This document shows positions 1-64,000 of a stretch of 64,000 bases of DNA, in pieces (positions within the stretch are counted from its first letter, which is position 1; the number at the start of each line of letters is the position of its first letter). Origin of the DNA: Bacteriovoracaceae bacterium. Its GTDB lineage: Bacteria > Bdellovibrionota > Bacteriovoracia > Bacteriovoracales > Bacteriovoracaceae. A program made the position numbers and the translations under genes. The stretch spans positions 1 to 64,000 of the forward strand of contig JABIHA010000080.1 of NCBI GenBank assembly GCA_018649885.1. Reading direction: 5' to 3'. Under the pieces are notes generated by a model. The model worked only from the letters and a program-made list of their open reading frames with translations, made no database searches and was not told where the DNA came from.

Positions 1-385
1 ACCAGATTTGGCTCCGCCTTTTCCAGATCTTCCACCAGACTTAGCTCCGCCTCTTCTTGAACTTCCGCCAGATTTGGCTCCGCCTTTTCCAGATCTTCCA
101 CCAGACTTAGCTCCGCCTCTTCTTGAACTTCCGCCAGACTTAGCTCCACCATTTCCAGCTCTTCCACCAGATTTAGCTCCACCATTTCCAGCTTTTCCAC
201 CAGAGTAAACTCCACCATTTCCAGCTCTTCCACCAGATTTAGCTCCACCTCTTCCAGCTCTTCCACCAGACTTAGCTCCACCTCTTCCAGCTCTTCCACC
301 AGACTTAGCTCCACCTCTTCCAGCTCTTCCACCAGATTTAGCTCCGCCTCTTCCAGCTCTTCCACCAGACTTAACTCCGCCTTTT
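1..385. repeat. 33-bp tandem repeat, about 11 or more copies, coding on the minus strand
   Basis: Unit ttccaccagacttagctccacctcttccagctc with variants; encodes RAGRGGAKSGG-like units. Confidence 0.95.
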
Positions 386-1050
386 CGAGAGCCTTTTCTA
401 TGCCTATCTCTTCCAGTAACTTTTCTGTGACGCTTTCTTCTCATGTCATGATCAGCGTGCCTTCTATGCTCTTTTTTATGACGATAATGACCTCTGTGCT
501 TACGGTGTCCCCATCTACGAAAATGTCTTGGGTACTTCGTGTAGTAAACCGATCCCCAGTAAGAACATCCCATTAAATAATCATCCCAGTAATAATCACT
601 ACCACAACGATTGATATAGATATCAAAATCATAATCTCTTACTAATTTAAGTTTGAGCTCAATTTTTTCAATACGCATTTTACCAGAAAGTTGTAGCAGC
701 CATGGCGTGGCCTCAGTATTCATAGATGGTTTGATTTTGACTTTTTCATAAAAATAACTATTTTCAAGCCAATGATCATCTGTTGAAGACTTCTCATTTG
801 TAAAAAAGATGACGCCATCGCCCTCATTTTTAACATAGATCTTAATTTTTTTAAGATTGTAATTTGCGAGATATTCGATTCCTGATTGAAAACGAATCTC
901 TTCTTTTAAATTAACCCACACTGGGCCTTCGATTAGAGTACTCTCAAAATCGAGCTCAATAGTTTTGGCCTTAGCATCAGCGCTATAACCGCTCATTGCC
1001 ACCGCTACCATGATAATAGCAGCTAGCAACCCCTTCATTTTAATTTTCAC
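1..1050 (-). CDS. Secreted hypothetical protein with His/Arg/Lys-rich segment and Gly/Arg-rich 11-aa repeat tail (3' end runs off the window)
   Basis: Open minus-strand frame from GTG 1050 (or ATG 1038) to the window edge, absent from the ORF track. Reads MKIKMKGLLAAIIMVAVAMSGYSADA (signal peptide-like)...RHFRRWGHRKHRGHYRHKKEHRRH...(RAGRGGAKSGG)n. AAAGGG lies just upstream of the GTG. Confidence 0.85.
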   Translation of the reverse strand, partial: MKIKMKGLLAAIIMVAVAMSGYSADAKAKTIELDFESTLIEGPVWVNLKEEIRFQSGIEYLANYNLKKIKIYVKNEGDGVIFFTNEKSSTDDHWLENSYFYEKVKIKPSMNTEATPWLLQLSGKMRIEKIELKLKLVRDYDFDIYINRCGSDYYWDDYLMGCSYWGSVYYTKYPRHFRRWGHRKHRGHYRHKKEHRRHADHDMRRKRHRKVTGRDRHRKGSRKGGVKSGGRAGRGGAKSGGRAGRGGAKSGGRAGRGGAKSGGRAGRGGAKSGGRAGNGGVYSGGKAGNGGAKSGGRAGNGGAKSGGSSRRGGAKSGGRSGKGGAKSGGSSRRGGAKSGGRSGKGGAKSG

Positions 1051-1376
1051 AAATGACCCTTTGTTAAATTTTCTCACCGTTTAAGTGAATTAAGAAAACA
1101 AGCTATGCCCAATTTCCACATTAATTAAGTAATTATTAACAACCTTTTCTATGACTCAATTCAAAAAATAGTTTTTCAATTAGTTACAAGATGTTCTTAC
1201 TTGTTAACGGTGCCAACTTGGTCCTATTTAAATTAGAAATACTAAGTTACAAGTAGCGCAACAAAAAATTGCCATATTGTTTCTTGAGACATGAAATTTG
1301 TGGTCTTGAAATTTTTGCTAATTTATTGTCCATAGGAGATAATTTTACAAATTAATAATCTGAAAAAGAGTGTTAA

Positions 1377-1760
1377 ATGCCCAGTTCTGAACAAAATAAA
1401 AAATCCGCTCATGAGTTTTATGATCTTATATTTAATAAGTGTAATCCCAGACTCGGAGTGGAAAAATATGTGGGAGATAGGTATATACAGCACAATCCTC
1501 TTGTAGGAGATGGCACAGGTCCACTGATCGAATACTTTGAAAAAATGGCACTCGAATATCCTGGAAAGAAAGTGGAGTTTAAGCGCACCATTGCTGAAGG
1601 AAATTTTGTTGCGCTCCACTGCTATCAAGATTGGCCTGGAGACAAAGAATATGCCGGAATGGATATTTTTCGGTTTGATGATGACGGCAAGATTGTCGAG
1701 CACTGGGATGTTCTTCAAGAAATCCCTAGAGTTTCAAAACATAGTAACGGAATGTTTTAG
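1377..1760 (+). CDS. SnoaL-like / NTF2-fold protein
   Basis: YIQHNP...IAEGNFVALH...DIFRFDDDGKIVEHWDV, typical of SnoaL-like proteins. Confidence 0.85.
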   Translation: MPSSEQNKKSAHEFYDLIFNKCNPRLGVEKYVGDRYIQHNPLVGDGTGPLIEYFEKMALEYPGKKVEFKRTIAEGNFVALHCYQDWPGDKEYAGMDIFRFDDDGKIVEHWDVLQEIPRVSKHSNGMF

Positions 1761-1926
1761 AAAAAATACTGGCTGCAACCTTAAACAACTCAAGTTATTG
1801 AAATTGAGCGTCGCACCTGCGCCATCTCATGACAGTGAACCATTTTATTAAAATTCTCTAAATCCAATTTGTTAAAAATTGACAATTCTTCTTTGTTTGA
1901 GACAATTGGACTATAGGGGAAATTCA

Positions 1927-2613
1927 ATGACAAATCCAAGATGTTTATACATCTCCAAAGATACCACCGCCAATGACGAGGTAGTCAGTTTTTTTTCGCG
2001 GTTTAATATTGATACTGATGGATTAACGTGGAACGCGGCAGAGTTTCTAAATTTTAGAAAACAAAATCTCAATTTTGTTGTATGCCATCTTAATCATTTA
2101 TCGCCTGGGCAAGTACTTAACCTCATATACAAACTTGGACAAACGAGGGGCGTTTTTGCCATATTTCTGGCTGATTCTGACTCCCCTCTGCCGATCCTTC
2201 CCCCCAATAATTTAAAATATGCCATCGTCTACCCTCCCTTCAAAATGGAACGAGTCACCGCCATCATCAATTGGTTTCACATTTCAAACAAGCTAGGCCA
2301 AGTCTACCCTCGTTTTAAGATTGACTCCATTGCCAGACTAGAAGCAGATTGTGGCACCAACTATAACTACCATATCCACAATATCTCCAAGGGTGGAATG
2401 TGCCTTCAAGGTAAGGGAAAAATTGAAAAAGGCGATATCTTGAATTTTCATGTGATCCAGACTCAAAATAACTATCAGGATGTGGAAATTAGTGGAATTG
2501 CTGAGTGCCTTTGGATCGATGGCGCCCAGGATCAATCAGGATTTAAGTTCATAAAAGTGGGAAATAACCTTAATATTGAAAAGCAAATTGGCGTTCATAT
2601 CCAGGCTACATAG
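1927..2613 (+). CDS. PilZ-domain protein with degenerate receiver-like N-terminus
   Basis: C-terminal PRF...NISKGG PilZ motifs; ATG 1927 follows an AGGGGA RBS. Confidence 0.7.
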   Translation: MTNPRCLYISKDTTANDEVVSFFSRFNIDTDGLTWNAAEFLNFRKQNLNFVVCHLNHLSPGQVLNLIYKLGQTRGVFAIFLADSDSPLPILPPNNLKYAIVYPPFKMERVTAIINWFHISNKLGQVYPRFKIDSIARLEADCGTNYNYHIHNISKGGMCLQGKGKIEKGDILNFHVIQTQNNYQDVEISGIAECLWIDGAQDQSGFKFIKVGNNLNIEKQIGVHIQAT

Positions 2614-2667
2614 CAATAGACGAAGTCCCAGCAGCTTGTTAAAATATGCCTCATAGAGGACCATAAA

Positions 2668-3426
2668 ATGCTGATCGTAATATCTCCCGCAAAGAAACTA
2701 GACTTTGAAAATCTCGCCCCCACAACCGAGTTTAGCCAACCCCTATTTCTAAAAAAATCACAGCTACTGATCAATGAGCTTAAAAAATGTAAATCCTCTG
2801 AAATTTCAAAGCTAATGGGACTCAGTCAAAGTCTAACTGATCTCAATGTGGAAAGGTACAAAAGCTTTAAAACCCCATTTAACTTAAAAAATGCTAAGCA
2901 GGCGATGTATGCTTTTCGCGGTGACACTTATGTAGGGCTCGACGCTGATACTATGAAAAAGGCCCAAATAAATTACGCTCAAAAACATCTTCGGATCCTC
3001 TCAGGACTTTACGGCATAATCTCACCACTTGATTTGATTCAACCCTACAGATTAGAAATGGGGACCAAATTTCCCTGCCAGGGAAAGAAAAACCTCCATC
3101 AATACTGGATTGATTCTGTCACTGAACAAGTGAACCAATTGCTTTTAAAAGAAAAAATTTTAGTGAACCTCGCCAGTAAAGAATATTTTGGTGCCATTGA
3201 TCTTAAAACCCTTAAAGGAGAAGTGATCACTCCTGTCTTTAAAGAAAAGAAAAACGGTGAAGTAAAGATCGTCAGCTTTTTCGCAAAGAAGGCCCGTGGT
3301 ATGATGTCTCGCTATATCATCGACCACAAAATCTCAAACCCTGAAGGTCTAATCAAATTTGATACCGATGGTTACAAGTACAATAAAAAACTCTCCACTG
3401 TAGCTGAGCCAGTTTTCGTACGTTGA
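2668..3426 (+). CDS. yaaA: Peroxide stress protein YaaA (UPF0246)
   Basis: MLIVISPAKKLD, LRILSGLYG, PYRLEMGT, VNLASKEY, AKKARG motifs. Confidence 0.95.
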   Translation: MLIVISPAKKLDFENLAPTTEFSQPLFLKKSQLLINELKKCKSSEISKLMGLSQSLTDLNVERYKSFKTPFNLKNAKQAMYAFRGDTYVGLDADTMKKAQINYAQKHLRILSGLYGIISPLDLIQPYRLEMGTKFPCQGKKNLHQYWIDSVTEQVNQLLLKEKILVNLASKEYFGAIDLKTLKGEVITPVFKEKKNGEVKIVSFFAKKARGMMSRYIIDHKISNPEGLIKFDTDGYKYNKKLSTVAEPVFVR

Positions 3427-3559
3427 TCGACCCTATCAAGTAATTATTACTCTTTTTTAAAAATGGGCAGATTTTTAAAGGATCTATTGAATCATCTACA
3501 GATTTGTCCATAGCTTTCCGTTTTCTTGATACCATCCCTACAAGCAAATGGAGGCACAT

Positions 3560-4132
3560 ATGAAGATTTTCGCTATATTTTTAGTTAGTATACTTGCGCT
3601 TAATAGCTGGGCAGGTGGAGATGAACCTGAATGGGAATCAAGCAGGTGTAAACACCCACAAAAAATGAAGTATAACAATTTAGGTGATGATTTTGAATCG
3701 GCTGGAATGTATTTGGCAGCTCCAGGAGCATTTGGCCTAACTTGGGTAGCAATGGCAGGAGCACTGCTTGCCTATAGTAATAGCGACCCCTTTATTGATT
3801 TTAGCCGGTCTGACAATAGGGTTATAGTAGGTGCAATTGCTACTTCCGCTGTTCTTTCTGCAAGCGCTTTTGGAATTGGCGCCATCATAAAAAAAAGGGC
3901 CGACAGGGGACTTTTATTTCTGGCCAGTTTGAAAATGAATATTGATTATCAGCGAGCTGGATGGCCTAGAGGTTTTAGAAGCCTTTATACTAAATATGGA
4001 AGTGGACATACGCAGGCCCAGTTTGCAAAAAAAATTCTTATTCTCAATGAAGATATATGTGTTCCTCGCTACAAAGACATCAAGCAAGGTATCCAAAATG
4101 TAAATTTTCATGCAATCAAAATTGAGTCATAG
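3560..4132 (+). CDS. Hypothetical exported/membrane protein
   Basis: GGAGG RBS, signal peptide MKIFAIFLVSILALNSWA, two hydrophobic segments. Confidence 0.7.
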   Translation: MKIFAIFLVSILALNSWAGGDEPEWESSRCKHPQKMKYNNLGDDFESAGMYLAAPGAFGLTWVAMAGALLAYSNSDPFIDFSRSDNRVIVGAIATSAVLSASAFGIGAIIKKRADRGLLFLASLKMNIDYQRAGWPRGFRSLYTKYGSGHTQAQFAKKILILNEDICVPRYKDIKQGIQNVNFHAIKIES

Positions 4133-4136
4133 TGAG

Positions 4137-4508
4137 CTAATATTTCGCATGTTGAAGTTTAAGGACATTTCCATCAAGGTCTTCGAAAATCAGCATGTGA
4201 CCCCAGCTCGCATCCATTTCGCCTAGAATTTTAATGCCAGCTTTTTCAAGGATTTTTCTATCTCCGGGTAGATCATTACTTGAAAGTGTAAGAGTTCCCC
4301 CGCAAAATGCGCCGTGGAAATCTCTAGGAAATGTTGGAATATCTGCTCCCTCACTCCAGTGAAGGCCAACCATAACTCCTTCACAGTCCAAACTGGTCCA
4401 GTGCTCAGTCTCATGACTCACTTTCATATTTAAGACTTCAGTGTAAAATTTCACGGCCCGTTTCATATATTTAACGTTGTAATAAAAATCGTGAACTCCA
4501 CTGATCAT
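4137..4508 (-). CDS. VOC / glyoxalase family protein
   Basis: RAVKFYTEVL...WGHMLIFEDLDGNVL; start at ATG 4508 after AAGGAG. Confidence 0.85.
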   Translation of the reverse strand: MISGVHDFYYNVKYMKRAVKFYTEVLNMKVSHETEHWTSLDCEGVMVGLHWSEGADIPTFPRDFHGAFCGGTLTLSSNDLPGDRKILEKAGIKILGEMDASWGHMLIFEDLDGNVLKLQHAKY

Positions 4509-4521
4509 AATTGACTCCTTT

Positions 4522-5076
4522 TCACCTAACACCTGCTGGCAGAAACCAACCAAACTCAAGCCGAATCTCTCCATCAGCGGCGTCATCATTACTGTAATGA
4601 GAACTATCGTGCCCTATAAGTTGAAAACCGTGTTTAAGATAAAAGTTAATAGCAGGAATATTACAGCTTTGGGTTTCAAGTACTATCATTCTAGCGCCAA
4701 AGTCCAACGCCTCCTTCTTGGCATGATTCATCATTTGGGTACCAATTTGTTTCCCTCTAAACTCAGGGTGAACCAGGATATCCCAAATTCTCATTCTATT
4801 ATTCCAACTCTCAAGACCTACCTGAAGGAAACCGGCTTCACGACCATCACAGCTGTATTTAAATGTCTTGATATTCTCAGCGAAGGGCTTAAAAAGCTCG
4901 CTGGAAGATGATTTTAAAATAGAACCTTGAAGCTCAACATATTTGAGCTCAATGTGCCAGCACTGGTCTTTTTGAGTTTGTGAGTATTGATAGTGACCTT
5001 CAGTTTGATAATCATACTTAAGCACAATCCCTTTGGTCCGTGATGGAGTTAACTGAGATAGATTGATATCACTCAT
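4522..5076 (-). CDS. GNAT family N-acetyltransferase
   Basis: ILVHPEFRGKQIG motif A; LETQSCNIPAINFYLKHGF. Confidence 0.9.
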   Translation of the reverse strand: MSDINLSQLTPSRTKGIVLKYDYQTEGHYQYSQTQKDQCWHIELKYVELQGSILKSSSSELFKPFAENIKTFKYSCDGREAGFLQVGLESWNNRMRIWDILVHPEFRGKQIGTQMMNHAKKEALDFGARMIVLETQSCNIPAINFYLKHGFQLIGHDSSHYSNDDAADGEIRLEFGWFLPAGVR

Positions 5077-5103
5077 TTGTGTCCTCTCCCCTATTAATGA
5101 ATT

Positions 5104-5529
5104 TTATAAACTTCTAAGAGCCCAATACAAGCGTTCAACATCAACCCTAGGCACAGTTACAAGAGGCTTTCTCTTGGCGGCCCGTTGATTGCCTGTTCTA
5201 TAGCTCTTGGAGGTATATCTATCTACTGATCCTGAAGCGTAACTGCCATACCAATCATAATAGGCATTACTTTCACTGGCCTTTTTTGCAAATTGTCTTG
5301 ATGCTTCAAAACATTTTTGATTACTATCAACACCTTCAAGGTGACTTAGCTCAAAATTTGAGTCTGGCCAAAATCTCTTATCTAATCTCTTTCTTACCGA
5401 GCAAAGAATAGGGCTGCTTTCAGTAGCTTTGTACTCAGTAACTGACATGCGATGCTCAAGAGACTCATCCGTCCAGTAACCAAAGGCGCTTGAGGTTATC
5501 ATCAGCATAAAAAATGCAAACTTAGTCAT
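5104..5529 (-). CDS. Hypothetical secreted protein
   Basis: Signal peptide MTKFAFFMLMITSSAFG after a GGAG RBS. Confidence 0.7.
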   Translation of the reverse strand: MTKFAFFMLMITSSAFGYWTDESLEHRMSVTEYKATESSPILCSVRKRLDKRFWPDSNFELSHLEGVDSNQKCFEASRQFAKKASESNAYYDWYGSYASGSVDRYTSKSYRTGNQRAAKRKPLVTVPRVDVERLYWALRSL

Positions 5530-5687
5530 ATTTCTCTCCAATTATTTAAAGGCCAAGATAATTCAGAAGTTAAGACTTTGACCAATTGCATTGTAATATT
5601 TGCATATACAGAAGGTATATAAATTGTTCAAAAAATCACATCTAAGTTAATGATATGCTAATGTTCATCACATCTGTCGGAGGAATC

Positions 5688-6638
5688 ATGAACACACGCC
5701 TAACTACGAAAATATTCGTTTTCATTGCCATTTTTAATATTACAGCTGTCTTTGCTGGCACTGGAAAACAAAGAGTGGTTTTGATTAGTGTGGATGGACT
5801 CTCAGCCGTTACTGCCCAAAATGCCCTTACTGCAACACTGTCTGAAGCCGAGGAAAATGGAAGATATATAATTAATGCAAAAACTGTTCTCCCCGCGAGA
5901 ACAATTCCTGCTCACACCTCGATGCTTACAGGGCTAAAACCAGCTGTTCATCAAATGATTGATAACTCTGCCCATGGGGAATCAGAGATTCAAGATACAA
6001 CAATCTTTGACTACCTCAATGCCGCAGGAAAATACACGGCCGCTGTTGTAGCGAAACAAAAGCTTAAAAATATACTTTCAATTGATGGACCTGAAACAAT
6101 TGATAAGCTTTACTACCCTGAAAAAGTTCAACCATTAAGTTTGGGCATGAGCGTTTTTAGCTATGATCACCAAAGAAAAATAATTCCTAGAGCTCTAGAA
6201 ATTATTGAAGAAAATCAATTTGATTTTCTCTTTGTCCACTTTGCAGATGTTGATTGGAAAGGACATCAGTTTAATTTTGCAGCCAGGTGGAATCAAAGAG
6301 TACAAACAAAGACCGTTCGAAAAATTGATAAAAAGATTAGCGCTATCATTGCGAAGTTAAAAGAAACCGATCCAGAGCTAGAAAGAACTACTATTGTTGT
6401 GACTTCTGATCACGGTGGCCATGGACTTGATCATGGAGTTGAAGACACTGAAGGACAAAAAGTCGATTGGGAGGCAAACTTTCAAAGCTTAACCTACGAT
6501 ATGTTTATGCCCATAGACTACACCATCCCTTGGATCTCCATTGGAAATAAGTCGCGAACTCTCTCCATATATGGCCAAAGTGAAGTTTTCGTAGACGATA
6601 CATACCGAATGATTCAAGAAATTTTCACACAAAAATAG
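5688..6638 (+). CDS. Secreted alkaline-phosphatase-superfamily protein (nucleotide pyrophosphatase/phosphodiesterase type)
   Basis: LISVDG, RTIPAH (Thr nucleophile), DWKGH, VTSDHG; signal peptide. Confidence 0.85.
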   Translation: MNTRLTTKIFVFIAIFNITAVFAGTGKQRVVLISVDGLSAVTAQNALTATLSEAEENGRYIINAKTVLPARTIPAHTSMLTGLKPAVHQMIDNSAHGESEIQDTTIFDYLNAAGKYTAAVVAKQKLKNILSIDGPETIDKLYYPEKVQPLSLGMSVFSYDHQRKIIPRALEIIEENQFDFLFVHFADVDWKGHQFNFAARWNQRVQTKTVRKIDKKISAIIAKLKETDPELERTTIVVTSDHGGHGLDHGVEDTEGQKVDWEANFQSLTYDMFMPIDYTIPWISIGNKSRTLSIYGQSEVFVDDTYRMIQEIFTQK

Positions 6639-6725
6639 CCCGAGCGCTGCATAACTTCTGTATAAGAGTACCAAATCTTAAATAAATGTTTTAAAAAGCC
6701 TCCTGATACCTTTTGAGGAAATTAA

Positions 6726-7667
6726 GTGGAAGATCGCCATCAACTCATACTCGCGCCTATTAGAGGGATTACGGACTCGATTTATAGGAATGCCATCGCT
6801 AGAAGCTTTGGTGGCATTGACTATGCAATGGCCCCTTACCTGGTCACCAAAAATACAGGAGAGATAAATGCGCGCCAGTTTAATGACTTAAATCCGGCCG
6901 TAAATGATCTCCGGGTTATTGGCCAAATTCTTACTAAGGACGCTGATCAATTTCTGTTATTAGCAAACGACATGGTAGGAATTGGGGTTAAAGAGGTCAA
7001 TCTCAATATGGGCTGTCCCTACCCGATGGTGGCAGATAGAACTAAGGGTTCAGGCCTACTGCCACACCCAGAAAGGGTTCGTCCGCTTTTAGAAAAAATT
7101 GTCAAAAACTGTCCTTGTCACTTTTCTGTAAAACTACGGCTGGGAAGAGATGATCAAAACGAAGTTTTAGAGATACTTCCTATCCTCAAAGATTTGGGAA
7201 TAGATGATGTCACTATCCACCCCAGGCTCGGAAGGCAGATATACAAAGGGGTAGTTAATCTAGATGGCTTCGAGGCATGCCTAGAGCATCTCACAACTCC
7301 TCCCACCTACAATGGTGACATTCACACTGCTCAGGACTTAATAGACTTAAAACGAAAATTTCCGACTATCACTAAGTGGATGATTGGAAGAGGCTGTCTA
7401 AAAAACCCTGCACTATTTTCTATTCTAAAGGGCACTAGCTATGGTGCAGACGAATACAAGCAGAAATTAGAGGAAATGCACAAAGAGCTCTGCGTTGGTT
7501 ACCTGGCCCAGGAAAATGCCAAGTCAACTTTTCTTGGTAAGATGAGGGGTCATTGGCCCTACCTAGCTGCTAGCTTTGAAAATGAGGCGAAAATTTTAAA
7601 AAAAATTAAAAAAGCGAGAAGTATTGATCACTACTTTGATGCAACCCAGTGGATCTTCAATCAATAA
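6726..7667 (+). CDS. tRNA-dihydrouridine synthase family protein
   Basis: LAPIRG, NLNMGCP, GSGLL, SVKLRLG, IHPR, NGDI, MIGRG. Confidence 0.9.
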   Translation: MEDRHQLILAPIRGITDSIYRNAIARSFGGIDYAMAPYLVTKNTGEINARQFNDLNPAVNDLRVIGQILTKDADQFLLLANDMVGIGVKEVNLNMGCPYPMVADRTKGSGLLPHPERVRPLLEKIVKNCPCHFSVKLRLGRDDQNEVLEILPILKDLGIDDVTIHPRLGRQIYKGVVNLDGFEACLEHLTTPPTYNGDIHTAQDLIDLKRKFPTITKWMIGRGCLKNPALFSILKGTSYGADEYKQKLEEMHKELCVGYLAQENAKSTFLGKMRGHWPYLAASFENEAKILKKIKKARSIDHYFDATQWIFNQ

Positions 7668-7684
7668 AATCAAAATTGGCAGTA

Positions 7685-8458
7685 TTATTTTTTTGTGAAA
7701 TTGATTTTGATAAGGGAAGTGATGATGCGGGTATAGTCTTCGCCTAATTTATTCGCATTAGGGTCACGGCTTAAGTCTAGCTCTAGTTCAACCCCTCCGT
7801 CGTTTCGAAAAAATTCTCTTAATACACCTTTTTGTTCTACCGGCTCATTGTAGTATGGATCGTAGAGGGTTACCTTTTTGCCAAACTTGCTAACTAGAAC
7901 CCAATGTTGTCCATCCCAGCTATTGTCATTTTTGTTGAAATATCCAAATTTCATCAACGCCAACTCATGACCATTCAAGCTTGCAATCTTCGCATCAAAT
8001 AGCTCAGCAACAGTTTCATAAAGGGAGGTATTCCAGCTAAATTTTTCTTCATCAAAAGTGGCCTTCAGTGTTCGATCAAGAATTTTCTTTAGATCAATAC
8101 CTCTGGTTCCCTCTAAAATTTCGATTCGGTAGGCAAAACTTAATACCTCTCTGACAGAAGTGGTAGTAGCGGGACGATCTAGCATGTAACGATTGGAAAT
8201 GGTCGTCACAGCATTGGCAATGGACGTTGGCCCACAGAGATTATTGGTTCCATTATACATGGTTAAACTTTGCTCCATAAGAAGTACATCATCAAGCTGA
8301 CCCACCATATAATCATGGTGAGGCATTTGCCTGGCAATCCTTGCAAATGAATCACGCTCTTGCCAGATCTCTTTCGACAGCTGATCAGAACCAGCTGCTA
8401 AAAGATTCGTGATGCTAGAAAAAATAAAAAGAAGTGAAATGATACAATGCTTCGACAA
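7685..8458 (-). CDS. Secreted C39-like (papain-fold) cysteine peptidase
   Basis: Signal peptide; NLCGPTS (Cys), QHWVLV (His), YDP (Asp). Confidence 0.65.
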   Translation of the reverse strand: MSKHCIISLLFIFSSITNLLAAGSDQLSKEIWQERDSFARIARQMPHHDYMVGQLDDVLLMEQSLTMYNGTNNLCGPTSIANAVTTISNRYMLDRPATTTSVREVLSFAYRIEILEGTRGIDLKKILDRTLKATFDEEKFSWNTSLYETVAELFDAKIASLNGHELALMKFGYFNKNDNSWDGQHWVLVSKFGKKVTLYDPYYNEPVEQKGVLREFFRNDGGVELELDLSRDPNANKLGEDYTRIITSLIKINFTKK

Positions 8459-8657
8459 GGTGACCGCCTATGGTGTGCTTTGTTTTCTGCATTCTATCAA
8501 ATGGTAATTACCGTAGGGAATTATGAGGTTTCAGTGTAAAACTTACCAGAGTGTTTAGAAAACCAATGGTTGTAAACGCTTGAATCAAAAAGGTTTATGT
8601 AATTAAAATTTAACGCCAAATTATTAGCTGTTAAAACTGGGGGGGGATGAGGTTGAG

Positions 8658-8860
8658 TTGTTCACGGCGCTGGATCGTTTGGTGAGTTTATGGGGATTGG
8701 AGAGCGCCTTTTATCAAGGCGTCGGTTTTTAAGCGGCGTGGTTTTGTATTGACCAGCTCACTCTAGCTAGGTTTAGTTTTTGTGGTAGTTGCTGGTATGG
8801 AAAAGGGGAAGATTATGAGTCGGTGGGTGGTTGGAATTTTGTGATTTTGTTGTTGATTTC
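8658..8860. repeat. Left arm of long imperfect inverted repeat flanking the HNH gene
   Basis: 8658-8684 (ttgttcacggcgctggatcgtttggtg) is the exact reverse complement of 10132-10158; similarity continues about 200 bp inward. Confidence 0.92.
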
Positions 8861-9001
8861 AAGGAGGGACATTTTGACTACCAAAAGCTCGAAAGCGTTT
8901 CTAGGAACCCACTTACAGGATTGCCAGAAGAGAATGATTTTGATTTTTTGATTTAATAAAAGTGAGCAGAATGGTATGTTATCTCTAATTGGGAGGTAGT
9001 A

Positions 9002-9871
9002 TTGTCACTACAAAATTTATCAGATTCAAGGTTACTAGCAGATACTAAAATGTGGAATGAAAAAGAAGATTACTGCACCAGGCAGTTTCTTAGGCACATT
9101 AATGAAGTGAATAGGAGGAGGCTTTTTTGTGATGATAAGACAAGCTCGCTCTTTAAATATATCCGTAAGAATTTTAATAAAAGTGATAGTGAGACCAGTC
9201 GAAGAATACTTGCGGCAAAAACACTTAGGCATGTTCCTTGCGCTGACAAGGCACTGGCAAATAAACAAGTGACTCTGACTAACCTTGCTGAGGTCTCAGG
9301 GGTGGTGGCAAATATAAAAAGTCGTAAGAAGAAAAATGAGATTCTTGAGAGTATTAAGGGTAGAACTCAAATTCAGGCAAGAGAGCTGGTGGATCAACTG
9401 ACGGGAAAAACGCGTGCCACAAGACCCCAGACTCGCGAACACTCGGATGGAAGCCTTAGGATTCATCTAAGTCTTGTGGGGGAGAGCGCAAGAGATTATC
9501 AGTTCGTTAAAGAGCAGCTTTCAAATAAGGGACTCTATAAGTCAGAAGATATTATCGCCCACTTCATAAGCATGACAGCTGAGTCCATGAGAAAAAAGAT
9601 TGCAGGTATTGGTTCCAGAAAATCTAAAGTGATCACAAACTCCAGGACCATCTCAGCTGCTATCAAAAAAGCTGTGATGACAAGGTCAGTCAATAAGTGT
9701 GAAAACTGTGGATCAAGATACAACCTACATTTTGATCATATTATTCCCCACAGTATTTCAAAATCATCGGCGATTACCAATGTGCGCCAATTGTGTTCAA
9801 ATTGTAATAGCAGAGCTGCCATCAAGTTGCTAACTCAGCAGAAGATGGATTTATACATCAATAAGAGCTAG
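9002..9871 (+). CDS. HNH endonuclease with DUF222-like N-terminal region
   Basis: C-terminal CENC...DHIIP...N...LCSNCN; N-terminal LSDSRLL...EVNRRRLF...SSLFKY...RRILAA pattern; GGGAGG RBS before a TTG start. Confidence 0.88.
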   Translation: MSLQNLSDSRLLADTKMWNEKEDYCTRQFLRHINEVNRRRLFCDDKTSSLFKYIRKNFNKSDSETSRRILAAKTLRHVPCADKALANKQVTLTNLAEVSGVVANIKSRKKKNEILESIKGRTQIQARELVDQLTGKTRATRPQTREHSDGSLRIHLSLVGESARDYQFVKEQLSNKGLYKSEDIIAHFISMTAESMRKKIAGIGSRKSKVITNSRTISAAIKKAVMTRSVNKCENCGSRYNLHFDHIIPHSISKSSAITNVRQLCSNCNSRAAIKLLTQQKMDLYINKS

Positions 9872-9946
9872 AAAAAAGTAATAGGCACCTCAATTTTATC
9901 TTCTGCCTGCTGACAGTGATCAAGCTGCGCCCAAATTTTGTTCCAC

Positions 9947-10158
9947 TGAATCGACAAAGTTCATGAAAATCCAACAACCACCAGATCATAATAATCCTTT
10001 TTCATACCAGCAACTACCACGAGAACTAAACCCAGCTAATACGAGCTGATCAATACAAAACCACTCCCTTTAAAAAACCTTCGCCTTGCCTGGGCGGCCC
10101 CGATATAGGCGCTCTCCAAATCTTATAAGTCCACCAAACGATCCAGCGCCGTGAACAA
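9947..10158. repeat. Right arm of long imperfect inverted repeat flanking the HNH gene
   Basis: Reverse complement aligns with 8658-8860; shared blocks include ttggagagcgcct, gtggttttgtattga and gtggtagttgctggtatg. Confidence 0.92.
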
Positions 10159-10355
10159 TCCAAACAAGGACCAGATTCCATTAGCTAAAGCCCTAATCCT
10201 AAAAGCTTATTAAACTATCCAGGGCCGTGAACAATCCAAACAGGGACCAGATTCCACTAGCTAAAACCCTAATCCTATAAGCTTACTAAACTATCCAGGG
10301 CCGTGAACTTTCCAAGAAGAATCCAGGTTCCATCAGTTAAAACCCGGATCCTATT
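10141..10355. repeat. 76-bp tandem repeat, about 2.7 copies
   Basis: gccgtgaac starts at 10148, 10224 and 10300; units 1 and 2 are near-identical, unit 3 is diverged. Confidence 0.92.
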
Positions 10356-10437
10356 TTACTCGCCAAGCTTGGCAAATTATACGACTCAGCTCTCATATAT
10401 GATGAATAGTCTAAGTCTTTAAAATAAATTGCATAGC

Positions 10438-10986
10438 TTAGAGTTCAACTCTTAGGAATTTGTTTTTTACGATAACTGATCTAACATGGATGATGATCTT
10501 TTTGAACTCATCCATGCCATCTTCTCCAGCGGCAACAAATAATAGGCTGGGAAGTTTCAGGTTCTTGATGGGTTCAAAAATATTTCGTATGACTTTTTTG
10601 CACAAGCTTTCATCTAATTGTTCGGTATCCGAAATTTTAAATTTCTTACATATTTTTGGAACTGGACCTTTTTTAAAAAGCTCGTCCATGATTATATCGA
10701 CACTATCCAAAAGCCTGTCAGTTAAATCTTCTTGTTTGACAGTTTTTAAATATAGACCTGTGAGTTTGAGTGATTCTCTTTTTAGAAAATAGCTGGTGAT
10801 GCTGTCCTTACTTTTCGATAAATCAACACTTACAATAGTGATATCAATTCCAGGATTTAGAGCATATTTTCCAGGCCCTCTGAGAAATGTGGCCTGCCTG
10901 ACGATGAGGTCCAAATCAAGTGGGATCTCTGCACACAGTAGCTGTGGCAAACATATTAGGAAAATAGTTATGAGTTTTTTCATCAA
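10438..10986 (-). CDS. Hypothetical secreted protein
   Basis: Signal peptide MKKLITIFLICLPQLLCA; 182-aa ORF. Confidence 0.7.
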   Translation of the reverse strand: MMKKLITIFLICLPQLLCAEIPLDLDLIVRQATFLRGPGKYALNPGIDITIVSVDLSKSKDSITSYFLKRESLKLTGLYLKTVKQEDLTDRLLDSVDIIMDELFKKGPVPKICKKFKISDTEQLDESLCKKVIRNIFEPIKNLKLPSLLFVAAGEDGMDEFKKIIIHVRSVIVKNKFLRVEL

Positions 10987-10998
10987 AAGGCTCCGCGT

Positions 10999-11014
10999 TG
11001 GCAGTGGTTTTGCT
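10999..11014 (+). promoter_or_regulatory. Candidate sigma54 (-24/-12) promoter for the AAA+/subtilase pair
   Basis: TGGCAG-TGGTT-TTGCT: GG-N10-GC spacing. Confidence 0.45.
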
Positions 11015-11241
11015 GAGAAATAATTAGCACCATGTCATCTCTTTGGCAAAGGAGTAAGGTTATATGAGAATTTGTCGCAGTGAGGGCAGGCCTTGGACAC
11101 TTCAAATAAACGATGTTCTAATTAATTGATCAAAAGTTGTGTCTGCAATTCGCGTAGACGGGTGCTGAGGGAGTGGCATTTCGAATAGGCCGAAACGGAA
11201 TTCGGCGAAACCCCAAACAATGGTTTTTTAGGAGCGCTAAG

Positions 11242-13506
11242 GTGCAAAAAATTCTTCTATTATTGATAGTTTTGGCAATCAGTATTTCTTGCGGTTCAGA
11301 AGATCAACCTGAACCAGGATCATCATTTCAAATGAAACCAAGGGGAGAAGTCTTTTCAGTGTCAAGTGAACTTGAAAAACTAAACGCTTCCACATTTTTT
11401 ATTAAGTCTAACTCTGATAGGTATCCACCTCACAATTCTTGGAAGTCGTTCACTAGACTAATGAAAGAAGTTTCGATTTTTGATGCCACCACTAAGAAAA
11501 TAATGGCGGCCCTTTGTAGCGGTGACACCAACAAGTCAGTACTTATTGTTGGTGAGCCATCAGAAGCTTATCGTTATATTTTCTCTCGTCTTCCTTTTAT
11601 TACTCGTCAGGGTTGTAATCAGCAAATTCACGCCGAAATAAATATCAGTAAAATTGAAGAAGGCAGAAAGTATGTAGGAGAAGTTGAAAAATACTGGAAT
11701 GAATATATTGTTTCTCCTTCAGAGAAACACGATGTGGTGCTCTATCTAAAAAATCTAGGGATGCTCATAGGTCTTGGCTCTCACAGCCATGATTCAACTG
11801 GGATTGAAGCGGAATACGCTAGTAATATTTCTTCAGGAAGAATTAAAAGTGTGGCTTTTATCAATAAATACGAATTTAATAAACTTCAATTTTCTGAGCA
11901 CGCCTATGTTTTGGCCTCTTTTGCAGAAACTATTACTCTAGACGCACCAGGATCTTTAAAAGTTGGGCAGTTGGCCCAAAAATACCTAGAGGTTCTTCAT
12001 CCCCAATTATCTATTTCCAAAAGTAATTTAGATTACTTAGTAAAAATGACTTCTTACTACAGGCCCAATATTACAGAGCCTGGAAGAACAATTCAGATAT
12101 TAAAAAGTATGATTCGGGAGTATGAAGGGGAGCTTAACACTGCTGAAAAAAGCGTGAACTTTGAAACTAAGCATCCTTATAATTCTAGAAGCAATATTTC
12201 TAGGGTCATTAAATTTGATGGCGTAGAATCAATTTCCCTTTCCTTTACACGCTTTGAAACCCAAAGTGATGCTGATTATCTCTCTATCATTGATGGAGAA
12301 ACGAATATTGAGCTCGATAAGCTCAGTGGAGATAAGGGGGCCTTTGAAACAAAGTTTTACCCAAGTGCTCATTTGATACTAAAGTTTTCGAGTAATTTAT
12401 CTGTCCAAAGTTGGGGGTTTGATCTCAAAAAAGTGACAGTGGTAAAAAGTGGAAAAAAAGAGTTCACAAGAGATCAAGTGAGAAGGTCTCTTCTTTCAAC
12501 TGCACAGCTTCCTGAGTGGCTCATTGATAAAAAGTTTGATGTCATAAAAGGGTTGGGGAAAAAGCTTGATTTGGATGTTGTAGGAGTTTCCGAGGGAAAA
12601 AAAGATGTCATAAGGCTGAGTAAAATTGGCTATGTTGCAGGAAGAACAGATAAGAAGCCCATTGCCTCCGCATTACTTGTGGGGCCCACTGGGACGGGCA
12701 AGAGCTACCTTGCTAAGAAAGTCTCAGAGTATTTGGGACTTGGACTTGTTACTTTTGATATGACTTCCTATCGAACAGATGAAAGTTTTGATCGTTTTTT
12801 AGAAGTTCTCTCAAATTATCTTATTCTCTATCCTTATTCAGTTTACCTGTTTGAAGAGATCGATAAGGCCTCCATCAAAATATTAGACCGCCTTTATTTC
12901 ATGCTCGACGAGGGGATATTTTACGACAAGTACCAAAGGCCTTTATTTGCCAGAGGCGCTTATATTATGATGACCACTAATATGGCCTCGGACACAATTA
13001 TTAAGAACAAAGACAACCCAAAGCTTAGAGAACTTGTGGATCTTAAACTTCAAAAATCTTTCAGACCTAGTTTTTTAAATCGCTTTGATGCCATTACCTT
13101 ATTTAAACCCTTTAGTGATGCTGAATTTGTAAAACTGGCAAAAATCATGGTGGGTAAGAAAGTGAGACTCTTAAAAGAGCGCTTTGGCTGGGATCTTACA
13201 ATTGATAGCGCAACTATTTCTTATCTAGGTCAAAAAGGAAAGTCTTCTGTCTTTGGTGCCAGACCAATGGAGAGGCTCATTGAATCGGTAATATCTGTAG
13301 GAATTGCAGAGTGGCAACTTGCAAATGGAAGCATTCCCGAAAAAGGACATATCTCTATTACCCAGGTTTCCGGAAAAGATCAGTACTATAAAATTACAGA
13401 TGGCTCTCGCTCAGTGCTGGAGTATCATGTGGTGCCAAAAAACAATTCAGGTTTTATCCAAAGTATACTGGAGAGCATTTTTAGACAAAATAGATCGTTA
13501 AATTAA
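11242..13506 (+). CDS. Lipoprotein-signal Hsp100/Clp-like AAA+ protein with internal CUB domain
   Basis: GTG 11242 after AGGAG gives MQKILLLLIVLAISISC. D1 is degenerate (VGEPSEAYR, GRKYVGEVE). CUB-like segment at about 12160-12440. D2 has GPTGTGKS, LFEEIDKA, MTTN, FLNRFD, GARPMER. Confidence 0.85.
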   Translation: MQKILLLLIVLAISISCGSEDQPEPGSSFQMKPRGEVFSVSSELEKLNASTFFIKSNSDRYPPHNSWKSFTRLMKEVSIFDATTKKIMAALCSGDTNKSVLIVGEPSEAYRYIFSRLPFITRQGCNQQIHAEINISKIEEGRKYVGEVEKYWNEYIVSPSEKHDVVLYLKNLGMLIGLGSHSHDSTGIEAEYASNISSGRIKSVAFINKYEFNKLQFSEHAYVLASFAETITLDAPGSLKVGQLAQKYLEVLHPQLSISKSNLDYLVKMTSYYRPNITEPGRTIQILKSMIREYEGELNTAEKSVNFETKHPYNSRSNISRVIKFDGVESISLSFTRFETQSDADYLSIIDGETNIELDKLSGDKGAFETKFYPSAHLILKFSSNLSVQSWGFDLKKVTVVKSGKKEFTRDQVRRSLLSTAQLPEWLIDKKFDVIKGLGKKLDLDVVGVSEGKKDVIRLSKIGYVAGRTDKKPIASALLVGPTGTGKSYLAKKVSEYLGLGLVTFDMTSYRTDESFDRFLEVLSNYLILYPYSVYLFEEIDKASIKILDRLYFMLDEGIFYDKYQRPLFARGAYIMMTTNMASDTIIKNKDNPKLRELVDLKLQKSFRPSFLNRFDAITLFKPFSDAEFVKLAKIMVGKKVRLLKERFGWDLTIDSATISYLGQKGKSSVFGARPMERLIESVISVGIAEWQLANGSIPEKGHISITQVSGKDQYYKITDGSRSVLEYHVVPKNNSGFIQSILESIFRQNRSLN

Positions 13507-13520
13507 TAGATGGAGAGAAT

Positions 13521-14804
13521 ATGATGAAATGGATTTCAACTATTTTACTTTTAGCGTGCTTTTGCACGACTTATGTCATGGCAAGCTCAGTCCCTGGAGA
13601 GTTCTTACTCAAAGTTGACACTGAAACAAGTGGCCTTGTTTTAAAATCAAAAATTAAACGCTGGGGAGTTCAAAAATCTCAATTTCTTTCAGGAAAGAAT
13701 TTGATTGTGAATTTGAAAATACCCAAGAATCGGGAATCGAAGACCCTAGAGCTTATAAGAAAAGATCCATCAATTCTTTTAGTAGAACCAAATTATATTT
13801 ATCGATCCTTTACAGCAGCTGATCCTGCCTATCGCAATATGTGGGGTCTAAAAAATACTGGTCGAAATACTGGTTCATGGTTTGGTGGAACCAAAGGTAT
13901 GGATATTAACGCCGAAAAGGCCTGGACGCTTTCAAAGGGCTCAGACAATGTTGTCATCGCTATTATTGATACAGGCCTTGACTACAAACATCCCGATCTT
14001 GCCAGAAATGTTTGGGTTAATAGTGCCGAGGCTTCAGGAACAGCTGGAGTTGATGATGATGGCAATGGGTTAATAGATGATATCCACGGGTATGATTTTA
14101 TTAATGATGATGGGGATCCAGATGATGATCAAGGACATGGAACTCACTGTGCGGGAGTGATTGGTGCTATTCACGACAACGGCATTGGTGGAAAAGGTGT
14201 GATGGACCGAGTGAAGATCATGCCACTTAAGTTTCTTTCAAGCGCCGGGTTTGGCACACTGGAGGCAGCGATTAAGGCAGTGGACTACGCTACTAAAATG
14301 GGTGCTACCCTGACTTCTAATTCATGGGGCGGAGGAGAAAAATCAGATCTTCTTTTTGAGTCTATTAAAAGAGCACAGGCTGCTGACATTCTTTTCATTG
14401 CGGCCTCTGGAAATGCCAAAAATGATAATGATAAATGGGGGACTTTTCCTGCTAGCTACAAATTAGACAATATTATCACTGTCGCCGCCTATGATGGTTA
14501 TGGCAAAAGAGCAGGCTTTTCAAATTACGGAAAGACCTCAGTACATGTTAGCGCACCAGGTGTAAAAATCCTTTCCACCTTTAAAGGTGGCAGATATAAA
14601 AAGCTTAGTGGCACCTCTATGGCCACACCACATGTATCAGGTGCCATAGGGCTTCTTTTAAGTCTGTACCCCCACTTAACTGCCGCTCAAGTAAAAAAAC
14701 GAGTGATTGCCACCAGTAAAGAGGTTGTAAAACTTAAAGATGTCAGTGAGTCGGGTGGAAGAATGGATGCTTATCGTCTATTAACTGATGATCGTTCAAG
14801 ATGA
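13521..14804 (+). CDS. Secreted S8 (subtilisin-like) serine protease
   Basis: Signal peptide, propeptide, catalytic IIDTG / HGTHCAG / GTSMATP. Confidence 0.95.
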   Translation: MMKWISTILLLACFCTTYVMASSVPGEFLLKVDTETSGLVLKSKIKRWGVQKSQFLSGKNLIVNLKIPKNRESKTLELIRKDPSILLVEPNYIYRSFTAADPAYRNMWGLKNTGRNTGSWFGGTKGMDINAEKAWTLSKGSDNVVIAIIDTGLDYKHPDLARNVWVNSAEASGTAGVDDDGNGLIDDIHGYDFINDDGDPDDDQGHGTHCAGVIGAIHDNGIGGKGVMDRVKIMPLKFLSSAGFGTLEAAIKAVDYATKMGATLTSNSWGGGEKSDLLFESIKRAQAADILFIAASGNAKNDNDKWGTFPASYKLDNIITVAAYDGYGKRAGFSNYGKTSVHVSAPGVKILSTFKGGRYKKLSGTSMATPHVSGAIGLLLSLYPHLTAAQVKKRVIATSKEVVKLKDVSESGGRMDAYRLLTDDRSR

Positions 14805-14806
14805 AA

Positions 14807-14830
14807 GCTCCCCAGATTTTAGGGAGCTCT
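14807..14830. terminator. Hairpin between convergent genes (likely terminator)
   Basis: agctccc...gggagct just after the protease stop. Confidence 0.55.
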
Positions 14831-14843
14831 TCTTCAACTATTT

Positions 14844-15272
14844 TTATTCGTTAACTTTGGCCTCAGGTTGAGGAGTTGTATTAGCTATTATTGATGATGC
14901 TTGGACACAGCTTACATAGTAACTCAAGCTTCCAATCTTTATGGGCTGTACACTTGGTGAATCTCTTCGAATAGGTTTTTTGATGTAAAATGCGATCATA
15001 GTATCTGGTGCAGACTCAACGGTATGAATTGAATGCAGGTAGTTTTTATCCACTACCATGACTCTGTCTTCATGTTGAGTAAGAATCAGCATTAAACTAC
15101 TCATTGCATCTCCTGGACGACTCTTTGGTTCCCCACATACCTCAGCACTTTCGACTTCCATCAATTGAAAACTTGGGTACGCTGGTAATCTTCCATCTTC
15201 ATGAACTCCACTTGGGTCTGCCAGTAGGTTCGTGCTGAGTAAAAATAATATTCCTAGAGTTAATGCTTTCAT
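14844..15272 (-). CDS. Hypothetical secreted protein
   Basis: Signal peptide MKALTLGILFLLSTNLLA; AAGGA RBS. Confidence 0.75.
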   Translation of the reverse strand: MKALTLGILFLLSTNLLADPSGVHEDGRLPAYPSFQLMEVESAEVCGEPKSRPGDAMSSLMLILTQHEDRVMVVDKNYLHSIHTVESAPDTMIAFYIKKPIRRDSPSVQPIKIGSLSYYVSCVQASSIIANTTPQPEAKVNE

Positions 15273-15280
15273 TGTTATCC

Positions 15281-15335
15281 TTTTTTTTATTTTTATTTTT
15301 ATTTTTATTTTTATTTTTATTTTTATTTTTATTTT
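15281..15335. repeat. (ATTTTT)n hexanucleotide microsatellite preceded by a T8 run
   Basis: A at 15289, 15295, ... 15331 (8 positions, period 6). Confidence 0.95.
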
Positions 15336-15351
15336 GTTACTTACTATATAG

Positions 15352-15882
15352 TTATTCTTCTAAAGATTCTGTTTCTGGATGCTGATCACGACCTGAGCCT
15401 CCAAAATTAAAAGAGGCAGGTGGTTTTGGTTCGGCCATTGTATGGACATTCACTTGGCACGATTCAATAATAATATTGTTAATTTGAACTTCACCAACAT
15501 TGGTTTTAGCTGCTTCTATTAACTGACAATCAACAGCAGCTGCATCTTCATTTGTTTCAAATATTTCGATTAACGCTTCCAATCTTTGTGTCTGAAGGGG
15601 AATATCCTCTGTTTCAGCATCATTTATTTTGACAGGAACCGGAACTCTTGGTGGAGGGACAACTGCTGCTCCCGGAACTACTGGAGGCGGAAGAACGAGG
15701 GCCGTAAGTTGCCTGATTCCTTCTTCTGATACAAAACCTTTCAAAATCTTTACATTTTCAGTCATGGGAAGTGCTGAATCATCAAAGTCTGGGTTTACTT
15801 GCTCACCAGATGCAAAACCAAAAGGGTTGCAAAAAGCATTTGCAGATATCAAAAGTAAGATAATTAATAGAGATCCTTTCAT
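15352..15882 (-). CDS. Hypothetical secreted protein with Pro/Val-rich stretch
   Basis: Signal peptide MKGSLLIILLLISANAFC; PPPVVPGAAVVPPPRVPVP. Confidence 0.75.
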   Translation of the reverse strand: MKGSLLIILLLISANAFCNPFGFASGEQVNPDFDDSALPMTENVKILKGFVSEEGIRQLTALVLPPPVVPGAAVVPPPRVPVPVKINDAETEDIPLQTQRLEALIEIFETNEDAAAVDCQLIEAAKTNVGEVQINNIIIESCQVNVHTMAEPKPPASFNFGGSGRDQHPETESLEE

Positions 15883-16097
15883 TTTTCTATTCCTTTAAAA
15901 AGTATTTATTTTCTTTAAATTGTAGCGAATTTTGAAAGAGAGTGAGAGGCAAGTGTAAATTTGAAAAGCTATATGTATAAAATAGACACTTTTTTAAATG
16001 TATAATCAGTTGTCACCCCCTATAAAAACTACATTGATGAAGCTTAACCACTCAAAAAAATATGTGAAATACTAGAAAGTTTCGCTCTATTTGGGAT

Positions 16098-17255
16098 TTA
16101 TAAAAAATCATAATAATTAATCGAATATATTGTCTTATTAAGAAGGTCTCTGGGGACCCAATAATTACCGTCTTCGCAACTTACACCATTTCGGCTTCCG
16201 TAAAAACATGGACCCCAAGAATTTTTTATCTTATACTGACATACTCCATTTTTCTTTTTGCGTTCAACAATAATTGAGGCATGGTTACCACAACTACTTC
16301 GATTTGAAATATCTAGTTTACTTATTTGAGATGTATAATTTTTTAAAAAGTTGGAACAATAACTAATTCCTACAGGCTGAACAACCTTTCTATTCCCTGT
16401 GAGATATTGTCCTATCTCTAGTGCAGTATCAATATAGTCTGTCCAATTTTTACCTTTTTCTTTATCAAACCAATCATAGGATATGAGCTTGGGAGATCTT
16501 GCATAAGTCCAGCTTTTTTGTTTTTCACATGCTGGAAAAAATATTTTTTGAAAGAAAAAGAGAAATCCTCCTTCATCCATTAATGCAGAGATGATGAGAT
16601 CTTCGTTGGGATAATCTTCTTCAGGTATTTCAAAGGCCTGGAGGTTTTCTTGTATTTTGTCCACCCAAGAATTTTTAATTAATTCTTTTACATTATAGGA
16701 GAAGGTTAAATGGCGGTAATCGAATGTGCCTTCTGGACGGAAAATTTTGACTTCTTCTAGAAACTCATTATAGAGATCTTGAAAATGTGGAATTCGATTA
16801 ATCATTCCTCGATAAGAGTGATAGTCTTTATCCTGCATAACAGAGCAGCTTCCAGTTCTTTTGTGAATAAATTGAAGGGCCGCTTTTATAGAGTTTCCTT
16901 CCATATAAAGTTCTGGATCGATTTTGTTATTTTCACGCTCCATTTGAGTAGCAAAGGCGCCGAGGGCAGTATGAACGGGGGAGCTCAACTCAAAGTCAGG
17001 GGCAACAACACCATTTGGAAATACCATATTGGTCATTCGTAAATAATCCCACATTTGGTTAGCAGTATATGCATAACATATGGGATCATTGCCCTGATTC
17101 ATCACTGGAATTTTCTCAAGGAGTTCTTGGTTTAAAGACATGGTCTTGCAGTCGTCTTCATACTCCGAACTGGCAACACTCGAAACTGTATATATCAGGA
17201 ACACAAGTGCTCCTAAAAAAGTACGAAGAAATAGCTTAGTCCTAAAATCTTTCAT
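16098..17255 (-). CDS. Secreted papain-family (C1-like) cysteine protease
   Basis: NQGNDPICYAY (Gln/Cys), NHASIIV (His), IKNSWG (Asn); signal peptide. Confidence 0.8.
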   Translation of the reverse strand: MKDFRTKLFLRTFLGALVFLIYTVSSVASSEYEDDCKTMSLNQELLEKIPVMNQGNDPICYAYTANQMWDYLRMTNMVFPNGVVAPDFELSSPVHTALGAFATQMERENNKIDPELYMEGNSIKAALQFIHKRTGSCSVMQDKDYHSYRGMINRIPHFQDLYNEFLEEVKIFRPEGTFDYRHLTFSYNVKELIKNSWVDKIQENLQAFEIPEEDYPNEDLIISALMDEGGFLFFFQKIFFPACEKQKSWTYARSPKLISYDWFDKEKGKNWTDYIDTALEIGQYLTGNRKVVQPVGISYCSNFLKNYTSQISKLDISNRSSCGNHASIIVERKKKNGVCQYKIKNSWGPCFYGSRNGVSCEDGNYWVPRDLLNKTIYSINYYDFL

Positions 17256-17268
17256 CAGTACTTAGATT

Positions 17269-17284
17269 TGCAAGTCAGATTCCA
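17269..17284 (-). promoter_or_regulatory. Candidate sigma54 promoter for the papain-like gene
   Basis: Minus strand TGGAAT-CTGAC-TTGCA (GG-N10-GC) just upstream of the ATG. Confidence 0.5.
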
Positions 17285-17437
17285 GAATAAATAAGCTAAG
17301 TTGCCGAATTTTTATATAAAATGCATGAAGTATTTTCAATATCACTAAAAATAGGACGGCCTTAAATCTAGCTTGGTAATAGCATGAGTCGCTTAATGTG
17401 GGATTTCTACTTGAAGAAATACTATCGGAATATAGAA

Positions 17438-18004
17438 TCAGTCTTCACTTTCTTCATCATCATCATCATCACCTTCATAAATAAACTCATCATACTCTCT
17501 TTCAAACACAAGCTTTCTAGTGTCTTCAATTCGGTCGATATAGAGTTTGCCTCTTAGATGATCTACTTCATGTTGAAACACGGTGGCCAAAAAATCATCT
17601 GCGACGATTTCCTGTGGGTTTCCCTCATGATCAAGGTATTTGACTTCAATTTTTCTGGGCCTTCTGACATAACCCCTAAGACCTGGGATTGAAAGACAAC
17701 CTTCCCAAAAACCCTCTTTTTTCTTATCGAGTAGCTTGATTTTGGGATTAATTAAAACCTGCAATCCAAACTCTTCAAGGCCTGGGTATCTTTCAGAATC
17801 ATTTGGGATTTCTATTAGCACTAAGTTTTTGGAAACACCTACCTGTGGAGCGGCAAGGCCTAGCCCTTTCGCTTCATGCATTGTCTCTATCATGTCTTCA
17901 ATAAATTGATTTAGAGGGCCACTTCCAATTTCGTCTGCAGCGACATCTTGTGCAGCTTGGCGTAAAATGGGGTTCCCCATTCTAATAATTTCAAGTATTG
18001 CCAA
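17438..18004 (-). CDS. def: Peptide deformylase
   Basis: GLGLAAPQ, EGCLS, QHEVDHL. Confidence 0.97.
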   Translation of the reverse strand: MAILEIIRMGNPILRQAAQDVAADEIGSGPLNQFIEDMIETMHEAKGLGLAAPQVGVSKNLVLIEIPNDSERYPGLEEFGLQVLINPKIKLLDKKKEGFWEGCLSIPGLRGYVRRPRKIEVKYLDHEGNPQEIVADDFLATVFQHEVDHLRGKLYIDRIEDTRKLVFEREYDEFIYEGDDDDDEESED

Positions 18005-18008
18005 TTTT

Positions 18009-18443
18009 CTACTCCATTTTAGCTTTGGTTTTCAACTTAGGTGAGTAAGTTTCTACCACAGCTTGAATGGTTCCTAAATAGGTTGTTACTAAATGACAAA
18101 ATTTCCCGGTAGATCCAACTACTGTGTGGTAGTTGGCGGGGTTTTTGGAGGCAATATCTGTCGTCAGCCGGATAATCTGAAACTCACCGGGCACTCCTGT
18201 TAGGGTGCCACAAATCTCAGCTGCCATATTCTTGGCATTGTCTGAGACACGGACAAATGATGTGATTTTTAGCTCAGGCTTAAGTTTTGCGATCAGGTCA
18301 ACATTTTCAATTGAAGGGCGCTCAGCATAGGCGAGTGTTTCACTTTGATAGTAATTTGCTTCAGAAAACTTCCCAGCAGTAAAAGCTCTGCTAGAGACGG
18401 CCAATGCCATTAAAAGTACGAGTGATTTAACTAGATTCTTCAT
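18009..18443 (-). CDS. Hypothetical secreted protein
   Basis: Signal peptide; a Cys pair; directly upstream of def. Confidence 0.7.
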   Translation of the reverse strand: MKNLVKSLVLLMALAVSSRAFTAGKFSEANYYQSETLAYAERPSIENVDLIAKLKPELKITSFVRVSDNAKNMAAEICGTLTGVPGEFQIIRLTTDIASKNPANYHTVVGSTGKFCHLVTTYLGTIQAVVETYSPKLKTKAKME

Positions 18444-18510
18444 GGAAATCCATCTCCATTTAATTGTTCATAATCCTTACACACCCATTGTAAGAGCGCC
18501 TCTCAATAAG

Positions 18511-18537
18511 TCAACTTTCACTGTGTAATGTCGATAA
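18511..18537 (+). promoter_or_regulatory. Candidate sigma28 (FliA) promoter
   Basis: TCAA-N15-GTCGATAA, ending 15 bp before the ATG at 18553. Confidence 0.5.
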
Positions 18538-18552
18538 GATGGATGGAGCTTT

Positions 18553-19239
18553 ATGATCAAGTATATCCTGTTTTTGAGTATTGTATTTTCCACTATGACT
18601 TTTGCCAGACAAGCAAGAGTGGATAGTCATGAAACCGATTTATGGTTTGATCGTATCGATGTTTTTGGCAAAGACAAAGCTGCTCTAAAGACAGAAAAAA
18701 TAAAAGGACATCACCCCACGAGACTTGAAAGGTATAAGGTGATGTGTTTTAAAGATCGCAATGCCAAGGCCTGCAATGAGTATGGCTATTTCAAAAAGTC
18801 TTTAAAAGAAAATGAGAAGGCGCGAGTGGCCTGGGAGTATGGCTGTTACCTTAGAAATCAAAAATCCTGTTTTAATTTGGGTCACTATTATTTCCGGGCG
18901 AAAAGACCCGAAACCTCTATTCGGTATTTAAAACCCGTTTGTGATGAGGGACATGCCAAGGGCTGTTTTTACCTCGGAGTGCTGTATCAAAGAAAGCACG
19001 AATTTAAGCCTATGCAGGTTCGCTATAAAAGATCATGTGATTTAGGTGTGGCCAGGGCCTGCTACAATCTTGCTAGCTGGTTGCGCACTAATCATGGAGA
19101 AGTGCAAAAGGCCCATGAACTCGAATTACAGGCCTGTGTATTAGGACTTAAAAAATCCTGCCCAGAACGGGTCATCCATCACCGCGACACAAGAAGACAT
19201 GTGAGAGATGTTCACGTACTTTATGATCTCTATCAGTGA
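18553..19239 (+). CDS. Secreted Cys-rich Sel1-like repeat protein
   Basis: Repeated C...ACxNLG patterns; signal peptide. Confidence 0.85.
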   Translation: MIKYILFLSIVFSTMTFARQARVDSHETDLWFDRIDVFGKDKAALKTEKIKGHHPTRLERYKVMCFKDRNAKACNEYGYFKKSLKENEKARVAWEYGCYLRNQKSCFNLGHYYFRAKRPETSIRYLKPVCDEGHAKGCFYLGVLYQRKHEFKPMQVRYKRSCDLGVARACYNLASWLRTNHGEVQKAHELELQACVLGLKKSCPERVIHHRDTRRHVRDVHVLYDLYQ

Positions 19240-19248
19240 GGTGAGAGC

Positions 19249-20598
19249 ATGTCTTTTGAAATTCATAAAAAACGAAGAGAAAAACTCTTAGAAATATTAG
19301 AAAAATGTGAAGCAGTGGCCATTATCGCCAGTGCCTTCGAAGTAAAACGAAACCACGATGTAGACTACCCCTTTCGCCAAGATAGCAGCTTCCACTACCT
19401 TACTGGCTTTGATGAGCCCGACTCGATACTTGTTCTCAATCCCTTTGAGCAAAAAAGAGAAACTCTTTTCTTAAGAGAAAGAGACCCAAAAATGGAGCTT
19501 TGGACTGGTAGAAGGTTAGGGGTTGATAAGGCGTGTGAGAAGCTTTCTATGGATCAAAGCTTTAAAATCGAACTCTTTGAAGAAAAACTTTCAACGCTCA
19601 CAAGTGGGGCCTCCAAATGGAGTTATGATTTAGCCTCTGATTTTACTTTGAGCTCGAAGCATAAATTGTGTGATTTCATTCAATCAAAAATCAATACGAG
19701 TAGAAACCGCTCCATGAAGTTAGGAAGTGTGGCGGTGTCTGGTTCTCTTGAAATTAAAGAGCTTCTCTCTGGTATGAGGGCCTTTAAAGATGATAGTGAG
19801 CTTGCCTCATTACAACAGGCACAAGTGGTGACCAATATGGCCCACAGGGCCGCCATGGCCTACAGTGCACCTGGAGTGGGAGAGCACCAGCTGCTAGCAC
19901 TTATGGAGTCTGTTTATCATTTTCACCAAGACTGTGGCACCGCCTACAACTCAATTGTGGCCGGGGGAGAAAATGCCCTGATTCTTCATTACGTAGACAA
20001 TAATTGTCAGCTTAGTGAAGGAGATCTTCTACTGATTGATTCGGGAGCCGAGAGCTCATATTACGCGGCCGATATTACAAGAACCTTTCCAGTAAATGGA
20101 GTGTTTACTCCAGCACAAAAAAGAATTTACGAAATTGTGCTGGAGGCCCAGAAAAAATCTTGTGAGCATATTAGGCCTGGACTTCTTCGCGCAGATTTTC
20201 ATACTGTGGCTTGTGAAGTATTAGTGCAAGGCTTGATTGATTTAAAAATATTAAAAGGCAGTGTCAGCGAAAATATGGATACGGGTGAGTTTAAAAAATA
20301 TTATCCTCACGGGACAGGACATCTCCTTGGTTTAGATGTGCATGATATTGTTCATGGCCTTCATTTTGAAAAAGGGATGGTGACAACCAATGAACCCGGT
20401 CTTTACCTGCCAGCTGATGATGAAAATGTTCCAGCTGAGTTTAGAGGTATTGGCATTCGAATAGAGGACAATTATATTTTAACTGATGATGGCCACGAAA
20501 ATTTAAGTGTAAGTATCCCTAAAGAAATTGAAGAAGTTGAGAATGCTTGTAGGGATGATTTTAGAAAATTTTTGCCTTATATAACTGACCCAAGATAA
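19249..20598 (+). CDS. pepP: Xaa-Pro aminopeptidase (M24B)
   Basis: FRQDSSFHYLTGF, LIDSG, ADITRT, HGTGHLLGLDVHD, EPG, GIRIED. Confidence 0.93.
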   Translation: MSFEIHKKRREKLLEILEKCEAVAIIASAFEVKRNHDVDYPFRQDSSFHYLTGFDEPDSILVLNPFEQKRETLFLRERDPKMELWTGRRLGVDKACEKLSMDQSFKIELFEEKLSTLTSGASKWSYDLASDFTLSSKHKLCDFIQSKINTSRNRSMKLGSVAVSGSLEIKELLSGMRAFKDDSELASLQQAQVVTNMAHRAAMAYSAPGVGEHQLLALMESVYHFHQDCGTAYNSIVAGGENALILHYVDNNCQLSEGDLLLIDSGAESSYYAADITRTFPVNGVFTPAQKRIYEIVLEAQKKSCEHIRPGLLRADFHTVACEVLVQGLIDLKILKGSVSENMDTGEFKKYYPHGTGHLLGLDVHDIVHGLHFEKGMVTTNEPGLYLPADDENVPAEFRGIGIRIEDNYILTDDGHENLSVSIPKEIEEVENACRDDFRKFLPYITDPR

Positions 20599-20610
20599 GT
20601 CCTGGGTCAG
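20585..20610. terminator. Hairpin between convergent genes
   Basis: ctgaccca-N10-tgggtcag. Confidence 0.55.
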
Positions 20611-20620
20611 CTTATTAAAA

Positions 20621-21817
20621 TTATCTATTTCTTGTTAAACTTTCAAAGAGCTCTGTAATTCTTGCGTCTGGGACCTGATAGATAGCATCGAATTTCTCAA
20701 CTTCTTTTTTAGCATCTTTTTCGGTCTGCGTTTTTCTCTCTTTTCCAACAAAGAAAATATCCTTTGTCTTCTTGGCCTCAGTAAGGTGTTTTGATTTTTT
20801 TATTTCATTTCCACCCATTGTTGTAAACCTTAGAGAGTACTCTGTTGAGCCTGGCTCGAAACGTCTTACGTGAATATGTGATCTTTCAAAAGGTGTCTTC
20901 TTTGAGTGATAAAACAAGTATTTGCCATCAGCTGTTACAGAAGGATGTTTTTGGTATGTGTAGTACTCTGTTGCAGTATCATCCATGGTCTCTCTATTGA
21001 AGCTAACCAATTCATTCCCCGAAATTTCGAGATTATAAAAGGCGATGAAGGCCTCTTCTTGACCACTTTCAGTTGTCATAGATGAGTTACCACCTCTTTG
21101 AAAATGAACTAAGATTTTTTTCCCGTCTGGTGTCCAGGTTGGGTGCTTATCATCAAATGCGCCCAGGTGGTATGCCTTTTCAGTTTCTAAGTTATAAACC
21201 ATTACGCCTCTTTTTTCATAGATGCCTCTTGTGTAAAAGGTCAGCCATTTTCCATCAGGAGAAACTTGGGCGTGCTTTAAAAGAATATTTTTTTCTATCC
21301 CAAAATCTTTAGGGTGAAAGGTATCGATTTTTTTGAAGTCTTGATCATAAAGTCGAATGATATTAAAAAACCTAGCAATTGAGCCAACAGCAATAATTTC
21401 AGAGTTTTCTCCTCCGTAGGCCATTCCGTGGTAGAAATGAAGAAATTGTCTACGTGCTTTTTCAGCTTCAAGCCATACTCCATCTATTTTTTCAGCATGC
21501 CAGCCTCTTACAGGGAAGAGTAGAGGCATTTTTTCTTTTCTACCTCCTGCAACCCAAACAAGCTTTGTGCCATCATCATTGGACGAGAGATTTTCTGGCT
21601 CTCTAGTAAGGTTATCGACAACTTCAACAACCTTGCCCATCTTTACAATGGTTGGTTGTTTACCTTCAGGTTTAATTGTTAGGAGTTTTAAAACTCTTGC
21701 TTCTTCAGCCGCTTCTTCTTTTTCTCTTTGTTTTTGCTTTTTACTTTTTGCATGGGCGCTTGATGCGAGAGCAAAAACCATGACCATGGCCATGATAGTA
21801 GTGTGTTTGAAATTCAT
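20621..21817 (-). CDS. Secreted TolB/PD40-like beta-propeller protein
   Basis: VSPDGKW, PTWTPDGKK, PSVTADGKY; signal peptide. Confidence 0.75.
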   Translation of the reverse strand: MNFKHTTIMAMVMVFALASSAHAKSKKQKQREKEEAAEEARVLKLLTIKPEGKQPTIVKMGKVVEVVDNLTREPENLSSNDDGTKLVWVAGGRKEKMPLLFPVRGWHAEKIDGVWLEAEKARRQFLHFYHGMAYGGENSEIIAVGSIARFFNIIRLYDQDFKKIDTFHPKDFGIEKNILLKHAQVSPDGKWLTFYTRGIYEKRGVMVYNLETEKAYHLGAFDDKHPTWTPDGKKILVHFQRGGNSSMTTESGQEEAFIAFYNLEISGNELVSFNRETMDDTATEYYTYQKHPSVTADGKYLFYHSKKTPFERSHIHVRRFEPGSTEYSLRFTTMGGNEIKKSKHLTEAKKTKDIFFVGKERKTQTEKDAKKEVEKFDAIYQVPDARITELFESLTRNR

Positions 21818-21960
21818 TAATTCCTTCCCAGAAAAATGCGTTTTTTTATCCTAAGGAGTTAAAATCACATATAAAACGGAAAAACCAGAAAAAATGATGC
21901 AATGTGTAGAAACTATAGGATGTAAGTCATTGGTATAGGGCAGGCTTATCAGTATGGCCG

Positions 21961-23838
21961 CTAATCTAGCTCAAAGTCACTGACTTCATATTGCTCGCTT
22001 ACTTCCATCACTTCCTTTAAGTTTTTTGGAAGCTCAATTGTGAATGTGGTGCCACGATCTTTTTGGGAATCAACTTTTATTCTTCCATTATGTTTAACAA
22101 TGATGTGCTTTACAATTGCAAGGCCCAGACCTGTACCACCCATACCTCGGGCCCTAGATTTGTCTACTCGAAAAAATCTTTCAAATATTCGGCTTTGGTA
22201 TTTTTCAGGAATGCCGATGCCAGAGTCTCTGACTGTTAAAATATATTCATGTTCATCTTCTTCCCAACTAATAAACACTTTGCCGGGAGCAACGGTATAC
22301 TTGAAAGCATTCTCGATAAGATTTGTTACAACTTGTTCTATCATTCTGGGGTCACCATAGATCATGCCAGAGTTTATGCTTTGCTTAAATTCTAGTTCAA
22401 TCTCTTTACCTATATAGCTTTGTTTAACATTTGAGATGACTCTTTGTGTAAGCTCGCTTGTGTCCACTGGGTCAACCACTAGATTAGTCTCAGACTCAAT
22501 AACTGAAAGGTCCAAAATATCATTGAATAGGGCAGTTAATCTTTCTGTATTTGATAATATTTTATCAAGGGGATCTATCATATTTGTGGGAAGTTTGTCT
22601 TGTTCACCCAAAATAATTTGGACAAAGCCTTTGAGTGCAGTGAGAGGAGTTCTTACTTCATGTGATACATTTGTCACAAAGTTTTCTCGCATTTTTAAAG
22701 CAAGCTTTTTATCTGTAACATCGTGAAGGACTATGACTGCACCAACATCTTTTTTGTGACCTTCTTTTAGAAGAGAAACTCTCATATCAAAGTGACCAAT
22801 GAACTGTTCATCTTTATTTAACTTAATGCTGTATAGGTTTTGGTTTTGCTTATTTCTTATTGCAATTTTAAGAAGTTTTGTAACTTTTCTGCTAATTCCA
22901 ATTCTTCCAATCTTTTTACCAATATAATCTTCACGATTTGATTTTTCATCTAGGAATCGTTTTTTAAATTCGTGATTAAAAAATAGTATTTGCTCATTTT
23001 TATTTACTGCTAGGATACAATCAGTAAGAGATTCTATCAGGGTTGAAAACTTTTTGTTCTCTGAATGCAGATCTTCAAGGTAAGTTTCAATATCTTTATT
23101 GGCCTGATCAACTGCACTTTCAACCTTACTCCATTCATCACCGGGCCTACTTTGATCATTTCCTTGGAATTTTTTGCTAAGTTTATTTACCTTGCCGAGA
23201 ACATTTCCAAGTGGTGTGGATATGCCTATTCCAAAATAAAGAGAAATAAGTGTCAATGCCAGAAATAGGGGGATCATATACACTAAGATATATTTATCAA
23301 GCTTCAAATAGTCTTGTTTTACATAGGTAAAAGGGATCGATTGCCTGATTATAGTTATTGGAGAAGAGGTAATAGCAATGGCCGCAAAGAGATATTCTTC
23401 ACTTTGAGGTGGAATTAATCTCCTTGAAAAACCTTTTCCCCTCTTTAAGGTTTTAGCTATTTCTGAATCTAACTTTCCAGTGTTGTGTTTTTTTTTTGCA
23501 ATTCGATTCTCTAAAGGGCCAAAGGCATTACATAATATTGATCCATTTTCATCAAAAATACTGTATTGGGATTTTGAATCAATCTCAATATTTCGGCACC
23601 AATTTAAGAGTTTTTTTCTATCAAGGCCTATGGTTTTTGAAAGGACTTTTAAGGAGGCTTGCATCTCCACTTTGGATTTTTTAACTAACTTGTTTTGAAG
23701 GTAGTATCTGAGTACCAATGAGGAGGCAAATATTGCTAAAAATATAAAAACTGCTTGAACGAGTGCAATTTTTTTAAAGAATTGCCAAGGGAAGACTCTG
23801 CCCTTAATAATCGGTACAGACACGGTAGCCAATTCCAC
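21961..23838 (-). CDS. phoR: PhoR-like sensor histidine kinase
   Basis: Two TM segments, PAS-like region, SHEVRTPLT, NLIENAFKY, IFERFFRVDKSR, GGTGLGLAIVKH. Confidence 0.75.
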   Translation of the reverse strand: MELATVSVPIIKGRVFPWQFFKKIALVQAVFIFLAIFASSLVLRYYLQNKLVKKSKVEMQASLKVLSKTIGLDRKKLLNWCRNIEIDSKSQYSIFDENGSILCNAFGPLENRIAKKKHNTGKLDSEIAKTLKRGKGFSRRLIPPQSEEYLFAAIAITSSPITIIRQSIPFTYVKQDYLKLDKYILVYMIPLFLALTLISLYFGIGISTPLGNVLGKVNKLSKKFQGNDQSRPGDEWSKVESAVDQANKDIETYLEDLHSENKKFSTLIESLTDCILAVNKNEQILFFNHEFKKRFLDEKSNREDYIGKKIGRIGISRKVTKLLKIAIRNKQNQNLYSIKLNKDEQFIGHFDMRVSLLKEGHKKDVGAVIVLHDVTDKKLALKMRENFVTNVSHEVRTPLTALKGFVQIILGEQDKLPTNMIDPLDKILSNTERLTALFNDILDLSVIESETNLVVDPVDTSELTQRVISNVKQSYIGKEIELEFKQSINSGMIYGDPRMIEQVVTNLIENAFKYTVAPGKVFISWEEDEHEYILTVRDSGIGIPEKYQSRIFERFFRVDKSRARGMGGTGLGLAIVKHIIVKHNGRIKVDSQKDRGTTFTIELPKNLKEVMEVSEQYEVSDFELD

Positions 23839-24517
23839 GAATTGTTTCGATTAGCTTAGCATCTTCTCCAAGCTTCTTTCGGAGTCCAAATATATGTGTA
23901 TCCACAATTCTTGCCGTGACATGTACTGGTCCATCCTGGATAATCTCTATCAATTGTTTTCTGGTAAGGACTTTTCCTTCGGAATCAATAAGTGCCACTA
24001 AAAGTTTATATTCTGAAAGTGTAAATGAAACTTCACCGTCTGGACCCTTAATTTTACAAGTGTCCGTATCAATGGAAAAACTGCCTATCTTTTTAATGTT
24101 TTTAGCATTTGGGTTTTCGGATTTTGAACCAACTCTCTCGCTTCTTCTAAGTAGTGCTTTAACTCTGGCATAGAGTACATTTATATCAAAAGGTTTAGTT
24201 AGGTAATCATCAGCACCTGCATCAAGGCCTTCAACAATATTTTCAGGTCTCGTCAGGGCAGTCACCATTAATATTGGAGTTGATTTGGTGGTTCGATACA
24301 TTCTGATAAACTTGCAGATTTCGATGCCTGTAACACCTGGAAGCATCCAGTCCACAATATATAAATCAAATGGTTGTTTTGTGGATTGAATCAGCTCTAG
24401 AGCATCTTCTCCATTATCAACATCGCTTACTTCAAAGCCTTTAACGAGTAATTGTGATTTAATCAGGGACCGAATATCTTCTTCGTCTTCAACTAGTAAA
24501 ATTCTGTTAGTTCCCAT
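23804..24517 (-). CDS. phoB: PhoB/OmpR-family response regulator
   Basis: VEDE, VDWMLPG, GLDAGADDYLTKPF, IETIRGIGY. Confidence 0.75.
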   Translation of the reverse strand: MGTNRILLVEDEEDIRSLIKSQLLVKGFEVSDVDNGEDALELIQSTKQPFDLYIVDWMLPGVTGIEICKFIRMYRTTKSTPILMVTALTRPENIVEGLDAGADDYLTKPFDINVLYARVKALLRRSERVGSKSENPNAKNIKKIGSFSIDTDTCKIKGPDGEVSFTLSEYKLLVALIDSEGKVLTRKQLIEIIQDGPVHVTARIVDTHIFGLRKKLGEDAKLIETIRGIGYRVCTDY

Positions 24518-24538
24518 GATTTTATTCTCACAAATACC

Positions 24539-26029
24539 CTAAGGGTTAATGAAGTGATCTACACTTTCTTTTATCTTAGCAATATGATGGTCTCTTCTCA
24601 AGACCTTGGGAGGCGAACTTCTTTCAAGGCAGTCCATATTACTGCATCTCTCACAAGTTTCCCCTACGTCTACAGAGGGGATTTCAGTGGAGCTGAGGAA
24701 TGGAACCTTTTGAATTAATGTGTCAGTCAGCTTGAAGCCGATTGCTATGCAATTGCTGATCTCGTTTCTTTGCTTACTAGGCGAGGCCATTGCAAACACA
24801 AAATAGTCATCATCTTGACCAAATCTTGCTCTTTGAACATCTAATATTGGGTTGTAATCCATAGAAAATTGGTTTCTCTGGGTGAGCTTTTGTAAAAGTG
24901 TGATGGTAACCCATCTTCTACAATAGTGCTCTCTGAGTCCAATACCGTGTTGGCGATGAAGCCCACCGACGTGAAGTTCTTTTTTTATTTGGTAGTTATT
25001 TGACTGGTTATCATAGTCCATTCTCAAAAAGAAAAGCTTTTTAACCCCAAAGTCTTTATAAAAGACTTGTGACATACGATGAAATAAGCACTCTTGGTGA
25101 ACATTATACTTTCGTAAAATAGAGATAAATTTGGTGCTATCCCAATTGCCACCTTTTGTGATGATCTCAATATCAGCAGCAAGCTTTTTTCTCGGGACTA
25201 AAATAGCTTCTGCAATGCTGCCAGCTAAGTAGTCATTGAGGACTTCTTCAAAAGATGTGTAGCCGAGGGCCTTAGCAGTAAGTGGGCGTTTCTTACATTT
25301 TAGTAAGTTGTAACCAATTTCTTTGGCAAAAATAAATGACCGCTGTGATTCTGTCAGTGAGGGATTAACAAAGAGTTTCTTGGGTTTTCCTGGTTTAAAA
25401 ATTGACCTTACTTCTTGTAAGGAAAAATTTTCGTCCAGTGGCATAGACTCAATTTTATATCGATATTTTTTAATGAGAATATTCATCAGCTCTTCTGAAG
25501 AAATGGGGCAGGCATCTTCTAGGTTATTTTCAGCTAGAAAAGCATCGGCCTTCTCTTCCATTTTTGGAAAGTAGTCATGATTCATCTCTCTGTAGGATCT
25601 GAGAGCGGCCATGTAAAAATCTTCAACTTGCATCCCGTAGGTCTTAGCAATCTGTACTAGTGTACTGACAAAAGCGCTGAACTTATTAGGGGATCTTGAA
25701 ATGGTTTTAAGTAGGCTTGAAGAGCTAATTCCAAAAAGATCCAGCGGCAAGTCACTGAGGAAGTTAGATTTTAAAAGTGTAATCAAAGGGGTCATGTGAT
25801 CCCCTAGGTTAAAATTCAATAAATCTTCTGTAGGGATTTTTAATGCGCGAGCAAGATCTGAAATTTTATCTTTTTTAGGAAATTTTTTACCCGATTCAAT
25901 TTCATTTAAATAAGAAGTAGAGACTCCTGAAATTGCAGTCAGCTCTTTTAGAGAAAGACCTTTAGATCTTCTGAACTGCTTTAATTTTACGCCTAAAATT
26001 ACTTTCAGTGCATCTTGGTTGAACTTCAA
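24539..26029 (-). CDS. XRE-family regulator of the RamB/ScfR (short-chain acyl-CoA regulator) type
   Basis: N-terminal XRE HTH (SYLNEIESGKKFP), central IrrE-like region, C-terminal CERC-x4-C cluster. Confidence 0.8.
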   Translation of the reverse strand: MKFNQDALKVILGVKLKQFRRSKGLSLKELTAISGVSTSYLNEIESGKKFPKKDKISDLARALKIPTEDLLNFNLGDHMTPLITLLKSNFLSDLPLDLFGISSSSLLKTISRSPNKFSAFVSTLVQIAKTYGMQVEDFYMAALRSYREMNHDYFPKMEEKADAFLAENNLEDACPISSEELMNILIKKYRYKIESMPLDENFSLQEVRSIFKPGKPKKLFVNPSLTESQRSFIFAKEIGYNLLKCKKRPLTAKALGYTSFEEVLNDYLAGSIAEAILVPRKKLAADIEIITKGGNWDSTKFISILRKYNVHQECLFHRMSQVFYKDFGVKKLFFLRMDYDNQSNNYQIKKELHVGGLHRQHGIGLREHYCRRWVTITLLQKLTQRNQFSMDYNPILDVQRARFGQDDDYFVFAMASPSKQRNEISNCIAIGFKLTDTLIQKVPFLSSTEIPSVDVGETCERCSNMDCLERSSPPKVLRRDHHIAKIKESVDHFINP

Positions 26030-26426
26030 GTTCCTTCCATTTTAATATGTAGCGTTGAATACTTCGCACTTTTATAGCATTTTAGGTAACAAAAAACAAA
26101 ATACTCTGGATTCTTAATGAAGAAAAATAGAAACGCATCACCGTGCGGCGCAATAGATGAAACGTGTAACTTTTTGGTGACAGACCTCCACCATTGAATT
26201 TACAGCGGTAGCAGTCTGTAACTAGGAGATGTTATTAAATGTAAGAAATTTAACCTTTTTTCATGACATTAGAAAGTTTATGTTCCGCTGTGCAGGTAAC
26301 ATCTGTCATTTTGTAAGTGGCCTATTTATTGCTTGTATAGGGTTGTAAAAGTATTCAAGTTTAGGGAAGAGCTTGTTTGACCAGGACTACGGATTGGATT
26401 TTTTTGGGTCTTTGGGAGAATGAGAG

Positions 26427-27251
26427 TTGAGAAATTTCTTACAAAGAGACAGTATGTCTCTGTCTATTGTTACATTAGCGATGCTGGTATGTGCCAGCTT
26501 ACCTCTAAAAGTTTATTCAAAAAACTTTTTCTTCAATACATCTGTTACAGGCAATACCAATAGATATAAATGGGACTCGATCAACAAAGAAAATAGTCTC
26601 GATGTAGAACTCAAACCTAAATATAGATCAAATAGTGGCATCACCCTATCTGGGTATGTGCCAATTTCCAAAAGTTTTAAAGGCGAAAAAAAATGGTCTC
26701 TTAGTGATGGTTTTGTTCAACCTAGTTATCCAATCTATGAATATGAAGAATTGCTTAGCATTACTGGTGTAGGCAGAATCTACGGCCCCCTCAGTGAAGC
26801 ATCAAAAAATGATACAAAAATGATCACCAAGTTTTCAGTGCTACCAACTTTTTCAGCTGACCTAAGCCAAATTGGAGCGACTGGATTGGGGCTAGTCTAT
26901 AGACCGCAATACACATATGGAGTCTATGAATACAAGACTTCACTGTCGGGTAAGTCCAACACACTACACACTTTTACCCAGCTCTACGGAATCAGTTTTG
27001 ATTTTCTAGAAAAGTTTAGCATTAGCACAAGCTTTTTCTACAGTCTCTACTGGACCCATAAGAAAAACCAAAAAGAAGATTCATTCTACTGGATTCAAGA
27101 AGCCTCAATGATTGTCAATGACTACTTGTCATGGGACTTGGGTTACTCAAATCAAGCGGGCGTGAAAAAAGATAATGGTTACGACAGTAATATTAAATTA
27201 ACAGATGATAGCTCAGGGACGTTTTACACATCCTTGACCTTAAAGTTTTAA
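26427..27251 (+). CDS. Putative outer-membrane beta-barrel protein
   Basis: Signal peptide, aromatic-rich amphipathic strands, C-terminal ...YTSLTLKF. Confidence 0.7.
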   Translation: MRNFLQRDSMSLSIVTLAMLVCASLPLKVYSKNFFFNTSVTGNTNRYKWDSINKENSLDVELKPKYRSNSGITLSGYVPISKSFKGEKKWSLSDGFVQPSYPIYEYEELLSITGVGRIYGPLSEASKNDTKMITKFSVLPTFSADLSQIGATGLGLVYRPQYTYGVYEYKTSLSGKSNTLHTFTQLYGISFDFLEKFSISTSFFYSLYWTHKKNQKEDSFYWIQEASMIVNDYLSWDLGYSNQAGVKKDNGYDSNIKLTDDSSGTFYTSLTLKF

Positions 27252-27271
27252 TTGAGAGATGAAGGAACAAA

Positions 27272-30200
27272 ATGAGATTTACGGCGATTTACAACTTAAC
27301 ACTGATGTTTGCTTTCCTTTTGGTTGGGTGTGCTAAGGACCTACCCGAAAAGATGCCAGAGGCATTACAAGAGACGGCCCACTCTATTGGCAATTTAGAA
27401 GGAGCTGTAATTAGCTTGGTCACTAGTGGTAATCCTTCAGTAGACGCTCTTACAGAAGAGGAAGCTAAGAAGAAAGAAGCAAGTGAACCACAAGACTTAT
27501 TAAACTTGCAAGAAAATGGGCTAGTAAAAGTCGTTGGTGCCACTGGACCCACCGAATTTTTGCAAATGTTTGATGACCTCTCCATCCCAGGCAAATCAAA
27601 TACTAGCTATTCAGTCAAATTAAAGGTGATAAAATCTCAATACCTTGTTGCTTATATCGTTGTGAATACTAGTGAGCTGAGCTCGACTCAAGCGGTGATT
27701 GCTGAAGGAAATCTTGTTCCGATCTTCTACTATGATATCAAAGATGTCGGTGTACTTAGAAGAAAATTAAATGATTTAGACGAGGAGACTAGAACAGTAG
27801 AATTTAAACCTACTGATGATGGTAATGCTACACACGTTAAGATTAATTTGATGGTTAAAAATAGAAAGCTTGTTGGGATTCAATCAGTTGAAGATGATAC
27901 TTTAAGAGAGCTTTACAGTAAGAATAGCTTTGACCAGCAGATAACACTAGCTAAAAATTTACAGAAAAAACTGGGTAAACAAATTGAATCTCTTTCAGAT
28001 CTAAGAATTGTCAAAACTGAGATCGTGAGAAATGGCTCCCTCTTAGTAAAGGTATTTAAACAAAAATCAGAGCTTACTGAAGATGAGCTTGAAATATTGA
28101 GTGGCTCTTCAGAGAATATCCACATTCAAGAGTGTAATGATGTTGAAAAAGAGAAAGTGATAGCTTTGGGAGGCTCGTTAAGCGATGGGTGTTATTTTAC
28201 AACAGCATACCAAATGGCCGTAGATTTTGTTGACCTTGAAAAGGTCGTTGAAAAGCAAGACCTTGGCATTGCCACTCCTAAATTAAAAGTTGTTCCTTCA
28301 AGAGACTTTGGAAATGCCACTGTTATTCAAATTAAAGGTTCGACCAGTTTTACTTTCTTCTCTCCTGATACAAAAAAAGATCCTTCTTTTCTCGCAACAA
28401 AGTTTTCACTTCCTGTTAAGTATTTCAAAGGTAAAGAATTTCTTTTCAGAAGAGTTCTGGTCGATTCTCCAAATACTTTCAACTACACCTTTGCCGGCGC
28501 AGCTGGTGGACTTGAAATAGTCAAATTTGTATTTGACTCAGACTCTGTTGAGGTTAAAAAATCAAAGCCAGGTTTAGATAAGCCGGGAACAACCGACGTA
28601 GATGAAGAAGTCTTGATGAGAATCCCGGTTTACGGTTATTACAGGCTCACTGATAAAGATATGCAAGGCCGTCCTCTGGGTAGCGTTCAATATATCCGTA
28701 CTTGGTCGGGAGATCCCCAAGCCACTGCCATTATTAATTGGGAAGGAAATAGTATTCCCAATATTAATTCTCCTCTCGATTATTTCTCATTAGGCCAGTG
28801 TTTTGGTGGAGTGACAGATAAAGAGATTGAAAAAGTTGCCCTTGATGAAGACGCGGGAAGTTTCAATTTTACACTGGCAACAAGTTATGTCGCCAATCCA
28901 AAAGCTGGATGCGTAAATGTATTTTCTGGATATTTTGATTCGCCAACTCAAACTCAACTAACTTTTAAAGAGAGAGTTTCTTTTAAAGAATACAAGGCCG
29001 TTAAAAATGAAGCAGATTCATTTGGTGGAGACATTCCCTATGAAGGCCAAAAGAAAATGGGATACGGTTTATTTACGTATAGTAAAACTGTGCCCGATAA
29101 ATTTGGTGGAACTTCAACAATTGGTACCAAACAATACCTTCCAGCTATCTTTGATATAAAAGACGACAAACAAATTGAATACGTGCTTGCTGGTATGCCT
29201 TCACTTCTAGTTGTTGATCCAAGGGAAAAACTTTTTGATCCAAAAGAGCTTAGAGAAGAATTAATTAAATCTACTGCGGAAGTTTTTGAAGATCTCAACG
29301 ATGGGTTTAGAGCTTCATTTAAAGGAACTGGTTTTAGAGACTCTGAAAAAGATGTCATTGCCTTTAAATTAGAAAAAGATGAAACCTTTGAAGACATGAT
29401 TGAAAAGTTTGAAGAAGGTGCTGATAACGGGATCTCTAAGTCAGAAGGGACTTACTACTACAAGGGTATTGCTCTTGCTGAGGCCAAAGAGATGGGCGAC
29501 CTTGAGAGAAACTATGTCTATTACGTTGAAAAACAAACCAATAGCTCAATTATAGGCCTTGGTGGCTCTCATGCAAATCCTAGAAATGGTAAGGTTGAAT
29601 CTGCCTCTATCTACCTTTACGGTGGAAATATGAGATCAATGATCAAATCCTTTAGACTTCTTGAAAAAGCAAAAGTTGATTATGAAAAACTCACTAACCC
29701 TAAAAACTATAAATCCTTGAATCCTTCTGAAGATAAAAAAGGAGAGGGAAAGGTAGCCGAAGAAACTGATCCTGATGCTGAAGGTGAGCTAGATTCTGGT
29801 GGCGGTGAAAAAGGTAACGGCAATGAAGATTTGGCCGGACACTTTAAAGAACAATTAATTAAGATTATCGCCAATATGAACTCTGTTGAAATGAAGTCTG
29901 ATAAAATGACAAAAGAGCAATATGACGCTGCAATGTCAAAGCATATTAAGGCCTTTGAAAGAAAAGTAGACTCTGAAGAGATCGGCTTCATTTTAAACGA
30001 TATTATTGATAGAAATTTAGGGCACTCAAATACTCCTCCAAGTGATGAGCTATACTCACTTCAAGAGGTGAGAAACTCAATCGATAAGAAATCTCTTCCT
30101 ATTATTGAAGCTCTCAATATTGCTCTTGAAAAGGCCAAGGCCAGTAATGCTTTCACCAATGAACACGAGGTACAGGAGTTATTTTCAGGAGTGCTTTTAA

Positions 30201-32797
30201 GACACGATGCTTACCAAGATACATCTAGTAATAAACTTGTTGGTGACGAATTTATCGAAGCTATTGAGTCAAATAAGATTGCAAAGGCTTGGTATAAAAA
30301 AGTTCACAAAAACTTGGAGAGTAGAAATATCTGTCTCTATCAAGGTTTTAATCCAGCTAAAGCAGTTACTGCAGCAGGGAAGTCAATCTCAGACATGAGT
30401 GATTTGGAAATCTTTTTTGCATCGTGGAAGCCAACTGTTGCCCATGAAGTTGGTCACAACTTGGGCCTTAGACACAATTTCATTTCCTCTTTTGATAAAG
30501 CTAACTGGAAGTTTTCAAGTGTTGAAGATTCAAAAAGAACTTACTCTTCTGTTATGGATTACCTTGTGGATGACCACCTCATTTATGATGGTCTAGGTCC
30601 ATATGATATTCACGCACTAAGAGCTGCTTATACTGGGCTTGTTGAACTTGCTCCTCAAGCTCTTGCTTTTGCCAAGGCCAAGAGTTTAGACAATTTGAAC
30701 GGTGCTAAGATCTACGGTGAAAAATTCATCAAAGTCGCTGACTATCCAAAAGCTATTGGTGCAAATTCCTGGTTTGAGGTGACTAAAAGAGACACTGCTG
30801 TCAAACTTCCAATTAAAGGTTACAAATTCTGCTCTGATGATGAAGCTGGTCAGTATCCAACTTGTAATAGATTTGACTATGGAACCACTGCTGTTGAAAT
30901 TGTTGATTTTAAAATACAAAATTATCGTGAAAGATACTCACTAAGAAATTTTCCTCACGATAAACTAAGATTTAATTCAGAAACTGCTGGTGGATATATT
31001 GGATCACTATTTTCAACATTCACAGGCCTTAGACAATTTCTTGAAGAATTTTTCTTTCAAGCAATGTTTGAAAGGCCGCTGAGTAGTGACCCTGCAAGTG
31101 CAGCTGAGTTTCAAGCAAGACTTCAAGATTATTTTCAAGCTGCTTACAAAGGTTATCAATTTCTTCAAGGTGTAGTGAGAACTCCAGATGTCGCCTCATA
31201 TGTGAGTGTTGGATCTAATCAGCGATTTGTCCCAATCAAAATGACTATGAGGAAGCGAAACCCCGATGGCTCAACTGTTGAAGTTGAAGTTCCAGTTGTT
31301 GCTGAAACTAAGTTTGCAAAAAACCAAGGGACAGATACAACTCATCAAAGACTTAAAGTTAGAGGTGTGGAGTTTGATAGAGTCATCGCTTTGATTATCA
31401 TGACTCAATCTAATCTTGGTTTCCCTAGATACTTAAGAAGATCACTTGTTGTAAATTATCCGATGTTCGAAAAATTTGTACTAGGCGTCGAGATTAAAGA
31501 TTCTGAGGTTGTTAATCTTCTAAAAGAAATCTTAAGAGGGGACCTAACTCCATCTGTAACAACTAGCGAGGGATTTAACTTGCCACTAAGCTTTCCTTAT
31601 TACAAAGACGGTGGCAAACCTTTCGTTTCGGATATCAGTGAGATGCTTAGAAACTATGCTGTCATTGGCTCAATCTCTAATCTTGATATCCAAAGCTTTG
31701 AGCCCGGCCTCAATCCTTCTAGAGCATTCAGAATTCTATCTGATATGGAAGCTCCGGAGAAAGCTGAGTATGTGACAAAACAAGATGGAGACATCAAGTA
31801 CTGGTCTTTTTCAGGATCAACAGCTTCGGATGCTCTGATTAAGGCCGGACACTTTATGAGAGTCATAGAAGAAAGTGGCATAAAGGAGCTTCTAGGTGAG
31901 TGGGTTAATATGGAAGTCACTACACTTGGTCAAAAGCCTACAACCATGAATGTTGCATATGATGAGATTTTGCTAAGTGTAAATTTAGGAAAAAGAAAAA
32001 CGGCCAAAGAAAAGCTAGTAGAGATCAATGCAAAAATTAAAGAAATAATGGATGACTTTTCACCTGAAAAGATTCCTGCTTTGACGATCCTAAATGAGAG
32101 AAAGGAAAAGCAAGTTGGCGTTTTACTATTTTCAGATGAGATCATTAGAGCACAAGTTATCTCGCTTCTCTCTAAAGAGGGAGCGCCAGAAGGACTTGTT
32201 TTAGATGATAAAGATGCTCTTGCTCTTCTTGAAGAGGTTGAAGGAGAAATTTTCAAATTAGTCAGAGAAAAACTTAAGTCAATGGCCTCGGTTTTAAAAT
32301 CTGTAAAAGAGGGAAGTGATCCAGAAAAAGTGAAAAAGATTAAAGCTCTTGTGATCACAATGACAAAGTTAAAGCTGACTATAAAAGGGATGATAGCAGT
32401 AAAAGTTGATGCTGTGCTTAAGGGCCTTGTCGATCCGGGCACTAAGTTTGAGCTTTCGACAGCAAATCTTGGTCCATTTTTAATTAGCGATGTATTACAA
32501 AATACAATAAACATAGCCGCCAGAGGGAATTATTCTGGCAAGAATGCGGACGTTTATAATTTGAGTACTAAGTATGCTAAATTATCAAGGTCTATACCTG
32601 TTCTTGGTTACGCTTTATCTTTACTGGATGGAGCAAATGCGGATGTTTATCTACCACAGGCGGATGCAGTGTTTAATGTCTCAGTAATTGATAGTGTGAA
32701 GCCAGCTGATCTAAGTGGACAGCAGTACAGCATTATTAGTAACATTAAAATGCTGTCTAATATCTTTATTTCCATTAATCCTGAATACAAACAGTAA
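27272..32797 (+). CDS. Very large lipoprotein zinc metalloprotease (Met-zincin, EcxA/DUF4953-like)
   Basis: Lipobox LLVGC; HEVGHNLGLRHNF; Met-turn SSVMDY; FCSDD...CNRFD. Confidence 0.88.
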   Translation: MRFTAIYNLTLMFAFLLVGCAKDLPEKMPEALQETAHSIGNLEGAVISLVTSGNPSVDALTEEEAKKKEASEPQDLLNLQENGLVKVVGATGPTEFLQMFDDLSIPGKSNTSYSVKLKVIKSQYLVAYIVVNTSELSSTQAVIAEGNLVPIFYYDIKDVGVLRRKLNDLDEETRTVEFKPTDDGNATHVKINLMVKNRKLVGIQSVEDDTLRELYSKNSFDQQITLAKNLQKKLGKQIESLSDLRIVKTEIVRNGSLLVKVFKQKSELTEDELEILSGSSENIHIQECNDVEKEKVIALGGSLSDGCYFTTAYQMAVDFVDLEKVVEKQDLGIATPKLKVVPSRDFGNATVIQIKGSTSFTFFSPDTKKDPSFLATKFSLPVKYFKGKEFLFRRVLVDSPNTFNYTFAGAAGGLEIVKFVFDSDSVEVKKSKPGLDKPGTTDVDEEVLMRIPVYGYYRLTDKDMQGRPLGSVQYIRTWSGDPQATAIINWEGNSIPNINSPLDYFSLGQCFGGVTDKEIEKVALDEDAGSFNFTLATSYVANPKAGCVNVFSGYFDSPTQTQLTFKERVSFKEYKAVKNEADSFGGDIPYEGQKKMGYGLFTYSKTVPDKFGGTSTIGTKQYLPAIFDIKDDKQIEYVLAGMPSLLVVDPREKLFDPKELREELIKSTAEVFEDLNDGFRASFKGTGFRDSEKDVIAFKLEKDETFEDMIEKFEEGADNGISKSEGTYYYKGIALAEAKEMGDLERNYVYYVEKQTNSSIIGLGGSHANPRNGKVESASIYLYGGNMRSMIKSFRLLEKAKVDYEKLTNPKNYKSLNPSEDKKGEGKVAEETDPDAEGELDSGGGEKGNGNEDLAGHFKEQLIKIIANMNSVEMKSDKMTKEQYDAAMSKHIKAFERKVDSEEIGFILNDIIDRNLGHSNTPPSDELYSLQEVRNSIDKKSLPIIEALNIALEKAKASNAFTNEHEVQELFSGVLLRHDAYQDTSSNKLVGDEFIEAIESNKIAKAWYKKVHKNLESRNICLYQGFNPAKAVTAAGKSISDMSDLEIFFASWKPTVAHEVGHNLGLRHNFISSFDKANWKFSSVEDSKRTYSSVMDYLVDDHLIYDGLGPYDIHALRAAYTGLVELAPQALAFAKAKSLDNLNGAKIYGEKFIKVADYPKAIGANSWFEVTKRDTAVKLPIKGYKFCSDDEAGQYPTCNRFDYGTTAVEIVDFKIQNYRERYSLRNFPHDKLRFNSETAGGYIGSLFSTFTGLRQFLEEFFFQAMFERPLSSDPASAAEFQARLQDYFQAAYKGYQFLQGVVRTPDVASYVSVGSNQRFVPIKMTMRKRNPDGSTVEVEVPVVAETKFAKNQGTDTTHQRLKVRGVEFDRVIALIIMTQSNLGFPRYLRRSLVVNYPMFEKFVLGVEIKDSEVVNLLKEILRGDLTPSVTTSEGFNLPLSFPYYKDGGKPFVSDISEMLRNYAVIGSISNLDIQSFEPGLNPSRAFRILSDMEAPEKAEYVTKQDGDIKYWSFSGSTASDALIKAGHFMRVIEESGIKELLGEWVNMEVTTLGQKPTTMNVAYDEILLSVNLGKRKTAKEKLVEINAKIKEIMDDFSPEKIPALTILNERKEKQVGVLLFSDEIIRAQVISLLSKEGAPEGLVLDDKDALALLEEVEGEIFKLVREKLKSMASVLKSVKEGSDPEKVKKIKALVITMTKLKLTIKGMIAVKVDAVLKGLVDPGTKFELSTANLGPFLISDVLQNTINIAARGNYSGKNADVYNLSTKYAKLSRSIPVLGYALSLLDGANADVYLPQADAVFNVSVIDSVKPADLSGQQYSIISNIKMLSNIFISINPEYKQ

Positions 32798-32803
32798 TAA
32801 TTC

Positions 32804-32835
32804 AAAGGCACTTGCCTTTCGGTAAGTGCCTTTTT
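32804..32835. terminator. Rho-independent terminator (possibly bidirectional)
   Basis: aaaggcacttgcc-tttc-ggtaagtgccttttt. Confidence 0.9.
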
Positions 32836-32895
32836 ACTGCGTTGTCCTGAAACTTATTTTCTTTTTCATTGTCGACGATTTATCAAATTTCGTGT

Positions 32896-33066
32896 TTATA
32901 CTCACATGAAAAAAGTTTTCAAGTAATCTTTGATCCAATTTGATAGCATCTTCTCATCCAAAATCCTTCAACTTGCCTAAGGCCTTGCCTTCAGGAGTTT
33001 TGAATGCGAATCTACCATCAAATTGAACCAAATCTTTACTTGAAAACCTTTTTCACGCGAGTATAA
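32896..33066 (-). other. 171-bp imperfect palindrome; candidate rod-like RNA or palindromic element
   Basis: Arms of about 70 bp; all 8 transition differences give G-U pairs on the minus strand. Confidence 0.7.
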
Positions 33067-33067
33067 T
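33040..33067 (+). promoter_or_regulatory. Sigma70-like promoter, probably giving a leaderless transcript for 33076
   Basis: TTGAAA-N16-TATAAT ending 8 bp before the ATG; no RBS. Confidence 0.6.
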
Positions 33068-33075
33068 CTTAAACT

Positions 33076-34077
33076 ATGGAATCTATATTTAACAAAAAAG
33101 GCTTTTGCCTTCTGATCCTTATGGCCTCAATACTCTATGGTGCGAGCTATCAGCAGTTTCGTCATTTTGATACATCAGATCCTCGTGGCGTTGACGATTC
33201 TCTATCCTATCTGAAAATGGCCAGAGGAGACTATCAGGTGGACGGTTACCACCGATATCGTTTCATTATCCCCTCAACCGTAGGTCTGGTTTCTCGGGTG
33301 ACAAATCTAACAAGTGAGATCGGAGTCAGGTGGATTTTTTATTTTGTTAATTTCTCCCTACTAATCTTAACTGCCCTGGTATTTTTCCATTTTCTGCAGG
33401 CCTTAAAGTTTAATGGTTTTTTGAGTATCATAGGTGTCGCAATCTTTTTAACCAGCCGAATTACTGTGCTGGCCGCAGCCACTCCTCTTATCGACTCCAT
33501 CTATTTCTTAAATGTGATGGTGGTGATTTTTCTTATTCTTACCAATCGATTTAATCTCTTTTTTTTATTCATGCCGCTAACTTTAATTTCAAAAGAAACG
33601 CTTCTTCCTTTCTTATTTTTAGTCGTTTTTAAAGAAGAGTTTTGGGCCAATAAGAAAAATATTGCCAAGTTCATTGCTGCTTTGGTCTGTGCTTTTGTGG
33701 TGTTTATTCTTTCCAGGAAATTCATTCAAGTTGATGGAGAGAAGGCAAAGGGCATAGGACAGTTGATCCTTGCACTACTTCCCAATATTCCTGAGGTTCT
33801 TAGAGCAATTATGAGTCCTCAAGGGATTTTTAATATATTTAATGGAATGTTTTTGACCTATCTCCTTTCACTATATGCCTACTTTGTTAATAAAATGGAT
33901 CATTTGCCAAGATTTCTTAAATTCTATGTATTCATTCCGCTAGTGTTTATGCTCATTGGAGGAGGGGTTCATATGGGGCGTCACCTTTTCATTATTTTTC
34001 CCGTGGCGATCTCTTGTGCTCTGATTACCATCGAGCACTTTTTTAAAGCGGCGAGCTCGACTCCAGTAAGGAGCTAA
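33076..34077 (+). CDS. Polytopic membrane protein, possibly GT-C glycosyltransferase-like
   Basis: About 9 hydrophobic segments; acidic DD in the first loop; SKE motif. Confidence 0.6.
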   Translation: MESIFNKKGFCLLILMASILYGASYQQFRHFDTSDPRGVDDSLSYLKMARGDYQVDGYHRYRFIIPSTVGLVSRVTNLTSEIGVRWIFYFVNFSLLILTALVFFHFLQALKFNGFLSIIGVAIFLTSRITVLAAATPLIDSIYFLNVMVVIFLILTNRFNLFFLFMPLTLISKETLLPFLFLVVFKEEFWANKKNIAKFIAALVCAFVVFILSRKFIQVDGEKAKGIGQLILALLPNIPEVLRAIMSPQGIFNIFNGMFLTYLLSLYAYFVNKMDHLPRFLKFYVFIPLVFMLIGGGVHMGRHLFIIFPVAISCALITIEHFFKAASSTPVRS

Positions 34078-36026
34078 CTGGCCTTTTTGATTTCTTTTGG
34101 GACCACTGACTCTGGTACGACGATTGAAAGCAGAGAGCCTCTGCCTAGGGTTGAGCTTACTTCAATAACCCCACCCATTTCTTCTACCACATTTCTAATG
34201 GCATCAGCTCCAACTCCTCGACCAGAGGTTTTGCTAACTTGCTCTTTTGTAGAAAATTGTGAGTCAAAAATATGTTGGATTAATTGGTGGTCTGTTTCAG
34301 ATGAGGCGATATCTTCTCTGCCAGTGGCAATGAGCTTTTCTTTAATCTTTTGAGGATCAACTCCTGAACCATCATCTTGAATATCAATGTGGAGAAAGCT
34401 AATTTCTCCTTGTCTGAGCCTCGAAAATCGCACAATGATATTGCCCTTCGGATCTTTGCCAAGCTCGACTCTTTGTTCTGTAGGCTCAAGACCATGGTCA
34501 ATGGCATTTGTGAAGGCGTGTACAAGAGTGTTAAATAGCTCAGAGAAGGTTTCTGGATTTATTCTTACGTCTCCACCTTCAAATTTAATTGGATTGGCAC
34601 ACTTGCCTTGATCTTTCGCCATATCCATTATCATTTCAGAATAACTGGTGAAAAACTTGTAAATTGGCTCTTTAATAAATATTTCTTCAAACTCTTGAAC
34701 GAGTTCACGATCTTGAATTGAGTTCCCCATTTTTTCCGAGAACTTTTTGAGTTGATCAACTGTAATTTCAACTCGGTTTTTCCCATCAATGACTGATTTC
34801 CCTAGAAAACCCGCAGACTCGGCGTAAAACTCTTTCAATTTATTGCCTAGGTTTTGGATATTCTCTTCTAATGTGGGAAGGTAGGACTTAAAATCCTCAT
34901 CTTCAGCGTGCTCCTCAAGATCAGTCTCATAATCGTGTGCCATCTCTTGAACTTTTTGAATGTTAAAAATACCAGCGCCACCTTTAATTGAGTGAAGGTA
35001 TCTAAGAAGGTTGGGAAGATCATTCTCGCCTTGCTTAAGTTTTGTAATAGATAACTCCATTTGGTGAATCATTTTCTTTGAATCACTTACAAAACCTAAG
35101 AACTGTTCTTTATTTTGAACCAATTTTAAAACCATTTGAACATATTCTTTATTCTTCTTTGCCTCACATTCCGCCGTATGCTCTTTCGTTTTGTCAGTAG
35201 CAACAGTCACCACTGCTTCAAGATTTTCGTCTTCATCTCGCATTGGGAAATAATCTAATTTGATAAATTTATCATCCAATTCGATTTTTTGTGGACCAAG
35301 TTCTGCATAATCTTTGAAGGGGATTATTTCTTGGAAAAGACCAGAGGTCCACTTTATGAGTGTTTCACAATCTTGTTCTCCAGTGGAAATGACATCCCAC
35401 AGTTTTTTTCCTTTGGGGGATGTATCAAAAATATCCTCGCAAGCTTTTGTATAATTGGGAAGACAGTTGCCCTCGTCATTAAAAACAAAGAGCCCTTGAT
35501 CAAGACTATTGACCATGGCCGTGACAAATTGGTTGGCCTTTTGGAGTTCACGAGTTCGTTCTTGGACCATTTTTTCAAGATTTTTTGAGTATTGCTCTAG
35601 TTCAACTTTGGCCTTTCGGAGTTCGACGTTGACGGCCTCTTTTTCTAAAAGTTCGGCCCGGTATTTATCATGAAGCTTAACTTCGAGTGTCATATCTCTA
35701 AAAAAGCATAAAAATTGATTTTGGCCAGATTCGTCTGGAAAATATGGGCGCACCATGACAAGCATTTTTCCAGATAGGCCTTTGTAGGTGTCAAAATCCA
35801 TCTCTTTATATTGTGAGGGGGCATCTCTACCTTCTGTGCCACCGTCCATGAAAAAGAGGCTATCATTTTTGAGAGTTAGAAAATCTGTGATCATTTTTCC
35901 AGGCTTTAATCTTTTTAGTGAGCTCCCCACAATATTGGCCATGGCCTGGTTGGCATAGAGAAGGTGTCTTTGGTCATCAAAGATTAGAACTCCATCTATA
36001 AAATTATCAAATATTTCAAAACTCAC
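34074..36026 (-). CDS. PAS-PAS-HPt-HATPase (CheA-like kinase without CheW domain)
   Basis: LHSIKGGA (HPt), HAFTNAIDHGLE, DDGSG, FSTKEQVSKTSGRGVG; ends right after the ATPase domain. Confidence 0.85.
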   Translation of the reverse strand: MSFEIFDNFIDGVLIFDDQRHLLYANQAMANIVGSSLKRLKPGKMITDFLTLKNDSLFFMDGGTEGRDAPSQYKEMDFDTYKGLSGKMLVMVRPYFPDESGQNQFLCFFRDMTLEVKLHDKYRAELLEKEAVNVELRKAKVELEQYSKNLEKMVQERTRELQKANQFVTAMVNSLDQGLFVFNDEGNCLPNYTKACEDIFDTSPKGKKLWDVISTGEQDCETLIKWTSGLFQEIIPFKDYAELGPQKIELDDKFIKLDYFPMRDEDENLEAVVTVATDKTKEHTAECEAKKNKEYVQMVLKLVQNKEQFLGFVSDSKKMIHQMELSITKLKQGENDLPNLLRYLHSIKGGAGIFNIQKVQEMAHDYETDLEEHAEDEDFKSYLPTLEENIQNLGNKLKEFYAESAGFLGKSVIDGKNRVEITVDQLKKFSEKMGNSIQDRELVQEFEEIFIKEPIYKFFTSYSEMIMDMAKDQGKCANPIKFEGGDVRINPETFSELFNTLVHAFTNAIDHGLEPTEQRVELGKDPKGNIIVRFSRLRQGEISFLHIDIQDDGSGVDPQKIKEKLIATGREDIASSETDHQLIQHIFDSQFSTKEQVSKTSGRGVGADAIRNVVEEMGGVIEVSSTLGRGSLLSIVVPESVVPKEIKKAS

Positions 36027-36195
36027 AATTCACCTTTCAATACCCACAAGTGTATTCAAGACTTTCGGTAAATTCTGGGAGAATACTTAGTGAAAACTAA
36101 AGTTATTTAATAAAGTATTACAATTTTAAATAAATTGTTTTGGCTTCTTTTTTAAGGACATGTAAAATGTCTACGTACACAAGTGGAGAGTAATT

Positions 36196-36588
36196 ATGGC
36201 AGCCCCAAAAGAAATAAGCTTTTTAATCGTTGATGACTACTCAAGTATAAGGAAAATGATCATTGCCCACCTAAAAGAGTTGGGTTTTAAAGGGCGAAAA
36301 ACAGAGTTCGAAGGGCCTACCAAAGCACTTGAATGGTTGGCCACAGAAAAAGTCGATTTTATCTTGAGTGATTGGCAAATGCCAGATATGAGTGGTTTGG
36401 ATTTTTTGAAAAATGTAAAAAAAATTGATGGATTCACAGACGTACCCTTTATGCTGGTAACTACAGTAAATGAGAAGGCCAACGTAATTGAAGCGATTAG
36501 TAATGGAGCATCTAATTATATAATTAAGCCTTGGACCAAAGATGGGCTTTTGGAAAAATTAGATCAATGTTGGGATAAGCATAACTAG
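36196..36588 (+). CDS. CheY-like single-domain response regulator
   Basis: IVDD, SDWQMP, T, KPW. Confidence 0.9.
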   Translation: MAAPKEISFLIVDDYSSIRKMIIAHLKELGFKGRKTEFEGPTKALEWLATEKVDFILSDWQMPDMSGLDFLKNVKKIDGFTDVPFMLVTTVNEKANVIEAISNGASNYIIKPWTKDGLLEKLDQCWDKHN

Positions 36589-36616
36589 AAAATAGAGGCT
36601 TAAAGGGGGTAAGATT

Positions 36617-37015
36617 ATGATTCCTAATAGTATTAATTTTTTGGTCGTTGACGACTATCCCTCCATCAGAAAAATGCTGAAGGCCAACTTAAAAGATATT
36701 GGTTTCAAAGGAAAAATCCTTGAGGCCGATAGTGCAAGTAGTGCACTTGAGGTTTTAGCTGAAGAAAAAATTGACTTTATCATTTCAGATTGGCGAATGC
36801 CGAAGATGAGCGGCCTTGAGTTCTTAGAAAAAGTACGCTCAGATAATAGCTATGATAATGTTCCTTTTTTATTTGTTACGACAGTAAATGAAAAAGACAA
36901 TGTTATTGAGGCCATTAAGGCCGGTGCTAGTAACTATATGATCAAGCCATGGAAGCCCGATTCACTGGCAGAGAAAATAGGGGAGTGTTGGAAAAAACAC
37001 AATCCTGAGGAATAA
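36617..37015 (+). CDS. CheY-like single-domain response regulator (paralog of upstream gene)
   Basis: VVDD, SDWRMP, T, KPW. Confidence 0.9.
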   Translation: MIPNSINFLVVDDYPSIRKMLKANLKDIGFKGKILEADSASSALEVLAEEKIDFIISDWRMPKMSGLEFLEKVRSDNSYDNVPFLFVTTVNEKDNVIEAIKAGASNYMIKPWKPDSLAEKIGECWKKHNPEE

Positions 37016-37020
37016 ATTCA

Positions 37021-37650
37021 ATCAAAAATCATTGTGACATTTTCTTATTTAGACACGGCGAAACGGACTATAACCGCTTGCACATTTGTCAAGGCCATCT
37101 CGATATTCCCCTAAATGATAAAGGTCAAAGGCAGGCCAAAGGTCTAGGCCAGGCATTATCGGATATTGATTTAGAAATAATGTATTCAAGTGATTTATCT
37201 AGGGCCTTTGAAACCGCTGAGATAGTCTGTGGTTTTCATAATATCACCATTGAAGAGTCTTCAGATCTTAGAGAATCTCATTTGGGAATAGCTCAGGGCA
37301 TGAATCGAGAAGATGTCATAAAGAAAATGGGACAAGAGTTTTGGGAGAAGTGGCTCTCACCATTTCCAAAAGATTATGAAACAGTAATTGAAAGTGGAGA
37401 GGCCAAGGGCCAGGTAGTTAAACGGGTTTTGTCTTTTCTTGAGAGTCAACTTGAAAGCAGAAATCATCAAAAAATTGGTGTTTCTACCCACGGAGGCGTT
37501 TTAAGATTAATCGTACATCATATTGATCAGCAGCTGACTCAAAAAATCTCAATCCCCAACTGTGCCTGCTATATTCTCAGGTACCACAAAAGCGATAAAG
37601 CTTGGAGTTTTATGGGCGCCCTGGAAGAAGAAAACCTTAGTGGCCTCTAA
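37021..37650 (+). CDS. Histidine phosphatase (phosphoglycerate mutase family); start codon uncertain
   Basis: FLFRHGETDYN lies in frame upstream of the ORF-track start; SSDLSRA, LRE, STHGG. Confidence 0.85.
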   Translation: MKNHCDIFLFRHGETDYNRLHICQGHLDIPLNDKGQRQAKGLGQALSDIDLEIMYSSDLSRAFETAEIVCGFHNITIEESSDLRESHLGIAQGMNREDVIKKMGQEFWEKWLSPFPKDYETVIESGEAKGQVVKRVLSFLESQLESRNHQKIGVSTHGGVLRLIVHHIDQQLTQKISIPNCACYILRYHKSDKAWSFMGALEEENLSGL

Positions 37651-38356
37651 GCTGACTGCTGACCTCTTTGATATACCTCTTTTTGTAGCTACGATTCATC
37701 TTCTTTGTATAAGGCATATGCGAAAGCCAGTTTTTGCTAAATCTAAAATTACATTGATCGGATCCCCAATTGGCATTTAAAAGAAAGTATCTGCCATCAA
37801 TAATTACATAGGCAAAAGAATGCTCTCCTACTCCCAATAGTCTTGAGAGGATTGGGCCATTGTATCCACTATCAGTGCTTAGACCTAGTTTTCTTCCAAG
37901 AAATTTAAACAAAAGCGTAGACTCATAACAAACCCCCTTAGATTTTTCGAGAGAAGAGCTATCATCTAAAAACCAAGACCTTCTTTTACCTTTCCCTCTA
38001 TTATTAAAGAAATTCATTGAAATGCACTGGGCCAAGCAGCTTTTTTGATATGAATCAAATTCATTTGAATAGTGTACAATCTCACTGATAAAATCATCAA
38101 AGACAATTTTGCCATTTTTTCTTAGATTTTTTGTTTTCACTCCTGCTCCAACTAAATTATGAGTCAAAAAAGTCTCAATAGGAGAATAGGAATTGATCTT
38201 GTTTACTTTAGAAAAACGAGGGCGAAATCTGGAAGAAACACTACCTTCAAGGCACTTATCTCTGGCCCTTTTAAGGCCGTCTCTAATATCTTGGGAGTGG
38301 CCTTCATTTAAAATAATAAAACCCATAAGGAATAAAACCATTGGAAGTTTCTTCAT
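37637..38356 (-). CDS. Secreted transglutaminase-like protein
   Basis: Signal peptide from MKKLPM; GVCYE (Cys), EHSFAYVIIDGRYFLLN (His, with Asn at the usual Asp position). Confidence 0.55.
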   Translation of the reverse strand: MKKLPMVLFLMGFIILNEGHSQDIRDGLKRARDKCLEGSVSSRFRPRFSKVNKINSYSPIETFLTHNLVGAGVKTKNLRKNGKIVFDDFISEIVHYSNEFDSYQKSCLAQCISMNFFNNRGKGKRRSWFLDDSSSLEKSKGVCYESTLLFKFLGRKLGLSTDSGYNGPILSRLLGVGEHSFAYVIIDGRYFLLNANWGSDQCNFRFSKNWLSHMPYTKKMNRSYKKRYIKEVSSQLRGH

Positions 38357-38435
38357 GGCCGGATCATCTGAAAACGCTACTAGTAAGTCAATTGGGCACA
38401 AGGCCAAAGTGGGTGATCCGTGAAATAAATATATC

Positions 38436-39353
38436 TTAAATGGACATAAATTTGTCCGAGTGATCTTCACTAAGTCCACTAGAATGCTTTATGCCAAGGG
38501 AGCCATAAATATTTTTTGTGGCCTTGGATTTGTTAAGAGTATAAAAGTGGATACCCTTTGTCCCGTTGTCGATGAGATCAAAGACCTGTTCTGTTGCCCA
38601 GTGTATTCCTACTTTTTCAGCATACTCATCATCGTGAGCTCGGGCCATGGCCTTCATTAATTTTGCAGGAAAACGGGCACCGAGAGCAAGCTCACTCATG
38701 CGCTTCATAGATTTAAGAGTTGTAATTGGCATTAGCCCTGCAATGATAGGAACCTTTATACCGGCAACTTCACATCTTTCACGAAAGTCATAGAAATCTC
38801 TATTCTCAAAAAAGAGCTGAGTGCAAATATAATCTGCTCCCAAGTCTACTTTCTCTTTAAGGTATTCCATCTCTAACATTCTATTAGGGCACTCAGGGTG
38901 ACCTTCTGGAAATCCTGCGACTCCAATGCCCATGTGAGGAAAGTGCTCTTTTATAAAGCTTACTAGAGAGCCGGCGTACTCAAAACCACCCGGTGTTGGG
39001 GTGAAGCTTTTTTGACCCTTAGCTGGGTCTCCTCTTAGGGCCATAATATTGTGGATACCAGCACTGTCATAGCTTTGGAGGATTTGCTTTGTCTCTTCTT
39101 TTGTAGAGCCCACACAAGTAAGGTGAGAAACGACTTCAAGATTAGTTTGTTCTTTGAGTTTGATAAGTAAGTTCTGAGTTAAATCTCTTGTAGACCCACC
39201 TGCACCATAGGTGACACTAACAAAGCTAGGTCCTAGTGGGATCAAATCTTGGATATTTTTAAATAATGCTTCAGAAGAGGTTTTAGTTTTGGGTGGAAAA
39301 AATTCAAAGCTAATTGAAGGAGTATTTTGTTCTAAAATAGTCTTAATATGCAT
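38436..39353 (-). CDS. metF: 5,10-methylenetetrahydrofolate reductase
   Basis: SFEFFPPK, SVTYGAGG, HLTC, ALRGDP, TQLFF, HFYTLN. Confidence 0.96.
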   Translation of the reverse strand: MHIKTILEQNTPSISFEFFPPKTKTSSEALFKNIQDLIPLGPSFVSVTYGAGGSTRDLTQNLLIKLKEQTNLEVVSHLTCVGSTKEETKQILQSYDSAGIHNIMALRGDPAKGQKSFTPTPGGFEYAGSLVSFIKEHFPHMGIGVAGFPEGHPECPNRMLEMEYLKEKVDLGADYICTQLFFENRDFYDFRERCEVAGIKVPIIAGLMPITTLKSMKRMSELALGARFPAKLMKAMARAHDDEYAEKVGIHWATEQVFDLIDNGTKGIHFYTLNKSKATKNIYGSLGIKHSSGLSEDHSDKFMSI

Positions 39354-39441
39354 ATTTGGGTCCCCATTTTGCGCGAATGTTAAATGATCTCAAAAGGGGA
39401 TTATAGTGTCAAAGAAGCCTGTGCAGCAAAATTTACGGGGA

Positions 39442-40233
39442 TTAGGCCTTGAGCATATTATCGAAGGAGTTGACCATATTGTGTAGGTCTCCAGGCCATC
39501 TTGCAGAGAGGTAGTTGCCATCTTGAAAGCAGAAACCACGGCCTAGATGTTTGGGATCATCTCGGAAAATAGCTGCAGGGCCTCTGAGAAAGTGCCCCTT
39601 TTTTTCTAGTACACTCAGGATTTCATCCTCAACGGGGATTTTGTAGGTTCTATAATAATCACCTAGAAAAGATCTAGTGAGGGCCCAAGCGGTGAGTTCT
39701 TGGTTTTTTAACAAAGCCGTTGTCTTTCTTCCAAAGAGTACAGATTTGTTGGTTTTGGGGTCAATGGTTCTGGCCACCAAAAGAGGTCCATGGCAAATAG
39801 CTGCCACAGGACGATTTGCATTGAAGAAATAAAGAATGACTTCTTTTAACTTTTCAGACTCTAAAAAGCTTCTGACTCCAGGGGCGTGACCTCCAGGAAT
39901 ATAAAGGGCGTCGTATTCACTTGGAGTAATTTGATCATAGCCGATGGGCAGAGAATAATTTTTTTCTGTAATGAGAGATTCATAACAGTTAATGGCCCGT
40001 TTATTAGCTTTTAGCAGGAACTTACAAGGCCCAAGGCCTTCTCCTGAAATCATGCGTTGATCAAGAACTGATTTTTTACCATTGGGTGTAGCGAATGTAA
40101 TTTTATGGCCAAGTTTAGTCCATTCTTTCCAGGGGATCGCCACCTCGGATGGGTCGTTATCATAATCTGATAGAACAATTAAAATTTTGCTCAAGCGCTG
40201 CCTCCGTGCATTTATTTTATAGGATAATGACAC
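39442..40233 (-). CDS. DJ-1/PfpI family (class I glutamine amidotransferase-like) protein
   Basis: DPSEVAIPW, PGGH, AAICHG, SARWPGD. Confidence 0.88.
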   Translation of the reverse strand: MSLSYKINARRQRLSKILIVLSDYDNDPSEVAIPWKEWTKLGHKITFATPNGKKSVLDQRMISGEGLGPCKFLLKANKRAINCYESLITEKNYSLPIGYDQITPSEYDALYIPGGHAPGVRSFLESEKLKEVILYFFNANRPVAAICHGPLLVARTIDPKTNKSVLFGRKTTALLKNQELTAWALTRSFLGDYYRTYKIPVEDEILSVLEKKGHFLRGPAAIFRDDPKHLGRGFCFQDGNYLSARWPGDLHNMVNSFDNMLKA

Positions 40234-40237
40234 AACT

Positions 40238-40804
40238 TTACAATTTTATATCAGATCTTTTTATCTCTAGAATATCTCCAGGCCTGGGGACCATGTCTAG
40301 AGTTAAGTTGAGGATTTTAGTACGGATCAAACGCAAGGTTGGATGGTTAATAGCGGCAGTCATTCTTCTGAGCTGCCTATTTTTTCCTTCGGTGAGTATA
40401 ACTTCAAGCCAGGAAGTGGGTATATTTTTTCTGATTCTAATGGGGGGAGTTCGCTCGGCGTGGTCTGGCCGTTCACGGAGTAGGTTCACACTGCATGGTT
40501 TTGTTTGATAATTTTTAATCAGTAGACCACTTTTCATTTTCTCGATGGCATCACTGTTTGGGATGTTGTCCACTTGGACGTGATATGTTCTGGGGTGCTC
40601 TTTCTTCGGCTCAAGCAGTTGATTAATTAAAGGCCCATCATCGGTAAGAAGAATAAGACCTTCACTATCTTTATCTAGTCTACCTGCAGGGTAGATTCCT
40701 TCAGGTAGCCCTAATTCGCTTAGGTTTTTTACATCGCCTTCACTTGTAAATTGGCAGAGAACCATAAAGGGCTTGTGAACAAGGAAATATCTTTTCATGT
40801 GCAT
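40238..40804 (-). CDS. rluE: 23S rRNA pseudouridine synthase, RluE-like
   Basis: GRLDKDSEGL, ERTPPIR, EGKNRQLRRMTAA. Confidence 0.85.
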   Translation of the reverse strand: MHMKRYFLVHKPFMVLCQFTSEGDVKNLSELGLPEGIYPAGRLDKDSEGLILLTDDGPLINQLLEPKKEHPRTYHVQVDNIPNSDAIEKMKSGLLIKNYQTKPCSVNLLRERPDHAERTPPIRIRKNIPTSWLEVILTEGKNRQLRRMTAAINHPTLRLIRTKILNLTLDMVPRPGDILEIKRSDIKL

Positions 40805-40904
40805 GTTTTACCATGAGTTCAAAGGACTTTTCAAGAATAGGTGAAGTGGTGAAAAAAAGTGAACTTTATACACAATATAAAGTGTTTAGTTACGATGAAA
40901 CATT

Positions 40905-41040
40905 TGTGTAAAAAGTTTAGACACTGGTTTAATTAATTGGCCCAAATTAAAAAGGGGAGTATTGTGGCCAGGCTTGAATTTAGAGGTTTCAAGCAGTTAG
41001 TGGTGGTGCAAAGGACATATTAATTGGCAGTAATATTGCA
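40905..41040 (+). promoter_or_regulatory. Sigma54-type promoter region: palindromic upstream site, IHF-like site, -24/-12 box
   Basis: GTGTAAAAAGTTTAGACAC (about 40906-40924), TTTCAAGCAGTTA (40987-40999), TGGCAG-TAATA-TTGCA (41025-41040). Confidence 0.6.
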
Positions 41041-41078
41041 AGTAATGTCAACGTAATGTGTATTTATACAGAGGTGTT

Positions 41079-43373
41079 ATGAGAGTAATCAGTAACTTAT
41101 CCCTAATTTTATTAGGAGCATTTTTGCTTCAATTAGGAGCTGCGAGTTCTCACGCCAAAGGCTACTCCAATTTAAATTTTTATCTATCTGATAAAGGAAA
41201 GAATAAGCTGGTCTCAGAGCTTGTTCATTTTTCTAGTAGAATGCTAAAAGATAAACTTACAGAAAAATTGGATTATGCTAGCGGAAAAAAACCAGATGCA
41301 GTTGTTAAGCATGGGGTTTATCCTCAGAATTTTGGAAAAAAATCCTTTGAAAAAACTGAAATTGGTGGAATGGTTTTCGATTTTTTAAAGTCTCAAGGGC
41401 TTGCTTCTGATGGGCAAGGAGTTAAGTTTTATGTAGAGCATTCGAATATTGAAATCGATTTTGATATTGATCCTGACAACTTAAAATTGTCTATGCCTGT
41501 ACAGTCGGGATTACCTACAATTAAAGTGAGTTTTGAAATCAAAAATATTAAAATACATGTGGATGAAGTTGTTATTTGCAAAGAGGCATTTTATAGCTCA
41601 GCTGAAAAAAAATATACAAGCTGTGACAGAAGAAGCTTGAATGCCATTTTTAACACTGCTAATATTAAAATAAGAGAAGGCCATTCACTTAAAGTTGAAG
41701 TTATGGCCTTCTTTACTAAAGAAGATGATGGGCAATTAAGAATAATAATCGACTCAGATGAAACGACTTTTACCATTGCTCCCTATGACTTTGAAAGTAT
41801 AACCTTTGGGTTCAGAGCCGAGCCAATCAATATTATTAAAGACGGAGTGATCTTTGATAAGATTGATATGATGTGGATTAAAGAACTTATTTCTCCAAGG
41901 GACCACTCCTACAGGAATGAAGAAGAGAAGTGGAGGAAGGCCAAGAAACGTCAGCTTGAGCTAATCGGCCTCCTTATAAAGTATTTACGAAACTTTGCAA
42001 CTGACAGCATTGATGGGTTTCTCAATGCTTTTCTTACCGACACTAAAACGCCAATGTATCCACTCAATACAAAAGCGGGTTACACATTCCCCAAAGAAAA
42101 AATTAGTGTAAAACTCAATAGTGCTGGAGAATTACCAGAAGATGCTATCCTAATGGACAGAATCTATTTTTACCTTACTGAAGCGAACTTAAAGCTCAAG
42201 CAATTTGAGTTAAGAGTTAGAAATCCTGAAGCGGCCAATGACCTTAACAAGCTTGAACTTCTGACTAACTCTCAGTTTTCACTAACCTATCTAGATAAAA
42301 GTGACAGAAAATACTATGAGGTTTTCACTGAAGACCAGGCGAGTATCAGAGCAGGGGCCAATCCTTATGATCCCTACGAATTTTTAGCTCCAATGGCAAG
42401 CTATCTTGGGGCGACTACTAACGGGCGTGAGAGATATGATTTCTCGGCCTCTGTTGGAGAGCCTTTACTCGATGGAATAACAACTGTTCTTCAACGAGTA
42501 TTACTCGGAAACGATGCATTTAATATTATAGAGGACGAGAATATTAAAGTAATTGGTCTTAGAACATATGTGGGACTTCCTCAGCATAATTATGAATATA
42601 TAGCAGCAAACTATCCATTATTTGATTTGAAAGAAAAGCTGTATGTGACTGCCTTAGTCGATTTAAACTTAAAGGGCATGTGCGAAGGTGGCTCCTTCTT
42701 TAGTACTGAAACACACGGGATATGTGGTTCTAACTATTATACTCAATTTGGTATCGATACCAGTAAAATTCGTATTCCACTAACATTTGCTATTATCCCC
42801 GAAATTGTAAGGCGTAGAGAAAACTGTGAGTGTCAAGATGTCGACTTTGTTGATGATGCAGAAGTGGGGATGTGCTATATGGGCAAGGGTCCTCAAATCG
42901 ATTTTAGTAGCCCGATAGGTGCATGCCAATCCCTAAAGCTCAAAATTGAGTCTCCATTTTGGGAAGATACTTCAAGTGGAGTTGTTAATTTTGTTAATCC
43001 TTTTTCACATACTGAGCAGATTAGTTTAGTGCAAGATGCTTACTTTGTTTCTATTAAAAATAGGATCAAAATAAAAGTTCGACAGACTGTAGAAAGAGCG
43101 CTCAGTAATCGTGATGATGAAGACAATAAAAAATATGATGTGAATGGAATCTTTGCAGGTGAGGGATCTCAAAGTATTTTTTGGAATCCTAGAACCAGAC
43201 AAAAAACTTTTAATTTGGAATTTTCAATTGATGATTTGTTAAATCAACGTGGAATCTATATTAAGGCAGGAGAAATTGAGATGACAAGAAGTGGTCATCT
43301 TCTTTTACATGGTGATTTTGATTATATAGACTTTTTTCATATGACCCTCCAACCTTATGAGGTGGTACAGTGA
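41079..43373 (+). CDS. Large secreted hypothetical protein, possibly BPI/LBP (TULIP)-like
   Basis: GAGGT RBS, signal peptide; NLNFYLSDKG and DFSASVGEPLLD resemble BPI/LBP domain starts. Confidence 0.7.
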   Translation: MRVISNLSLILLGAFLLQLGAASSHAKGYSNLNFYLSDKGKNKLVSELVHFSSRMLKDKLTEKLDYASGKKPDAVVKHGVYPQNFGKKSFEKTEIGGMVFDFLKSQGLASDGQGVKFYVEHSNIEIDFDIDPDNLKLSMPVQSGLPTIKVSFEIKNIKIHVDEVVICKEAFYSSAEKKYTSCDRRSLNAIFNTANIKIREGHSLKVEVMAFFTKEDDGQLRIIIDSDETTFTIAPYDFESITFGFRAEPINIIKDGVIFDKIDMMWIKELISPRDHSYRNEEEKWRKAKKRQLELIGLLIKYLRNFATDSIDGFLNAFLTDTKTPMYPLNTKAGYTFPKEKISVKLNSAGELPEDAILMDRIYFYLTEANLKLKQFELRVRNPEAANDLNKLELLTNSQFSLTYLDKSDRKYYEVFTEDQASIRAGANPYDPYEFLAPMASYLGATTNGRERYDFSASVGEPLLDGITTVLQRVLLGNDAFNIIEDENIKVIGLRTYVGLPQHNYEYIAANYPLFDLKEKLYVTALVDLNLKGMCEGGSFFSTETHGICGSNYYTQFGIDTSKIRIPLTFAIIPEIVRRRENCECQDVDFVDDAEVGMCYMGKGPQIDFSSPIGACQSLKLKIESPFWEDTSSGVVNFVNPFSHTEQISLVQDAYFVSIKNRIKIKVRQTVERALSNRDDEDNKKYDVNGIFAGEGSQSIFWNPRTRQKTFNLEFSIDDLLNQRGIYIKAGEIEMTRSGHLLLHGDFDYIDFFHMTLQPYEVVQ

Positions 43374-45805
43374 AAAACCATATTGAAATGTCACTCCTAA
43401 TGATAATTGCAGCTATTTTATGCCCGAAGGCATATAGCGATATTTTAACTCGTGGTGCGACTCCAGATATTATAGTCGATGCAAAACTCGATAAAATTCA
43501 AAGTGGACCTGTTTTAAATAAGGTCAGAACACTTCTAGAAAATTTTGATATTGGAGATCCTTTAAACTCAACTTATGATAAACCCTTCGATCTTGTAGAG
43601 TCAGAACTCAGGTGTATGATTCCTAAAAAGGGAAAAGACTTAATAAATGATTTATTTATGTATGAAACAGTTCAAAGGGCCATGAGAGTTAAACTCGGTG
43701 CTAAAGTTGAAAGACTTCATTACAATTTCACAGAATTCCATATGGATGTTAAAGAGTTTTCTCCTCAAGATGATAAACTCATTGTAAAGGCCGATTTCTT
43801 AATTGGATCTCTCTCGATTGGTGCTGATAATGTTCAGGTTGATTTGCAAAAATGTAAAAATGCAAGTCGATTTGAAGAGGCTGAAATAAAGTCTTGTGAA
43901 GAAATAGAAAGAGAAATTGAAGAATATGCCCAAGGAATTCACCCAATCCTATCTCCCGAAGAAGAGGAGATAAAAAGATATTCTTGGTGTCCTGGTGGAA
44001 AAGAAGATGTTTATAGCCTAGTTAAACTTAATATTCCAGAAGTTAAAATTGTCATCAAGTCTGATACTTCTATTAGAATACCTGTGGAATTTGAAGTGAT
44101 TTTAGAGGAAGAAACAATTAGAGTTGATATTCTTGAAGCCGACTTTTCTCTTGTAAAAACACACTTAGAAAAATATGCCACTCCAAATGATGGGTCAGAG
44201 GCAGTACTTTTAAGCAATGGAGAAAAGGCCATCGAGATTTTTAATCAACCTACCCAGATTGAAGGGATTGATGGAATCCAGAGTGGGGCAACGCAGATGT
44301 ATTCTCAAGAGGCCATGAAAGATTTGATCACTCAAAACACTCCAAGAATTAAGGGAATGCTTTCAACGATTGTAAGTGATTTACTTGATAAGCAAGATTA
44401 TCGAGGTAAATCATACGGGTTAAAATTACTAGAACTGCTTGAGGGAATTACCTGGGATAAAAAATATTGGTTTGAGCATGCAGATATGTTTAGTCATATT
44501 ATTGTAAATAGCTTAGATAATCTTCATTCAAAAAGTCTGGAAATTAATCTGCCAGGTGACTTTTGTACTAAAGGTAAAAAAGAAAGGCACGAGGAGGATT
44601 GTGTTAAAAGAAAATTCAAAACGACAAAACCAAGGCTCTCAAGGCTTACTCAGGAAAATCTTGATGAGTCTAGAAGAGTTATTGAAAGAGAAATAAGTGA
44701 CCCAGGAAATGATTCAAATATTATTTTGAGTGTGAGTGAAGACTATATTAATAAGCTAATCCTAACTACCTATGATGCAAAATTGTGGGATGATTCACTG
44801 AGAGCAAGTGGTATTGAGCTTGGTGACAAAAAGGCTTTTGTTGTTTTTGATAAGGAAATTAGAGATGATGGGCAGGTAAGAAAAAGAGCAAAAATGTATA
44901 TGGATATCGTTTATAAACCAGATGGTGTGAAATCATTTTTTCTTGGAACAAAACGTGTTCACTTCCCGCTGATTGCTGAGATTAAATCAAGAGTAGAGTC
45001 TTGGCCCATTGATAGCGACTGTCTTATAGTTTTAAAAAATGATAGAGATTATGTTGAATTTTATTCATCTATTACAGAAAACAATGCTGTGGATGACAGT
45101 AAATGGCCCACTTGTATTGATGACCATGGCGAGAAAAGAGATAAAATTCAAGTTGATCTAAGAACGGTTAGAAATAACCATGAACTTAACTCTGTACCTA
45201 TTTACCTACTTACAATTGATAGCGTTAATGTGGATGAAGATCTTATATTAAATGGTGATAGAGAATATGGACTCCCTGGTATTGCGACTAAGCCTGAGAG
45301 AATTAAAGGCAAAAAAAGAGAGAAAAAAGAGAATGTTAAGTTTTGGAAGAAAAAAGTTTATGGATATATTAAAGATGAGCTCTTAAAAACTGAGGGGAAA
45401 GATATACTTAGCTTTGCTTATCCAGAACTTCGAAATATAAATATGCCTAACTCAGAGTTTAAATCTGACGGAGAGGGAAGGATGAATGTGACCCTCAAAA
45501 TTAGCTCAAAAGAGAAATCTCAGGTAGAAGATATCGCTCGTAGAGAAGAAGAAGCTGCCAGACGAAGTGAATTTGAAGTGCAAAATATTGTAACTCCTGA
45601 CTCAACACCTCCCAGGGAAGAATTTGTAACAACCCAAACTAAGGCAGAGAACGATACCGAAGAAGGCGAGGATGGAATGAAAGCTGTTTCTCTTGAAACT
45701 GAAATTGAAGTAGATCCTAATGTTTTGGTTATAGACAAATTGCCTATAGAAACAGAGATCGAAAAAGGGATTCCTGAAGAGGAAACTGAAGCGTTATCCG
45801 AGTAA
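43370..45805 (+). CDS. Large secreted hypothetical protein, possibly BPI/LBP (TULIP)-like, with acidic tail
   Basis: GTGA overlap with the upstream gene; signal peptide; IILSVSEDYINKLILTTYDAKLW. Confidence 0.7.
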   Translation: MKNHIEMSLLMIIAAILCPKAYSDILTRGATPDIIVDAKLDKIQSGPVLNKVRTLLENFDIGDPLNSTYDKPFDLVESELRCMIPKKGKDLINDLFMYETVQRAMRVKLGAKVERLHYNFTEFHMDVKEFSPQDDKLIVKADFLIGSLSIGADNVQVDLQKCKNASRFEEAEIKSCEEIEREIEEYAQGIHPILSPEEEEIKRYSWCPGGKEDVYSLVKLNIPEVKIVIKSDTSIRIPVEFEVILEEETIRVDILEADFSLVKTHLEKYATPNDGSEAVLLSNGEKAIEIFNQPTQIEGIDGIQSGATQMYSQEAMKDLITQNTPRIKGMLSTIVSDLLDKQDYRGKSYGLKLLELLEGITWDKKYWFEHADMFSHIIVNSLDNLHSKSLEINLPGDFCTKGKKERHEEDCVKRKFKTTKPRLSRLTQENLDESRRVIEREISDPGNDSNIILSVSEDYINKLILTTYDAKLWDDSLRASGIELGDKKAFVVFDKEIRDDGQVRKRAKMYMDIVYKPDGVKSFFLGTKRVHFPLIAEIKSRVESWPIDSDCLIVLKNDRDYVEFYSSITENNAVDDSKWPTCIDDHGEKRDKIQVDLRTVRNNHELNSVPIYLLTIDSVNVDEDLILNGDREYGLPGIATKPERIKGKKREKKENVKFWKKKVYGYIKDELLKTEGKDILSFAYPELRNINMPNSEFKSDGEGRMNVTLKISSKEKSQVEDIARREEEAARRSEFEVQNIVTPDSTPPREEFVTTQTKAENDTEEGEDGMKAVSLETEIEVDPNVLVIDKLPIETEIEKGIPEEETEALSE

Positions 45806-45812
45806 AAAAACT

Positions 45813-46970
45813 TTAAATCTCATCAAAATTTGTAAAATATTGAAATAGGTCAGCTCCTTCTGGAGCCGCTGCCGATGCAAAATGGTTAATTAACAAAAGG
45901 TCTTCTTGCGCAAGTATTGGATGCTCGCATTTTTCGATTTCTTCAAGGCGTTCTAGCCCCATAAAGCTGAGTATTGTCGCCAATTTCTCACCCTTTTTAA
46001 CAATTTCACCAGGAGTTTTATGGTAATCGACCAGGCCTCCCATGGGAGCGTGATAGGTCTTAAAATTTTCTAACTTACAATAGACTTGCTTGGGACTTTT
46101 AACTTCCATGCCTTGATCAATGACACCTTTTAGGTGCAGGAAGTTTAGAATCTTACTCGCCTCAACTTGGGCCCTCTCAAGTTCAATTACTTCTTCTCCA
46201 CAAAGCTCTATTGTGTATGACTCGAAGTCAATTTGGATATCATCTCTTCCTCTTTTAGAGAGCTCATCTTTTAAACTCCACCAAGGACAAAAAGTGGCCT
46301 CATCAAGTGCGCCCGCAAACTCATTAGGGATGACGATATAGTTGGGGAAATTTAACTGAAGGGCACTCTCTTTACAGTATTCGGGTGTGTAAACATAGTG
46401 AGTGGCCACAGGAGCAGTATGAAGATCAAATACATAATCGGCACGAGCTGCCATCTCTTGAAGTGTTAAGCATAGTTTATTGGGGAAATGCATACCGTGG
46501 ATTTTTACGTCCTCCCATTTTTTGTTAATGGAGTTTTGGATTTCCTCTTGAAAAAACTTTTTAATTTCACTCCATGGTTTTTCACCGTGTTCATCACAAA
46601 ATGGTGATAATCCTATTCTAATAGAATCATCACCTCTTTCTGATTTATCGATTGTATCAAAATATGTTCGGTTATAGTTTTCGCCAGAAATTGGGTCGAT
46701 TCGTCCAAATGTATAATCACCCATTTTTAAACATCCACCTAGTGGGTTGGCGTGCGGGACAATTGTAAAACTTCCTTTAAACGGAAGACTTTTTAAGGCC
46801 GACATTATTTTATAGATTACAGCATTGCCTTGAAGTTCTGCTCCATGAACAGAGGATTGAATGTATATATGGGGGCCGGGAATTTCTGAATCTAGATTAA
46901 ACACAAGTATATCTTGAGTTTGACCATTCACTTTTCTGGCTATGGTTTTCCTTTCTTTGGTAAATTTCAT
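45813..46970 (-). CDS. Succinylglutamate desuccinylase/aspartoacylase (AstE/AspA) family zinc hydrolase
   Basis: SVHGAE, NYNR, DLHT, TIEL; 1-bp gap after lysA. Confidence 0.85.
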   Translation of the reverse strand: MKFTKERKTIARKVNGQTQDILVFNLDSEIPGPHIYIQSSVHGAELQGNAVIYKIMSALKSLPFKGSFTIVPHANPLGGCLKMGDYTFGRIDPISGENYNRTYFDTIDKSERGDDSIRIGLSPFCDEHGEKPWSEIKKFFQEEIQNSINKKWEDVKIHGMHFPNKLCLTLQEMAARADYVFDLHTAPVATHYVYTPEYCKESALQLNFPNYIVIPNEFAGALDEATFCPWWSLKDELSKRGRDDIQIDFESYTIELCGEEVIELERAQVEASKILNFLHLKGVIDQGMEVKSPKQVYCKLENFKTYHAPMGGLVDYHKTPGEIVKKGEKLATILSFMGLERLEEIEKCEHPILAQEDLLLINHFASAAAPEGADLFQYFTNFDEI

Positions 46971-46971
46971 T

Positions 46972-48195
46972 TTATTTCATCCATTCAGAGGGAGGGCCAG
47001 GCCTTCTTATAAAGTTAATTTCGCCTTCATCAAAGATGGCCTCACCAGGGAGAGTATGACACAGGAAAAAAGGCATGCTCTCTGTAAATCCGTAGGCACC
47101 ACAATGTGTGAAGGCAATCCAATCATCGATTTGTATATTTGTACTTAGCTTAAATGTTCCCAAGCGGTCTAGAGCTGTACAAAGTGGGCCGTGTAGCGAG
47201 TATTCTATTTTTTTATCAGCACTTTGATCTTTAAGGGATGTACAAGGAAAGTAGCTATCCGTGAGGACAGGTCTCAATATATGATTGACTCCCCCTTCAG
47301 TAATAATAAGGTTTTCACCTCTTACTTTTTTCATATCTCCCACCTTCGTGAGATAACTCCCTATAGGTCCCGTTAAAATGCGGCCCAACTCTAGCCACAA
47401 CTCTTCAAGGCCACTTTCTTTTTTTAATTTTTGAAGAATGCTTTTAACACTGGCCAGATCTAGCTCATCACCGCTTTGCTCATAATCTAGTCCAAGTCCA
47501 CCACCAAGATCGACCACTCGAATGGGAAGAGAGAGTTTATTTGCGAACTTTTTTGAAAGAGTTATAATATGCTTCCAAATACTTTCTAGCTCACCACTAT
47601 CAGTGATATTCCCCCATTGAAAGGCATGAATTCCTTTAAAATTGAGAACCTTAAAATAATCTTTCTTAGCAAGGGCATTTTCCCATTCATCTGGCGTCAT
47701 ACCAAAGGGGGTTTTTTGATTGCCACCGAGGACGCTAAATTTTGTTGTCTCCCATTCCAGTTGGAATCTTAAAAGGATATCTATATCGCTAACCCCGTTG
47801 TCTGCGCAAATTTGATAGAGGTCATCTAGTTGGCGAGGTCCTTCGAGCACAAATGTTTTAACTCCAGAGTTAACTAGGGTTTCCAGGTACTTCCTCGACT
47901 TCAAAGGACCCGTACACAAAATATTTTCTGGAGGGAAACCAGACTTTAGCCCGGCAATGAGTTCACCCTCGCTAGCGACATCCAGGCCAAGGTCTTGGCC
48001 TGCAATAGTTTTCAAAATACTAGAAAGGGGATTTGCTTTACAGGCATACCAAAGTTTTATCCCTGGAGTTCTTAGTAACTGAATACGCTCAGAAAGTTGG
48101 TCCAACCTGTAAATAAAAAATGGATGCTCGCAGTTCTTTGCAAACTCTGTGAGACTCTTCCAAAAACTGGAGCTATAATCCACCATTTTCTCCAT
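46972..48195 (-). CDS. lysA: Diaminopimelate decarboxylase-like group IV PLP decarboxylase
   Basis: YACKAN, DVASEGE, DLGGGLG, ELGR, GPLC, GAYG; operon context. Confidence 0.8.
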   Translation of the reverse strand: MEKMVDYSSSFWKSLTEFAKNCEHPFFIYRLDQLSERIQLLRTPGIKLWYACKANPLSSILKTIAGQDLGLDVASEGELIAGLKSGFPPENILCTGPLKSRKYLETLVNSGVKTFVLEGPRQLDDLYQICADNGVSDIDILLRFQLEWETTKFSVLGGNQKTPFGMTPDEWENALAKKDYFKVLNFKGIHAFQWGNITDSGELESIWKHIITLSKKFANKLSLPIRVVDLGGGLGLDYEQSGDELDLASVKSILQKLKKESGLEELWLELGRILTGPIGSYLTKVGDMKKVRGENLIITEGGVNHILRPVLTDSYFPCTSLKDQSADKKIEYSLHGPLCTALDRLGTFKLSTNIQIDDWIAFTHCGAYGFTESMPFFLCHTLPGEAIFDEGEINFIRRPGPPSEWMK

Positions 48196-48944
48196 TATCT
48201 CAGTGCATCCTCAAGGGCCAAAGAAGCATTAGATTTTTCATCACGGTATTTAATAATAATAGGGCAATTGATATTGAGTCCTTGCTCGTGACCCCAAAAT
48301 TGACCATGTGAAACGGGTCTTGTTCCTGGAACAACTACTGCATTTTCTGGAATGTCGGCACCTCTTTCTAAGATTTTTTGGTTAACGATATCGTAAACAG
48401 GTGTGGCCTTAGAAAGAATAACTCCAGGAGCAATGACGGCCCCTTTTCTGACACAAATTCCCTCTACTATGACAGCTCCTGCTCCAATAAAGCAGTCGTC
48501 TTCGATCACAACTGGCGCAAGTCCTATTGGTTCGAGAACTCCTCCGATTTGAACACCTGCTGAAAGGTGAACATTTTTTCCAATCTGAGCACAACTTCCA
48601 ACGAGGGCATGGCTGTCAATCATCGTACCTGCATCTACGTAGGCACCAATATTGATATAGGCCGGTGGCATGATGACGACACCTCTTGCTACGAATGAGC
48701 CTCTTCTTACTGATGATCCACCGGGGACAAGTCTAATTCCTTGTTCTGGGGTGAAATCTCTGGCCCAGATATTGTGTTTGTCTACAAAACCATCTTTTTC
48801 AGTGAGAATCCCTGCTCTAAAAACTTCCAGGATACCCTCTTTGACACTTGTATTGGCACTCCAGTTTCCCTTGTCATCTTTTACTGCTGCTCTTACTTCG
48901 CCGGACTGTAGTTGATCTAACAACATTTCCAATTTATCACTCAT
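48195..48944 (-). CDS. dapD: Tetrahydrodipicolinate N-succinyltransferase
   Basis: [34 protein letters not shown]. Confidence 0.95.
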
Positions 48945-48961
48945 TACTTTTCACCTTTATC

Positions 48962-49846
48962 TTATGCGTTTTTCTTATACCAAGTATCGATTTGTGAATC
49001 GATTTCTTTGATTGATTCTAATTCATGGAAATCTTCATGTGTAAGTGGAGGTCTGAGAAATGGTGTCTCAATCCACTCTTTAGCATGAAGAAGCGCCTTT
49101 GCAGGGATTGGGTTAGATGCCGTAAATAGTGAGGCAGAAGCTTTCTCCCACAGTGGCAGTGTTTCACTTCCTCTTCCAGTGAGGCAAAATTTTGTATACA
49201 AGTGAGTCTGTGCTGGCCAGACATTTGCCGCAACAGAAACGAGTCCCGTAGCTCCTCTTAAAGCAAAGTAGGGCAGAAGCGCATCATCACCGCTAAATAC
49301 TTTTTTGCTCGGCAAAGAGTCTACGAATTCACCAAATCTCTCAATGCTTCCACTAGCTTCTTTTACTGACCAGAAATTGGGGTGATCTTGTAATTCAATA
49401 AGTGCTTTCAAGCTAATTGGTGTTCCGGTTCTTCCTGGAACATTGTAGAGCATACAAGGTCTTGATGCTTTATCAAGTAGGGCCTGAAACCAATTTTTCT
49501 GTCCGATATCATTGGGTTTTGCATAAAGTGGAGTCACCATTAGGTAGCCTTGAACTTTTTGTCCCTCAAGATATTTGACCCACTCTAGAGTTGTTCCAAG
49601 GTTTACTCCTCCCACGCCTACAAGTAGGGGAATACTTAAATTGAGGTCAGTGGAAAATTCAACTATTTTCTTTCTCTCGGATAGATCTAGGTTTAATGAC
49701 TCACCCGTGCTACCAAGAATCACCACACCATTTGAAGCTTCCTCTTGTTTTTTTAGTAATAGCTCTAGTTTTACAAAGTCTACAAGGCCATCCTGGTCTA
49801 GTGGGGTAATAATCGCGGTCCAAAGAGCATATTCGTTAATTGTCAT
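48962..49846 (-). CDS. dapA: 4-hydroxy-tetrahydrodipicolinate synthase
   Basis: GSTGE, LYNVPGRTG, VKEASG, SGDD, NPIP. Confidence 0.95.
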   Translation of the reverse strand: MTINEYALWTAIITPLDQDGLVDFVKLELLLKKQEEASNGVVILGSTGESLNLDLSERKKIVEFSTDLNLSIPLLVGVGGVNLGTTLEWVKYLEGQKVQGYLMVTPLYAKPNDIGQKNWFQALLDKASRPCMLYNVPGRTGTPISLKALIELQDHPNFWSVKEASGSIERFGEFVDSLPSKKVFSGDDALLPYFALRGATGLVSVAANVWPAQTHLYTKFCLTGRGSETLPLWEKASASLFTASNPIPAKALLHAKEWIETPFLRPPLTHEDFHELESIKEIDSQIDTWYKKNA

Positions 49847-50532
49847 GAGTGTGTCTCCTGTAGTGTCTCAAAGTAATCATCGAGAACGTCATCAAATGAG
49901 TAAAGACCTGGGGCCTTGATATTTTTGCAAAAATACTCTGCTGCCCAGATTGCGCCTGAAGCAAAGAGTTTTCTATTTTTAGCTTTGTGAGTAAGAGAAA
50001 TCATCTCATACTCTGATTCAATTAAAAGTGTGTGGATTCCCACCACATCTCCCTCTCTGTGAGAAATCATCTCTGCGTCTAGGCCCAGCCAATCTTTCAT
50101 AGAAAGTGCTGTACCACTTGGTGCATCTAATTTGTGAATATGGTGGGTTTCTTCGATCCTTATGCTTGGGGAATTCAGAATTTCTTTTGCAGCATTTAGG
50201 GTCTTAAGAACTCTTCTAAGTAAGTTAACTCCCATAGAAAAATTGGAGGCGTATAACCACTTTAGCTTTTGGTCTTTGATTGTCTTTGCAAGCTCACTAG
50301 AATAATCAAAACCTGTGGCCGCACTTACAACAGGAGTTTTAGACTCTAAAAATATTGGTACAAGGGAAGCAAACACTTCTGCAGATGTGAAAGTAATGAT
50401 CACGTCTGCTTTACTTAGCGCCTCGGGTGTTGGAGGATTTTTTGAGTTAAAAGGACCTACAATATCACCTTGGTTTATTAGTTGGGTTAAAAGCCCCCCT
50501 GATTTTCCCGTTCCGACAATGGCGACTTTCAC
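49843..50532 (-). CDS. dapB: 4-hydroxy-tetrahydrodipicolinate reductase
   Basis: GTGKSG, NFSMGV, ETHHIHKLDAPSGTA. Confidence 0.93.
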   Translation of the reverse strand: MKVAIVGTGKSGGLLTQLINQGDIVGPFNSKNPPTPEALSKADVIITFTSAEVFASLVPIFLESKTPVVSAATGFDYSSELAKTIKDQKLKWLYASNFSMGVNLLRRVLKTLNAAKEILNSPSIRIEETHHIHKLDAPSGTALSMKDWLGLDAEMISHREGDVVGIHTLLIESEYEMISLTHKAKNRKLFASGAIWAAEYFCKNIKAPGLYSFDDVLDDYFETLQETHS

Positions 50533-51926
50533 AATTTCACTCCTGGACAGGCTTGGGTAGGCTTTATATCAACTGGATTTTCAATGAAGTGCTTGTGTAA
50601 GTTTTTTAGTATGTTCTCAGCTTCATCTCTTTTTACAAGAAAACAAAGATTGTGTTGGCCGGCTCCATGGCATATGAGCCTTATAGAATGCTCACTTGTC
50701 ACTTTGAAAATTTCTCCCACAAGTTTAGGAGTATGGGCAATGTCATTGCCGATAACAGCTATTAAACAGAGGTTTTCTTCTAATTGAATATGGCAGTGCT
50801 CTTTTAGCTCTCTGGCAACATCTCTTGTAAGGCTGGTTGGCTCGTCTAAGGTAATCGCTACATTAACTTCACTTGTTGTCACTAGATCTACACTTATTTT
50901 GTGCCTGGCCAAAATTGTAAACACTTTGGCCAGGAACCCTGGGGCATGAACCATCTCCAGGCTGGTTAGGGTTAAAAGCTTTTGCTGGCGTCTCATAGCT
51001 AACGCCCTAACAAGAGGTCTATTTTTAGATTTGGGCCTTACCCAAGTTCCACCCTCAAGATGATTTTGAGAGTTTCCCACATAGACTGGGATATTTTTTC
51101 TGATGGCAGGCCAAAGAGTTGCTGGATGAAGTACTTTGGCCCCAAAGGTAGATAGCTCTGCTGATTCATTAAAATTTATTTCGTCAATTTTAATGGCAGC
51201 TGAAACAACCCTCGGATCTGTGGTTTTCAGTCCTGGCACATCTGTCCATATTTGGAGCGTGCTAGCATCAAGTGCCTCTGCAATAAGAGCTGCGGAGTAA
51301 TCTGAGCCGCCTCTACCAAGAGTTGTGGTCTTTCCCTCTTCATCGGAGCCAATAAAGCCCTGAGTAATGACAACATGGTTTTCACAAAGCGGAGTTATTT
51401 TCTCTTTTGCAAGGGTTTTGATTAATTCTAGATCGGGAATCGCTTTTCCAAAATCAGAGTTTGTTTTCATGACTTCTCTAATATCAAGCCAAGTAGCATT
51501 GATACCACAGTCCTGTAATAACTCAGTAAAAAGCAGAGAAGAAAGTCTTTCACCTATAGACAGAAGTGAATCGGTGGCCTGGAGTGAAGCCTCACACAAA
51601 AGAGACATCCCTATTGCTAAATTTTTGGCAGCTAATACTAGCTCTTCGATTTTTTTAAGTGTCTCTGCCCTTACACCAATGTCAGACGCCATAGAGAGGT
51701 GTTTTTCTTCAAGATCTTTTAAGAGCTGTTCTATTCGAGCTTGGTTTTTTTCACCGTATATGGATAGCTTTGCTAGCTCTACAAGAATATTAGTTGTGCC
51801 TGAGGTGGCACTGACTAAAACTACCCTTAGATCTGGGTAGGCCTTTATAGTTTCACCGCATTTTTCCATGGCCTTCTTACTGCCCATGCTGGTTCCACCA
51901 AATTTTGCAACAACCGTTGTACTCAT
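50529..51926 (-). CDS. lysC: Lysine-sensitive aspartokinase
   Basis: KFGGTS, TTTLGRGGSDYSA, GAKVLHP, two ACT domains. Confidence 0.95.
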   Translation of the reverse strand: MSTTVVAKFGGTSMGSKKAMEKCGETIKAYPDLRVVLVSATSGTTNILVELAKLSIYGEKNQARIEQLLKDLEEKHLSMASDIGVRAETLKKIEELVLAAKNLAIGMSLLCEASLQATDSLLSIGERLSSLLFTELLQDCGINATWLDIREVMKTNSDFGKAIPDLELIKTLAKEKITPLCENHVVITQGFIGSDEEGKTTTLGRGGSDYSAALIAEALDASTLQIWTDVPGLKTTDPRVVSAAIKIDEINFNESAELSTFGAKVLHPATLWPAIRKNIPVYVGNSQNHLEGGTWVRPKSKNRPLVRALAMRRQQKLLTLTSLEMVHAPGFLAKVFTILARHKISVDLVTTSEVNVAITLDEPTSLTRDVARELKEHCHIQLEENLCLIAVIGNDIAHTPKLVGEIFKVTSEHSIRLICHGAGQHNLCFLVKRDEAENILKNLHKHFIENPVDIKPTQACPGVKL

Positions 51927-51928
51927 AA

Positions 51929-52918
51929 TTAAACCTTTAGTTTTTGAACGGCCAGTTCTAGGTTTGCAATGGCCGCGCCAGCAGCACCTCGAACTAAATT
52001 GTGACCCATTGAAATTAGGCCAATGATATTTTTTCTTCCGCCTTGCTTGATTCTTCCTATGTGAGCAAATTGATCAAACTCAGTAAGATCTTTTGCCGGC
52101 TGAGGTCGATCCTCCTCAGTATATATTTTAAAGGCCTTGGGAAAACGCTCCTCCCAATTATTTAGAACACTGAGCGCATCATCTACTTTTACATCTTGAT
52201 CAAAACTTACATGCATGGCCACGGTGTGGCCGTGGATAACAGGAACCCTGTGGACATGAGTTGTAATACTAAAATCGGCGTCTTTTCCGGCACTTCCTAG
52301 TATCTTTAAGGCCTCTTGGTTAATTTTGTCTTCTTCTCCGCCAATAAATGGAATGATATTGCCCATGATATCCATGGAGGGAATTCCTGGATAGCCTGCA
52401 CCACTAATGGCCTGTAGTGTGACTACAGATACGTGAGTTATCTTTCCAAGACTCATCAGTGGAGCAAGTCCCATGGAGAGAAAAACAGTGGCACAGTTGG
52501 GATTGGTAATAATTTTCCCTTTTGTACTTTGACTATCAACTAAGCTTATATGATCACCATTTATTTCTGGGATCATCAGTGGGACATTTGCCTCCATTCT
52601 CATAGCACTTGCATTTGAGATGACATGTATGCCTTTTTCTGCAAGGGCGGGCTCAACTTCCCCTGCCATATCTCCTGGAAGTGCAGACAGCACAAAGGGG
52701 CTTTCAACATCGAGGCAATTTTTTAAGACCATCTTCCCCACATTTTCGGGAAGGGAGCTTTTTTCTCTCCAAGTACATGCATCACGGTAAATTTTTCCAG
52801 CATTTTTTGGAGAGGCGGCAATTTCTCCAACGTAAAAATCTGGGTGTCTTTCCACCATAGCGATGAGTTTTTGTCCTACTGTGCCTGTGGCCGCCAAAAT
52901 GGCAACTGGAGTTGTCAT
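51929..52918 (-). CDS. asd: Aspartate-semialdehyde dehydrogenase
   Basis: ATGTVGQ, NPNCAT, QAISGAG, HNLVRGAAG; ATG 52918 after AAGGAG. Confidence 0.95.
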   Translation of the reverse strand: MTTPVAILAATGTVGQKLIAMVERHPDFYVGEIAASPKNAGKIYRDACTWREKSSLPENVGKMVLKNCLDVESPFVLSALPGDMAGEVEPALAEKGIHVISNASAMRMEANVPLMIPEINGDHISLVDSQSTKGKIITNPNCATVFLSMGLAPLMSLGKITHVSVVTLQAISGAGYPGIPSMDIMGNIIPFIGGEEDKINQEALKILGSAGKDADFSITTHVHRVPVIHGHTVAMHVSFDQDVKVDDALSVLNNWEERFPKAFKIYTEEDRPQPAKDLTEFDQFAHIGRIKQGGRKNIIGLISMGHNLVRGAAGAAIANLELAVQKLKV

Positions 52919-53006
52919 TACGTGCTCCTTGATTGAAAAAATCATTATAGTAACTATGAAGTGGTTTGAGGAATAAGAAATGAGTGAAAATCAATTTCTT
53001 TCTCTC

Positions 53007-53173
53007 ACAAGCGCTCCACAGCGTAAATTCTGCTCTGGCAGCCAATGGGATTCAACCCACGTGGCCAGCGATAAAAATTAGGATTTCTTCTCGCTTCGGC
53101 GTTGATCCCCTTTACTGTAAGTGACTGTGGTCCTAACCACTACTTTCAGTTATCTGGTCAACGCTCCTCTTGT
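53007..53173 (-). ncRNA. Lysine riboswitch (L-box)
   Basis: Minus strand ACAAGAGGAGCG...AAAGGGG...CGCCGAA...CTGG...GTTGAAT...CTGCCA...TGGAGCGCTTGT; P1 ACAAG/CTTGT; upstream of asd-lysC. Confidence 0.93.
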
Positions 53174-53365
53174 TGTTTGGTGCAGGCACCGAACAGTTCA
53201 AAAGGTGCCTGAAATAGAGTTTTCTGTCAACTTCAGACAGCCTGTGCCCGCTCATGTGGCTTGGGAATTTTAAATATTGTGTCCAAACTTTGAATTTGTC
53301 TTGCTTTGGTTGTTCAGAGACAGGTAAAATTAGAGAGAATTTTTTAGAACCTATGAGGAAAAGTA

Positions 53366-53776
53366 ATGATCTCAACCAAGACCAGATTTCTAATTGTTGA
53401 CGACTATGACATGGTTCTAACTATGCTCAAGGAAAACCTCAGAACAATAGGTTTTAAAGGTGATGTTATCAATGCCGCCGATGGTCAGGAAGGCTTTGAT
53501 GCCTTGGCCGCACAGGAAGAAAAAGGCGAGCCAGTGCAATTTATCATCTCTGATCTTTTGATGCCTGGAATGAGTGGGCTTGATTTTCTCAAACAAGTTC
53601 GCGCAGATGATAAATACAAAGACATTCCTTTTCTGATTCTTACCAGTGATAACGATAGTGAAAATATGATGAATGTTATCAAGTGTGGCGCCAGCAATAT
53701 TCTTCTTAAGCCTTGGACGGCCGATTCTCTAACTGAAAAAATTGCACTTTGTTGGAATAAACACGAAAAAAAATAG
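53366..53776 (+). CDS. CheY-like single-domain response regulator
   Basis: IVDD, SDLLMP, KPW; similar to 36196 and 36617. Confidence 0.9.
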   Translation: MISTKTRFLIVDDYDMVLTMLKENLRTIGFKGDVINAADGQEGFDALAAQEEKGEPVQFIISDLLMPGMSGLDFLKQVRADDKYKDIPFLILTSDNDSENMMNVIKCGASNILLKPWTADSLTEKIALCWNKHEKK

Positions 53777-53785
53777 AGAATGCTC

Positions 53786-54160
53786 TTAGTGCTTTAGCAC
53801 TCTAATGCCGTAAATGACTTCTTCTTTTGACAATGTATCGAGGGAAACTCTTCCATAGGTTCTAGCAACCTTTAGCATGTAAGATAGGTTTTTTTGCCAG
53901 TACTCGACGTCTCCCTTAAGTCCAGATTGAAGCCAGAGTAGGGCACTACTAGTTTCTGAAACACTGTAGCCATATTTTTCTCCAATTTCCATAAGCCTTT
54001 GTTCTACTTCTTCTAGCTTTGCTGGAGGGAGATTTCCCATATGCTTTTGAATTTTATGCATATTTCTTAGATGGATCAATTCTAGGTCTTCACCACTTTG
54101 AGTTGTGGCCCCATTGAATGCCTGGGCAATACGAGTTGAAATTTGGTCAATAAATCCCAT
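53786..54160 (-). CDS. Hypothetical protein
   Basis: 124-aa ORF with AAGGA RBS. Confidence 0.7.
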   Translation of the reverse strand: MGFIDQISTRIAQAFNGATTQSGEDLELIHLRNMHKIQKHMGNLPPAKLEEVEQRLMEIGEKYGYSVSETSSALLWLQSGLKGDVEYWQKNLSYMLKVARTYGRVSLDTLSKEEVIYGIRVLKH

Positions 54161-54208
54161 TGTGTTTCCTTTTATAGGAATCAGTTTACTTTGCTAAAAG
54201 TTTTACCG

Positions 54209-55090
54209 TCAAGTGTGCTCAGCAAGGGGATTGTTGCAGGCAGTTATATCATCGGGATTTTCAATCATTTTGAGAAATGGTTTTCTATAAGGCCTTGCAA
54301 TTCCATGGAATACTTCAATATGGCCAACTTTTTCTATGGCCCAAAAGCATTTTGGAGATTTTAATACCTTGAATATTTCTTCGCCAAATTTATAGGGGAC
54401 AACCTTGTCGTTGGGTCCATGCATCACCAGTGTTTTTACATTGGGGAATAGATGCATGGTATTTTTTGAGGCGAACTTATCGTCAAATAATACAAAGGCC
54501 AAAGGAGAGAAGGGCGTCAGGAGCCAGGACTCTTTCATTTTAGAAAATGCCATTTGACGATAACTGGAAAAAGTTGAATCCAGTACGATTAAATCAATTT
54601 TAGATTTGAGCCTAAAATCAACGAGCGATCTGGCCAGCACCATGCCCCCTAGGCTTTGGCCAAATGCTATAATCTTTTTAGCGCCAATTTTCTCTTTAAG
54701 CTTAAAAGAAAACTCTAATGCAGATAATGCATCTTTGTAGACTGCCTTATGGTCTGGAATACCGGCCGATCTTCCATAACCTCTATAATCCCAAATCAGC
54801 ACATCCACATCATGCTCAGTCAGCCAGGCGAGAGAGGGAAAATGATTAGTAAGATTCATGCCATTACCATGAAAGTGAACTACGAGTGCTTTTGGAGGTG
54901 TCGATTTTTTATTTTTCAGGTGCCAATAGTGGAGAGGAGTGCCATCTTCTGATGAAAAAAAACCGGAGTTATAATTGATTCCAAATTCCTTGGGATCACC
55001 ATACTTGACTTTATTAGGGGCATAGAAAAAGTGACCACAGCCTCCCAATGTCAAAATAATCAGAAATTTAAAAGTGGTAGATAACACCAA
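54209..55090 (-). CDS. Alpha/beta hydrolase, probable lipoprotein
   Basis: LTLGGC lipobox-like, HFHGNG, DYRGYG, GQSLG, HGPNDKVVP; start likely TTG 55090 or GTG 55087. Confidence 0.85.
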   Translation of the reverse strand: MVLSTTFKFLIILTLGGCGHFFYAPNKVKYGDPKEFGINYNSGFFSSEDGTPLHYWHLKNKKSTPPKALVVHFHGNGMNLTNHFPSLAWLTEHDVDVLIWDYRGYGRSAGIPDHKAVYKDALSALEFSFKLKEKIGAKKIIAFGQSLGGMVLARSLVDFRLKSKIDLIVLDSTFSSYRQMAFSKMKESWLLTPFSPLAFVLFDDKFASKNTMHLFPNVKTLVMHGPNDKVVPYKFGEEIFKVLKSPKCFWAIEKVGHIEVFHGIARPYRKPFLKMIENPDDITACNNPLAEHT

Positions 55091-56975
55091 GTTTTCCTTC
55101 ACGGTAAGTTTTATTGCTGTGACTATCAGGAATGACATGAGTGAGCATCATTCTCGCTTCATAGCTTTGCCCAAATGAATAAGAGCTACCTAACGTCGTG
55201 CTGTAAATGGGTTTCATTTTTTTATTGGTATTGACGTTTAAAAATGCTTTTTCACTCAAGTGAATTTTAAATGGTTCAGTGATTTTTATTATAGATCCTG
55301 CATTTATTTGAGGTCCATACCTGAAAGAGCGATTCAGCTTATTTCCATACTCAAGCTTTCCTTCCAGTAGTCCGTAGAGAGAAAATCTCTTGTCAAAGAA
55401 ATCAAAATTCATTCCGGCTCCTGCAAAAAACTGAGGGGAAAGGCATTTATCACAACTTTTATCCTTGGGCTCAGTAGCTAAAAGTCCTGTTGACCAAGAA
55501 ACAGACATGATCGCCTTGTCCACAGGAGTGAGAGAGGTGGCGCCAAAAATTTGAATTTCCTCAACTCTAAAATTCTTATCAGTATAGTTATATCTGAAGC
55601 GTCCAGAGAGAAACTCAATTTGAGAGTTTTTTGGATAACCTCTATCATCATTTAAAAGATCATGAAGTCCCGATCTAAGTCTCAGTTCTGTGAAATTATC
55701 CAATTTATTATTGTTGCCTCCAAACAGCCATGCTGAGTATCCATTGTGGGATTTATCTGGTCTGGCTTCACTATAGGTATGGAATAATTTTTTCTCTTTA
55801 TAGTCGGCAACTCCACCTAAAATGGCCCTACTGACAAGGGCATTTCGAAGACTGTCTTTAAAGACCTTTACGCCGCCGGTTTTGGAAGCAAATGTTTTGT
55901 ATCTAAGAAAGCTAATATAAGCTTCAAGTGCCTCTCTATCCTGAGTTTCTTTTGGTTGTATTTTACCGTTAACTAGATCGTAAAAAATTTCTTTTTCATC
56001 ATCTTTTAGCGCCACTCTTCTTTTATCCAATAATTTTTGAAGAGATGGTCTATAGGTGACATTAACAACTGAGCCGGGGTAGCGGTCAAAGACCTTGATT
56101 GTGTCTGCCGGCAGTACATAAAAAGGAAAGCCTGAGGTCAAATCCCAATCTGGTTTAGCGACTTCAATTAAAGTTAGTAGCTGGTAGGCGCAGTTTTCAT
56201 CAATGAAGAAGTATTTAAATCTATTGTTGTAACCAAGCTCCCAAAAGTGGGCCATCATTCTTGTTAGCTCATCTTTTTTTAAATCGAGGTGGTATTCCCA
56301 TATATCTCGACTTTCTGATTTGGTGTATTCATTTAATTTTTCATAGTAAGGCTTTAGTGAGAAGTCTCCCCAATACCCACCTGTCAGTCCATAGACTGCA
56401 AACATCAAGCCCCCATTCATATCAGCGGAGGCGGCAAAACTAATTCCATAGTCTGAGATTCTTCCATCCGAGTCTTTTAATTCCTCTAAAGGGACAGAGT
56501 TGAGCTTTAAGAAAGTGTGACCAAATATAGAGGCAGGGTTTCCAGCGTAGTAGCTAGAAAAGACCAGACTGGCACTTTCAGCATTAATGGCCTTCATCCA
56601 CTGTTCATATTCGGGGCAAGATTTCTTGGCAATGGGAAGGGCGAGCTCTTTCATTAGATAGCGAGATCTTTCAGGAAAAGCACATTGTGGGTGAGTTTTT
56701 AGCCGACCAACTTCTATATTTTGGTCCAGTACCGCCACTGATGCCATCATCTCTTTAAAAGCATCAGTCCGACCATCTTTCGAAAAGAAAAAATCATCTC
56801 CATCTGCTTGGGATCTGAACCCTCTGATACCGGTACGGTAGTGCATAAGTCGGTGCCAATAGAGTTTCCCCGAGAGGCCCTTAATTTTTTTCTCTAATTT
56901 CGCGTCTATTTTAAAGGCGTGGACAGCAGTAGAGTAAACACATAGTAGCAAAGCAATAAGTCTGGCAGTTTTCAC
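55068..56975 (-). CDS. DUF4105 (Lnb-like) protein with C-terminal beta-barrel
   Basis: PASIFGHTFL, ESRDIWEY, YFFIDENCAYQ; C-terminal Phe. Confidence 0.85.
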   Translation of the reverse strand: MKTARLIALLLCVYSTAVHAFKIDAKLEKKIKGLSGKLYWHRLMHYRTGIRGFRSQADGDDFFFSKDGRTDAFKEMMASVAVLDQNIEVGRLKTHPQCAFPERSRYLMKELALPIAKKSCPEYEQWMKAINAESASLVFSSYYAGNPASIFGHTFLKLNSVPLEELKDSDGRISDYGISFAASADMNGGLMFAVYGLTGGYWGDFSLKPYYEKLNEYTKSESRDIWEYHLDLKKDELTRMMAHFWELGYNNRFKYFFIDENCAYQLLTLIEVAKPDWDLTSGFPFYVLPADTIKVFDRYPGSVVNVTYRPSLQKLLDKRRVALKDDEKEIFYDLVNGKIQPKETQDREALEAYISFLRYKTFASKTGGVKVFKDSLRNALVSRAILGGVADYKEKKLFHTYSEARPDKSHNGYSAWLFGGNNNKLDNFTELRLRSGLHDLLNDDRGYPKNSQIEFLSGRFRYNYTDKNFRVEEIQIFGATSLTPVDKAIMSVSWSTGLLATEPKDKSCDKCLSPQFFAGAGMNFDFFDKRFSLYGLLEGKLEYGNKLNRSFRYGPQINAGSIIKITEPFKIHLSEKAFLNVNTNKKMKPIYSTTLGSSYSFGQSYEARMMLTHVIPDSHSNKTYREGKLGVIYHF

Positions 56976-57052
56976 GTAGATTTTTCCTGAAAAAATTGAT
57001 CAGAAATAATTCTGGCAGGCTGTCATAGGTGTGTAAAGGAGAGTATTTGATC

Positions 57053-57083
57053 AAAAAAAAGGGACCCCGCAAGAGATCCCTTC
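57053..57083 (-). terminator. Rho-independent terminator after the DUF3015 gene
   Basis: Minus strand aagggatctc-ttgc-ggggtccc followed by a T run. Confidence 0.85.
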
Positions 57084-57105
57084 AATATTATCTGAAATTT
57101 AACTA

Positions 57106-57549
57106 TTATACGCGAGTACAGTAGCTTCTGGCAGCTTTAAGAAGCTGTGCAGGAGTGGTATTTTCAGACTTAATGATGCTGTGGTAGTTGCTTTGAACAG
57201 CTTTACTGAATGAAGTTGAATCACAACCCATTGTAGCAGCAAATCCATTTAAGTACTCACCTTGACCAAGTGCCATTTCAACAACTAGGTTTTCATAGTT
57301 GGCTTCAGCAAAATAAAGTGGTGCAGCGTCATTTTTAACAATAGAGTGTCTAGTACATCCTAAAGTTCCAGAGGTCATTCCAAATGTGTTTGGAACCACT
57401 GAGTTTGTTGTCCCTCTAGTAGTTGTAGCAACTAGAGAAAGTTTTTTGGTTACTTGCCAGCCAAGACCACAGCCATCTGACTTGTCTTCTGCAAAGCTTG
57501 AAAGTGAAAATAGTGAAGCCACAACAGCTACGATTAATAATTTTTTCAT
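57106..57549 (-). CDS. DUF3015 family secreted protein
   Basis: GCGLG, TFGMTSGTLGC, EMALGQGEYL; AGGAGG RBS. Confidence 0.85.
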   Translation of the reverse strand: MKKLLIVAVVASLFSLSSFAEDKSDGCGLGWQVTKKLSLVATTTRGTTNSVVPNTFGMTSGTLGCTRHSIVKNDAAPLYFAEANYENLVVEMALGQGEYLNGFAATMGCDSTSFSKAVQSNYHSIIKSENTTPAQLLKAARSYCTRV

Positions 57550-57803
57550 CCTATTCCTCCTTGAATGATACAAAATGATTCATTAATTCTTTTAAGTATT
57601 TAAGATTATACTTATTTTACTGCTCTTTTAAATCATTTTTTGAGATAAAATGAGCTGTGTTGAATTTCTTAATGAATGGAAGTGTTGGATAATCTCCTAG
57701 CGTTTTTGGCCGGTACCAGTAGAAAAAAACCAATTAATTTGCTATGTTTACGTCCCACAAGTGTATCCAATTGACTGTGTGTTTATTTAGGTGAGGTTGA
57801 GTA

Positions 57804-60800
57804 ATGAGTAGTGAGGCAGAAGGTAGTAGTTTTTCGTTTGTTGAGGCAGAGCATAAAGTGCTCAAATACTGGGACGAGAACAAGATTTTTAAAAAATCTT
57901 TGGAAAATACTGCCGACGCGGCACCTTATATTTTCTATGATGGCCCTCCCTTTGCCACAGGGCTTCCCCATCATGGCCACCTTGTAGGTGGCACTCTTAA
58001 AGATATAATACCCAGGTATTTCACTATGAAAGGGCGCTATGTTGAAAGACGCTTTGGTTGGGATTGCCATGGGCTACCGGTGGAAAATGAGATTGATAAA
58101 AAGCTGGGAATGTCGGCCCTTGAAGCGGTAGAAAAGCTGGGAGTAGGTGGATACAACGATGAGTGCCGGGGAATTGTCTCTCGCTATACCAAAGAGTGGG
58201 AAAAAACAGTCACCAGAATGGGCAGGTGGGTTGATTTTGAAAATGACTATAAAACTATGGATCCCACTTTTATGGAGAGTGTGTGGTGGGTATTCAAAAC
58301 TTTATGGGACAAGGATCTCATCTATAAGGGCAAAAAAGTGGTTCCGTTTTCCACTGCTCTACACACAACCCTTTCAAATTTTGAAGCTGCATTAAACTAT
58401 AAAGATATTACTGATCAGGCCGTCACAGTGCTCTTTAAGGCACGCGGAGAAGATGCCTACTTTGCTGCTTGGACCACCACTCCATGGACCCTTCCCTCAA
58501 ATTTGTGCCTATGCGCTGGGGCAGATATTGATTATGTTCTAGTTAGTGACCCGGATGTGGACCTTCCTTACTATTTAGCTGCCGCCAGAATGGACTATTA
58601 CGGTAAGAAGAAAGAACTTAAAGTGTTAAAAGAGCTAAAAGGATCAGATTTATTAGGTAATAAATTCGAACCCCTATTACCTTACTTCGGGGAGCTTGAA
58701 AAAGAAGGCTGTTTTCAGGTTCTCAACGATGGATACGTAACCACAGAAAGTGGGACGGGAATAGTTCATATTGCTCCAGGCTTCGGTGAGGATGACTTTA
58801 GGGTTATGAGTGAAGCTGGAATCAAATCCATCGTCTGCCCAGTTAACAATCTAGGGAAATTTACCAGTGAAGTTGATGATCTAGTCGACGTTTACGTCAA
58901 AGACGCCGATAAAGAGATAATCAAAAGACTAAAAAGTGAAGGGAAGTTCTTAGAGCAAAGTAGTTATAATCACAGCTATCCTTTTTGCTATAGGACAGAC
59001 ACTCCACTGATCTATAAGGCGGTGCCTTCTTGGTATGTGAAGGTTGAACAGATCAGAGACAAAATGGTCAAAAATAACCAGCAAGTTAACTGGGTCCCCA
59101 ATCATTTAAAAGATGGCAGGTTTGGCAATTGGCTAGCGGGTGCCAGAGATTGGTCAATATCCAGAACCAGAGTGTGGGGTAACCCTCTCCCGGTCTGGAT
59201 AAATGATGTAAATGAAAAGGCCATTTGCGTGGGCTCAACTAGTGAGCTTAAAGAGCTATCAGGACAATGTCCTGCAGACTTGCACCGAGAGAATGTGGAT
59301 GGAATAACTTTTACTATTGATGGAGAAGAGGGGACATATCACCGTGTACCAGATGTACTAGACTGTTGGTTTGAGTCTGGCTCAATGCCCTATGCCCAAC
59401 TTCATTACCCATTTGAGAATAAAGAAGTGTTTGAGGGAGGTTTTCCTGCCGAGTTTATCGCTGAAGGGCTCGATCAAACAAGAGGCTGGTTTTATACCCT
59501 CAATGTTCTCTCTACGGCCCTATTTGATAAACCTGCTTTTAAAAATGTCATTGTTAACGGAATGATTCTCGCAGGGGATGGCAAGAAAATGAGCAAGTCT
59601 CTTCGAAATTATACAGCTCCTGATGATCTGATGGAAGAATATGGGGCTGACGCTCTAAGGTTGACCTTAATCACCTCCGGACTTGTGAAAGCAGAGGATA
59701 TGCGCTTCACAGACGATGGTGTCAGGGACATGGTCAGGCGTGCACTTCTTCCATGGTTTAATGCTTTTAAATTTTTTCAAACCTATGCAGAGGTAGATGG
59801 ATGGAATCCAAAAGATCATTTTAAGCAGGGTGATAATATTCTGGATTCTTGGCTGATCTCAAGACTTCAATCTCTTGTTCAAACTGTAGATGAACAAATG
59901 GAAGCCTATCAACTATATAATGTGATTCCTGCTCTTTTTAGCTTTATAGAAGATCTTACTAATTGGTATATCAGACTCAATAGGAGAAGATTTTGGGAAG
60001 AGGGATTATCTGATGATAAGCAAATTGCCTACTCTGCTCTTTATCAAACACTTTTAACTCTTTCTAAGCTAATGGCACCACTGGCGCCCTTCTTATCAGA
60101 GCATATTTTTCTTGAACTAAAGAAAATGGGGGCCATAAGTGAGGAGTCAGTTCATCTTTGCCGGTACCCTGCCTCCGATTCGAGTGTGATAAATAGTGTA
60201 CTCGAAGATGCAGTGGATAGAATGATCCAAGTTTTACTACTGGGAAGGCAAAAGCGGATCTCTGTAAAGATAAAAGTTAAAACGCCTCTTTCAAAGCTTG
60301 TTGTGATTCACAAAGAGCAAAAAATCTTAGATGAGATAAAAAAGCTTGAAAGGTATATAAAAACTGAACTCAATGTAAAAGATGTATCTTACTCTCTGAA
60401 TGAGGATCAATTTATCACTTTATTCGCAAAACCAAATTCGCCTGTTCTTGGCAAAAAGATGGGAAAGAAGTTTGGACTCGTGAGAAAAGAAATTGAGGCC
60501 TTGCCAAGCACCACACTTGCCCAAATAGAAGCTGGCGAGAGTGTTGAAATTTGTGATGAGAAAATGGGAGCCAGTGAAATCCTTATTTTTAGAGAGGCAA
60601 AAGAAGGCACAGGGGCGATGTCCAATAGATTCATTTCTATTGAGCTTGATTGCACCCTGACTGATGAGCTTGTCTTAGAGGGATTAGCACGGGAAGTTGT
60701 CAACAGGGTTCAAAAAACTCGTAAAGAGAAAGGTTTTAATGTCAGTGACCGCATTAAACTTGAATTTTCTGGTGATGAGAAAATAGTTAAGGCGATCAAC

Positions 60801-60923
60801 GGATATTCTGATTACATAAAAGGTGAAACTCTTTGTGACAGCATGACAGATCACCCAGGTGTGAGTGGTGAAAGTTTTACAGTTGATGGACTTGATCTTA
60901 CTTTAAAAATTGAAAGAGTTTAA
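57804..60923 (+). CDS. ileS: Isoleucine--tRNA ligase, type 2
   Basis: DGPPFATGLPHHGH, GWDCHG, WTTTPWTLP, KMSKS; type-2 C-terminus EGLAREVVNRVQKTRK. Confidence 0.97.
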   Translation: MSSEAEGSSFSFVEAEHKVLKYWDENKIFKKSLENTADAAPYIFYDGPPFATGLPHHGHLVGGTLKDIIPRYFTMKGRYVERRFGWDCHGLPVENEIDKKLGMSALEAVEKLGVGGYNDECRGIVSRYTKEWEKTVTRMGRWVDFENDYKTMDPTFMESVWWVFKTLWDKDLIYKGKKVVPFSTALHTTLSNFEAALNYKDITDQAVTVLFKARGEDAYFAAWTTTPWTLPSNLCLCAGADIDYVLVSDPDVDLPYYLAAARMDYYGKKKELKVLKELKGSDLLGNKFEPLLPYFGELEKEGCFQVLNDGYVTTESGTGIVHIAPGFGEDDFRVMSEAGIKSIVCPVNNLGKFTSEVDDLVDVYVKDADKEIIKRLKSEGKFLEQSSYNHSYPFCYRTDTPLIYKAVPSWYVKVEQIRDKMVKNNQQVNWVPNHLKDGRFGNWLAGARDWSISRTRVWGNPLPVWINDVNEKAICVGSTSELKELSGQCPADLHRENVDGITFTIDGEEGTYHRVPDVLDCWFESGSMPYAQLHYPFENKEVFEGGFPAEFIAEGLDQTRGWFYTLNVLSTALFDKPAFKNVIVNGMILAGDGKKMSKSLRNYTAPDDLMEEYGADALRLTLITSGLVKAEDMRFTDDGVRDMVRRALLPWFNAFKFFQTYAEVDGWNPKDHFKQGDNILDSWLISRLQSLVQTVDEQMEAYQLYNVIPALFSFIEDLTNWYIRLNRRRFWEEGLSDDKQIAYSALYQTLLTLSKLMAPLAPFLSEHIFLELKKMGAISEESVHLCRYPASDSSVINSVLEDAVDRMIQVLLLGRQKRISVKIKVKTPLSKLVVIHKEQKILDEIKKLERYIKTELNVKDVSYSLNEDQFITLFAKPNSPVLGKKMGKKFGLVRKEIEALPSTTLAQIEAGESVEICDEKMGASEILIFREAKEGTGAMSNRFISIELDCTLTDELVLEGLAREVVNRVQKTRKEKGFNVSDRIKLEFSGDEKIVKAINGYSDYIKGETLCDSMTDHPGVSGESFTVDGLDLTLKIERV

Positions 60924-60938
60924 TCACAGAGGGTCTTT

Positions 60939-61556
60939 ATGTTAGCAGCTACTTTCATTATTTCTCTTTTTCTTAACAGTGCTGATGGTGTATCTGCAGA
61001 GGCTGAGAAATCTCTACTGACTGAAAGCACAGTGAACTCACAGCAAAATGATTTTGGCGCAGAAGCGTCCACTTTCTTTTGGACTATTCCAAATAGTCAA
61101 AGTGATTACGACAGTGAGTTTATTGGAGCAAAACTTGGAGTTAAATATCACCTCGACTCTGGCACCTATATTACAAGTTCACTCGTTTTTGGACAAAATA
61201 GACTGGTAAAAGATAGTGGAGAGCTAGGTCATCAAAATGGATTTGGTATTGATATTGAGATATCAAAAAATATTGCCCTGTTTTCTAATGGCCTAGGACT
61301 TTTGGTAGGCGGAGAGATATTTGCTGTAAAATCACTTTATCCACAAAGAAGTTATTCCGGAAGTGAGGGGTACTCTGCCGATGCACTTGCTCAGGGGGCA
61401 CTTTTCTTTGCCTGTCCAAGTTTTACCAGTGGTACCTATAATGTGAGTTTATGTGGAGAAGCTGGACCTGCAAGGGTGGCAGAACTTGGAGAGAGTCCAT
61501 TTGTTAAATCTGCTTTGGGTCTTGGGCTCAGTCTAAAACTTGCATACTTTCTATAG
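60939..61556 (+). CDS. Hypothetical outer-membrane beta-barrel-like protein
   Basis: Signal-like N-terminus, alternating strands, aromatic C-terminus. Confidence 0.6.
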   Translation: MLAATFIISLFLNSADGVSAEAEKSLLTESTVNSQQNDFGAEASTFFWTIPNSQSDYDSEFIGAKLGVKYHLDSGTYITSSLVFGQNRLVKDSGELGHQNGFGIDIEISKNIALFSNGLGLLVGGEIFAVKSLYPQRSYSGSEGYSADALAQGALFFACPSFTSGTYNVSLCGEAGPARVAELGESPFVKSALGLGLSLKLAYFL

Positions 61557-61564
61557 TGATATAC

Positions 61565-63019
61565 TTATTCAATTGTATTAAGCTTACAACCATTTCCTAG
61601 GACATTTCCGACCAGCTTATTTTTGAAGATAAGCTCATTAAGGTTATTGGCCTTCGATTTTACTCCGCAGCCTTCATTTTCCATGATGATATTTCCACTT
61701 ATGTGAGTGATGTAATCACTAGTGATGTAGAGGCCGTCACCTTTGTTTCTTTTGATGACATTTCTTTGAATTTCAACTGAGCTACTTTTAATATACTCAA
61801 TGCCACTTGCCATATTATCACTCACAGCATTTTCGTAGATACCCACTTTACCACTTGAATTAATGATAATTCCAGCATCGAGGCCATGGGAAATAAAGTT
61901 TTGAATGACATCGGCTTGGGCCTTTCCTTTGACAGTTATCCCTGTAAAGATGCTTGATTCAACAGTATTATTTCTAAGGGTAGAGGTTGATCTTCTTCTT
62001 ACTAAAATTCCCTGGTTATTATCTCTCAAGGTATTGTTCTCAACAATTGAGCGGGCACTATCTGTGACGTAAATGGCACTGCCTCCTACGCTACTAATGT
62101 TATTTCCTTTTACAATAGAACTTGTTTCACCCTTAAAAAGCAGACCATAAGCAGAGCTTGTAATTATATTATCAAGAATAATAGGTCTAGAGGTCCCTTT
62201 AGTTAAAACTGCCCAAGACATGGCCTTTTTAAAAGTATTGCCAATAATTGTAGGCCTTGAAGGCCCCTGAATAGAAACACAGCTTAGAAGGCAATCACTG
62301 AATAGGTTGGAATTGAGTTCAGGAACTGCATCATTTGAAATAAGTACACCGATATGTTTAGGCCCAATAATTTCATTTTTAAGATACTGTCCTGAAGCGT
62401 TGTCTGTGATGTAGATTCCAACGCCTTGTGAATTTCGAATAACATTGCCCACTAATATTGGAGATGAGTCGTTTCTGACAGAAAAGACCTCGCCACTGGC
62501 ATTTGGAAATTCATTATCAATGAAAACGGGTCTACTAAAATTCTTAATTGAGACAATTGTTCGGCCACCAATAAACTCATTGTTATGAAAGATTCCCTTA
62601 GCATGGGAAGTTGTTAATACATTTATTTTCCCTTTGGATCTAAGACGACAGTTTTCAATTAGATGACCTGTACCTTTTTGCAGATGCACTACTAGCCCTG
62701 CTCTGGAATGAGTTTTGAGGGTGAGATTTTTAACGTGAACATCTTTGCCAGAAATAGTTAGTACCGGACCGGGCTTGTCGCTTTCTATGGTGGCCAGGCT
62801 TCCATCTTCTGGGCCTTGAATTGTGACTTCGTTTGAAAGAAAAAGGGGACCTTTGTGAGTACCGGTTTTTAAAATGATAACTTCGCCCACTTTAGCGCTT
62901 TTAATTATATCTCTTAGGTATGGTCCCTTGGGTGATGACTCAGGCATGGCCACAAGGGCCGCTTTCGAAGCAATAGAATAAAAACAAACAAATAACACCA
63001 CAACTGCTAAAATTTTCAA
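61565..63019 (-). CDS. Secreted right-handed beta-helix (NosD/pectin-lyase-like) protein
   Basis: Many ~22-23-aa repeats of the type N...GI.I...A.P.I..N; signal peptide. Confidence 0.85.
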   Translation of the reverse strand: MKILAVVVLFVCFYSIASKAALVAMPESSPKGPYLRDIIKSAKVGEVIILKTGTHKGPLFLSNEVTIQGPEDGSLATIESDKPGPVLTISGKDVHVKNLTLKTHSRAGLVVHLQKGTGHLIENCRLRSKGKINVLTTSHAKGIFHNNEFIGGRTIVSIKNFSRPVFIDNEFPNASGEVFSVRNDSSPILVGNVIRNSQGVGIYITDNASGQYLKNEIIGPKHIGVLISNDAVPELNSNLFSDCLLSCVSIQGPSRPTIIGNTFKKAMSWAVLTKGTSRPIILDNIITSSAYGLLFKGETSSIVKGNNISSVGGSAIYVTDSARSIVENNTLRDNNQGILVRRRSTSTLRNNTVESSIFTGITVKGKAQADVIQNFISHGLDAGIIINSSGKVGIYENAVSDNMASGIEYIKSSSVEIQRNVIKRNKGDGLYITSDYITHISGNIIMENEGCGVKSKANNLNELIFKNKLVGNVLGNGCKLNTIE

Positions 63020-63191
63020 GCGTATCCTCCTGGAATTGTAGGAGACATGATACTAGTGTGAGTGAAGCGAAATAGTCAAGATTAATGCTCTGTGGAGCAG
63101 GAAATGTGGCATAGTGGCAAAAAGATCTTATTTGTCATAAAAAAATAAATTATGCTTAAGGCCATGGTCATAACAGGTCGAAATTAAGTGC

Positions 63192-64000
63192 ATGACTACA
63201 AAGTTTAGCGGTGCAAAAGTTTCAAACAAAAAAATCAAGACTAAAAGTCAATGGAATTACTCTGCATTTAATAAAATTGATGGATCGCATCCTTACCGAG
63301 ATCAAGTGGAAGGCGGGCACATCGGCTATGATGCAAGGCTAAAGCCTGGGGGTAGTATTCTCTACTTTAATTTTGATTTGGCCCGCGAGATGGGGCTTAT
63401 TCCAAAGGGTCACCCTGAAAAAATGAGCAAAAAACTTGAGCGTGTTTTGCTTGAGACATTTGGTATCCAAATAATTAATGAGTACGACATCGAAAGTGGT
63501 GTGGAAATAGATAAAAGCCAAATTAAATCAAAGAAATATATGGCCACACGTTATCTGCAACTACAACACCCAAAAAAAGATGGAAGCACATCAGGAGATG
63601 GAAGATCTATTTGGAATGGACATTTTTCCAATGGTCGAACTACCTGGGATATATCAAGTTGTGGTACTGGAGCGACGAAACTCAGTCCAGCAACTGCTAT
63701 CCAAGGACGTTACTTTGAAACAGGGGACCCCACAATTTCCTATGGGTGTGGACTCGCCGACCTAAGCGATGGTCTTAGTGGAGCAATTTTAAGTGAAATT
63801 TTTCATAATAATGGAATAAAAACTGAGAGGACGCTTGCCTTAATAGAGTACAAAGGTGGTCTTTCTATAAATATTCGAGCTGGTCTTAATTTACTTAGGC
63901 CCAGTCATTTTTTCATGTTTTTAAAACAATCCAATTATCAGTCTCTAAAATCGTCAGTGGATTTATTTATTGAAAGACAAGCTTCAAATGGTGATTTTGA
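63192..64000 (+). CDS. Divergent SelO/YdiU-like protein (3' end runs off the window)
   Basis: Open frame from ATG 63192, absent from the ORF track: YFNFDLAREMGL...SGDGRSIW...WDISSCGTGAT...SEIFH...TERTL...LRPSHF. Confidence 0.7.
   Translation, partial: MTTKFSGAKVSNKKIKTKSQWNYSAFNKIDGSHPYRDQVEGGHIGYDARLKPGGSILYFNFDLAREMGLIPKGHPEKMSKKLERVLLETFGIQIINEYDIESGVEIDKSQIKSKKYMATRYLQLQHPKKDGSTSGDGRSIWNGHFSNGRTTWDISSCGTGATKLSPATAIQGRYFETGDPTISYGCGLADLSDGLSGAILSEIFHNNGIKTERTLALIEYKGGLSINIRAGLNLLRPSHFFMFLKQSNYQSLKSSVDLFIERQASNGDF

Follow-up and report, generated by a model that had tools for sequence, protein, structure and literature searches.

The locus considered here lies within a 64,000-nt stretch of DNA from a Bacteriovoracaceae bacterium (GCA_018649885.1, contig JABIHA010000080.1; the whole stretch is hereafter called the window), and consists of an ORF encoding a protein with a C-terminal HNH domain, enclosed by two long inverted arms (Table 1). 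No other ORF is present between the arms. The two neighbouring genes both lie on the minus strand, opposite in orientation to the HNH ORF, and have no Pfam matches. Between the left arm and the ORF there is a conserved promoter-like site with a ribosome-binding sequence; the extended -10 is kept in 19 of 20 copies and the GGAGG in 20 of 20. Judged from its sequence, this site probably functions as a promoter; a generic promoter scanner did not include it among its listed sites.

Table 1. Features of the HNH locus (nucleotide positions within the window) and predicted domains of the encoded protein (residues)
Feature	Position	Strand	Remarks
Left arm	8622..8870	+	G/T-rich strand on +; conserved core ~8654-8838; both edges fuzzy
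Stem P1	8666..8708	+	8666-8671 pairs with 8703-8708; loop ~31 nt; covaries in several sequence classes
Stem P2	8713..8753	+	8713-8717 pairs with 8749-8753; 31-nt loop; one pair broken in window copy
Promoter-like site	8952..8996	+	-35-like 8952-8957; extended -10 8972-8980; GGAGG 8992-8996
ORF	9002..9871	+	289 aa; TTG start; HNH PF01844, E 6e-9
Right arm	9933..10196	-	Inverted copy; G/T-rich strand on -; core 9966-10163; 14-nt insert ~10088-10102
Tandem tip copies	10136..10353	-	2.9 part-copies of 76 nt from the outer tip of the right arm
ParB/KorB/Noc-like helical DNA-binding domain (predicted)	aa 19-135		Model comparison
RHH-like segment (predicted)	aa 153-205		Model comparison
Zinc-ribbon HNH nuclease domain (predicted)	aa 214-281		D245, H246, N260 and N269 present

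The arms are much as a first-pass annotation of the sequence described them. Exactly 27 bp, counted inward from 8658 and 10158, are perfect reverse complements, and similarity continues for about 200 bp, with BLAST aligning 8653-8838 to 9966-10163 at 75.6% identity over 197 columns (83% in the arm core when gap columns are left out). The left-right local alignment scores 212, compared with a maximum of 42 among 30 block shuffles. The G/T bias of the left arm and the C/A bias of the right are also real: GC and TA skews are +0.49 and +0.35 in the left arm, which is 71% G+T, and -0.44 and -0.28 in the right, and skew as extreme as this occurs in 20 of 28,593 genome segments of 190 nt. The annotation overlooked the 14-nt insert, which at this locus is present in the right arm alone, the tandem repetition of the tip of the right arm, and the many further copies of the locus in the genome.

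Several predicted domains are apparent in an AlphaFold model of the window protein (mean pLDDT 80.6, pTM 0.45). Residues 19-165 match a ParB-parS DNA-binding domain (Z 6.9), KorB (6.9 and 6.3), Spo0J (5.7) and SopB (5.0), with rmsd values of 3.2-6.4 and Z-scores in a range (5.0-6.9) that the tool rates as common, and Foldseek assigns Noc and Spo0J probabilities of 0.90-0.98, but with E-values above 0.08. The N-terminal part models as a ParB/Noc-like HTH domain, at middling Z-scores and on the agreement of several ParB-family entries; absence of a family from such fold-search results does not exclude that family. In comparison with the ParB-parS, Noc-NBS and KorB-OB systems, the helical DNA-binding fold is shared, but the model aligns to the DNA-binding part only, and here that part is fused to a nuclease. 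Residues 153-213 match RHH-type proteins (ParD2, PrpA and MatP, Z 4.7-4.8), and residues 204-281 match HNH nucleases (Z up to 8.1). The near-invariant GG of the family's HNH loop is KS in the window protein (9752-9766) and in several intact paralogues. Sequence-family searches return HNH families only, in keeping with the earlier observation that no transposase motif is visible, and the DDE, HUH and serine transposase domains of classical IS elements and MITEs are absent by sequence. RuvC motifs, also reported as lacking, are indeed not found, and the NCBIfam IscB model matches only residues 217-274, within the HNH part, scoring 28.8 bits where the cut-off is 175.

This is a large family, with 3,993 representatives at E <=1e-30, and it is carried, often in many copies, by about a third of the genomes of the order (79 of 238) and nearly half of those of the phylum (142 of 301). 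Its earlier description as DUF222-like is supported as a distant kinship, with 13 of 81 relatives matching PF02720 (E <=0.01, best 3e-5); the window protein itself has no such match. HTH_ParB is matched by one of the 81. Atlas neighbour clusters of the window protein are mostly from Bdellovibrionota, and one of them contains 14% DUF222. PADLOC matches are limited to the HNH part, and in a viral collection the N-terminal domain is left uncovered by every one of the best 80 of 253 matches.

The closest known kind is REP13E12/DUF222-HNH, which has been named but is unexplained. DUF222-HNH genes have been described as dispersed, multi-copy and of undefined function (PMC10589994), and REP13E12 of Mycobacterium tuberculosis as among the top gene-conversion loci, again with undefined biological function (PMC13061034, preprint). 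The likeness lies in dispersed multi-copy HNH genes with gene conversion and in the weak PF02720 matches of some relatives. The differences are the absence of a DUF222 match in the window protein, the different phylum, and the long inverted arms and end palindromes, which are unmentioned in the accessible text of PMC10589994 and PMC13061034. In the literature on DUF222/HNH, inverted repeats, REPIN/RAYT and 13E12, no title or abstract describes such a system, a scope that mostly excludes subscription papers.

Within this genome, tblastn detects 17 near-full copies of the gene at 72-82% amino acid identity, including 12 intact and five broken copies, along with eight partial pieces, mostly at contig ends. 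Two additional copies (L032 and L037) are present in other assemblies of the same organism. Among the broken copies, two share the position of a stop, two have frameshifts and one has both a frameshift and an IS. The shared stop, at codon 172 of two unlinked copies (C102:67463 and C47:15851), differs between them (TAA or TAG), and the IS (C109, ~49998-51440) contains an open frame of 468 codons and has short inverted repeats at its ends. The median dN/dS is 0.088 over 55 pairs from 11 intact copies, and the ORF is under purifying selection.

The nearest sister copy (C39 + gene + C129, joined in L021) is identical to the window ORF at 863 of 870 bases, a value that may be inflated by a collapsed assembly; two runs show a variant that is ~98% alike. 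When this copy is compared in steps of 50 nt, identity is 94-100% over the promoter and ORF and 76-98% in the arms and spacers. The 14-nt insert is on the opposite arm in the sister copy, and the likeness between the two loci ends 30-45 nt outside the CACG motif.

Two further subfamilies, ~25% alike in protein, are also found in this genome. Both have a long conserved G/T-rich upstream region that opens with a related motif, and neither has a right arm. In subfamily 2 (C16, C72, C76, C102, C106, C132 and C140) there is a 450-nt conserved leader with a sharp start at the arm motif, and no inverted copy of the module was found downstream. Subfamily 3 (C137:15132-15851, C109:3126-3857 and C8:45234-45965) has a 600-nt conserved G/T-rich leader and is GRINS-like, with third-position GC and TA skews of +0.75 and +0.38 compared with genome means of -0.06 and +0.09; the window ORF has no third-position skew. 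GRINS are described as repeats in which G and T are both strongly skewed to one strand and which are tied to gene conversion, and are defined by a length >500 bp, >80% identity and GC and TA skew >0.15 (PMC8256042). The arms show comparable skew (0.36/0.20 pooled), but are non-coding and, at ~190 bp, too short for that definition.

A nucleotide profile of the arm has 57 matches in the genome, and a covariance model has 60. Forty of the 57 are no more than 800 nt from a gene piece, in zones that constitute ~0.7% of the genome, and their orientation is invariant: 24 are upstream on the gene's strand and 16 are downstream on the opposite strand, with zero exceptions. The arms are therefore linked to the HNH genes and are not a generic dispersed repeat. 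Both arms are present at seven of the 16 near-full copies tested; the pair is absent at the other nine, two of which are cut by contig ends. At the seven two-armed loci, a left arm is 82% identical to its own right arm and 70% identical to those of other loci (permutation p=1/5040), so the two arms evolve together within a locus.

Of the 17 arm matches with no gene nearby, one is at a contig end, and another assembly joins it to a gene. Others are gene-less scars (C21, C43, C47, C99, C3 and C29) in which left and right tips are fused at varied short microhomologies, with junctions read by eye (that of C99 drawn from BLAST). C25 is a head-to-head fusion of two right ends, which meet at a quasi-palindrome within the final codons of the ORF, and C8, C82, C132 and C140 contain single arms or fragments. 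A second module of ~137 nt, better conserved than the arm, occurs between arm and gene and contains several hairpins, a 21-bp palindrome and a GNRA-type loop; its 15 BLAST matches, which include C137:954-1090, C59:9156-9292, C47:14768-14902 and 16011-16161, and C25:38522-38670, are nearly all beside family copies or arms, and it is absent at the window locus.

No target-site duplication was found at the seven two-armed loci, as the first-pass annotation had stated for this one, and no fixed termini were found there either, the ends being fuzzy and locus-specific; mobility in this genome is thus deduced from dispersal. No empty allele or excision joint across the element was found in the contigs of four of 20 runs, and the other assemblies compared match this genome almost letter for letter. 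No short palindrome exceeds seven copies genome-wide, and no parS-like palindrome was found in the arms at the window locus. Readings of arm motifs as DnaA boxes or IHF sites were dropped, as they fit the consensus sequences poorly by eye. Outside this genome, a BLAST search for the arm in 237 genomes (three candidates scored each) gave one weak 35-nt match, the covariance model gave none in 150 genomes (19 candidates scored each), and a pattern scan of a species collection gave two matches, neither of which scores with the model and one of which is in a valS-like ORF.

It had been proposed that a plus-strand transcript or single strand could fold back on itself through G-U pairs, placing the ORF in the loop of a long stem, on the basis that about two-thirds of the transitions between the arms would give such pairs. 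This proportion is reproduced in the extended alignment (15 G-U to 7 A-C, together with 16 transversions) and falls to 10:7 in the core. Pooled over the cores of the seven two-armed loci, the ratio is 63:49 (p=0.22), alongside 99 transversions; it is 114:81 when loose alignment extensions are included. The plus and minus duplexes are of nearly equal strength, both as RNA (-245.8 and -237.3 kcal/mol) and as DNA (-142.8 and -143.1). The gene's own mRNA should exclude the left arm, since the promoter-like site and ribosome-binding sequence sit between it and the ORF. Given the lack of a pooled excess, the similar duplexes and the position of the promoter, a functional left-right RNA duplex is unlikely, and the long-stem model was rejected.

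Each arm carries two short stems of its own, P1 and P2, at fixed spacing. In P1, both sides have changed in three of five pairs and 93.9% of cells are paired, and its register (3-7 pairs) is constant in 31 of 31 motif-anchored copies across several sequence classes. One compensatory change was counted for P2, in copy C35, and a second was read by eye in subfamily 2, where the automatic alignment is out of register. Pairing in P1 and P2 over 21 arms is 89%, against 79% when shuffled, with all slid controls beaten and none of 500 shuffles as good, a count that is not a probability, as the rows are related and the structure was drawn from the same sequences. Such pairing would suit single-stranded DNA and RNA alike.

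The first-pass annotation regarded a lack of arms at homologous HNH genes as evidence against its proposal; long arms are indeed mostly missing from homologues elsewhere, while in this genome the arms are linked to the genes. Among distant loci, long inverted arms were found at none of 71 (five of 76 being too short) and at one of 24 (one of 25 being too short). In G319, to which that single locus led, they are present at seven of 19 testable loci (30 fetched). Five of these repeats were inspected. In two, the end of the ORF with its flank recurs upstream in inverted form; in a third, the upstream boundary recurs downstream; the remaining two are each an array built from a local repeat module. 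The locus-specific inverted copies indicate that arms can arise locus by locus via inverted copying. G319 (L296, L317-L343) also contains a distinct structured repeat of ~85-200 nt with GNRA-type loops, clustered beside HNH genes and oriented one way downstream (18/21) and the other way upstream (12/17).

Shorter sites are more widespread among the relatives. A short, lineage-specific palindrome common to both sides of the gene, or inside it, is present at 21 of 68 distant loci, in eight of 29 genomes, with 13 of the 21 loci deriving from two related genomes; in a fresh set scored in the same way, eight of 24 loci from 24 genomes have one. Distal controls gave 0/62 and 0/24, and cross-genome pairs 6/271 and 9/552. 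Taken together, 29 of 92 distant loci are bracketed by a palindrome and 63 failed the test. Several of these palindromes resemble, by eye, the parS or NBS consensus (PMC7383237). Two pattern-based locus scans with alignments yielded no usable conserved stretch.

Two complete genomes of relatives, G222 and G199, share nine gene pairs that are orthologous by both flanks (77-92% identity). In eight of the nine, the genes are only 77-81% alike between the two genomes; seven G199 paralogues are 83-96% alike, and some are 99-100% alike across the first 300 columns. The ninth pair belongs to a divergent subfamily and groups by locus. The dispersed genes are thus homogenised within one genome, that is, they undergo concerted evolution at fixed sites. 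One of the orthologous sites is unoccupied in G192 and G193. The cognate palindrome, 18 bp long, is matched 30-42 times per strand in G222 and G199 and 0-1 times in three relatives, and is abundant only where the cognate subfamily is present. Gene-less palindrome-promoter-palindrome minis occur at orthologous sites in G222 and G199, each with the palindrome variant of its own genome. A direct repeat with a period of 11 bp spans the -35 and -10 of the promoter (L082-L098, L181-L198); it is retained in these minis, and is possibly an operator for the RHH-like segment.

The earlier suggestion of a multi-copy selfish unit with arms as cis ends is strengthened by the dispersed copies and the gene-linked, oriented arms. 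The reading that we favour, with a probability of roughly 0.55, is that of a transposase-less selfish element in which nicking sets off gene conversion and the copying of ends by fold-back. Such an element would be laid out as end module, promoter, ParB-HTH/RHH/HNH gene and inverted end module. Its ParB-like domain would bind the element's own end sites, which may be short palindromes in most lineages and the arm here, and its HNH domain would nick at them. Host repair after the nick could then proceed by strand displacement and template switching, converting other resident copies and rarely seeding a new site; one end would fold back and be copied onto the other, producing inverted arms. The displaced G/T-rich single strand would form P1 and P2, and the G/T skew would record mutation on the exposed strand, which is one idea among others suggested for GRINS skew (PMC8256042). 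Long inverted arms might later favour deletion of the gene through microhomology.

Several observations speak against the nicking and fold-back reading. The stable orthologous positions in G222 and G199 argue against frequent movement, and no empty allele or excision joint appeared in the contigs of the four runs. Arms are unpaired at nine of the 16 tested copies, and no bracketing palindrome was scored at most distant loci. The GG loop of the family is missing from the window protein, and no parS-like palindrome was found in the arms at the window locus. The ParB-family Z-scores are in the common range with Foldseek E-values >0.08, and the identity of the sister copy may owe something to assembly.

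An unlikely alternative is that the genes are a domesticated host family, RAYT-like or defensive, with the repeats as its binding sites and the arms as by-products of recombination. The low dN/dS (0.09) and the retention of orthologous positions, with mostly full-length ORFs, over ~15% flank divergence would fit such a family, and RAYTs provide a precedent (10.1101/2021.07.10.451892). It accords poorly with five broken copies among 17, one of them with an IS, with the gene-less scars, the patchy presence across the order, the separate expansion of three subfamilies in one genome, and the restriction of PADLOC matches to the HNH part. The layout is RAYT/REP-like, in that a nuclease gene lies between lineage-specific palindromes and lasts at fixed sites, and the ~100-bp gene-less palindrome doublets of REPINs are matched by the minis of the relatives and the fused arm tips in this genome. 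The RAYT enzyme is described as a single-copy HUH/tyrosine enzyme (10.1101/2021.07.10.451892), while here there is a multi-copy HTH-HNH protein with no HUH Pfam family and with 190-bp arms as ends, which places the element outside the RAYT class.

It is also improbable that the two arms specify separate non-coding RNAs, the right copy acting as a second, antisense RNA gene, and that these bind the HNH protein or guide it, in loose analogy to omega-RNA or bridge RNA, with P1 and P2 presenting variable loops of 31-33 nt. The excess pairing in P1 and P2 (from related rows, as above), the wobble variants that fit the G/T strand, the optional hairpin-like insert, and the upstream region of the second subfamily, which opens with the same motif (and that of the third with a related one), are compatible with an RNA. 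However, the window arm is no more stable than its shuffles when folded (z +0.57; the mean z for 31 arms is -0.01), the consensus arm fold is P1 only, at -4 kcal/mol, and an Rfam search of 8400-10500 (E <=1) gave a single chance match. Conservation begins abruptly at the arm motif with no common promoter upstream, the arm was not recovered from the 150 genomes searched with the covariance model, and other lineages have short DNA palindromes instead. IscB and HEARO share the HNH domain and a conserved non-coding region upstream of the ORF; the identification was rejected, as only the HNH part matches the IscB model, the repeat is at both ends, and no omega-RNA or HEARO family is matched by Rfam.

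More improbable again is a MITE, or a non-autonomous transposon of the cut-and-paste type, that is bounded by long terminal inverted repeats, has the HNH gene as its cargo and depends on an unrelated transposase acting in trans: inverted ends, dispersed copies, internal deletions and the IS elements in the genome would fit it, but the ends are fuzzy and locus-specific with no convincing target duplication at seven loci, the subfamily 2 module is upstream only, the ORF is under selection and younger than its own flanks, and the family has its own palindromes.

A wider and rather doubtful extension of the nicking and fold-back reading is that a phylum-wide class of elements has a ParB-like HTH-HNH nickase as its sole enzyme, and that nick-primed fold-back copying serves both to spread it and to rewrite its ends and sister copies; here the end may be a folded single-stranded module, DNA or RNA, whose two variable loops could form a programmable recognition element. 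If true, this would explain how REP13E12 loci undergo gene conversion, and perhaps how GRINS-like skew arises, and would represent a transposase-free means of persistence and spread in bacterial genomes, as well as a source of compact site-specific nickases. The model is testable, with named domains, candidate cis sites that differ between lineages and so constitute natural protein-site pairs, and footprints of DNA events in the form of inverted end copies, fold-back fusion and conversion tracts. What this locus and its relatives add is a folded 190-bp end module common to subfamilies, direct traces, in two lineages, of copying by fold-back, and an orthologous-site test of concerted evolution.

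Elsewhere in the window, 11173-14804 encodes a 777-aa Clp-like AAA protein with a CUB domain inserted, and the adjoining ORF reads, by eye, as a subtilisin-type protease.

Follow-up and report, generated by a model that had tools for sequence, protein, structure and literature searches.

Protein quality control in the periplasm is taught to be independent of ATP, and Hsp100 folds that operate outside the cytosol, such as Plasmodium HSP101 of PTEX and mitochondrial CLPB/Skd3, belong to eukaryotic compartments and are threading machines with pore loops. A further point of reference is given by the torsins (TorsinA with LAP1/LULL1), which place a ClpB-D2-like AAA+ fold in a secretory compartment, have no pore loops and are presumed to act without threading, and combine conserved cysteines with a nucleotide-dead AAA partner fold (PMC4999309). 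They reside in the eukaryotic ER, have only one AAA domain, in which sensor 2 is GCK, and find their activator on a separate chain. The class I Hsp100/Clp proteins (ClpB/Hsp104, ClpA and ClpC) share tandem D1 and D2 folds, D2 catalytic motifs and an insert at the M-domain site.

Here we describe a 754-residue signal-bearing AAA+ protein encoded in a 64,000-nucleotide stretch of DNA from a Bacteriovoracaceae bacterium (GCA_018649885.1, JABIHA010000080.1:1-64000; hereafter the window, from whose first letter all positions are counted). Similar to class I Clps, it and its relatives have the tandem D1-D2 fold, the D2 catalytic motifs and an insert at the M-domain site; however, they carry a signal peptide instead of the Clp N-domain and a CUB domain instead of the coiled coil, and they lack the D1 motifs, the D2 GYVG loop and the IGF/L loop. 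Since five defining class I features fail, the family is not to be filed as ClpA, ClpB or ClpC. Structural similarity extends to HSP101 (Z 24.0) and CLPB/Skd3 (Z 26.5), neither of which has a CUB domain, and to torsin (Z 19.0), with which the family shares the absence of pore loops (here those of D2). In contrast to torsins, however, a single chain here carries the Arg finger, a GAR sensor 2 and a fused dead domain that retains pore loops, and D1 is where the Cys pair lies; the Pfam Torsin model scores 13.7 bits against the protein, below its cut-off of 27. By analogy, the 754-residue protein might work most like a bacterial counterpart of lumenal AAA+ proteins such as torsin. A search of the main text of open-access papers turned up no account of such a family, and on sequence grounds it is a real, conserved and apparently undescribed Hsp100 variant, predicted to be exported.

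Identification of the gene and its family

The reading frame 11242-13506 (+) is open throughout, and the start proposed in the earlier note, GTG 11242 behind an AGGAG ribosome-binding site, holds up with a spacing of 7 nt. An upstream GTG at 11173 was considered as a rival start and rejected, as it adds a basic 23-residue leader that is absent from all homologues. The features of the locus at this level are:

11230..11234, + strand, Shine-Dalgarno AGGAG, 7 nt 5' of the GTG start (sequence)
11242..13506, + strand, signal-bearing Clp/Hsp100-derived AAA+ gene, 754 aa (ORF, Pfam, homologues, hhalign, AlphaFold, Foldseek)
13521..14804, + strand, subtilase (S8) with signal peptide, co-directional, 14 nt 3' of the AAA+ gene

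The AlphaFold model of the protein (mean pLDDT 89) matches ClpA, ClpB and ClpC across both tiers (Foldseek E 3e-34; VIA Z 27-28). When 52 family members were compared with 34 ordinary Clps by hhalign, 549 columns were aligned with a probability of 100 and an E value of 1.7e-59, which together with the structure matches shows that this protein has the tandem AAA+ folds, D1 and D2, that characterise the Clp clade. A match to the Clp N-terminal domain (PF02861) was sought in the 754 residues and none was found, and the protein scores about 120 with the NCBIfam Clp models, whose cut-offs are 990-1230. A promoter and terminator scan at the locus stayed at chance level, and no phage match was found at E 1e-30.

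The homologue search, in which the best 7999 candidates were scored, returned 52 full-length relatives (E below 1e-175, 41-56% identity) followed by a gap to ordinary Clps; more remote members, of which a dozen have no CUB domain, came from a profile search. In a tree of D2 the 42 family rows were monophyletic, with a long stem (SH-aLRT 100); this was a quick version with 84 rows, 2 of 86 having been dropped for want of a Walker A match, and its long branches are unsure. The family descends from class I Clp/Hsp100. Most of the records that contain it are titled Bdellovibrionales, Halobacteriovorax, Oligoflexales or Bacteriovoracia, and a single one Limisphaerales. The host, probably a Halobacteriovorax-like member of Bdellovibrionota, carries a second paralogue on another contig (C1). 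The family is rare, 11 of the 401 phylum genomes sampled having it, and this patchiness argues against a core role in the predation machinery. In the Limisphaerales-labelled record (a bin label), the family gene lies directly upstream of an NTT-like gene, and the GC content of this gene pair is slightly below that of its flanks.

Export signal and conserved cysteines

11242..11292, + strand, predicted lipoprotein signal peptide, residues 1-16, plus Cys17 (hydropathy heuristic and lipobox rule)
11290..11358, + strand, low-confidence linker, residues 17-39 (pLDDT < 50)
11515..11616, + strand, invariant Cys92 and Cys125, candidate disulfide (52/52 each)

The N-terminus, MQKILLLLIVLAISIS-C17, fits a PROSITE-type lipobox rule, and our signal-peptide calls combine this rule with a hydropathy heuristic of our own. 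By the heuristic, a signal peptide is called for 50 of the 52 family members versus 1 of 34 control Clps, and the two members without one appear N-terminally truncated. A few ordinary Clps pass the heuristic as well; of 188 Walker A proteins it accepts 29, mostly family members. Signals were sought in ClpA, ClpB/C, ClpX and HslU of the host genome and none was shown. In three Halobacteriovorax genomes the signal is under purifying selection (pN 0.00-0.02), and beyond it no further hydrophobic segment occurs in any of the 52 members. A lipobox Cys is present in three members only, including the 754-residue protein, most others having an SPI-like signal, which makes the lipid anchor a feature of this copy. 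Thus the lipoprotein-type signal that had been claimed for the protein stands as a conserved export signal but not as a conserved anchor, and the same division marks the homologue survey that had been suggested, in which signal and architecture are conserved and the lipobox Cys is not. Based on the model, residues 17-39 likely form a flexible tether.

Apart from the signal region, exactly two Cys are found beyond residue 30 in 47/52 members. An invariant Cys pair with no other Cys in most members is the pattern expected of a structural disulfide. From its sequence, we consider it very probable that the 754-residue protein is exported.

A motif-dead D1 with pore loops and an intact D2 without one

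11467..12132, + strand, D1 AAA+ module, about residues 76-297, ATPase motifs gone yet conserved (hhalign, column conservation, structure)
11551..11574, + strand, degenerate D1 Walker A GEPSEAYR, aligned to Clp GEPGVGKT (hhalign)
11662..11682, + strand, retained D1 pore loop GRKYVGE, aligned to Clp GTKYRGE (column conservation)
11740..11754, + strand, degenerate D1 Walker B LYLKN, aligned to Clp LFIDE (hhalign)

By structure comparison D1 matches NBD1 of ClpB and Hsp104 (Z 18.7-19.4), and among three related genomes it is under purifying selection (dN/dS 0.02-0.06). As had been proposed, both of its Walker motifs are lost: hhalign places GEPSEAYR and LYLKN at the sites of the Clp motifs, and GKT/S at the Walker A site is found in 0/68 family members versus 30/31 control Clps. 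The proposed retention of the D1 pore loop is likewise borne out by its alignment, with G141 and G146 invariant and an aromatic residue (Y/F) at position 144 in 50/52 members. In fact both pore-facing loops of D1 are conserved across the 52 members, the first at G141, Y/F144, G146 and W152 and the second at G177, G179, G187 and E189, and in several CUB-less members His or Thr replaces the pore-loop aromatic.

12517..13446, + strand, D2 AAA+ module (Pfam, column conservation, structure match)
12682-12705, + strand, D2 Walker A, intact
12796..12810, + strand, 12-residue deletion removing the D2 GYVG pore loop (DM[ST]-to-Walker B spacing)
12841-12864, + strand, D2 Walker B FEEIDK, intact
13081-13083, + strand, D2 Arg finger R614, conserved
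13255-13263, + strand, D2 sensor 2 GAR, conserved

In D2, Pfam recognises AAA_2 at residues 472-618 and ClpB_D2-small at 626-705, and the match to ClpB NBD2 reaches Z 28.5. The earlier note read Walker A and B, sensor 1, the Arg finger and the GAR of sensor 2 as kept, and we find Walker A, Walker B, sensor 1 (T-x-N), R614 and GAR to be invariant or nearly so in the 52 homologues, that is, at 41-56% identity, with a dN/dS of 0.03-0.06 among the three related genomes indicating purifying selection. From these motifs D2 probably hydrolyses ATP. However, the same note missed two losses in D2, the GYVG pore loop and the ClpP-docking loop. Among the 68 of 69 family members that could be scored, the spacing from DM[ST] to Walker B is 32 in every case versus 44-48 in all 31 scored control Clps, the GYVG loop is found in 0/68 versus 30/31, and the IGF/IGL docking loop in 0/68 versus 18/31. 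According to PMC6593972, disaggregation by ClpB strictly needs the D2 pore loop, the D1 loop being partly dispensable. Taken together, the deleted D2 pore loop and the missing ClpP-docking loop make a canonical unfoldase unlikely; of the envelope unfoldase or scaffold that had been suggested, the envelope location is backed by the conserved signal, whereas the unfoldase is weakened by these two losses.

A CUB domain at the M-domain site

12133..12450, + strand, CUB domain at the M-domain site (Pfam, hhalign, structure match)

The CUB-like domain that had been described between D1 and D2 is corroborated at several levels. Pfam PF00431 matches residues 311-395 with 24.6 bits (cut-off 21.4), and residues 302-402 of the AlphaFold model match Kremen1 (Z 13.8, rmsd 2.4, 100 aligned) and neuropilin-2 (Z 12.9); a phmmer search of the CUB alone against the PDB gave no match, whereas the fold search did match solved CUBs. 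The insert is flanked by a helix equivalent to PDKAIDL and a segment equivalent to 'VT..EI..VV', which by hhalign is the M-domain site of ClpB and ClpC, so that an all-beta CUB takes the place in the D1 lid from which the coiled-coil M-domain is absent. The family consensus keeps Y313, E341, D345 and D385, a Tyr-Glu-Asp-Asp set that we take to be Ca2+ ligands; the present copy departs from it with Q341, where 43/52 members have E, and with N385, where 41/52 have D, and thus is without two of the acidic ones.

The CUB is missing from at least 12 family members found by profile search, and in the D2 tree CUB-less members are both basal and nested (two adjoin the 754-residue protein with weak support), which marks it as optional. 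Three secreted S8-CUB subtilases in the host genome, whose C-terminal CUBs are 23-29% identical to it, are its likely source. The CUB subtype is that of the Bdellovibrio subtilase-CUB proteases, a B. bacteriovorus Subt-CUB being noted in PMC2605481, although there the CUB is C-terminal on the protease and here it is inserted in the AAA+ lid.

A conserved 210-residue partner and its possible role in the supply of ATP

The only conserved neighbour of the family gene encodes a protein of 210 residues, adjacent in 17/23 genome loci and present in 20/23 family genomes. In the sample of 401 phylum genomes, which overlaps these 23 and includes kin that are not independent, the partner is found in 13 (one weak), the family in 11 and both in 10, and in metagenome records the family gene directly follows the partner in 7 of 9 cases, while no downstream gene is shown in the remaining two. 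Seven full-length partner genes are located away from a family gene; two of these are at contig ends, and the remaining five lie no more than three genes from another signal-bearing ATP-binding protein. On one contig of the host genome (C140) the partner gene (C140:23233-23874) belongs to a run that also encodes a further two Clps with signals, a vWA protein, a trypsin, an RCC1-repeat protein and a TLC-family transporter. Genome G064 has one copy between two signal-bearing PPDK_N dikinases (C5) and another behind two classical AAA proteins in tandem, both with signals (C3), and in G018 and G347 the partner is near a signal-bearing dikinase homologue. A dikinase query hit 4/401 phylum genomes, three of them with the partner; a partner match was sought in the fourth (G328) and not found. 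Since the three unrelated folds to which the partner is linked have in common that they require ATP outside the cytoplasm, a shared supply function is the best explanation, and we regard it as an even proposition that the 210-residue protein supplies ATP.

The partner model has six helices (pLDDT 86), with invariant Arg, Lys, Glu and Asp in the helices and a median net charge of +14. Its hydropathy is weak, and searches of Pfam, NCBIfam, PDB sequences, the ESM Atlas, Foldseek pdb and viral sets and the whole of VIA gave no clear match, the VIA scores for Tim17/NDUFA11, an ECF S component and a mitochondrial carrier (Z 6.7, 6.3 and 4.5) being within noise. That it is a membrane protein is something we infer, given no family or fold match and one clearly hydrophobic helix out of six.

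In one genome without the partner, an NTT-like gene takes its place beside the family gene. The partner is absent from 3/23 family genomes, one of which (G083) is also without an NTT-like gene; in G082, which has no partner, an NTT-like gene lies directly 3' of the family gene, its product being 36% identical to the TLC protein of the host C140 operon (Pfam TLC 58 bits, cut-off 21). The resemblance to NTT/TLC exchangers is confined to such proteins, which are divergent (53 versus the NCBIfam TIGR00769 cut-off of 387), and the 210-residue partner is unrelated to NTT. As a general source of ATP, NTT/TLC proteins were rejected, close relatives being found in 2/23 family genomes and 5/401 phylum genomes. 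A relative in G066 is not beside the family gene, and four inspected in other genomes have no Clp or dikinase nearby. Characterised NTTs serve uptake (PMC5381601), and a review (PMC7432876) describes the route of ATP to the periplasm as unknown.

Protease genes are a more local feature. Both family paralogues in the host genome adjoin a secreted subtilase (S8) gene, and the one at 13521..14804 is a possible operon partner in the host genome only: as a conserved partner it was rejected, since S8 is not next to the gene in 23 other loci, one of which had an S8 about 4 kb away. Across the 23 genome loci no conserved neighbours indicating a client were found. By eye, the protein P0138 shows a trypsin-like N-terminal domain that Pfam did not confirm.

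Proposed mechanism and alternatives

The reading we favour from the sequence evidence, with a probability of roughly 45%, is an exported grip-and-remodel ATPase ring whose ATP would likely be delivered across the inner membrane by the partner. Sec would export the ClpB-derived two-tier protein, this copy being lipid-anchored, after which a Cys92-Cys125 disulfide would close and D1 would serve as a nucleotide-independent scaffold. The invariant D2 Arg finger would impose hydrolysis in trans and hence an oligomer, likely a ring, in which the D2 tier would be the ATP-burning engine and the motif-dead D1 tier the client grip. As both the D2 pore loop and the ClpP loop are missing, processive threading would not be expected; instead, D2 movements passed to the D1 pore loops might pull on or prise apart an envelope client, a step of disassembly or release that would be torsin-like in its loss of the D2 loop. 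The CUB, probably borrowed from secreted subtilases, would replace the M-domain as an optional docking site on an outer belt, and the partner, or in its absence an NTT-like exchanger, would send ATP out in return for ADP. Since ClpB fails to disaggregate without its D2 pore loop, a motor that grips with D1 only is without tested precedent.

The main competing account concerns where the ATP comes from. An exported motor might run on outside ATP, from invaded or lysed prey or after delivery into prey, with the partner and NTT-like proteins importing nucleotides, and several observations lean this way: the labels of 22/23 genome loci are or fit Bdellovibrionota, Oligoflexia or unassigned bacteria, the remaining one is labelled Sulfitobacter yet is syntenic with Halobacteriovorax loci, secreted proteases adjoin the gene in the host genome, and ATP import is what characterised NTTs do (PMC5381601). 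Nevertheless we judge it unlikely, and the ATP from prey put forward in the earlier note is not the best fit, because the family occurs in only 11/401 phylum genomes, one member sits in a record with a Limisphaerales bin label, and the partner is common to other signal-bearing ATP-binding proteins; its tight linkage to three unrelated ATP-consuming exported families would be useless to an importer. Motor activity itself is given up if the protein is an extracytoplasmic nucleotide-sensing or nucleotide-gated scaffold, D2 binding or slowly turning over ATP while the partner relays its state inward or anchors the ring. The loss of both the D1 motifs and the D2 pore loop, a partner without a transporter fold, and the example of torsin, a pore-loop-less ClpB-D2 fold of a secretory compartment (PMC4999309; Z 19.0), all speak for such a role. 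It is rather improbable, however, given that none of the catalytic residues of D2 varies, sensor 2 and the Arg finger that acts in trans among them, that D1 conserves its pore loops, and that a single anchor or transducer would have to suit three unrelated folds.

The opposite case, a processive exported unfoldase feeding prey or envelope proteins to a secreted S8 or trypsin as an extracytoplasmic analogue of ClpAP, draws on the S8 genes adjoining both host paralogues, the C140 operon that pairs two signal-bearing Clps with a trypsin, the unconfirmed trypsin-like domain seen by eye in P0138, and the resemblance of the CUB to those of the host S8-CUB proteases. We give it little credence, as the D2 pore loop is deleted in 68/68 members, the same loop being strictly needed by ClpB (PMC6593972), and the protease neighbours are not conserved, with an S8 in 1/23 other loci, about 4 kb off. 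That the protein is instead a cytoplasmic or membrane-tethered degenerate Clp with a merely signal-like N-terminus seems scarcely credible: our signal calls do come from a hydropathy heuristic that flags a few ordinary Clps, but the short h-regions alternate between SPI-like and lipobox forms, the invariant Cys pair, the extracellular-type CUB and the co-operonic secreted proteins point outward, and ClpA, ClpB/C, ClpX and HslU of the host have no signal.

Returning to the exported grip-and-remodel ring, a broader and more tentative extension, which we rate below the mechanism itself, is an ATP-powered compartment outside the inner membrane, where a new family of small ATP exporters, replaceable by NTT-like exchangers, would fuel exported AAA+ rings and dikinases, the present protein being a split-duty Hsp100 motor and a counterpart of torsin. 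If the partner exports ATP, this would be a route new to bacteria. A conserved exported Hsp100 next to a small candidate exporter turns the question of periplasmic ATP into a transport assay on a protein of 210 residues, and the split between engine (D2) and grip (D1) provides a natural test of ring coupling in two-tier AAA+ motors. The host genome encodes at least ten AAA proteins and three PPDK_N proteins that bear signals, which suggests a wider extracytoplasmic ATP economy there.

Signal-bearing Clp-domain and AAA proteins

Six signal-bearing proteins (P0144, P0146, P0160, P0164, P0172 and P0187), a group of their own, carry two or three Clp D2-like domains each, and the three of them that our quick D2 tree included are placed among ordinary Clps, outside the family of the window 11242..13506 gene. 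Clp domains have thus probably become exported on more than one occasion.

In the genome of the window (G000) a co-directional run of genes includes the 210-aa basic helical partner protein whose gene usually adjoins the family gene:

C140:16467-28084 (L028:6468-18085), one shared direction, gene run including the partner

The run encodes two signal-bearing Clp-like ATPases of 907 and 792 aa, the latter still having its two Walker A motifs as well as the GYVG loop of D2, together with a signal-bearing vWA protein, a trypsin, an RCC1-repeat protein, a TLC-family transporter and a secreted protein without family assignment.

At three places the genome also encodes a tandem pair of classical AAA ATPases (loci L066-L070), every gene bearing a signal peptide:

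C5:31289-34089, tandem AAA pair
C7:39687-42404, tandem AAA pair
C83:11737-14506, tandem AAA pair

The AAA-pair query found no match among the 60 relatives searched with it; in genome G064 a tandem AAA pair adjoins the partner gene.

Partner variants, PPDK_N proteins and NTT-like genes

The partner profile weakly matches (E 3e-10) the C-terminal part of a signal-bearing protein in genome G030, which appears to be a fused or distant form of the partner:

L035:4400-6469, 689-aa signal-bearing protein

In genome G018, six similar secreted leucine-rich-repeat genes form an array on either side of the partner gene (L034:1210-11713).

The motif S-H-V-Q-L, which looks like the phospho-His swivel, is conserved among signal-bearing PPDK_N (ATP-grasp) proteins, and FGE-sulfatase-like or LRR proteins are frequently encoded beside them:

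L060:6300-15996, L034:12226-13707, L092:10113-11684 and L107:8071-10965, signal-bearing PPDK_N
G000 C7, C76 and C132, signal-bearing PPDK_N

NTT-like genes in three genomes adjoin a PAP2-type and an Omp85-like gene, and also a gene for a lipoprotein that matches a HipA-like kinase only weakly (E 0.036) and may be another exported ATP user:

L108:3229-8471, L109:3734-8970 and L110:6772-12710, NTT-like genes and neighbours

Record label and family-gene neighbours

Locus L012, labelled Sulfitobacter, shares its gene order with two Halobacteriovorax loci (L009, L013), and at the protein level it is 97% identical to L013; its contig is probably mislabelled or mis-binned. One further gene in the window is probably a mobile or repeated element, and genes of the same type also occur close to the family gene at loci L009 and L015:

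window:9002-9871, HNH endonuclease-domain gene
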